DNA from: Tannockella kyphosi
GTDB taxonomy: Bacteria; Bacillota_I; Bacilli_A; Erysipelotrichales; Coprobacillaceae
Direction of reading: 5' to 3'
Length of the DNA stretch: 32,000 nt
Assembly (NCBI RefSeq): GCF_021054785.1
Contig: NZ_CP088239.1
Location: 780,001 to 812,000, forward strand
Part shown: one piece after another, positions 1 through 32,000 of the stretch
How the letters are laid out: each line of letters starts with the position of its first letter
How positions within the stretch are numbered: the stretch's first letter is position 1
The notes under the pieces: model-generated
Seen by the model: only the letters and a program-made list of their open reading frames with translations
Told to the model about the DNA's origin: nothing
Databases searched by the model: none
Position numbers and translations under genes: made by a program

Positions 1-312
1 ATTTTAGGTGGCCGTGCTACGGTTGGAAAACGTTGTCATATTGGTGCTGGAACAGTATTAGCAGGGGTTATTGAACCACCTAGTGCTTCACCAGTTATTG
101 TTGAAGATGATGTTGTTATTGGTGCAAATGCTGTTGTTATTGAAGGTGTTCGTATTGGAAAAGGTGCAGTAGTTGGTGCTGGAAGTATTGTTACCAAAGA
201 TGTACCAGCTGGTGCTGTTGTAGTTGGTAATCCAGCTCGTATTGTAAAAGATTTAAAAGATGCTCAAACAGAGAGTAAAACAGAATTAATGGATGATTTA
301 AGAAAGTTATAA
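1..312 (+). CDS. dapH: 2,3,4,5-tetrahydropyridine-2,6-dicarboxylate N-acetyltransferase (DapH), C-terminal fragment; the 5' end lies outside the window
   Basis: Frame +1 is open from base 1 to TAA at 310-312. My translation [83 protein letters not shown] is a hexapeptide-repeat (left-handed beta-helix) acyltransferase. It sits directly upstream of the deacetylase, as in Bacillus ykuQ-ykuR. Confidence 0.8.
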
Positions 313-322
313 GAGGGTACAT

Positions 323-1432
323 ATGGAAGATGTAAAAACATGGAGACAATGTTTACATCAAATACCGGAATTAGGCTTAGAAGAATTTAAAACAACAGCC
401 TATTTAAAAGAAGTTCTAACTTCATTAGGGTATCAACCTATTGATTTGCTAGAGACAGGTGTTTATGTGTTCATTGACAACCAAAAAGAAACAACACTAG
501 CTTTTCGTAGTGATATTGATGCTTTAGCAATTCAAGAAGCAAATGATGTAGAATATGCATCGACTCATCAAGGGTATATGCATGCTTGTGGACATGATGG
601 ACATATGGCAGCTTTGTTAGGGTTTGCTAAGAAGTTAAAAGAATCAAAAAATGATTTTGCTCATAATTTCTTATTGCTATTTCAGCCTGCTGAAGAGTCT
701 CCAGGAGGAGCTAAATTAGTAGTAGAAACAGGTTTGTTATTAGAATATAATGTTCAAGCTATTTTTGGAATGCATTTAATGCCATTTATTGAAGAAGGAA
801 CTATTGCTTGTAAAAGTGGTGCATTTATGGCTACGAATGGAGAATTGGATATTGAGATTATTGGTAAAAGTGCTCATGCTGGATTGTATCATCAAGGTAT
901 TGATAGTATTGTGATTGCAACTCAACTAATAAGTCAATATCAAACTATTGTTAGTAGAATGCTTTCCCCATTTGAACCTAGTGTTATTCATATTGGAAAT
1001 ATTGAGGGCGGGAGTGCCCGTAATATTGTAGCTGATAAAACTGTTTTAAAAGGGACTATTCGTGCCTTTGATGAAAAAGCATATCAATTAATTGCCGATA
1101 AAGTTTTAGAAATAAATAAAGGAATGGAACAAGCATATGACTGTACAATTCATTGTACATGTCCTCCAATGTATCCTCCTGTTATTAATGATGAAAACTT
1201 ATATCTAAAATTTAAAGAAAATATGATAGGGAATTATATAGAACTAAAAGAACCATTTATGTTAGCAGAAGACTTTTCTTATTATCAAAAAGAAGTACCA
1301 GGAATATTCTTCTTTTTAGGAACAAAAACAGAACAATATACAAGTGGTTTACATACTGAAACATTTAATTTTAATGAAACTGTTTTAGAAAAAGCAATTG
1401 AAACATATTACCAGCTAGCTTGTAATATGTAG
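323..1432 (+). CDS. dapL: N-acetyldiaminopimelate deacetylase (M20 amidohydrolase family)
   Basis: 369-aa ORF with the M20 metal-ligand motifs MHACGHDGH and FQPAEE. The N-terminus (WRQCLHQIPELGLEEFKT) resembles B. subtilis YkuR as I recall it. AGAGGG lies 5 nt upstream of the ATG. Follows dapH. Confidence 0.75.
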   Translation: MEDVKTWRQCLHQIPELGLEEFKTTAYLKEVLTSLGYQPIDLLETGVYVFIDNQKETTLAFRSDIDALAIQEANDVEYASTHQGYMHACGHDGHMAALLGFAKKLKESKNDFAHNFLLLFQPAEESPGGAKLVVETGLLLEYNVQAIFGMHLMPFIEEGTIACKSGAFMATNGELDIEIIGKSAHAGLYHQGIDSIVIATQLISQYQTIVSRMLSPFEPSVIHIGNIEGGSARNIVADKTVLKGTIRAFDEKAYQLIADKVLEINKGMEQAYDCTIHCTCPPMYPPVINDENLYLKFKENMIGNYIELKEPFMLAEDFSYYQKEVPGIFFFLGTKTEQYTSGLHTETFNFNETVLEKAIETYYQLACNM

Positions 1433-1445
1433 GGGGAGGATTTGA

Positions 1446-2627
1446 ATGAATTATTTGGAACAATCAAAAGAAGTGTTTTTACACGCTTATGGAAGATATG
1501 ATATTACTATGGATCATGGAAAAGGTGTTTATTTATATGATGTTAATGGAAAAAAATACTTAGACTTTTATTCTGGAATTGGAGTAAATTCTTTTGGTCA
1601 TGCTTATCCATTATATGTTGAAAAAATGCAAGAACAATTAACAAAAGTAATGCATGTATCAAATTATTTTAATACAGTTGTTTCTATTGATGCAGCCAAA
1701 GTAGTTTGTGAAACAATCGGAATGGATAAAATATTTTTTACTAATTCTGGTACAGAAGCTACGGAAGGTGCTTTAAAATTAGCACGTAAATATTATTATT
1801 TAAAACATCAAAAAACAGATAGTGAAATTATTTCTTTTCACCAATCATTTCATGGTCGTTCAACAGGGGCATTACGTTTAACAGGAAATGAAGGGTATCA
1901 AAAGGCTTTTGGTCCTTTAATTGATGGTGTTCACCATGCTATATTAAATGATATAGAAAGTGTAAAAACATTAATAAATGAACGTACTTGTGCCATTATC
2001 TTAGAACCTGTTCAAGGTGAAGGTGGTTTGACTGTTTGTAAAAAAGAATTTATTTTAGAACTACGTCAATTATGTACAGATCATGATATTGTTTTTATTT
2101 TTGATGAAGTTCAATCAGGAATGGGACGTACTGGAACAATTATGACTTATAAGCAATTTGATATTACACCGGATATTGTTTGTATGGCAAAAGGCCTAGG
2201 CGCTGGTTTTCCAGTTGGTGCTTTTGCAGCAAATGGAGCAATAGCAGATGCTTTACAACCAGGAGATCATGGAACTACCTATGGTGGTAATCCAATGGCT
2301 GGTATGGCTGTCAAAACAGTATTTGAAATATTAGAAAAAGAGAATTTAGTGGAACATGTTGCATTGATTGGGAAATATTTAGAACAAGAGTTAAATAAGC
2401 TTGTTGAAAAATATGATTGTATAGTTGAAAGAAGAGGATTGGGTTTAATGCAAGGACTTGTGTTTGATCATCCTGTTGGAGATTATATCAAAAAAGCACA
2501 GGCAAAGGGATTAATCTTTGTTAGTGCTGGTGCGAATGTTATTCGTTTGTTACCACCATTTATTATTGAAGAGGCTCATGTTGATCAGTTTGTTTCTATT
2601 TTAGAAGAAATTATGAAAGAAGCATAA
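1446..2627 (+). CDS. Class III PLP-dependent aminotransferase (acetylornithine / N-acyl-diaminopimelate aminotransferase type)
   Basis: 393-aa ORF with SGTEA, DEVQSGMGRTG and the AKGLGAGFP PLP-lysine region typical of ArgD-like enzymes. GGGGGAGGA RBS upstream of the ATG. Clustered with dapH and dapL. Confidence 0.8.
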   Translation: MNYLEQSKEVFLHAYGRYDITMDHGKGVYLYDVNGKKYLDFYSGIGVNSFGHAYPLYVEKMQEQLTKVMHVSNYFNTVVSIDAAKVVCETIGMDKIFFTNSGTEATEGALKLARKYYYLKHQKTDSEIISFHQSFHGRSTGALRLTGNEGYQKAFGPLIDGVHHAILNDIESVKTLINERTCAIILEPVQGEGGLTVCKKEFILELRQLCTDHDIVFIFDEVQSGMGRTGTIMTYKQFDITPDIVCMAKGLGAGFPVGAFAANGAIADALQPGDHGTTYGGNPMAGMAVKTVFEILEKENLVEHVALIGKYLEQELNKLVEKYDCIVERRGLGLMQGLVFDHPVGDYIKKAQAKGLIFVSAGANVIRLLPPFIIEEAHVDQFVSILEEIMKEA

Positions 2628-2640
2628 GCTTCTTTTTTTT
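2618..2640 (+). terminator. Intrinsic terminator after the aminotransferase gene
   Basis: AGAAGC / GCTTCT 6-bp stem with loop ATAA (contains the stop codon), followed by T7. Confidence 0.7.
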
Positions 2641-2741
2641 ATTCAACAAACTCATTTAGATGATTTCAATAATAAGTTATTTATCATTCTTTTTTAAAGC
2701 AATTTTTAAGTTTCAAACGTATATATTATTGAGGTGATTTG

Positions 2742-4787
2742 ATGAATAAAGGAATATGTTATCAAGATGATATAACGAGTTGCGGTAGTGCTTGTGTGCA
2801 AATGATTTTACTTCATTTTCAAAGAAGAGTAGAGTTAAAAGAAATAAAACATTATTGTAAGAATAATGATAATGGGACAAGTGTATATGGAATGTTACAG
2901 TGTTTAAAACACTATCATTTACAAAGCAAAGCTTATCATGCTTCATTAGATGATATTCAAGCAAACGGGAAATACCCTTGTATTGTTTTAATGCTTCACA
3001 AAGATTTATATCATTATGTTGTTTTGTATAAACTAGAAAAAGGAATAGTTTTTATAAAAGATCCTGGAGAAGGTTATATTAAGATGACGATAAAAGAGTT
3101 TGAAAAAGCATATCAAGGGACAGTTATTATGATAGAAGAAGTAGGTATTCCATTAGAAAAAGAATCTTTTCATTCTATTTATCAATTTTATAAAGAACAT
3201 TTAAAAGATCAAAAAATAAATATCTTAAAAATATCTGGATTTACTATCTTAGTAACAATAGGAAATATATTATTATCTTATTATTTTCAAATATATATAG
3301 ATACTTTGTTAGAAACGTCACTATTTTATTTTTTAAGTATAACGTGTATCTTTGTTGTAATTTATGTTATAAAGGCATTATTACATTATGGTCATCAAAT
3401 ATGTTTAGAGTATATTTATAAAGAAAATAATGAAAAGTATATTTTACGGACAATGCAAAATATGCTATATCTAAAAACAAGTGATATCCAAAAACAAAAA
3501 GTAGGAACTTTAATGAACAAAATAAAGGGCTTATCTTCGATGACAAAATTTATGAGTAATTTATATAGTGTTTTGTTTATTGATAGTGTCATCTTAATTA
3601 GTGTTTTTCTAGTCCTTTTTTATCAAGGGAGGGGCTTTGCGTTATTTTTTATAGTAGATATGTTTGTTATGATGATTATTACTTATTATTTAATGAAAAG
3701 AATACAAAAAAGTACTCGTAAAAATATTGTAAAAGAAGATGAAGTGAATACTGTATTTTTAGAAGGTTGTGAGAATTTGATGAATATTCAACAATTTGGA
3801 TATCGTACTTTTTTTAAAGAAAAGCTTCAGCATTTTTATACTGCTAGTCAATATTATGAAGTGGAAAAAAATAAAGATTATTATTTATTAGAGTTCGTCA
3901 TAGAATTAGTAATCCAGGGAAGTATGTATATCATGATGATTTATTGTTATTTCTTATTTCGTCAAGATATGATTAGTGTTGGTAAGATTTTCTTTATTTA
4001 TATGTTGATAAGTTATTGTATGGAACCAATGGTAGAAATTGTCTCTTTGTTTTTAGAATGGAAACAACAAACTATTATTTTTTCAAGATACAAAGATTTA
4101 CTTCCTAATAAACAACATAAGACAAAGAAAATAAAAAAGATTGTTAGTTTAGAGTGTAATTACATAAGTTATAGTTACGATTATCATAGAACTATCTTTT
4201 CTAAGTATGATATCCTGATTGATAAGTCCATTATACTTAGTGGAGAAAATGGTTGTGGTAAAACTACATTATGTCATTTGTTAATGGGATTTGATCAAGT
4301 AGATAGTGGAGAAGTGCTGATTAATGGGATCAATATACAAGAGATTGATCAAGCAAGTTTGTATAAAAGGATGATTTATTTACATAAAAATCCAGCTTTT
4401 TTTCATGAAACAGTCTTGTTTAATATCATTGGTTATCGTCAAGAGTTACGTGAAAGTGCTATTGAGTTATTGCAACTATTTCAAAGTAATGATATTATAG
4501 AAAAACTGGATTTAATAATGGATAGTGATAACTTTTCAAGTGGACAATTACAGTTAATCATGCTAGTCCGTGCTTTCGTTATTAATCCAGATGTTTTAAT
4601 ACTAGATGAAGCTACTAGTAATGTAGATAAAATAAAGGAAAAGCTTATATTTGACTATTTAGAAACGAAACAAGAAAATATGATTATAATACTGATAAGT
4701 CATCATACAAAGTTAGTGAATCTTGACTTTGAATATGTTATAATTAATAAAATTCAAAAAGAAGTAGGAGAGACCAATGGAAATTGA
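2742..4787 (+). CDS. Peptidase C39 domain-containing ABC transporter (bacteriocin / double-glycine peptide exporter type)
   Basis: N-terminal C39 motifs: Q..ITSCGSACVQMIL (catalytic Cys) and HYVVLYK...DPGEG (His/Asp). Central multi-TM domain. C-terminal NBD with Walker A GENGCGKTT, signature-like FSSGQLQL, Walker B VLILDEATS and H-loop ISHH. I prefer the ATG at 2742 (GAGGTG RBS 5 nt upstream) over the TTG at 2739 in the ORF track. Confidence 0.8.
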   Translation: MNKGICYQDDITSCGSACVQMILLHFQRRVELKEIKHYCKNNDNGTSVYGMLQCLKHYHLQSKAYHASLDDIQANGKYPCIVLMLHKDLYHYVVLYKLEKGIVFIKDPGEGYIKMTIKEFEKAYQGTVIMIEEVGIPLEKESFHSIYQFYKEHLKDQKINILKISGFTILVTIGNILLSYYFQIYIDTLLETSLFYFLSITCIFVVIYVIKALLHYGHQICLEYIYKENNEKYILRTMQNMLYLKTSDIQKQKVGTLMNKIKGLSSMTKFMSNLYSVLFIDSVILISVFLVLFYQGRGFALFFIVDMFVMMIITYYLMKRIQKSTRKNIVKEDEVNTVFLEGCENLMNIQQFGYRTFFKEKLQHFYTASQYYEVEKNKDYYLLEFVIELVIQGSMYIMMIYCYFLFRQDMISVGKIFFIYMLISYCMEPMVEIVSLFLEWKQQTIIFSRYKDLLPNKQHKTKKIKKIVSLECNYISYSYDYHRTIFSKYDILIDKSIILSGENGCGKTTLCHLLMGFDQVDSGEVLINGINIQEIDQASLYKRMIYLHKNPAFFHETVLFNIIGYRQELRESAIELLQLFQSNDIIEKLDLIMDSDNFSSGQLQLIMLVRAFVINPDVLILDEATSNVDKIKEKLIFDYLETKQENMIIILISHHTKLVNLDFEYVIINKIQKEVGETNGN

Positions 4788-5238
4788 TTTAGCGTATTTA
4801 GATGAAGATAATTTATTATCTACTAATTATCAAGAAATATATGAAAATATTATTCGTGAAGCTTGCAATCATCTACAGTTAGTAGATGATTTAGAACTAT
4901 CTTGTATTATTGTAGATGATCATAAAATTCATGAAATTAATAAAGAATATCGAAACATTGATCGTTCTACCGATGTTATTAGTTTTGCTTTAGAAGATAA
5001 TGAACAATTTTATTGTCCAGGTCAGCCTAGGTGTTTAGGAGATATATTTATTTCAAATGAACATGCGATTAGTCAAGCTAAGGAATACAATCATACATTA
5101 GATCGAGAAATGTGTTTTTTGTTTACTCATGGACTATTGCATCTATTAGGTTATGATCATATGGAAGAAAAAGAAGAACAAGAAATGATTGCGTTACAAA
5201 AGATAATATTAGATAAAGTAGGAATGGAGAGAGTATAA
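4777..5238 (+). CDS. ybeY: Endoribonuclease YbeY (rRNA maturation factor)
   Basis: 153 aa with the zinc motif HGLLHLLGYDH. GGAGAG RBS. Overlaps the ABC transporter gene by 11 nt. Confidence 0.9.
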   Translation: MEIDLAYLDEDNLLSTNYQEIYENIIREACNHLQLVDDLELSCIIVDDHKIHEINKEYRNIDRSTDVISFALEDNEQFYCPGQPRCLGDIFISNEHAISQAKEYNHTLDREMCFLFTHGLLHLLGYDHMEEKEEQEMIALQKIILDKVGMERV

Positions 5239-5633
5239 TGGACTATCAAGATTTAATGAATAGAGCACTAGAAGCAAGAAAAAATGCATATAATCCTTAT
5301 TCTAACTATGGTGTTGGTGCTTGTGTAGCGTTAAAAGATGGCACTTTTATTGTTGGGGCCAATATTGAAAATGCAGCCTATGGATCAACAATGTGTGCAG
5401 AACGTAATGCGATTTATGCAACATATAGCCAAGGATATCGTAGAAATGATATTCTCGCAATTGCAATAGCTGGCAAAGGAGATGATGTTTGTACACCTTG
5501 TGGAGCATGTCGTCAAGTCTTAGCAGAATTGTTAGATAAACATACACCAGTTATTTTATCAAATGAAGAAAAATATATTGTTACGAATATGGAAGAATTA
5601 TTACCAAGAATGTTTACAGGAGAATTTTTATAA
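5238..5633 (+). CDS. cdd: Cytidine deaminase
   Basis: 131 aa with zinc-ligand motifs CAERNA and PCGACRQ. TAATG stop/start overlap with ybeY. Confidence 0.9.
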   Translation: MDYQDLMNRALEARKNAYNPYSNYGVGACVALKDGTFIVGANIENAAYGSTMCAERNAIYATYSQGYRRNDILAIAIAGKGDDVCTPCGACRQVLAELLDKHTPVILSNEEKYIVTNMEELLPRMFTGEFL

Positions 5634-6526
5634 TGTTTAAATCAGGATTTATTAGTATTGTAGGGAGACCTAACGTAGGAAAATCAACTTTATTGAATGG
5701 TATTTTAGAAACGAAATTAGCGATTATGTCAGATGTTGCACAGACTACTAGAAATACGATTCAAGGAATATATACAGATGAACAATCACAAATGATTTTT
5801 ATGGATACACCAGGTATCCATAAACCTCAAGATCGATTGGGAACTTTTATGAACTCAACTGCATTAAATAGTATTTTTGGAGTAGATGTTGTCTTGTTTA
5901 TGGCACCATGTAATGAGGCTATAGGAAAAGGCGATAAGTTTATTTTGGAAAGACTAAAAGAAGCAGATGGTCCAGTATTTTTGATTTTATCAAAAATAGA
6001 TTTGTTACCAAGAGAAAAAGTAATGGAAAAATTACAAGAATGGACTTCGTTATATGATTTTAAAGAGATTATTCCAATAAGTTCTTTGGAAAATAACAAT
6101 ATTACTACTTTATTAGATGTAATTAAACAATATTTACCAGAAGGACATATGTATTATCCAAAAGATCAAATGACAGATCATCCAGAACGTTTTGTAATGG
6201 CTGAGTTTATTCGTGAAAAGATTTTATATTTTACAAGAGAAGAAGTACCACATAGTGTTGCTATTGTGATTGAAAGAATGCAAGTAGCAGAAGATGGGGT
6301 GATGGAGATATATGCAACCATTGTTGTAGATCGTCAAAGTCAAAAAGGGATTATCGTAGGGAAACAAGGTGCGATGATTCAAAAAATCCGTAAAAATGCA
6401 AAAAGAGATATGACTCGTTTTTTACAGACACAAGTTCATTTAGAGTTGTTTGTAAAAGTAGAACGTGATTGGAGAAATAAGGAGAAATACTTAAAAGAAT
6501 TTGGTTATAACGAAGATGACTACTAA
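5633..6526 (+). CDS. era: GTPase Era
   Basis: 297 aa with G1 GRPNVGKST, G3 DTPG and G4 SKID, plus a C-terminal KH domain (VGKQGAMIQKI). TAATG overlap with cdd. Confidence 0.92.
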   Translation: MFKSGFISIVGRPNVGKSTLLNGILETKLAIMSDVAQTTRNTIQGIYTDEQSQMIFMDTPGIHKPQDRLGTFMNSTALNSIFGVDVVLFMAPCNEAIGKGDKFILERLKEADGPVFLILSKIDLLPREKVMEKLQEWTSLYDFKEIIPISSLENNNITTLLDVIKQYLPEGHMYYPKDQMTDHPERFVMAEFIREKILYFTREEVPHSVAIVIERMQVAEDGVMEIYATIVVDRQSQKGIIVGKQGAMIQKIRKNAKRDMTRFLQTQVHLELFVKVERDWRNKEKYLKEFGYNEDDY

Positions 6527-7256
6527 ACAAAGTGAAGTAGTCGAAGGTTTTGTTTTAAAGAGTACTCCTTATAAAGAAAGAGATGTTTTATTACAAGTAT
6601 ATACCAAGGAATATGGGAAAATAACAATTCATGCAAGAGGTATTCAAAGTCCTAAAAGTAAAAATAGAGCAGCTTGTTTAACCTTAACTTTGTCACAATT
6701 TACGATTATTTATAAAGAAGGTATTTCTAGTTTGGTAAAAGCTAGTATTATTCATGAATATCGTATTTTAAAACAAAGTATTGAATTGGAAATTTTTGCT
6801 AGTTTTATCTTAGAGTATTTATTAGTAATGACAGAAAGTCATGAACCAGACAGTGATATTTATCAAAATGCTTTTATAGCTTTTGAAAAGTTAGAACAAG
6901 GTTATTCCTATTATTTGATTTATGCACTATTTATTGCTTTTATTTTACGTATTCATGGTTGTTCATTAGTGGTGGATGGTTGCATAGAATGTGGAAGAAA
7001 GGATCATTTGACTAGAATTAGTTATAGTGGTGGTTTTGTTTGTGAAGAGTGTGCAACTAAGTTTGATAAACCTTATGATTTAGATGTTTTAAGAGCTTTT
7101 CGTTATATCAACTTATGTCCTATGGATAAAGTAGACTGTTTAGATATGGAGGAAGCAATTATTTTAGAAGTTGCAAAAACAATGCAACAGTTTTTAGATG
7201 AGTTTAGTGGTATAAATTTTAAAACTAAAAAATTTATAAAATCACTTTTAATTTAG
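6516..7256 (+). CDS. recO: DNA repair protein RecO
   Basis: OB-fold N-terminus (VEGFVLKSTPYKERD) and a zinc-finger-like C..C...C..C (CIECGRK...VCEECA). Conserved position after era. The start is uncertain: ATG 6516 is preferred, while the ORF track uses TTG 6501. Confidence 0.8.
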   Translation: MTTKQSEVVEGFVLKSTPYKERDVLLQVYTKEYGKITIHARGIQSPKSKNRAACLTLTLSQFTIIYKEGISSLVKASIIHEYRILKQSIELEIFASFILEYLLVMTESHEPDSDIYQNAFIAFEKLEQGYSYYLIYALFIAFILRIHGCSLVVDGCIECGRKDHLTRISYSGGFVCEECATKFDKPYDLDVLRAFRYINLCPMDKVDCLDMEEAIILEVAKTMQQFLDEFSGINFKTKKFIKSLLI

Positions 7257-7281
7257 AGTTTCAAAGAAAGAGAGAGAATAC

Positions 7282-9141
7282 ATGCAAAATTTTTTACCTA
7301 CAAATAAACAAGAAATGGAAGAAAGAGGATGGAGTCAACCAGACTTTGTTTATATTTCAGGAGATGCTTATGTAGATCATCCTTCTTTTGGGGCGGCTAT
7401 TATTTGTAAAGTCTTAGAAAGTAGAGGCTTTAAGGTGTGCTTTCTTGCTCAACCAGATTGGCACTCTGTAGAAGAGTTTCAACAATTTGGAAAACCTAGG
7501 TTAGGATTTTTAATTTCTTCTGGTAATATTGATTCAATGGTGAATCATTATACGGTAAGTAAAAAAAGAAGACATAAAGATTTGTATACGCCAGGTAGTG
7601 AAGGGTTTAAAAGACCGGATAGAGCAGTTATCGTATATAGTCAGATGGCACGACAAGCTTTTAAGGATGCTACTATTATTATTGGTGGGGTTGAAGCGAG
7701 TTTAAGACGTTTGGCACATTATGATTATTGGGATGATAAGGTTAGAAAATCAATTATTATTGATGCAAACGCTGATTTGTTATTATATGGTATGGGTGAA
7801 AATAGTATTATTGAGGTGGCAGAAGCGTTAGATAGTGGCTTAGAACCTAAATATTTAACTTATTTAGATGGAATTGTTTATAAAACAAAATCAATTGATC
7901 ATCTCGAAAAACCAATTATGTTACCTAGTTATAAAGAAATTTGTGAAAGCAAAGAAAATTATGCAAAATCATTTTTACAACAATATTTAAATACAGACCA
8001 TTTTGTAGCTAAAGTATTAGTAGAATCTTATTCAGGATGGTATGTAGTTCAAAATAGACCGAATCGTCCATTAACACAAAGAGAATTTGATCGTGCTTAT
8101 TCTTTAGATTATGCTCGTGACTATCATCCGAGTTATAAAGCAATAGGGCATGTTCCAGCAATTGATGAAGTTAAATTTTCTTTAATTAGTAATCGTGGTT
8201 GTTTTGGATCGTGTAATTTTTGTGCATTAACGTTCCATCAAGGCAGACAAATGCAAGCTAGATCTCATGAGTCATTGTTATCAGAGGCATCAAAAATGGT
8301 TTGGGAACCTGATTTTAAGGGATATATTCATGATGTTGGTGGGCCTACTGCAAACTTTAGACAGCCTAGCTGTCAAAAACAAGTGAAGCATGGTACTTGT
8401 CCAACAAAACAGTGTTTATGGCCAAAACCATGTAAAAGCCTAAATGTGACACATCAAGATTACAAAGAACTTTTAGATAAATTGACGCAATTACCAAATG
8501 TAAAAAAAGTATTCGTTCGTTCTGGTATTCGTTATGATTATCTAATGTATGATAAAGATGAAACATTCTTCCGTTCTTTAGTAAAGAACCATATTAGTGG
8601 ACAACTTAAAGTTGCACCGGAACATATTAGTGATCGTGTTTTATCTAAAATGGGGAAACCAGCTAGAGGATTATATGAAGAATTTGTTGAGAAATATTAT
8701 AAAATAAATGCTGAATATGGTAAAAATCAATATTTAGTACCTTATTTAATGTCTTCTCATCCAGGTAGTGATATTCATGCAGCAATTGAATTAGCTGAAT
8801 ATTTACGAGATATTAAACATCAACCAGAACAGGTTCAAGATTTTTATCCAACCCCTGGAACATTATCAACAGCAATGTATTACACAGAATTAGATCCACG
8901 TGATATGACACCGGTATACGTACCTAAAACACAAAAAGAAAAAGCAATGCAACGAGCATTAATTCAATATAAAAATCCTAAGAACTATGATTTAGTACTT
9001 AATGCTTTGAAATTAGCAAAACGTGAAGATTTAATCGGTCATGGTAAAAATTGTTTAATTGCACCGAGAAAAAACAAATATCATGAAAATCGTTCTTATC
9101 AATCAAAGAATAATCAACAAAACTATCGTAAAAAACGCTAG
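7282..9141 (+). CDS. ygiQ: YgiQ-family radical SAM protein (UPF0313)
   Basis: 619 aa. N-terminal GDAYVDHPSFG, a CxxxCxxC cluster motif CFGSCNFC, and a basic C-terminal tail. Confidence 0.8.
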   Translation: MQNFLPTNKQEMEERGWSQPDFVYISGDAYVDHPSFGAAIICKVLESRGFKVCFLAQPDWHSVEEFQQFGKPRLGFLISSGNIDSMVNHYTVSKKRRHKDLYTPGSEGFKRPDRAVIVYSQMARQAFKDATIIIGGVEASLRRLAHYDYWDDKVRKSIIIDANADLLLYGMGENSIIEVAEALDSGLEPKYLTYLDGIVYKTKSIDHLEKPIMLPSYKEICESKENYAKSFLQQYLNTDHFVAKVLVESYSGWYVVQNRPNRPLTQREFDRAYSLDYARDYHPSYKAIGHVPAIDEVKFSLISNRGCFGSCNFCALTFHQGRQMQARSHESLLSEASKMVWEPDFKGYIHDVGGPTANFRQPSCQKQVKHGTCPTKQCLWPKPCKSLNVTHQDYKELLDKLTQLPNVKKVFVRSGIRYDYLMYDKDETFFRSLVKNHISGQLKVAPEHISDRVLSKMGKPARGLYEEFVEKYYKINAEYGKNQYLVPYLMSSHPGSDIHAAIELAEYLRDIKHQPEQVQDFYPTPGTLSTAMYYTELDPRDMTPVYVPKTQKEKAMQRALIQYKNPKNYDLVLNALKLAKREDLIGHGKNCLIAPRKNKYHENRSYQSKNNQQNYRKKR

Positions 9142-9156
9142 AGGGGAGAATGTCTA

Positions 9157-10080
9157 ATGAAAAACAGTGGAACATTTACATCGTGCACAAATACACATTT
9201 ATATTATGATTTATACGTTCCACAGATCTTTATTAGACCCCGTGGTATTGTTCAAATTCACCATGGTTTAGGTGAATATCGAGATCGATATATTAATTTT
9301 GCAAAATTTTTAAGACAAGAAGGTTATATTGTAGTGATTATTGATTTTCCTGGTCATGGAACATCCTTATATCAATTTGAACAAGGCTATTTTGGAGAAG
9401 GAATGATTCAAGATACGCTTGTTAAAGATATTCATCATGTTTTGATGACAACAAAAGAAGCTTATCCTGATTTGCCTTATTTCATCATAGGTAACCAGTT
9501 TTCAACACTTGTTGTAAGACAATATTTAAGTCTTTATGGGGAATTTGTTGAAGGAGCTATCTTAATTTCTCCGGGACATTTTCATGATTATAAGACATTT
9601 TGTCGCTATGTTAAGATTAGTGAAATGTTAAAAGGAAATATGTATCGTAGTAAAAGAGTAAAGAGAATATTAGATTATCAGTTTAATCAAGAGTTACAAG
9701 GGGATTCTAATACAGCTAATTATTTAACTGGTGATATAGAAGAATTGGATGCTTATTTAGAAGATCCAATGACAAATTTTGTTTATACCAATAAAGCTTA
9801 TCATCAAATTATTCAATTATCAAAGTTGGTAAATTCGGCCAGTTATTTCCAAAATGTTATTCATGATGTTTCCATTTATTTTATAAGCGGAAAATTTGAT
9901 AACTTTGGTAAAGAAGGAAAAGTAGCAAAACAATTATTTGAAAAATATAAAAAAGCAGGAGTCATTGATGTAGACTTCCAAACATTTGATAGTAAAAGAC
10001 AAGACTTATTACATGAGGTAAATAAAAGTGAAGTATATGAAAATATATTAGCTTGGCTAAATGCACGTACCTTTATGTAA
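9157..10080 (+). CDS. Alpha/beta hydrolase fold protein (lysophospholipase / monoacylglycerol lipase-like) with a degenerate nucleophile elbow
   Basis: 307 aa. HHGLGEY oxyanion region, DFPGHGTS, and C-terminal GKFDNF and LLHE (acid and His positions). The expected GHSMG elbow reads GNQFS. Confidence 0.65.
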   Translation: MKNSGTFTSCTNTHLYYDLYVPQIFIRPRGIVQIHHGLGEYRDRYINFAKFLRQEGYIVVIIDFPGHGTSLYQFEQGYFGEGMIQDTLVKDIHHVLMTTKEAYPDLPYFIIGNQFSTLVVRQYLSLYGEFVEGAILISPGHFHDYKTFCRYVKISEMLKGNMYRSKRVKRILDYQFNQELQGDSNTANYLTGDIEELDAYLEDPMTNFVYTNKAYHQIIQLSKLVNSASYFQNVIHDVSIYFISGKFDNFGKEGKVAKQLFEKYKKAGVIDVDFQTFDSKRQDLLHEVNKSEVYENILAWLNARTFM

Positions 10081-10095
10081 TACCCTTATTGTTGG

Positions 10096-10124
10096 TTGAC
10101 AAGACACCACTATAAGGGTATATT
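10096..10124 (+). promoter_or_regulatory. Candidate sigma-A promoter for glyQS
   Basis: TTGACA (10096-10101), 17-nt spacer, TATATT (10119-10124). Embedded between the arms of a perfect 9-bp inverted repeat: TACCCTTAT (10081-10089) and ATAAGGGTA (10112-10120). Confidence 0.4.
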
Positions 10125-10158
10125 AGTTGTATATTTAAACTTTTAAAATTTCTACAAA

Positions 10159-10195
10159 ATAGACTTGGAATATGAATTCCGAGTCTATGTTTTTA
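10159..10195 (+). terminator. Terminator-like hairpin in the intergenic region / leader just upstream of the glyQS RBS
   Basis: 13-bp stem ATAGACTTGGAAT / ATTCCGAGTCTAT (one G-U pair), loop ATGA, then GTTTTTA. It ends 6 nt before the AAGGAG RBS. Confidence 0.5.
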
Positions 10196-10214
10196 TGACA
10201 AAGGAGAAAAGAAA

Positions 10215-11588
10215 ATGGCAAAAAAAGAAATGGACATTATCGTAAATCATGCAAAAGCATCAGGGTTTGTATATCAAGGTTCTGAAATTTATGATGGATT
10301 GGCAAACACTTGGGATTATGGTCCTTTAGGTGTTGAAATGAAAAACAATATTAAACGTTTATGGTGGAAACGTTTTATTCAAGAATCACCATTAAATGTA
10401 GGGTTAGATTCTGCAATCTTTATGAATCCTAGAGTTTGGGAAGCATCAGGACATGTTGGGGGATTCTCGGATCCTTTGATTGATTGTAAATCATGTAAGA
10501 CAAGACATCGTGCTGATAAATTAATTGAAGAACATGATGAAAATGTACATAGTGAAGGATGGTCTAATGAAGAAACAATGGACTATATTCGTAAAGTTGG
10601 TATTGTTTGTCCAAAATGTGGTAAACAAGATTTCACAGATGTACGTCAGTTTAAATTGATGTTTGAAACACATATGGGAGTGATTGAAGATGCAAAGGAT
10701 GTTGTTTATTTACGTCCAGAAACGGCGCAAGGAATCTTTGTTAATTTTAAAAATATTCAAAGAACTTCAAGAAAGAAAGTTCCTTTTGGAATTGGACAAA
10801 TTGGAAAGTCATTTAGAAATGAGATTACTCCAGGTAACTTTATTTTTAGAACAAGAGAATTTGAACAAATGGAATTAGAATTTTTCTGTAAACCAGATAC
10901 TGATTTAGAATGGTTTGAATATTGGAGAAGCCAATGTCATCTATTCTTAATGGATTTAGGATTAAACTCAGAAAATGTTCGTTTCCGTGATCATGAAAAA
11001 GAAGAATTGTCATTCTATTCGAAAGCAACAAGTGATATTGAATATGCATATCCATTTGGTTGGGGTGAATTATGGGGAATTGCTGATCGTACGAATTATG
11101 ATTTATCTCGTCATATGGAATTTTCTAAAAAAAGTTTAGAATATTTAGATCCTGAAACAAATGAAAAGTATATTCCTTATGTTATTGAACCATCAGTAGG
11201 TGCAGATCGTTTATTCTTATCTGTTTTATGTGATAGTTATCAAGAAGAGGAATTAGAAGGTGGAGATTCTAGAACAGTAATGAAATTACATCCTAGTGTA
11301 GCACCTTATAAAGTGGCTGTTTTACCTTTAACTAAAAAACAAAGTGAAAAAGCAACGGAAATATATCAGTTATTAGCAAAAGAATTTATGTGTGAATATG
11401 ATCTAGCTGGTCAAATTGGAAAGAGATATCGTCGTCAAGATGCTATTGGAACACCATATTGTGTTACTGTTGATTTTGATACATTAGATGATAATGCTGT
11501 TACTATTCGTGATCGTGATACGATGGAACAAATTCGTTTACCAATTGATCAATTAGTAAGTTATATTAGTGAAAAAATTAAATTTTAA
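10215..11588 (+). CDS. glyQS: Glycine--tRNA ligase, single-chain (alpha2) class II type
   Basis: 457 aa. Characteristic N-terminus ([24 protein letters not shown]), class II motifs ([29 protein letters not shown]) and a C-terminal anticodon-binding domain. AAGGAG RBS. Confidence 0.92.
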
Positions 11589-11602
11589 AAAGGAGGGTGG
11601 AT

Positions 11603-13408
11603 ATGCCAAGAATACCAGATAGTAAGCTTTCAGAAATCAGACAAAGTGTTAATATTATCGATGTAATCGGAGCATATTTGCCTCTAATTAAAAAAGGACA
11701 AAATTATGTTGCTGTATGTCCTTTTCATCAAGATAATCATCCATCGATGTCTGTTTCTCAAGAAAGACAAATTTATAAATGCTTTGTTTGTGGAGCTGGT
11801 GGAAATGTTTTTATGTTTTTACAAAATTATCTTAAAATCACTTTTCATCAAGCAGTTTTAGAAGTTGCTAAAATGTCAAATATTGATGTTAGTGAATATG
11901 AATACAAGGCACCAGTAAAAGAAGTGGCAAAAGAATTGGTTCCTATTTATGATATGTATGAGGATGCAACTAATATTTATCATTATTATTTAAGTACTGA
12001 TTTAGCGAAGGAAGCTAAAAAGTATTTAACTGATCGTCACATTAGTGATACTGTTATTGATCATTTTAAAATTGGTTATTCATTACCAAAACAATGTCTT
12101 GTTCCTGCTTTTGAAAAAAAAGGTTATGACGATATGGATGCATATCGTTCAGGATTAATTGTAGAAGGTAAATATAAACGTGATCGTTTTGTCGATCGGA
12201 TTATGTTTCCCATTCACAATAGTGAAGGGAAAGTAGTTGCTTTTAGTGGTCGTGTTTTTGATAAAAATAGTGATCAAGCAAAATATATTAATTCTAGTGA
12301 ATCACAAGTATTTGTGAAAGGGGAAGTGCTTTATAATTATCATCGTTGTATTGATGCAGTAAGGCATGCTAATCATATTTATATTTGTGAAGGTTTTATG
12401 GATGTTATTGCATTATATCGAGTTGGAATAAACCAAGCTATTGCAACAATGGGGACAGCTTTTACAAAACGTCATATCCAATTATTAAAACGTCTTACTA
12501 AAAATATTCGTTTATGCATGGATGGTGATAATGCTGGACAAACTGCTACATATAAGATGGGTGAGTTATTAAAAAAAGAAGGTTTTGATGTAACGGTTAT
12601 TAATTTAAGAGATCGTTATGACCCAGATGAAGTATTAGAAAAATATGGCAAAGATGAATTGTTAAGTAACTTAGAATTAACAATGCCATTTCTACAATTT
12701 CAATTAAATTATCTTCAAAATAATTGTAATTTTGAAAACTATGATGATAAAAAACAATTTACTACTAGTGCAATGAAACTAATTTCAACATTAGAAGATC
12801 CTATTGATTATGAACACTATTTATCAATTGTAATGAAAATAACAGGATTTTCTGCAAGTACATTACAATCTTTAGCACCTTTTGTACAAAAACCTATTAT
12901 GCAAGATATTGTTTTGCCAGTAATGGCTCCAAGACAAGTTATTAATAAGTATCAAAGGGCAGAAAGAGATTTATTGCATTATATGATGGAAGATAAATTT
13001 GTTTGTGATATCTATGTAAAAAAAGTTCAAATAATGCATAATGTGGAATATAACTTAATTGCTAATCTAATTACTTCTTACTATAAACGAAATGGAGTAA
13101 TGGAAGTTTCTGACTTTATAAATAGTATTGAAAATCAAAGTGCTGTTCAAACTATTTTAGAAGTTTCTCAATTAAATATTCCCTCATTAAGTGAATTTGA
13201 TACACAACCTGATCAAAAACATAAAATTATTGATGGTTATGTAGAAACTTTAAAAGGATATGGAGCTATGCTCCGTAAAGAAAAAGAAGAAAGTCTATTA
13301 TTAAATACAAAGAGTACAGAAGAGCAAATTAAGATTTTAGAACAAATATTAACGAATAAAGAGGAATTGTATGAAGCTAATGATGATACAAAACCTAAGA
13401 TTAATTAA
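11603..13408 (+). CDS. dnaG: DNA primase DnaG
   Basis: Zinc-binding domain [13 protein letters not shown]...CFVCGAGGN and TOPRIM motifs EGFMDV / DGDNAG. ATG 11603 with an AGGAGGG RBS is preferred over GTG 11597. Confidence 0.92.
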
Positions 13409-13428
13409 ATATAGAAAAGAGGAAAACT

Positions 13429-14673
13429 ATGAAAAAAACAAAAAAAGTAGAAGCTGTTAGTTTTGATGACTTAAAAGCATTAATAGTGGAAGAAGCAAAA
13501 AAAGATGGAAATCGTCTTTCTCAAGATTCTTTAGATAATTATTTATCAAATTATGATTTATCAGATGATTTAGCAGAAGAATTATTATCATTTATTAATG
13601 ATAATAAAATTGATATTAATAATGATATGGATGATATGGATATTGATGATGAAGCTCTACTAATTGATGTTCCTACCATTGGAGAATTAGATTTAGAATT
13701 AGATAGCTCTTTAGATGATAATACACCAGATTTAGATTTTGCTGGTGATTTTGATATGATGACTACAGATACAATGGATATGTATCAAACAAAGTCAGAT
13801 GATATTGAATATGAAGATACACAATTAGGTAGTAATGTAAAAATTAATGATCCTGTTAAAATGTATTTAAAAGAAATTGGTCGTGTTGAGTTATTAACGC
13901 AAGATCAAGAAATTGAATTAGCGAAAAAAATTCTTGAAGGAGATACTTTTGCTAAAAAAGAATTAGCTGCAGCAAATTTACGTTTGGTTGTTTCTATTGC
14001 AAAGCGTTATGTTGGTAGAGGAATGTTGTTCTTAGATTTAATTCAAGAAGGTAATATGGGGCTTATTAAAGCAGTAGAGAAATTTGATTATACAAAAGGA
14101 TTTAAGTTTTCAACTTATGCAACATGGTGGATTCGTCAAGCAATTACTAGAGCAATTGCAGATCAAGCAAGAACGATTCGTATACCAGTTCATATGGTAG
14201 AAACTATTAACAAATTAACACGTATTCAAAGACAATTAATTCAAGAGTTAGGAAGAGAACCTACTGCTGAAGAAATTGCTGAAAAAATGGATGGAATGAC
14301 TCCAGAAAAAGTTCGTGAAATTCAAAAAATATCGTTAGAACCAGTTTCATTAGAAACACCAATTGGAGAAGAAGATGATAGTCATTTAGGAGATTTCATT
14401 GAAGATGAAGGAGCTATGTCACCTGATGATTATGCTGCTAATGAGTTATTAAAAGATGAATTAAATGATGTATTATTAGAATTAACTGACCGTGAAGAAA
14501 AAGTATTACGTCTTCGTTTTGGATTAGATGATGGTAGAAATAGAACGTTAGAAGAAGTGGGAAAAGAGTTTAATGTAACACGTGAGCGTATTAGACAAAT
14601 TGAAGCAAAAGCTTTACGCAAATTAAAACACCCATCTAGATCAAAACGTCTAAAAGATTTCTTAAATCGCTAA
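13429..14673 (+). CDS. sigA: RNA polymerase primary sigma factor (sigma-A / RpoD)
   Basis: 414 aa. Acidic region 1, region 2.4 [14 protein letters not shown], and region 4.2 [27 protein letters not shown]. Follows dnaG as in the macromolecular synthesis operon. Confidence 0.95.
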
Positions 14674-14674
14674 T

Positions 14675-15364
14675 ATGAAATTATCAAAAAGGTTACAATT
14701 ATTAGCTGATGTAATACAAAAACACTTACAGGGAAATACTTTAGCAGATATTGGTAGTGATCATGCTTATTTACCTAGCTATTTAGTAAAAGAAGGTATT
14801 ATTAAAAAAGCATATGCTTGTGATATCACAGAAGGTCCGATTCAATCTGCCAAAGAAACAATTCATTATTATGGACTTGATGATCAAGTGTTTGCAATCA
14901 TGGGTCCTGGTTTGTTACCAATCATCCATAAGCATGTTGATATGATTGCTATTGCAGGGATGGGAGCTTATTTGATAAGTGATATTCTGCAAGAACATTT
15001 AGATTATGCAAAGAAAGTACCAGTTTTGTTTTTACAACCAAATGCGAATGTCGATCATTTACGTAGTTATCTTTTCCAAAATGGTTTTACCATTATGGAT
15101 GAAGAAATGGTAAAAGATGGAAATCATATTTATGAAGTATTAGTAGTTAGTTATGCAGGTAATAAAGGGGCAGTTTATAGTGTGAATGATATTGAGTTTG
15201 GTCCTGTTTTAAAAAGAGAATGTAGCCCATTATTCAAAGAAAAATGGAGAAAACAATCGGATGTTTATAAAAAGATCCAATCTACTCTACATCAAGAACA
15301 TCCTAAATATATTGAATTACAAGATAAAATAAAAAGAATAGAAGGTGTTCTAAATGATTGCTAA
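14675..15364 (+). CDS. trmK: tRNA (adenine22-N1)-methyltransferase TrmK (YqfN family)
   Basis: 229 aa. N-terminus KLSKRLQLLADVI...LADIGSDHAYLPSYL closely matches B. subtilis YqfN/TrmK as I recall it. Confidence 0.85.
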   Translation: MKLSKRLQLLADVIQKHLQGNTLADIGSDHAYLPSYLVKEGIIKKAYACDITEGPIQSAKETIHYYGLDDQVFAIMGPGLLPIIHKHVDMIAIAGMGAYLISDILQEHLDYAKKVPVLFLQPNANVDHLRSYLFQNGFTIMDEEMVKDGNHIYEVLVVSYAGNKGAVYSVNDIEFGPVLKRECSPLFKEKWRKQSDVYKKIQSTLHQEHPKYIELQDKIKRIEGVLNDC

Positions 15365-16112
15365 AGACATCATGAATTACTTAGAAACATATTTTCCACT
15401 AGATTTACAATTATCTTTTGATAAATGTGGGTTACAAGTAGGAAATTTAAATCAAGAAGTAGATAAAGTAATGGTTTCCTTAAACTGTGATCAACAAACA
15501 ATAGATAGTGCAATAGCACAAAATTGTTCAATGCTTATCTCTCATCATCCTTTATTATTAGATAAACACGATGCTATTGATACATCTGTTTCTTTTGGTA
15601 AATTTGTTGAAAAAGCAATAAAAAATGATATCGTAGTATGTAGTTTGCATACTTGTTTAGATCGTGGTATGAATGGTATTTCGATGAATGACTGGTTGAT
15701 TTCTTTATATGATGTGCATCATATAGAATGTTATGATGAAGTTCAAATAGGAAAAAAAGCGATTTTAAAAACACCAATGATGTTTGATGATTTTCTAACT
15801 AAAACAAAAGAAGTATTTCAAATTAATACTTTAAAAGTAGCAGGTAGAAAAGATAAATTGATTGAAAGAATTGGTATTTGTGGTGGTAGTGGTAGTGATG
15901 AAATAACTGCTTGTAAAGGACAAGTAGATGCTTTTATTACAGGTGATACTAAATATCATCATGGACAATTTGCTTATGAAAACGATATTGTATTCATTGA
16001 TGTTGGACATCATGTTGAAGTTATTGTTGAAAAAGAGTTAATAAAAATATTAAAAAACTTACCAATTCAAGTATTATCAATGGATAGTCAAGATTATTTT
16101 GAATATAAATAG
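15354..16112 (+). CDS. yqfO: Nif3-like dinuclear metal centre protein (YqfO/YbgI family), short form
   Basis: 252 aa. NIF3 motifs ISHHPLL and TGDTKYHH. Overlaps trmK by 11 nt, with a GAAGGTG RBS. The length resembles E. coli YbgI rather than the longer Bacillus YqfO. Confidence 0.8.
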   Translation: MIAKDIMNYLETYFPLDLQLSFDKCGLQVGNLNQEVDKVMVSLNCDQQTIDSAIAQNCSMLISHHPLLLDKHDAIDTSVSFGKFVEKAIKNDIVVCSLHTCLDRGMNGISMNDWLISLYDVHHIECYDEVQIGKKAILKTPMMFDDFLTKTKEVFQINTLKVAGRKDKLIERIGICGGSGSDEITACKGQVDAFITGDTKYHHGQFAYENDIVFIDVGHHVEVIVEKELIKILKNLPIQVLSMDSQDYFEYK

Positions 16113-16135
16113 AGTAGCTATTGCTACTTTTTTTA
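16113..16135 (+). terminator. Intrinsic terminator after yqfO
   Basis: AGTAGC / GCTACT stem, loop TATT, then T7, immediately after the TAG stop. Confidence 0.7.
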
Positions 16136-16153
16136 TATTTTGTCTAACTAATA

Positions 16154-16182
16154 TTGACATCTACTTGGATATTGCATATAAT
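16154..16182 (+). promoter_or_regulatory. Consensus sigma-A promoter
   Basis: TTGACA (16154-16159), exactly 17 nt of spacer, TATAAT (16177-16182). The predicted start is near G16189. Confidence 0.7.
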
Positions 16183-16199
16183 TAATGCGTGAGGTACTT

Positions 16200-16280
16200 T
16201 AAAATTGTATCGGTAAAACCATCGCAAGGTGGTGACACAAAGCTATAGGGACTCGATGGAGTCAGCCAGTTGCAAATCAG
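16200..16280 (+). promoter_or_regulatory. c-di-GMP-I (GEMM-I)-like riboswitch aptamer
   Basis: The core CGGTAAAACC-ATC-GCAA-GGT-GGTGACACAAAGCT-ATAGG-GACTC-GATG-GAGTC-AGCCAG parallels my memory of V. cholerae Vc2 (GGGCAAACC-AUUC-GAAA-GAGU-GGGACGCAAAGCC...). Shared elements are a GNRA-capped hairpin ACCATC/GGTGGT, an ACRCAAAGC junction, a second hairpin with an internal loop, and a 3' AGCC. It is GC-enriched relative to its flanks. Not verified with a covariance model. Confidence 0.65.
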
Positions 16281-16306
16281 TTTAGAAAACAAGGTTTGCT
16301 TTTTTT
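16272..16306 (+). terminator. Putative riboswitch expression-platform terminator
   Basis: GCAAATC (16272-16278) pairs with GGTTTGC (16293-16299; one G-U pair), followed by T7 (16300-16306). The 5' arm overlaps the 3' flank of the aptamer. An alternative AT-rich pairing is GAAAACAA / TTGTTTTC. Confidence 0.5.
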
Positions 16307-16435
16307 GTTTTCAAAAAGCTATTTCATCGTTTTACTATATTAAAAGTTAAACTATGAAGCTCCCAACTATCATATTTTAATTTTTAATCCATTTGGAAAT
16401 GATATGATACTTAGTACATTCAAAATTTCCAATCA

Positions 16436-16465
16436 AAAAGACTATACCCCCCGGTATAGTCTTTT
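16436..16465. terminator. Bidirectional intrinsic terminator; homing site of intron copy 1
   Basis: AAAAGACTATACC / GGTATAGTCTTTT stem with loop CCCC (9 bp GACTATACC/GGTATAGTC core), an A-run upstream and a T-run downstream. The intron 5' end lies 2 nt after the T-run. Confidence 0.7.
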
Positions 16466-16467
16466 AA

Positions 16468-18353
16468 GTGTGCCAGGCATGGTATACATCTAAGTGGTGA
16501 AAGTCCACCGTGGGGAATAGTCGCCAACCACTAGTCGAAGTCAAGGGTGTCCATCGTGAGGCGGAATCTGAAGGAAGAATTAGACAAAACTCTGGTCTTA
16601 GGAACACGAACTATATCAGGCAGGAGATAAGAGACAAGTGTGCTTAACAACACAAAATCTAACAGACTATGAAGTACTTATCTAATGTAAATATAGAAGA
16701 TATATGGAGGGAAAGATGTATAGCCTTACCCTGGGAGGTCTCACAAGCGAGAAAGTAGTAACAACGAATTGTGAGAAGTCAGCCGAGGTCGTAGTAGTGA
16801 GGAAGTACCTGTAATGGGTATGGAGCAAAGGACTGAACAGATTTATCAGTTAAAGAACTGTCAAATTGCACCGGTATGTGTAACTCGAGGACAAGAGTGA
16901 AACTAGAATAGTGAGTAAACAAGAACGGAGGAAAGCTATAAGTCAACATACAGGAAACGAAAGGAAGGGAAGTAACGAAATATGGAAACAGAAAGAAATG
17001 AATTACTTAATCAACTGCTTAGTGAAGAAAATATGATAGAAGCATATAAGCAAGTCAAACGAAATAGAGGAGCTAGTGGAATAGATGGTATGGAAGTAAC
17101 TGAGTTAAAGGAATACCTAGAAGAACACGGCGAAGAAATTAAAGAAGAGATAAGAACAAGGAGATATAAACCTAGTCCGGTAAGAAGGGTAGAAATACCA
17201 AAAGAGAATGGTGGAGTAAGATTACTTGGAATACCAACAGTAAAAGATAGAATGGTACAACAAATGATAGTGCAAGTATTAACACCAATCTATGAACCAA
17301 TATTTAGTGAACATAGCTATGGGTTCAGACCGGGTAGAAACTGTGAAATGGCAATCATAAAAGTGTTAGAGCACATGAATGAAGGATTGCATTGGATAGT
17401 AGATATTGACTTAGAGAAATTCTTTGATAATGTTCACCATGATAAACTAATTCGACTAGTGAGTCAACAGGTAAAAGATGGTGATGTAATATCCCTAATT
17501 AGAAAATTCCTAAGAAGTGGAATCATGATTGATGACGAATATAAAGAATCAACAATCGGAACGCCACAGGGCGGAAATCTTAGTCCATTATTATCAAATA
17601 TTATGCTTGATGTGTTGGATAAGGAATTAGAGGCAAGAGGACTTAATTTCGTAAGATATGCAGATGATGTGCAAATATTGGTAGGAAGTCAAAAAGCAGC
17701 AAATAGAGTAATAGAGAATGTGAGTAGGTACATAGAAAAGAAACTAGGATTAAAAGTAAATATGACAAAAAGCAAAGTCAACAAACCAGAGGGTACAAAA
17801 TACCTAGGGTTTGGATTTTACTATGATAAACTTCAAAAGACCTATAAAGCGAAACCACATAAACTTTCTGTAGAAAAACTGAAAAGAAAACTGAAGCAAC
17901 TTACAAGCCGGAATTGGGGAGTGAGCATGGACTACAGACTACTAAAGATAAAGCAATTGATAGTAGGATGGGTCAACTACTTTAGAATAGCGAGTTTTAA
18001 GAAAGTGTGCAAACAAATAGATGCACATACACGGTTTAGACTTAGAATGTGCATATGGAAACGATGGAAAAGAATAGGTACAAAATACAGAGCACTAATA
18101 AAACTAGGAGTAAACAAATATAAAGCATGGGAATGGGCGAATAGCAGAAAAGCATACGCACGAGTTGCCATGTCATATATCATGTGTAGAACGGTAACGA
18201 ACGATAGACTAAAGAAAAGAGGTCTAGTATCACTACTAGACCAGTATCAGTTAAAACATATTTTAGTATAAATTTGAACCGCCGTACACCGAACGGTACA
18301 TACGGTGGTGTGAGAGGACGATAAATAAATTAATTATTTATCTCCTACTCGAT
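16468..18353 (+). mobile_element. Group II intron, copy 1 (bacterial class C / IIC-like), 1886 nt
   Basis: Starts with GTGTG. The 5' ribozyme segment is 514 nt and GC-richer than its surroundings. The RT/maturase ORF sits in domain IV. A domain V-like hairpin spans 18278-18309 (ACCGCCGTA...TACGGTGGT). A domain VI helix spans 18311-18351 with a bulged A at 18347, 7 nt before a 3' ...GAT end. Inserted just behind a terminator hairpin. Boundaries were set by where the two copies stop matching (+/- 1-3 nt). Confidence 0.85.
16982..18271 (+). CDS. Group II intron reverse transcriptase/maturase (no endonuclease domain)
   Basis: 429 aa. RT motifs GIPTVKDRMVQQ, GFRPGRNCEMA, TPQGGNLSPLLSNI and the catalytic YADD (VRYADDVQIL). 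Maturase/X domain (LIVGWVNYFR). The protein ends without an HNH/En domain. Confidence 0.92.
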   Translation: METERNELLNQLLSEENMIEAYKQVKRNRGASGIDGMEVTELKEYLEEHGEEIKEEIRTRRYKPSPVRRVEIPKENGGVRLLGIPTVKDRMVQQMIVQVLTPIYEPIFSEHSYGFRPGRNCEMAIIKVLEHMNEGLHWIVDIDLEKFFDNVHHDKLIRLVSQQVKDGDVISLIRKFLRSGIMIDDEYKESTIGTPQGGNLSPLLSNIMLDVLDKELEARGLNFVRYADDVQILVGSQKAANRVIENVSRYIEKKLGLKVNMTKSKVNKPEGTKYLGFGFYYDKLQKTYKAKPHKLSVEKLKRKLKQLTSRNWGVSMDYRLLKIKQLIVGWVNYFRIASFKKVCKQIDAHTRFRLRMCIWKRWKRIGTKYRALIKLGVNKYKAWEWANSRKAYARVAMSYIMCRTVTNDRLKKRGLVSLLDQYQLKHILV

Positions 18354-18354
18354 T

Positions 18355-19206
18355 TTAGCATAATTTATATTTTAACATAGTTTCATATATGCCATCTTCA
18401 TGACTACAAGCACAAACTTCATCTGCAATTTCTTTTAACTTTTCTTTTGCATTACCCATTGCTATTCCGGTATGACAATATTCAAGCATTTCAATATCAT
18501 TTAATCCATCACCAAAAGCAAAAGTATTTTCTTTATTAATGCCTAAATAAACAAGCGTATCATGAATAGCTTTTGCTTTATTAATATCTAATAAAGAAAG
18601 CTCACCACTATTATTACCAAAGATTGGAACAGTACAATGATGAATTGTAAAATGATTTGAAAACTGTTGTATTATTTTTTCAAAAGAAACATTCGTATTT
18701 TCTAAAAAACATATTTTTGTTATATCATTACGTAACATGGTTTGATTCGTTTGTAATGCATTAATAAAATGACTACTTTTTGATTCTTTTCTTTTTTTAG
18801 CATCTATATCATGATGATAATCTCCATAAATAAGAAACTCCAGTCTTTCCACTAAATTCTTACTAGCAAACAATCCACCATTTGATTCTAAATAATAATC
18901 AAAGTTATACTTTTCAAAATAATCTAGTACATTTAAAACATCCTGTTTTGAAAAACAATGGTGATATAAAACTTCTCCTAGTATTTCAACATATCCACCA
19001 CCAGCACCTATCAAGCCATCAATACCCAAATCCCAAATAAAGTCATAAACTTCAGGTTTAGAACGACCAGTACATAAAAATACGTAATTCCCTTTTTTTC
19101 TAGTTAGAGCAATTGCTTCTTTTGTTTTTTCTCTTATCCTTTCTATTCCATTTTCTTCATAGACAAGGGTACCATCAATATCAAAAAATATTATTTTCTT
19201 TTCCAT
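18355..19206 (-). CDS. Cof-type HAD-IIB family phosphatase
   Basis: 283 aa. HAD motif I FFDIDGTL, motif II CTGR, motif IV GDGLNDIEM. AGGAGA RBS. The stop codon lies 1 nt from the intron copy 1 3' end. Confidence 0.85.
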   Translation of the reverse strand: MEKKIIFFDIDGTLVYEENGIERIREKTKEAIALTRKKGNYVFLCTGRSKPEVYDFIWDLGIDGLIGAGGGYVEILGEVLYHHCFSKQDVLNVLDYFEKYNFDYYLESNGGLFASKNLVERLEFLIYGDYHHDIDAKKRKESKSSHFINALQTNQTMLRNDITKICFLENTNVSFEKIIQQFSNHFTIHHCTVPIFGNNSGELSLLDINKAKAIHDTLVYLGINKENTFAFGDGLNDIEMLEYCHTGIAMGNAKEKLKEIADEVCACSHEDGIYETMLKYKLC

Positions 19207-19366
19207 TTTTCTTTTCTCCTATTGTTAGATTAACATAGTTATTCTTATATTTACTTTTTTTTCTTTTTAAGAATTTGAAATTAGTTTTGTGTTTACTAAA
19301 AAATAGTGTATCATGTTTTTATGCTTTTTAAGATAGGGGATAAAGTATTTATACTTTAATAAAAAA

Positions 19367-20704
19367 ATGAGAAAAAGAGAAATTAATTTAATAGATGGGG
19401 TTATTTGGAAATCTATTTTATTTTTTGCAATGCCATTATTAATTGGTAATTTATTTCAACAAATGTATAGTACCGTTGATTCTTATGTAGTTGGTAATTA
19501 TGTTGGGACCACGGCACTAGCTTCAGTTGGAGCTAGTACACCAATTATTAATGTGTTAATAGGATTTTTTATGGGACTTTCAGCTGGAGCAGGAGTTGTT
19601 ATAGCGCAAAGATATGGTGCTAGAAACTTAGAAGGTGTAAAAACAGGGATTCATACAGCAATGGCATTAACCATTTTTATGACCGTTGTTTTAACAATTA
19701 TTGGTGTTTTTGTTTGTGATGATATTTTACGGTTAATAGCTGTTCCAGATGATATATTTCAAACATCCTATTTATATTTAAAGATATATTTTTTAGGAAT
19801 TGGTTTTACTTTATTGTATAATCTAGGCTCAGGGGTTTTAAGAGCGTTAGGGGATAGCAAAAGACCTATCTATTTTTTGATTATTGCTAGTATTTTAAAT
19901 GTTATTTTAGATATTTTATTTGTAAAATATCTAGGAATGGGAGTTGCAGGAGTTGCTATAGCAACAATGATTTCTCAAGCAGTAAGTTCTTTTTTAGTGT
20001 TGTTAGTATTACTTAATTTAGATTATGCTATTAGATTAAATATTAAAAAAATAGCTTTTGATTATCCAACACTTATTAAGATGATTAAAATTGGGTTACC
20101 GACAGCTATTCAACAAAGTGTTATTTCTTTATCGAATGTAATAGTTCAATCTTATATTAATACATTTGGATCTTATGTAGTAGCAGGATACTCAGCAGGT
20201 TTACGTATCGATGGTTTTATTGTGTTACCAGTTCAAAGTATCAATATGTCTATTACAACCTTTGTAGGACAAAATATTGGTGCTAAAAAATATGATCGTG
20301 TTAAAAAAGGGGCACGTTGTGCTTTGATAATGTTAGCAATTATTATTTTCGTACTTTGTGTATTTTTATATCTGTTTGGCGAAGCTGCACTTGCCTTGTT
20401 TGATAGTACTCCAGAAGTAGTAGCTGCAGGTAGAACATTACAACTTTGTTTTATTCCTTTTTATATTATTTTGCCTATTGTACAAGTATATAGTGGTGTA
20501 TTATATGGAGCTGGAAAATCTACGATACCAATGTGTTTAACTATTTTTAATTTTGTAATATTAAGACAAATTTATTTATATATTATGGTTCCAATAACGG
20601 GATCATTGGCAACCATATTCTATGGTTGGCCCATCACTTGGATTACGTGTGCCATTATGTTTTTAATATATTATCATCGTGTTTCTTGGTTACCCGAAGA
20701 ATAA
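19367..20704 (+). CDS. MATE family efflux transporter
   Basis: 445 aa, about 12 hydrophobic segments, and a typical MATE N-terminus (LIDGVIWKSILFFAMPLLIGNLFQQMYSTVDSYVVG). No clear SD sequence upstream of the ATG. Confidence 0.85.
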   Translation: MRKREINLIDGVIWKSILFFAMPLLIGNLFQQMYSTVDSYVVGNYVGTTALASVGASTPIINVLIGFFMGLSAGAGVVIAQRYGARNLEGVKTGIHTAMALTIFMTVVLTIIGVFVCDDILRLIAVPDDIFQTSYLYLKIYFLGIGFTLLYNLGSGVLRALGDSKRPIYFLIIASILNVILDILFVKYLGMGVAGVAIATMISQAVSSFLVLLVLLNLDYAIRLNIKKIAFDYPTLIKMIKIGLPTAIQQSVISLSNVIVQSYINTFGSYVVAGYSAGLRIDGFIVLPVQSINMSITTFVGQNIGAKKYDRVKKGARCALIMLAIIIFVLCVFLYLFGEAALALFDSTPEVVAAGRTLQLCFIPFYIILPIVQVYSGVLYGAGKSTIPMCLTIFNFVILRQIYLYIMVPITGSLATIFYGWPITWITCAIMFLIYYHRVSWLPEE

Positions 20705-20732
20705 AAAAAGCGAATTTCATTATTCGCTTTTT
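20703..20732. terminator. Bidirectional intrinsic terminator after the MATE gene; homing site of intron copy 2
   Basis: A7 run, AGCGAAT / ATTCGCT stem with loop TTCATT, then TTTT. The intron 5' end lies 4 nt after the T-run. Confidence 0.7.
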
Positions 20733-20736
20733 ATAA

Positions 20737-22623
20737 GTGTGCCAGGCATGGTATACATCTAAGTGGTGAAAGTCCACCGTGGGGGAATAGTCGCCAACCA
20801 CTAGTCGAAGTCAAGGGTGTCCATCGTGAGGCGGAATCTGAAGGAAGAATTAGACAAAACTCTGGTCTTAGGAACACGAACTATATCAGGCAGGAGATAA
20901 GAGACAAGTGTGCTTAACAACACAAAATCTAACAGACTATGAAGTACTTATCTAATGTAAATATAGAAGATATATGGAGGGAAAGATGTATAGCCTTACC
21001 CTGGGAGGTCTCACAAGCGAGAAAGTAGTAACAACGAATTGTGAGAAGTCAGCCGAGGTCGTAGTAGTGAGGAAGTACCTGTAATGGGTATGGAGCAAAG
21101 GACTGAACAGATTTATCAGTTAAAGAACTGTCAAATTGCACCGGTATGTGTAACTCGAGGACAAGAGTGAAACTAGAATAGTGAGTAAACAAGAACGGAG
21201 GAAAGCTATAAGTCAACATACAGGAAACGAAAGGAAGGGAAGTAACGAAATATGGAAACAGAAAGAAATGAATTACTTAATCAACTGCTTAGTGAAGAAA
21301 ATATGATAGAAGCATATAAGCAAGTCAAACGAAATAGAGGAGCTAGTGGAATAGATGGTATGGAAGTAACTGAGTTAAAGGAATACCTAGAAGAACACGG
21401 CGAAGAAATTAAAGAAGAGATAAGAACAAGGAGATATAAACCTAGTCCGGTAAGAAGGGTAGAAATACCAAAAGAGAATGGTGGAGTAAGATTACTTGGA
21501 ATACCAACAGTAAAAGATAGAATGGTACAACAAATGATAGTGCAAGTATTAACACCAATCTATGAACCAATATTTAGTGAACATAGCTATGGGTTCAGAC
21601 CGGGTAGAAACTGTGAAATGGCAATCATAAAAGTGTTAGAGCACATGAATGAAGGATTGCATTGGATAGTAGATATTGACTTAGAGAAATTCTTTGATAA
21701 TGTTCATCATGATAAACTAATTCGACTAGTGAGTCAACAGGTAAAAGATGGTGATGTAATATCTCTAATTAGAAAATTCCTAAGAAGTGGAATCATGATT
21801 GATGACGAATATAAAGAATCAACAATCGGAACGCCACAGGGCGGAAATCTTAGTCCATTATTATCAAATATTATGCTTGATGTGTTGGACAAAGAATTAG
21901 AGGCAAGAGGACTTAATTTCGTAAGATATGCTGATGATGTGCAAATATTGGTAGGAAGTCAAAAAGCAGCAAATAGAGTAATAGAGAATGTGAGTAGGTA
22001 CATAGAAAAGAAATTAGGGCTAAAAGTAAATATGACAAAAAGCAAAGTCAACAGGCCAGAGGATACAAAATACCTAGGGTTTGGATTTTACTATGATAAA
22101 CTTCAAAAGACCTATAAAGCGAAGCCACATAAACTTTCTGTAGAAAAACTGAAAAGAAAACTGAAACAACTTACAAGCCGAAATTGGGGAGTGAGTATGG
22201 ATTACAGACTACTAAAGATAAAGCAATTGATAGTAGGATGGGTCAACTACTTTAAAATAGCGAGTTTTAAGAAAGTGTGCAAACAAATAGATGCACATAC
22301 ACGGTTTAGACTTAGAATGTGCATATGGAAACGATGGAAAAGAATAGGTACAAAATATAGAGCACTAATAAAACTAGGAGTAAACAAATATAAAGCATGG
22401 GAATGGGCGAATAGTAGAAAAGCATACGCACGAGTTGCCATGTCATATATCATGTGTAGAACGGTAACGAACGCTAGACTAAAGAAAAGAGGTCTAGTAT
22501 CACTACTAGACCAGTATCAGTTAAAACATATTTTAGTATAAATTTGAACCGCCGTACACCGAACGGTACATACGGTGGTGTGAGAGGACGATAAATAAAT
22601 TAATTATTTATCTCCTACTCGAT
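20737..22623 (+). mobile_element. Group II intron, copy 2 (class C / IIC-like), 1887 nt
   Basis: Colinear with copy 1 at an offset of 4269-4270 nt. By my manual alignment there are 20 substitutions plus one G-run indel (GGGG at 16512-16515 versus GGGGG at 20781-20785). Same GTGTG 5' end and ...CTACTCGAT 3' end. Confidence 0.85.
21252..22541 (+). CDS. Group II intron reverse transcriptase/maturase, second copy
   Basis: 429 aa, differing from copy 1 at 4 residues (K to R and G to D in VNKPEG/VNRPED; R to K in YFRIAS/YFKIAS; D to A in TNDRLK/TNARLK). YADD is intact. Confidence 0.92.
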   Translation: METERNELLNQLLSEENMIEAYKQVKRNRGASGIDGMEVTELKEYLEEHGEEIKEEIRTRRYKPSPVRRVEIPKENGGVRLLGIPTVKDRMVQQMIVQVLTPIYEPIFSEHSYGFRPGRNCEMAIIKVLEHMNEGLHWIVDIDLEKFFDNVHHDKLIRLVSQQVKDGDVISLIRKFLRSGIMIDDEYKESTIGTPQGGNLSPLLSNIMLDVLDKELEARGLNFVRYADDVQILVGSQKAANRVIENVSRYIEKKLGLKVNMTKSKVNRPEDTKYLGFGFYYDKLQKTYKAKPHKLSVEKLKRKLKQLTSRNWGVSMDYRLLKIKQLIVGWVNYFKIASFKKVCKQIDAHTRFRLRMCIWKRWKRIGTKYRALIKLGVNKYKAWEWANSRKAYARVAMSYIMCRTVTNARLKKRGLVSLLDQYQLKHILV

Positions 22624-23601
22624 TATTTGAGACATATCGATAGAAGGAAGAACATGCGTACTAGCATCTTTGGCATCATATTGTTTTAAATATTCAACAA
22701 CTTGATGCGTTAAATAAGTAGGGGTTGAAGCACCAGAACTAACAGCCGCATACTTTTTGTTTGCTAACATACTTGGTTCAATCTCTAATACATGTTCTAT
22801 CATATAGACATCTTTTTTTGTTTTTTCTTTCGCTATGCTTGCAAGCTTTTTTGTATTGTTGGAATGAGGATCACCAACAATAAAAATAACATCGACAGCA
22901 TTTTCTATATTTGCAATCGCTTCTTGACGGACTTGCGTTGCATTACAAGTTTCCTTAGCAATAGTTACATCTTCAAAATAATCTTTCGCATCCTCACATA
23001 AATGATAAACATCAAATAAGGACATTGTTGTTTGATTAGTAATAACATACTTTTTGGTTTTATCAAGTTTATTAAAGTCATCACTTTTTTCAATTAAATG
23101 AACTTTATTTGTATCAATTGATAATGAACCTTGTGATTCAGGATGATTTTGTTTACCAATATATAAAATCTCATAATCTTTTTCTAAATATTCTTTTATC
23201 AAATGATGAGTTTTAATAACATCAGGACATGTTGCATCAACAACACGAAACCCTTTCTTCTGGGCATTATCAAAAACTTCTTGACTTGCACCATGTGCAG
23301 TAATAATTAATGTTTCACAATCAACTTCTTCTAATAAAGCCAATCTATCTAATGTAGGATTTTCAAATGTTTTTATACCTAGTTGGTCTAAAGCTTTGAC
23401 AATAAACTGATTATGTACAATCATTCCTAGAATAGCAACATTGTTATTTGTTTTTCCTTCTTTTTTTGCTAGATTAATTGCACGAACGACACCTTTACAA
23501 TATCCTCTAGGAACAATAGGTAATACTTTCATATACTTGTCAATAATCTTACGATTATTTCTCCTTTCCAATAAGTTATAGCCATTATACCATATTTTCA
23601 A
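22615..23601 (-). CDS. ispH: 4-hydroxy-3-methylbut-2-enyl diphosphate reductase (IspH/LytB)
   Basis: The three Fe-S cysteine contexts are present (PRGYCKGVVRAI, ATCPDV, ETCNATQ). The start is ambiguous: TTG 23601 has a good AAGGAGAACTAT RBS but adds 23 unusual residues, while the canonical MKVLPIVPRGYC starts at ATG 23532 with no nearby SD. The last two codons and the stop lie inside intron copy 2. Confidence 0.88.
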   Translation of the reverse strand: MKIWYNGYNLLERRNNRKIIDKYMKVLPIVPRGYCKGVVRAINLAKKEGKTNNNVAILGMIVHNQFIVKALDQLGIKTFENPTLDRLALLEEVDCETLIITAHGASQEVFDNAQKKGFRVVDATCPDVIKTHHLIKEYLEKDYEILYIGKQNHPESQGSLSIDTNKVHLIEKSDDFNKLDKTKKYVITNQTTMSLFDVYHLCEDAKDYFEDVTIAKETCNATQVRQEAIANIENAVDVIFIVGDPHSNNTKKLASIAKEKTKKDVYMIEHVLEIEPSMLANKKYAAVSSGASTPTYLTHQVVEYLKQYDAKDASTHVLPSIDMSQIIE

Positions 23602-23947
23602 ATAGTTCTCCTTGTTTTTCTTGTGATTTTGTTGTTACTATTTCCTCTTCTATTTCCTCGGCTAATGCTTCATCAATAATAGATAAATCAATATCATCGA
23701 TTGTGTGTAAAGCTCTTAGTAAAGTAATTGCATTCCTAGCATTATTAATTAATGGACTCACTTGATTTATAATAGGAATAACTTGATTAACAGTTCGAAC
23801 TGTTTTTGTTGTTGTTTGTATCATATTTGATAAACCAAATTTTTGATTCATATTTGTTAAAGGATTACTTCTTTGCATAGATTGGTTAGGGTAATATGGA
23901 TAGTAGTTCATAGGATAGGGGTAATTATTGTTATTTTGTTGTTGCAT
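23585..23947 (-). CDS. YqfQ-like hypothetical protein (Q/N/P/Y-rich N-terminus, acidic C-terminus)
   Basis: 120 aa with an AGGAGA RBS. Low-complexity N-terminus MQQQNNNNYPYPMNYYPYYPNQ. Sits between ispH and the DEAD-box helicase, as yqfQ does in B. subtilis. The family assignment rests on position and composition only. Confidence 0.5.
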   Translation of the reverse strand: MQQQNNNNYPYPMNYYPYYPNQSMQRSNPLTNMNQKFGLSNMIQTTTKTVRTVNQVIPIINQVSPLINNARNAITLLRALHTIDDIDLSIIDEALAEEIEEEIVTTKSQEKQGELFENMV

Positions 23948-24043
23948 ATTTTCATCTCCTAATAATAGTATATGTTATCTCTTAATATATGTTCTTGACA
24001 AATGACTTAATTTATGGTTAAGTTAATAGGCTATGCATTATGC

Positions 24044-24071
24044 TTGAAAAAAAAGAAAAGAATGGTAAAAT
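24044..24071 (+). promoter_or_regulatory. Candidate sigma-A promoter for the DEAD-box helicase gene
   Basis: TTGAAA (24044-24049), 16-nt spacer, TAAAAT (24066-24071), about 40 nt upstream of the ATG. Confidence 0.35.
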
Positions 24072-24111
24072 GAAGTAAATTGCCAATAATAAAGAAAAGG
24101 AGAAAAACGAA

Positions 24112-25485
24112 ATGAGTACTTTTCAACAGTTTAAATTAAAAGAATTTTGTAATCAAGTTATTAAAGAAAAGGGGTTTAATACACCAACTCCAATTCAAGA
24201 AAAAGTAATTCCGTTAGTATCGAAAAGAAGTGATATTATTGGTATATCTCAAACAGGTACAGGAAAGACACATGCTTTCTTATTACCAATTATGAATCAA
24301 ATTGATACATCTAATAAAACAGTACAGGCTGTTATTACTGCACCAACAAGAGAACTAGCAAATCAAATTTATGAACAAGCTAAAATTTTTAGCAAATATA
24401 ATGAGGAATTATCTGTATCACTCATTGTAGGTGGTAGTGATCGTCAAAAAGCAGTTAATAAATTAACCAACCAACCACACGTAGTAATTGGTACACCTGG
24501 AAGAATTAAAGATTTATCTTTAGATCAACAAGCTTTACAAATTACAACAGCTTCTATTTTAGTAATTGATGAAGCAGATATGACTTTAGAATATGGTTAT
24601 TTAGAAGATATTGATGCAGTTGCTGGTAAAATGAAAGATAATCTACAGATGATGATTTTTTCTGCTACCATTCCACAATTATTAAGACCCTTTTTAAAGA
24701 AATATATGCAATCTCCTATCACTATTGAGATTGATGAACATATTCCAGTTACTCAAAATGTAGAACATATTTTATTAGCTACAAAACATAAAAATCGTTA
24801 TAGTGTTTTAAAATCAATTATGGATAGTATTGATCCATATATTTGTATTATATTTTGTAATCGTCGTGAGGAAGTTGTTGAAACAGCAAAGAAATTACGT
24901 GAAGATGGTTATAAAGTAGGAGAAATTCATGGTGATTTAGAACCAAGAGAAAGAAAACAAATGATGAGACGTATTAAAAATGCGGAATATCAGTATATTG
25001 TTGGAACGGATATTGCTGCTAGAGGAATTGATATAGATGGTGTAAGCCATGTTATTAATATGTCATTACCTAGTGAAATAGATTTCTATATTCACCGTAG
25101 TGGTCGTAGTGGTAGAGCAAATTATACAGGTGTTTGTTACACAATGTATGATACATCAGAAGAAGAAAAAATCATTTCACTAGAAAAGAAATCAATTGAA
25201 TTTAAAACAGTTGCTATTCGTAATGGTGAATTTGTAGACTTAGGTCAACGTGAAAAACGTAAAAAACGTATTCAACATCAAACAGATTTAGAGAAAAAAG
25301 TACAAGCAATTGTACGTAAACCTGCAAAAGTAAAACCAGGATATAAAAAGAAAAGAAAATGGGAAGTTGATAAAGTTGTTCGTAAACAAAAACGTGCAAT
25401 GATTCAAAATGATATTCGTCGTCAAAAGAAAGAAAGAAGCAAATTAGCACAAGCTGAAAAAAGACGTAAAGAAGAGGGAGAATAA
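24112..25485 (+). CDS. cshB: DEAD-box ATP-dependent RNA helicase (CshB-like)
   Basis: 457 aa. Q-motif FNTPTPIQ, motif I SQTGTGKT, motif II DEAD, motif III SAT, motif [10 protein letters not shown]. Lys/Arg-rich C-terminal tail. In the yqfR position. Confidence 0.85.
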
Positions 25486-25487
25486 AG

Positions 25488-26363
25488 ATGATAATCGGAA
25501 GTCATGTATCCATGTCTGGAAAAGACATGTTATTAGGTTCAGTAAAAGAAGCTGTTAGTTATGGAGCAACTACTTTTATGTTTTATACTGGGGCACCACA
25601 AAATACAGCACGTAAAGCAATAGACCAATTAAAAGTAGAAGAAGCAAAACAATGTATGATAGAAAATAACATTGATATTGATAACATTGTTGTTCATGCA
25701 CCTTATATTATTAATCTAGCAAACACGACAAAACCAGAGACTTTCGAATTAGCAGTAAGCTTTTTAAGACAAGAAATAGATCGTTGTAATCAAATTGGTG
25801 CTACTAAATTAGTACTACACCCAGGTAGTCATGTCCAAGCAGGTGAAGAAATTGGATTACATCGAGTTGTAGAAGGTCTTGATTTAGCATTAGATAATAT
25901 TGGTAACTTAAAGATTTGTTTAGAAACAATGGCCGGTAAAGGTAGTGAAGTAGGAAGAGACTTAAAACAATTAGCGTATATTATTCATAATTGTAAATAT
26001 TCAAATAGTTTAGCTGTTTGTATCGACACATGTCATTTACATGATTCAGGTGTTGATTTAACAAAGATTGATGAATATCTAGCTGATTTTGATAGAATCA
26101 TTGGACTAGAACGTCTATTAGTAGTTCATGTTAATGATTCTAAAAATGAATTAGGTGCTAGTAAAGATCGTCATGAAAATATTGGATTTGGACATATTGG
26201 ATTTGAAACATTGAATAAAATAGTGCATCATCCATTATTAAAAGACGTACCTAAAATACTAGAAACACCCTATATTAACAAATTACCTCCTTATCGTTAT
26301 GAAATAGAAATGTTTTTAAATCATACACATGATCCATTATTAAAAGATAAATTATCAAAATAG
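25488..26363 (+). CDS. nfo: Endonuclease IV (deoxyribonuclease IV)
   Basis: 291 aa. N-terminus [38 protein letters not shown] matches B. subtilis YqfS/Nfo as I recall it. Metal-ligand contexts HAPY, HPGS and HVNDS. GAGGGAG RBS. Confidence 0.9.
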
Positions 26364-26386
26364 TAGCTAATAGCTACTATTTTTTC
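26362..26386 (+). terminator. Intrinsic terminator after nfo
   Basis: AGTAGCT / AGCTACT stem with loop AAT, then ATTTTTT. Confidence 0.65.
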
Positions 26387-26589
26387 TTTACATCGGTACA
26401 TATTTAATTCACACTAAAAAGGTATAGTATGAAAAAATGTGATTTGCTAAAGAATAATATCGATTTAAGATGACAAATGAGAAATCTTGGTAATTCAATT
26501 TTGAGTAGATCATAATAACCTAGCAGGAAGTCCGCTCCTTTAGGGGTGGGAGTTTCAGGAATAAAGGAGAGTGGAAGTAAGAGGATAGT

Positions 26590-29514
26590 ATGATACTTAT
26601 CTATTGTGCAAAAATAATAGGTCAGTATTTAATATATAAAGACAATTTATTCCATGATAGAACAAAAAAGAATCATACGGAATATTTGTTAGAAGGGGTG
26701 TGTAATGTGTTGAAAAAATATTTATTTATTATTTTCTCTTTTCTATTATGTTTATTGTCATTAGGGAAGATACAAGCAGTTGCTTTTAATGAACCAACAG
26801 TAGTAAAGGTAGGGTATAGTGAGGTAACTGGTTTTGTTAATGATCCAATCATTAGTGGTAGAGAAGGATACGGTTATGAGTATTTTAATAAAATTGCTGA
26901 ATATTTAGACGGAGATTATATTTTTGAATATGTCATGTGCAAGGAAGATACTATTTTAGATATGTTAGAAAGTGGAGTTATTGATATTGCTACTCCTTAT
27001 TTTAAAGAACAAATTAATGAACAAGATTTTCTTGTTAGTTCTAATGATTTTGGAGAAAATATTGCTTTTTTATGTACTACCAATGAAGAGATAGTAGATA
27101 TTACTAGTTTAGATGGTAGTACAATAGGAGTATATAAAGGAGATCCTAATATTTCATTAATTGATGAGTTATTAACAACTTATGGTTATCAAGCAAATAT
27201 AGTGCTTTTTGATCAATATGATTATTATAAAGACTTAGATAATAACCAATGTGATTACTGTTTAGTTTATTCTATGTCTCCAAATATGAACTTAGAAATA
27301 GTAATGAAATTAGAAGCATTTCCTTTTTATTTTATAACTACAAATGAAAACCAAGAATTAATGAATGATCTAAATGATGCAATGAAAAATATAAAAAGCT
27401 ATGAGTTTTTATATCAAGAACAGTTATATTTAAAATATTATCAATACCAAATAAGTACTAACACTTATATTTCTGATCAGGAATTAGCGTTACTACAGGC
27501 AGAGAGTTCTTATTGTGTTGGGATACATCTTTTACATAGTCCTTTTTCTTATTTAGATAGTGAAGGACAATTACAAGGGATTGTTGTTGATTTTTTAGAA
27601 TTGCTTGAAGATAAGGCTGGGGTTCATTTTGATAAGTACATCATTGAAGGAAATGATACGACAATGTATGATTTTACGATGTTATATTCCAATGAAGATG
27701 TCTTATTAAATAGTGGATTAAGTTATTCTTTTTTAGAACAACCTTTGGTTTTATTAGAAAATAGTGGTGAGAGAGTTAATAATTATGTAGGATCATTATC
27801 TTATTATGGAGTTGATCCACAATATTTACAACTTGAATTTGGTAGTGAAAATATAATAGTATATGAAAATTTAGCTAGTATGCAAGAGGCGTATGAAGAA
27901 AATCAAATCCAAGAAATGATTTTAACATCATCAGCACTTAGTTATATTAATTCATCAGTAGATAGTCAAAATTATTATATAAATCCTTTGGATATGTCTA
28001 TTAGTTTTTCTATTGATTTTTCTAGTTCAATGAGTAATACAAGTATTCATAGTTTTAATAAGTTAATTGCTTCTATCGATGATGATATGATGGAGTATAT
28101 TGTTTTAAAACATTCTTATGCTCTAACTAATTCTTTTTCTTTAGTAACGTATTTACAAGATAATCCATTATATGTGATGGCTTTATTTGCTTTGATAGTT
28201 GTTGTCTATTTTATTTTTGAACTAAATAAAAGAAAAGAATTATTAAATGCAATCTATTTTGATAAACTAACAGGTCTATACTCACTAGAAGGTTTTAGAC
28301 ATGTTTTAAAAACAAGAATGAATCAAAAGAAAAATAATCATTATTATTTAGTATCAATTGATATTGATAATTTCAAATATATTAATGAGTTGTGGGGATT
28401 TGAAACAGGTACAAAAGTTATCAAAAAGAATGCTTCATTTATTAAAGATAAGTTACAGAAATCAGATGTAATAGCACGAATTAGAGGAGATCAGTTTATT
28501 ATCTTATTACAAAGAGAGAATGGTCTTTTATTAGATAGTAATATTATAATAAAAGATAGTACTATCTTCGATGACTTAGAAAAAATGATAGGAGAAAATT
28601 TTGTTTTTTCTTATAGTGTTGGGGTGTATGAAATTCAAAATTGTAAATTAGATACAAATTTTATGATTGATTGTGTTGATTTTGCACGTAACAAAGGAAA
28701 AGCGTTTAGTGAAGATACTGTTTTTTATTTTGATAATGAAGTATTGGATGAAAGAACAAAGAATGCCCAAATAATAACAAGTATGAATTATGCTATTCAA
28801 GAAAAAGAGTTTATTTTATATTATCAACCAAAGGTTGATTTACATACAAATAAGATAGTAGGGGCTGAAGCATTAGTTCGTTGGTATAAAAATAATGCTT
28901 ATATTTTACCTTCTAATTTCATACCTATTTTTGAGAAAAATGGTTTTATTGAAAAACTTGATTATTATATATTTGAAACTGTTTGTCAATTTATTGTAGC
29001 AAATAAGGATATTGATTTACCAATTATTTCTATTAATATGTCTGGATTTACCATTACCAAAGGAAATGTTTTATCAAAATTAAAAAGTATTCTAACCAAA
29101 TATGATGTATCTCCTAATAAAATAGATATTGAATTAACAGAGACTGCATTTATTGATAATGGAGATATTGTTATTAATACTTTGAATGAATTAAGGAATT
29201 ATGGTTTTACTGTTTCGATGGATGACTTTGGGGCAGGTTTATCTTCGTTAACAAGGTTAAAGAGTATTACCATTGATACTTTAAAAATAGATCGTGAGTT
29301 AATTGTAGAAAATAAAACAAATCATAAAGGAACTAGTATTTTGAAAAATATTCTTTCCTTAGCAAAAGATATTCAAGTTACTACTGTTGGTGAAGGTATT
29401 GAGACATTTGAACAATTAGAGTTATTAAAATCTTTAGGATGTGATATTGGACAAGGATATTATTTTTATAGGCCTTTATGTGAAGATGATTTTAAAAAAG
29501 AATTGCAGCAATAA
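26590..29514 (+). CDS. Membrane c-di-GMP phosphodiesterase: tandem extracytoplasmic solute-binding (SBP family 3-like) domains, TM segment, degenerate GGDEF domain, EAL domain
   Basis: A signal-peptide-like KKYLFIIFSFLLCLLSLGKIQA begins about 40 codons into the ORF, so alternative starts GTG 26707 or TTG 26710 (behind GAAGGGG) are possible. ATG 26590 also has an AGAGGA RBS. The GGDEF site reads RGDQF. The EAL motifs are intact (EALVRW, SINMS, ELTET, DDFGAG, KIDRE, GEGIE, GQGYYF). Confidence 0.85.
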   Translation: MILIYCAKIIGQYLIYKDNLFHDRTKKNHTEYLLEGVCNVLKKYLFIIFSFLLCLLSLGKIQAVAFNEPTVVKVGYSEVTGFVNDPIISGREGYGYEYFNKIAEYLDGDYIFEYVMCKEDTILDMLESGVIDIATPYFKEQINEQDFLVSSNDFGENIAFLCTTNEEIVDITSLDGSTIGVYKGDPNISLIDELLTTYGYQANIVLFDQYDYYKDLDNNQCDYCLVYSMSPNMNLEIVMKLEAFPFYFITTNENQELMNDLNDAMKNIKSYEFLYQEQLYLKYYQYQISTNTYISDQELALLQAESSYCVGIHLLHSPFSYLDSEGQLQGIVVDFLELLEDKAGVHFDKYIIEGNDTTMYDFTMLYSNEDVLLNSGLSYSFLEQPLVLLENSGERVNNYVGSLSYYGVDPQYLQLEFGSENIIVYENLASMQEAYEENQIQEMILTSSALSYINSSVDSQNYYINPLDMSISFSIDFSSSMSNTSIHSFNKLIASIDDDMMEYIVLKHSYALTNSFSLVTYLQDNPLYVMALFALIVVVYFIFELNKRKELLNAIYFDKLTGLYSLEGFRHVLKTRMNQKKNNHYYLVSIDIDNFKYINELWGFETGTKVIKKNASFIKDKLQKSDVIARIRGDQFIILLQRENGLLLDSNIIIKDSTIFDDLEKMIGENFVFSYSVGVYEIQNCKLDTNFMIDCVDFARNKGKAFSEDTVFYFDNEVLDERTKNAQIITSMNYAIQEKEFILYYQPKVDLHTNKIVGAEALVRWYKNNAYILPSNFIPIFEKNGFIEKLDYYIFETVCQFIVANKDIDLPIISINMSGFTITKGNVLSKLKSILTKYDVSPNKIDIELTETAFIDNGDIVINTLNELRNYGFTVSMDDFGAGLSSLTRLKSITIDTLKIDRELIVENKTNHKGTSILKNILSLAKDIQVTTVGEGIETFEQLELLKSLGCDIGQGYYFYRPLCEDDFKKELQQ

Positions 29515-29540
29515 AAAAAGAAGATTTTTAATCTTCTTTT
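29515..29540. terminator. Bidirectional AT-rich terminator between the convergent EAL gene and ispG
   Basis: AAAAGAAGATT / AATCTTCTTTT 11-bp stem with loop TTT, flanked by A and T runs. Overlaps the ispG stop codon. Confidence 0.55.
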
Positions 29541-30589
29541 ATCATACTCAAAATTTCTTTTTTTAATTCTTCAAACATATCTTCTTGTTTTACTTTACGA
29601 ATAATTTCTCCTTTTTTAATTAAAAGGCCTTCATTCACTCCACCAGCAATCGCAATATCAGCATGTTTTGCTTCACCTGGACCATTTACAGCACAACCCA
29701 TAATAGCAACAGTTATATCAGATTGGATAGTAGATAAGAAATCTTCCACTTTTGAAGCTAATGGAATTAGATCATACTGGATTCTTCCACAAGTAGGACA
29801 AGAAATAAAAGTAGGTACATTAGTAGTTAATTCTAATTCTTTTAGTAATGTTTTAGCAACCTTAATTTCTTCAACTGGATGATCACTTAATGATACACGA
29901 ATAGTATTACCAATTCCTTCATATAAAATAGTACCAATCCCTAAACTAGACTTAATGGTTCCCCCTAAAGCTGTACCAGCTTCCGTTACACCTACATGTA
30001 ATGGATAATCAAATTCTTTACTAGCAGCTATATAAGCCTTTATAGTAAGCATAGTATTTGATGATTTTAATGATATACAGGTATCATAAAAGTCTAAAGA
30101 TTCTAATATTTCAACATGTTTTCTAGCACTTTCAATCATTCCTTCTACTGTTGGTTTTCCATATTTTTGTAATATCTCTTTTTCTAAAGAACCACCATTA
30201 ATACCAATACGAATAGGAATTTGTTTTTCTTTACAAGCATCTACGACAGCTTTCACTTTTTCAATATTACCAATATTTCCAGGATTAATACGAATTTTAT
30301 CGATACCAGATTCAATGGCTAGTAAAGCTAATTTATAATCAAAATGAATATCAGCAACTAAAGGTATGGATACTTGAGATTTGATTTCTTTAATAGCAAG
30401 AGCATCTTCTTTATCAAAACAAGCAAGACGAACTATTTGACACCCTGCTGCTGTTAGTTGTCTAATCTGTTCTACAGTTGCCACAATATCTTTGGTTTTA
30501 GTATTAGCCATTGATTGTATAACAACCGGATTATCTCCACCAATTAAAATATCACCAACTTTTATTACTCTTGTTAAATTACGTTTCAT
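29528..30589 (-). CDS. ispG: 4-hydroxy-3-methylbut-2-en-1-yl diphosphate synthase (IspG/GcpE)
   Basis: TIM-barrel N-domain ([16 protein letters not shown]) and Fe-S cysteines SCPTCGR and [11 protein letters not shown] prefer ATG 30589 (GAGGGA RBS 4 nt upstream) to the ORF-track ATG 30601, which has no SD. Confidence 0.9.
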
Positions 30590-30616
30590 AATATCCCTCA
30601 TTTCTAAATTATTATA

Positions 30617-32000
30617 TCATGATTTCATTAACTCTTGGAAATTATTTAAAACATCTTCAAAATAACCAAAAGCATCTTTATATAAATCATCATTTAATGG
30701 ATTTACATTTGCTAGCTGTAATAAATCAATAGGACTCATACTACCACCTGATTGTAAAAATTTTAAATAATTATCTCTTTGTTCTTGATCTCCACTTTGT
30801 ATTCTTTTTACAATTGCTAATGCTAAAGTCATACCAATCGTATACTTATAAACATAGTAATTATAATAAAAATGAGGAACATAATAACAAGAATAAGCAG
30901 TAATAGGAGCTACTGTAATATCTTTACCAAAATAATCAACACTCATTTGTTGATACAAATCAGTAATCACTTTCGAAGAAAGTGCTTCTTTACGTAATGC
31001 TTTTAGATGTAATTCATCTTCAAAAGCAGCAAACATAGGTTGTCTAAATAATAAACCAACACAATTTTCTAACTGTTCATATAAATAATAACATTTCTCT
31101 TCCTTTGTTTTTGCTTTTTCAATCATTGTATGAATTAATAAAGTCTCATTGACTGTTGATGCTACTTCAGCAACAAAGATTCGATAACCTGAATTAGAAA
31201 AACTTTGATGACTGTTAGATAAGTAACTATGTGCACTATGACCAAGTTCATGGATTAAAGTAGATAATGAATTATAATCATGGATATAGTTCATTAAAAT
31301 AAATGGTTTTGTATCATAGCTACCACTACTATAAGCACCACCTCTTTTTCCTGGAGTAGGGAAGAAGTCAATCCATCTTTCTTCTTTTGCTTTATCAATA
31401 ATTTTTAGATAATTTTCTCCTAAAGGTTTTAAGGCTTCTTTTATATATTCAAAGCTTTGTTCAATTGTAAAAGTTTGATTTACTTTATCTACTAAAGGAA
31501 CAGATAAATCATAATTATATATTGTATCTAATTGTAATAACTCTTTTTTCAAAGCATTATATCGATGAAATAAAGGTCGATAGGTATTGTTAGCGTGATT
31601 TAATACTTTATAAAATAATTCTGTAGGTACTTCATCATCAAAAACACTAGCCTCTAAAGCAGTAGAGAATTTTCTTTGGGTTGCAAAGAAAACATCTTTT
31701 TTCATAACACCACCTAATGTAGTAGCATAAACATTTTCAAATTTTTTATACTCTCCAAAAAACTTATGATAAGCATTTTTACGTACTTTTTGATCTTTGT
31801 TTTTTAAGAATTGTTGTAGAGTAGCACTATTTAAAGTTTCTCTTTTTCCATTTACTATTATTTTAGGGAACTCTAAACGTAGGGCATCAAATACTTGGCT
31901 ACTTGATGAACTAATAGATTCTACATTGGATAATAGTTCTTCTTGTTCTTTTGATAAGATGTGTTCTTTAAAACGTAGAGTAGATTGAATTTTATAGCGA
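30617..32000 (-). CDS. pepF: Oligoendopeptidase F (M3B family), partial; the N-terminus lies beyond the window end
   Basis: HELGH zinc motif (IHELGHSAH). The ORF track starts at an internal Met (31705), but my translation of the same frame stays open to base 31999 (...RYKIQSTLRFKEHILSKEQEELLSNVESISSSSSQVFDALRLEFPKIIVNGKRETLNSATLQQFLKNKDQKVRKNAYHKFFGEYKKFENVYATTLGGVMKKDVFF...). Confidence 0.85.
   Translation of the reverse strand, partial: RYKIQSTLRFKEHILSKEQEELLSNVESISSSSSQVFDALRLEFPKIIVNGKRETLNSATLQQFLKNKDQKVRKNAYHKFFGEYKKFENVYATTLGGVMKKDVFFATQRKFSTALEASVFDDEVPTELFYKVLNHANNTYRPLFHRYNALKKELLQLDTIYNYDLSVPLVDKVNQTFTIEQSFEYIKEALKPLGENYLKIIDKAKEERWIDFFPTPGKRGGAYSSGSYDTKPFILMNYIHDYNSLSTLIHELGHSAHSYLSNSHQSFSNSGYRIFVAEVASTVNETLLIHTMIEKAKTKEEKCYYLYEQLENCVGLLFRQPMFAAFEDELHLKALRKEALSSKVITDLYQQMSVDYFGKDITVAPITAYSCYYVPHFYYNYYVYKYTIGMTLALAIVKRIQSGDQEQRDNYLKFLQSGGSMSPIDLLQLANVNPLNDDLYKDAFGYFEDVLNNFQELMKS

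Follow-up and report, generated by a model that had tools for sequence, protein, structure and literature searches.

A genuine and intact-looking c-di-GMP-I riboswitch was identified in the window, that is, the whole stretch of 32,000 nucleotides of the Tannockella kyphosi genome (family Coprobacillaceae) analysed here, and no coding sequence follows it. The explanation that we moderately favour is that a riboswitch unit consisting of promoter, aptamer and expression platform (T1) was left without coding cargo, and that a group II intron was later inserted behind the next terminator (T2). The unit and its immediate surroundings comprise the following features (window positions):

16111 to 16130, + strand: intrinsic terminator of the dnaG-sigA-trmK-NIF3 operon (terminator scan, −9.1 kcal/mol)
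16154 to 16182, + strand: σA-type promoter, TTGACA-17-TATAAT, matching 12 of 12 consensus positions
16202 to 16277, + strand: c-di-GMP-I (GEMM-I) aptamer (RF01051), residues assigned by the Vc2/Vc1 correspondence and numbering (PMC4744006) and by model alignments
16272 to 16306, + strand: T1, expression platform, hairpin GCAAAUC...GGUUUGC followed by U7 (RNAfold)
16339 to 16388, + strand: AU-rich hairpin with apical loop CUCCCAA (inverted repeat I2; fold, −9.8 kcal/mol)
16393 to 16432, + strand: hairpin with a perfect 8-bp stem (16393-16400/16425-16432) and a 24-nt loop (inverted repeat I11; fold)
16436 to 16467, both strands: T2, strong bidirectional terminator, a 13-bp palindrome between A and T runs (inverted repeat I4)

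The NIF3 ORF ends at 16112, and the terminator at 16111-16130 shields the unit from transcription that comes from upstream. The consensus σA promoter noted in the initial annotation is present, is the sole 12/12 match within positions 15500-19500, and is identical in sequence across five same-species Logan contigs. The species is also represented in the sequencing runs SRR26879380-90 and SRR27046588-95. Transcription would start near 16189.

The initial annotation had aligned the leader with the GEMM-I fold and proposed an Rfam covariance search as a check. In that search, performed with the entire 32-kb window against 4227 families, the Rfam c-di-GMP-I family RF01051 matched positions 16202-16277 (+ strand) over the complete model (1-87) with 55.3 bits, well above the gathering score of 35 (E 2.2e-8). 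All base pairs in the first (ACCAUC-GCAA-GGUGGU) and second (GACUC-GAUG-GAGUC) hairpin are canonical. The same applies, in the model alignments, to the equivalents of the ligand-contacting Vc2 residues, namely G16212 (G20), A16239 (A47) and C16273 (C92), and to the inter-helix pair C16236-G16265, which corresponds to Vc2 C44-G83. As known from GEMM-Ib aptamers, a G instead of an A at position 20 favours c-di-GMP over 3'3'-cGAMP. The first hairpin is capped by a GCAA loop of the GNRA type, and the classical 11-nt receptor is absent. Judged by its sequence, the aptamer would bind c-di-GMP.

The core of the aptamer, GCUAUAGGG...AGCCAGUUGC, is of the same subtype as that of Firmicute homologues. 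Its short second hairpin with the CUAUAGGG/AGCCAG internal loop was considered as a sign of decay; this was ruled out, as the hairpin is common to about 120 metagenomic homologues and is normal for a subtype that is widespread. No decay is visible in the promoter or in the aptamer. Assignment to the c-di-GMP-I-GGC variant (RF03167) was rejected: its E-value was better in clan competition, but its score of 48.2 bits was below the cut-off of 59, and the signature G of the variant is replaced by A (GACACAAAG versus variant consensus GACGCGAAG). The nearest aptamer is that of L162, a metagenomic, non-syntenic locus (89% over 64 nt). An exact 25-mer of the aptamer was not found in JGI metagenomes or IMG/VR, and blastn with the whole cassette gave no match among plasmids and phages. 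The riboswitch locus contains the 31-mer AACCATCGCAAGGTGGTGACACAAAGCTATAG.

A hairpin plus T-run overlapping the 3' flank of the aptamer had been predicted and is indeed found at 16272-16306. It was overlooked by a simple terminator scan, presumably because the scan accepts only loops of 3-8 nt. The T1 hairpin (16272-16299) consists of 7+4 bp, is followed by U7 up to position 16306, and is weak (−6.0 kcal/mol according to RNAfold). Its 5' arm (16272-16278) includes the C92 equivalent and the 3' strand of P1, and its two basal G-C pairs make use of G16272 and of the C92 equivalent C16273. When these two pairs are omitted, the energy changes from −6.0 to 0.0 kcal/mol. Because the basal stem of T1 holds the C92 equivalent, T1 and the ligand-bound aptamer are predicted to be mutually exclusive, and the ligand would relieve termination, which corresponds to an ON switch. 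In the proposed mechanism, T1 would form in the absence of ligand, and transcription starting near 16189 would stop at around 16306 to yield an RNA of about 118 nt. Upon binding of c-di-GMP, the aptamer would take up C16273, G16272 and the short P1 3' strand (A16274-A16275), T1 would thereby be deprived of two stabilising G-C pairs, and the polymerase would read on. The position of T1 is not unusual: of 78 terminator-containing riboswitches of the same subtype, 25 show a T1-like layout with the terminator stem starting 1-3 nt before the C92 equivalent, and this layout is the commonest. The terminators of the homologues are far more stable than T1 (−12 to −15 versus −6 kcal/mol), so that gating may be leaky.

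In related riboswitches, such read-through would lead into a gene whose product is secreted or located at the surface. In the window it would produce only 130 nt of AU-rich RNA before T2 is reached. The earlier claim that no ORF follows the riboswitch was borne out: the region 16278-16467 contains no coding sequence and has stops in every frame, and no Shine-Dalgarno (SD)-led ORF was found between 16278 and T2. The only two ATG-led frames in 16278-16467 are one of 8 codons without SD and one of 29 codons which crosses T2. It is highly improbable that a hidden small protein, for example that starting at ATG 16404 (22 codons before intron insertion, 29 now), is the regulated cargo. A GGA is located 5-7 nt upstream of this ATG, and three riboswitches of the same subtype control ORFs of 50-58 aa; however, these small ORFs are preceded by GGGGG or GGAG, whereas the frame in the window lacks a real SD, starts within the stem of the hairpin at 16393-16432, crosses both arms of T2, and had its C-terminus altered by the intron insertion.

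How unusual the gene-less state is became apparent from a comparison with 92 metagenomic riboswitches of the same subtype, each followed by 1 kb of sequence or more. In 89 of them an ORF of 80 aa or more starts within 700 nt (median 97 nt), and the other three are followed by SD-led ORFs of 50-58 aa. Neither type of ORF is present in the window, regardless of whether the intron is included or removed; the gene-less state is exceptional among riboswitches of this subtype. For homologues with the same platform, no NCBIfam names of their cargo proteins were found.

The slot between NIF3 and the HAD gene was compared in relatives, which were retrieved by an alignment-based rescan, a scan of genome contigs with the NIF3 protein alone having given no match. 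In Erysipelatoclostridium sp. AM42-17 (L023) the slot carries a c-di-GMP-I riboswitch (62.5 bits), and the order is NIF3 (53% identical), promoter, c-di-GMP-I aptamer, terminator, SD, surface protein gene, bidirectional terminator and HAD gene. The terminator of L023 competes with the second aptamer helix (the 3' hairpin of the model). Its cargo is a protein of 761 aa with a signal peptide, PA14 and SHIRT domains and a C-terminal anchor. The HAD gene that flanks this riboswitch-adhesin cassette is 55% identical, without gaps, to that of the window, and the gene following it is, by position, probably MatE. In L012 and L026 the slot is empty, with the two genes adjacent and no riboswitch, and in L006, L013-15, L024, L027 and L031 it is occupied by other surface or GGDEF genes. 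No riboswitch was detected in the closest relative (68% NIF3, L006-L011) even at E ≤ 10. The aptamer flanks of the window and of L023 are no more similar than shuffled sequences (74/500 and 103/500), so that orthology of the two riboswitches is a matter of position only. A first impression from a MAFFT alignment, that the promoters are homologous, was dropped because the similarity of promoter plus leader is not significant.

Since the slot turns over and one relative has a riboswitch-controlled, wall-anchored adhesin in it, the most likely history is that the cargo gene was lost or that a riboswitch-gene cassette was partially duplicated. Six-frame translations of the region did not reveal a remnant of an adhesin gene, and local alignment of 16307-16435 to the L023 gene was no better than with shuffled sequences; deletion of a cargo gene is thus a history that we infer. 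The perfect promoter and the intact aptamer and T1 are equally compatible with continued function and with very recent loss.

The stretch between the two terminators was then considered as an RNA in its own right. The hairpin with a 24-nt loop reported at 16392-16433 is present, its perfect stem being 8 bp long (16393-16432). On the + strand the 130 nt are more stably folded than shuffled sequences (z −3.2, 2/200), with a weaker excess on the − strand (z −2.0), which hints at a structured RNA module. The apical loop CUCCCAA of the preceding hairpin resembles an anti-Shine-Dalgarno sequence. A riboswitch-gated sRNA, with a short form of about 118 nt ending at T1 and a long form of about 280 nt ending at T2, the 3' hairpins of which would act in trans on mRNAs or proteins, is a possible though unlikely interpretation. 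Promoter, aptamer, T1, two hairpins and T2 make up a complete stand-alone transcription unit with a promoter and aptamer free of decay, the folding excess is larger on the + strand, and the C-rich apical loop is, as we take it, reminiscent of seed motifs of Firmicute sRNAs. On the other hand, all 92 comparators of the same subtype control protein genes. Moreover, homologues of 16278-16467 were found neither in JGI metagenome loci nor in loci of relatives, plasmids or phages, and hence support from conservation or covariation is lacking; the region is not contained in any of the close genomes searched, and comparison with Rfam sRNA families yielded nothing beyond terminator-driven noise.

EutX and Rli55 are non-coding RNAs gated by AdoCbl. 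The window element resembles these, the antisense RNA AspocR (Listeria) and antisense riboswitches (PMC9943018) in that an early terminator would set the balance of a short and a long RNA and in that a convergent gene is located downstream. It differs from all of these in that its long form contains no recognisable module such as ANTAR sites, antisense action is blocked by T2, and there is no conservation.

With even lower probability, the element might serve as a c-di-GMP sponge or storage RNA in which an abundant aptamer RNA buffers free c-di-GMP. The model for this is merRNA of Bdellovibrio bacteriovorus, a published orphan c-di-GMP riboswitch RNA without a conserved downstream ORF for which ligand sequestration was proposed (PMC3627812). 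Both have a c-di-GMP-I aptamer in an ORF-less transcript and imply a strong promoter, that of the window element being a perfect consensus. However, merRNA is a proteobacterial RNA of 445 nt that is massively expressed (PMC3627812), the two RNAs share no related sequence apart from the aptamer, and the window element differs by having a regulated terminator. T1 and the ligand-bound fold are in competition in the short form, which means that the terminated RNA would not be an optimal binder. Evidence of conservation is absent, and the proposed role of merRNA was termed speculation by its own authors (PMC3627812).

The region downstream of T2, together with a more distant gene relevant to c-di-GMP, contains the following features:

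16468 to 18353, + strand: copy 1 of a class C (IIC) group II intron, with RT/maturase ORF at 16982-18271 (RF02001, RF01998)
18355 to 19206, − strand: convergent gene of the HAD family (Hydrolase_3; Pfam)
20737 to 22623, + strand: intron copy 2, behind the MatE terminator (repeat family; presence varies among strains)
26590 to 29514, + strand: gene for an SBP_bac_3-GGDEF-EAL protein (Pfam: EAL 8.8e-62, GGDEF 2.4e-21)

The EAL gene that had been placed 10 kb away is the last of these; with this protein encoded in the window, the organism has enzymes of c-di-GMP turnover. The second strong bidirectional terminator was likewise confirmed. T2 is a perfect palindrome (arms 16436-16448/16453-16465) with a 13-bp stem and an energy of −15.7 kcal/mol. 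It terminates the convergent HAD gene, whose stop codon directly abutted it before intron insertion, and provides the motif targeted by intron copy 1.

The initial annotation had described a class C intron behind a terminator, and this description holds. Covariance matches to RF02001 (119.9 bits) and RF01998 (41.4 bits) were obtained, domain V has CGC in place of the AGC of other classes (3' end inspected by eye), and the intron-encoded protein consists of RVT_1 and GIIM without an endonuclease domain. Its nearest solved relative is the maturase of PDB 7uim (E 2.4e-169), which we take to belong to the Eubacterium rectale IIC intron, followed by 5hhj/5hhl (about 1e-130) and GsI-IIC (3e-115). 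Exact-protein look-ups of both intron RTs returned no record. The boundaries of copy 1, which starts at 16468, 2 nt past T2, were set from the empty-site allele of copy 2. The exact empty site of copy 2, ...CGCTTTTTATAA joined to TATTTGAGAC, is present in Logan contig L016 from a natural strain, with flank identities of 100% over 2409 nt and 99.8% over 1992 nt; the intron has thus been recently mobile. Copy 1 was found in seven of seven conspecific contigs and copy 2 in some strains only. There are 20 differences between the two copies, so that a derivation of copy 2 from copy 1 is not evident. A borderline group II match after NIF3 in Thomasclavelia cocleata (L025; 32.2 versus 32 bits) is followed by an AAA_21 ATPase gene and no RT, and was discarded.

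Both intron copies are inserted 2-4 nt beyond the T-run of a terminator (T2 and the MatE terminator, respectively), and no riboswitch is located upstream of copy 2. Class C introns target terminators whatever the neighbouring genes (PMC4424553, PMC7306698). The presence of an intron next to the riboswitch is therefore attributed to terminator targeting and not to regulation: copy 1 is most likely an incidental neighbour, which in the favoured explanation would have arrived late, drawn to T2 as a terminator. The initial annotation had raised the idea that a second messenger controls the intron. As a designed arrangement this is not supported: a mobile copy 2 lies behind the riboswitch-free MatE terminator, the class prefers terminators as targets, and T1 and T2 precede the 5' splice site.

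A weaker form of such control is that read-through past T1 (ligand-dependent) and T2 supplies intron precursor and RT mRNA of copy 1, with splicing and mobility following. Class C introns are rarely transcribed (PMC7306698) and presumably depend on read-through of the terminator behind which they sit. The nearest + strand promoter before the 5' splice site is that of the riboswitch, 314 nt away, the NIF3 operon being separately terminated, and the presence of copy 1 in all seven conspecific contigs, when copy 2 is strain-variable, also fits. We nevertheless consider this improbable, given that copy 2 lacks an upstream riboswitch, that terminator targeting fully accounts for the insertion behind T2, and that T2, with its perfect stem, is strong; if the two were coupled, this would have come about by chance through the insertion and not by selection. 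A non-coding-only ON switch, in which high c-di-GMP would yield the structured RNA of about 280 nt plus read-through into copy 1, such that retroelement expression tracks c-di-GMP, is regarded as doubtful. If it were true, spread of the retroelement to new terminators would possibly track the biofilm second messenger.

There is little to recommend an antisense riboswitch, in which read-through before intron insertion was antisense to the HAD gene and repressed it at high c-di-GMP. With the intron removed, a distance of about 190 nt separates the aptamer from the HAD stop codon on the other strand, and of all riboswitch families, that for c-di-GMP shows the strongest enrichment in antisense orientation (152/2,706; PMC9943018). 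Such control would need read-through of T2, since the aptamer is separated from HAD by T1 and then by T2, and the 1.9-kb intron now intervenes as well. In addition, NIF3 and HAD are adjacent without a riboswitch in L012 and L026.

The closest known counterparts of the element are the Firmicute c-di-GMP-I terminator riboswitches (L023 and 25 metagenomic homologues). Family, subtype, GNRA-capped first hairpin and canonical contacts are shared, as are an own promoter, a terminator opposed to the ligand-bound fold and a c-di-GMP-using Firmicute as host. In Bacillus thuringiensis, a collagen-adhesion protein is controlled by Bc2, which is an ON switch. The window differs from the Firmicute homologues by the lack of a gene, the weakness of T1 (−6 versus about −13 kcal/mol) and a second strong terminator 130 nt downstream. 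In the C. difficile (Clostridioides difficile) tandem, the precedent named in the initial annotation, a c-di-GMP-II aptamer is structurally integrated with a group I ribozyme and controls splice-site choice. A c-di-GMP aptamer adjoins a self-splicing intron in both cases; in the window, however, the aptamer is of class I, two terminators lie in between, and the intron is a mobile class C element with a second copy. Bc1 of the Bacillus cereus group also has a c-di-GMP-I aptamer followed by two intrinsic terminators (PMC11218506); there the second terminator hides how the first one responds, and the riboswitch has no measurable regulatory effect (PMC11218506). In Bc1 the terminators are separated by 28 bp and followed by genes, whereas T1 and T2 are 130 nt apart with nothing coding after them.

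Taken by itself, the riboswitch adds one more ordinary case to a well-known class. What makes it valuable is that it is a clean natural example of a gene-less one, with promoter, aptamer and platform intact in a slot where relatives keep c-di-GMP-controlled surface proteins. Gene-less riboswitches inflate regulon predictions that are based on riboswitches, and they are raw material for the evolution of ligand-gated non-coding RNAs or sponges. A riboswitch beside a class C intron should not be read as regulation, because such introns go wherever there is a terminator. If read-through of T1 is still gated, the locus would provide a simple test bed for incidental modulation of retroelement expression by a second messenger.

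A covariance scan of the entire window against Rfam 15 at curated gathering thresholds returned five matches, four of them from two group II intron copies and the fifth from c-di-GMP-I (RF01051). The c-di-GMP-I-like aptamer without a downstream ORF proposed in the initial annotation was borne out: the aptamer scored 55.3 bits (gathering threshold 35), and no coding frame is open throughout 16278-16467. The consensus promoter, the hairpin with a T-run overlapping the 3' flank of the aptamer and the second strong bidirectional terminator reported there were also recovered (the last two are termed T1 and T2 below). As for the intervening hairpin, described as a 9-bp stem at 16392-16433, its 24-nt loop stood and its stem was corrected to 8 bp at 16393-16432. 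Ligand contacts were placed via the correspondence between the reference aptamers Vc2 and Vc1 (PMC4744006) and two model alignments. The unit consists of the following elements:

16154-16182, + strand: promoter TTGACA-17-TATAAT, the sole 12/12 match within 15500-19500
16202-16277, + strand: c-di-GMP-I aptamer, full model 1-87, E 2.2e-8
G16212, + strand: equivalent of Vc2 G20, canonical
C16236-G16265, + strand: equivalent of the universally conserved inter-helix pair C44-G83 of Vc2, canonical
A16239, + strand: equivalent of Vc2 A47, canonical
C16273, + strand: equivalent of Vc2 C92, canonical
16272-16299, + strand: T1, a 7+4 bp hairpin followed by U7, placed by RNAfold directly after the aptamer hairpins
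16339-16388, + strand: hairpin with apical loop CUCCCAA (fold)
16393-16432, + strand: hairpin with 8-bp stem and 24-nt loop (inverted repeat)
16436-16465, bidirectional: T2, a 13-bp perfect palindrome, -15.7 kcal/mol

Both aptamer hairpins were recovered by RNAfold. By what is established for GEMM-Ib aptamers, the G at position 20 would favour c-di-GMP over 3'3'-cGAMP. The c-di-GMP-I-GGC variant, which came up by clan competition under permissive filters, was rejected: it scored 48.2, below its cut-off of 59, and at the signature position the variant consensus is GACGCGAAG whereas the window has GACACAAAG, with the canonical A. Every feature of c-di-GMP-I membership that can be tested in silico was found; only a downstream gene is missing, and this bears on the use of the element, not on its identity. 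The element is correctly identified as an orphan c-di-GMP-I riboswitch.

The 5' arm of T1, GCAAAUC (16272-16278), starts one base before the C92 equivalent and also spans the 3' strand of the two-pair P1 (A16274-A16275). T1 is weak (-6.0 kcal/mol), and without its two basal G-C pairs (G16272, C16273) it has no predicted stability. Because T1 shares the C92 equivalent and the P1 strand and depends on its basal pairs, ligand binding and T1 should be mutually exclusive. The model thus predicts an ON switch, in which bound c-di-GMP would exclude T1 and give read-through. This layout is not peculiar to the window element. Of 114 metagenomic riboswitches sharing the aptamer subtype, 78 carry a terminator adjoining a T-run, and the stem begins 1-3 nt before the C92 equivalent in 25 of these 78, the commonest layout; the terminators of these 25 are stronger than T1 (-12 to -15 kcal/mol).

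The 130 nt between T1 and T2 are AU-rich and fold into two hairpins. On the + strand, 16307-16435 folds better than shuffled sequences (z -3.2; 2/200), with a weaker excess on the - strand (z -2.0). Beyond terminator-driven noise, no Rfam family matched the stretch, and no relatives of it were found in JGI metagenome loci, relatives' loci, plasmids or phages. The architecture fits a c-di-GMP-gated sRNA with short and long forms, which we regard as possible but unlikely. The CUCCCAA apical loop resembles an anti-Shine-Dalgarno (SD) sequence. The segment directly after T1, 16318-16340 (GCUAUUUCAUCGUUUUACUAUA), is complementary to aptamer parts 16213-16222 and 16243-16266. When the long transcript is folded to minimum energy, this segment takes the place of the second aptamer hairpin; it may act as an anti-aptamer element, or the complementarity may be due to chance.

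Only two ATG-led frames occur in 16278-16467, one of 8 codons without SD and one of 29 codons crossing both T2 arms. A hidden micro-ORF at 16404 would cross the terminator and lacks an SD, and we give it hardly any credence. T2 is also the terminator of the convergent HAD gene, whose stop codon it directly abutted before intron insertion. Although no other riboswitch family occurs in antisense position as often as that of c-di-GMP (PMC9943018), antisense control of HAD would be blocked by T2 and is very improbable.

Orphan elements of this kind have precedents in merRNA, in antisense-acting riboswitches and in the dual-terminator, non-responsive Bc1 (PMC11218506). A merRNA-like ligand sponge (PMC3627812) is improbable here. 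In the C. difficile c-di-GMP-II/group I tandem, offered earlier as a precedent, aptamer and ribozyme form one integrated RNA, whereas here two terminators and a mobile-element boundary part the aptamer from the intron; the tandem is therefore a poor analogue.

Loci of the same subtype (at least 120, all metagenomic) were gathered with a degenerate pattern from the aptamer core, and downstream genes were counted wherever the sequence continued for 1 kb or more, which held for 92 loci. In 89 of these, an ORF of 80 aa or longer begins within 700 nt (median 97 nt). The other three (L140, L160 and L175) have ORFs of only 50-58 aa, each led by an SD and none matching Pfam; they may encode small proteins under c-di-GMP control. 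With or without the intron, the window has neither type of ORF. An N-terminal hydrophobic segment is found in most of the cargoes inspected, which suggests that these are secreted or anchored; a GGDEF-EAL protein and a secreted nuclease occur once each. The closest aptamer (L162, 9871-10060, - strand, and L185; 89% over 64 nt, organism of 37.5% GC) lies upstream of a gene for a secreted Endonuclea_NS_2 nuclease and has a clearly OFF-type platform, in which an antiterminator, CAGUUGCA, pairs with UGCAACUG of the terminator.

NIF3 homologues put the organism in the Coprobacillaceae (Erysipelotrichales), near Thomasclavelia. The nearest relative (NIF3 68% identical) is known from Logan assemblies only; named genomes reach at most 55%. 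The backbone dnaG-sigA-trmK-NIF3, HAD (-), MatE (+), ispH (-) is conserved, and the NIF3-HAD junction is variable. Between NIF3 and HAD the comparison loci carry:

L012, L026: nothing, the genes abutting with ~30 nt between
L013-L015: a second HAD gene and a GGDEF protein
L031: a GGDEF protein
L024, L027: Ig-like surface proteins
L006: an 880-nt leader, with no Rfam match, and a FecR-domain protein
L023 (4799-7264, NZ_QUIN01000021.1): a c-di-GMP-I riboswitch and a surface protein

In L023 (Erysipelatoclostridium sp. AM42-17), the NIF3 terminator is directly followed by a promoter, a c-di-GMP-I aptamer (62.5 bits), a terminator, an SD, a 761-aa protein, a bidirectional terminator and a HAD gene orthologous to that of the window (55% identical, no gaps). 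The design is ON-type: the terminator ahead of the SD has its 5' arm within the second helix of the aptamer (3' hairpin of the model). Along with PA14 and SHIRT domains, the protein has a signal peptide and, at its C-terminus, a membrane anchor (...QINTGDQTQIVLYCIIAVIALLGIVIIIKKAHK). Thus, a riboswitch-controlled adhesin occupies the same slot in a related genus. In Thomasclavelia cocleata DSM 1551 (L025, 4892-5061), a borderline group-II-D1D4-3 match (32.2 bits vs 32) comes shortly downstream of the NIF3 terminator. What follows this match is an AAA_21 (AbiEii-like) ATPase instead of an RT, and the match may be spurious or stem from an intron fragment.

With moderate confidence, we favour a canonical ON-type c-di-GMP-I riboswitch unit, probably still ligand-competent, without protein-coding cargo. 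Most plausibly, a cargo gene in the variable slot was lost; alternatively, the leader alone of a riboswitch-gene cassette may have been duplicated here. The class C intron would have homed to T2 afterwards. Several observations count against this reading: (i) promoter, aptamer and platform are undecayed; (ii) the inter-terminator RNA is modestly structured; (iii) local alignment to the L023 gene detected no gene remnant in 16307-16435; (iv) the flanks of the window and L023 aptamers show no significant similarity, so that orthology rests on position only, and the window aptamer is closer to that of L162.

A conspecific Logan contig, L016, lacks intron copy 2 and matches the window flanks at 100% (2409 nt) and 99.8% (1992 nt), which defines the boundaries of copy 2 and, by register, of copy 1:

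L016 2380-2440, reverse strand: exact empty site of copy 2, ...CGCTTTTTATAA|TATTTGAGAC
20737-22623: intron copy 2, boundaries from the empty site
16468-18353: intron copy 1, boundaries by register with copy 2

Conspecific strains differ in copy 2, which some have and others lack; its insertion alters the last codons of ispH/LytB (328 aa vs 327 aa). Both copies start with GUGUG, 2-4 nt past a terminator T-run (T2 for copy 1, the MatE terminator for copy 2). RT domains are RVT_1 and GIIM only, and domain V has, by inspection of the 3' end, CGC in place of the AGC of other classes. The best solved RT relatives are the group II intron maturase 7uim (E 2.4e-169), the reverse transcriptases 5hhj and 5hhl, and GsI-IIC RT; we take the first three to be Eubacterium rectale/Roseburia intestinalis IIC proteins. 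The intron is of class C. Introns of this class are documented to insert at terminator motifs regardless of what the neighbouring genes do (PMC4424553, PMC7306698), and a riboswitch unit with a strong terminator at its end is one such target; regulation is not required to account for the adjacency, which is most likely coincidental. Second-messenger gating of intron copy 1, one of the options first put forward, is decidedly improbable, whether incidental or real: the riboswitch promoter is the + strand promoter closest to this copy, but T2 lies in between, and nothing comparable is seen at copy 2. All 20 substitutions between the copies fall in the 3' half of the RT ORF (17437-18204 vs 21707-22474); over the first ~970 nt and the final ~150 nt, the copies differ only by one G in a G-run at 16511. 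This pattern points to a mosaic or to gene conversion involving additional copies elsewhere.

The EAL gene noted in the window (26590-29514) encodes a 974-aa SBP_bac_3-GGDEF-EAL protein, a c-di-GMP turnover enzyme linked to a periplasmic-binding domain. A Peptidase_C39 ABC transporter of bacteriocin-exporter type is encoded at 2739-4787, upstream of what is, from position and length, presumably a ybeY-dgkA-era-recO block.

At 16194, the window has G and four conspecific contigs have A. All five conspecific contigs with NIF3 and the promoter (L001-L005) end at or in the aptamer (16183, 16241, 16248, 16249 and 16249), and all seven on the HAD side end 27-30 nt inside the multi-copy intron (Logan assemblies, k=31). 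These ends suggest either that the genome has another, near-identical copy of the aptamer (from ~16220) at a different place or that a variant at 16250 is fixed. Which of the two holds matters directly for deciding between deletion and partial duplication.
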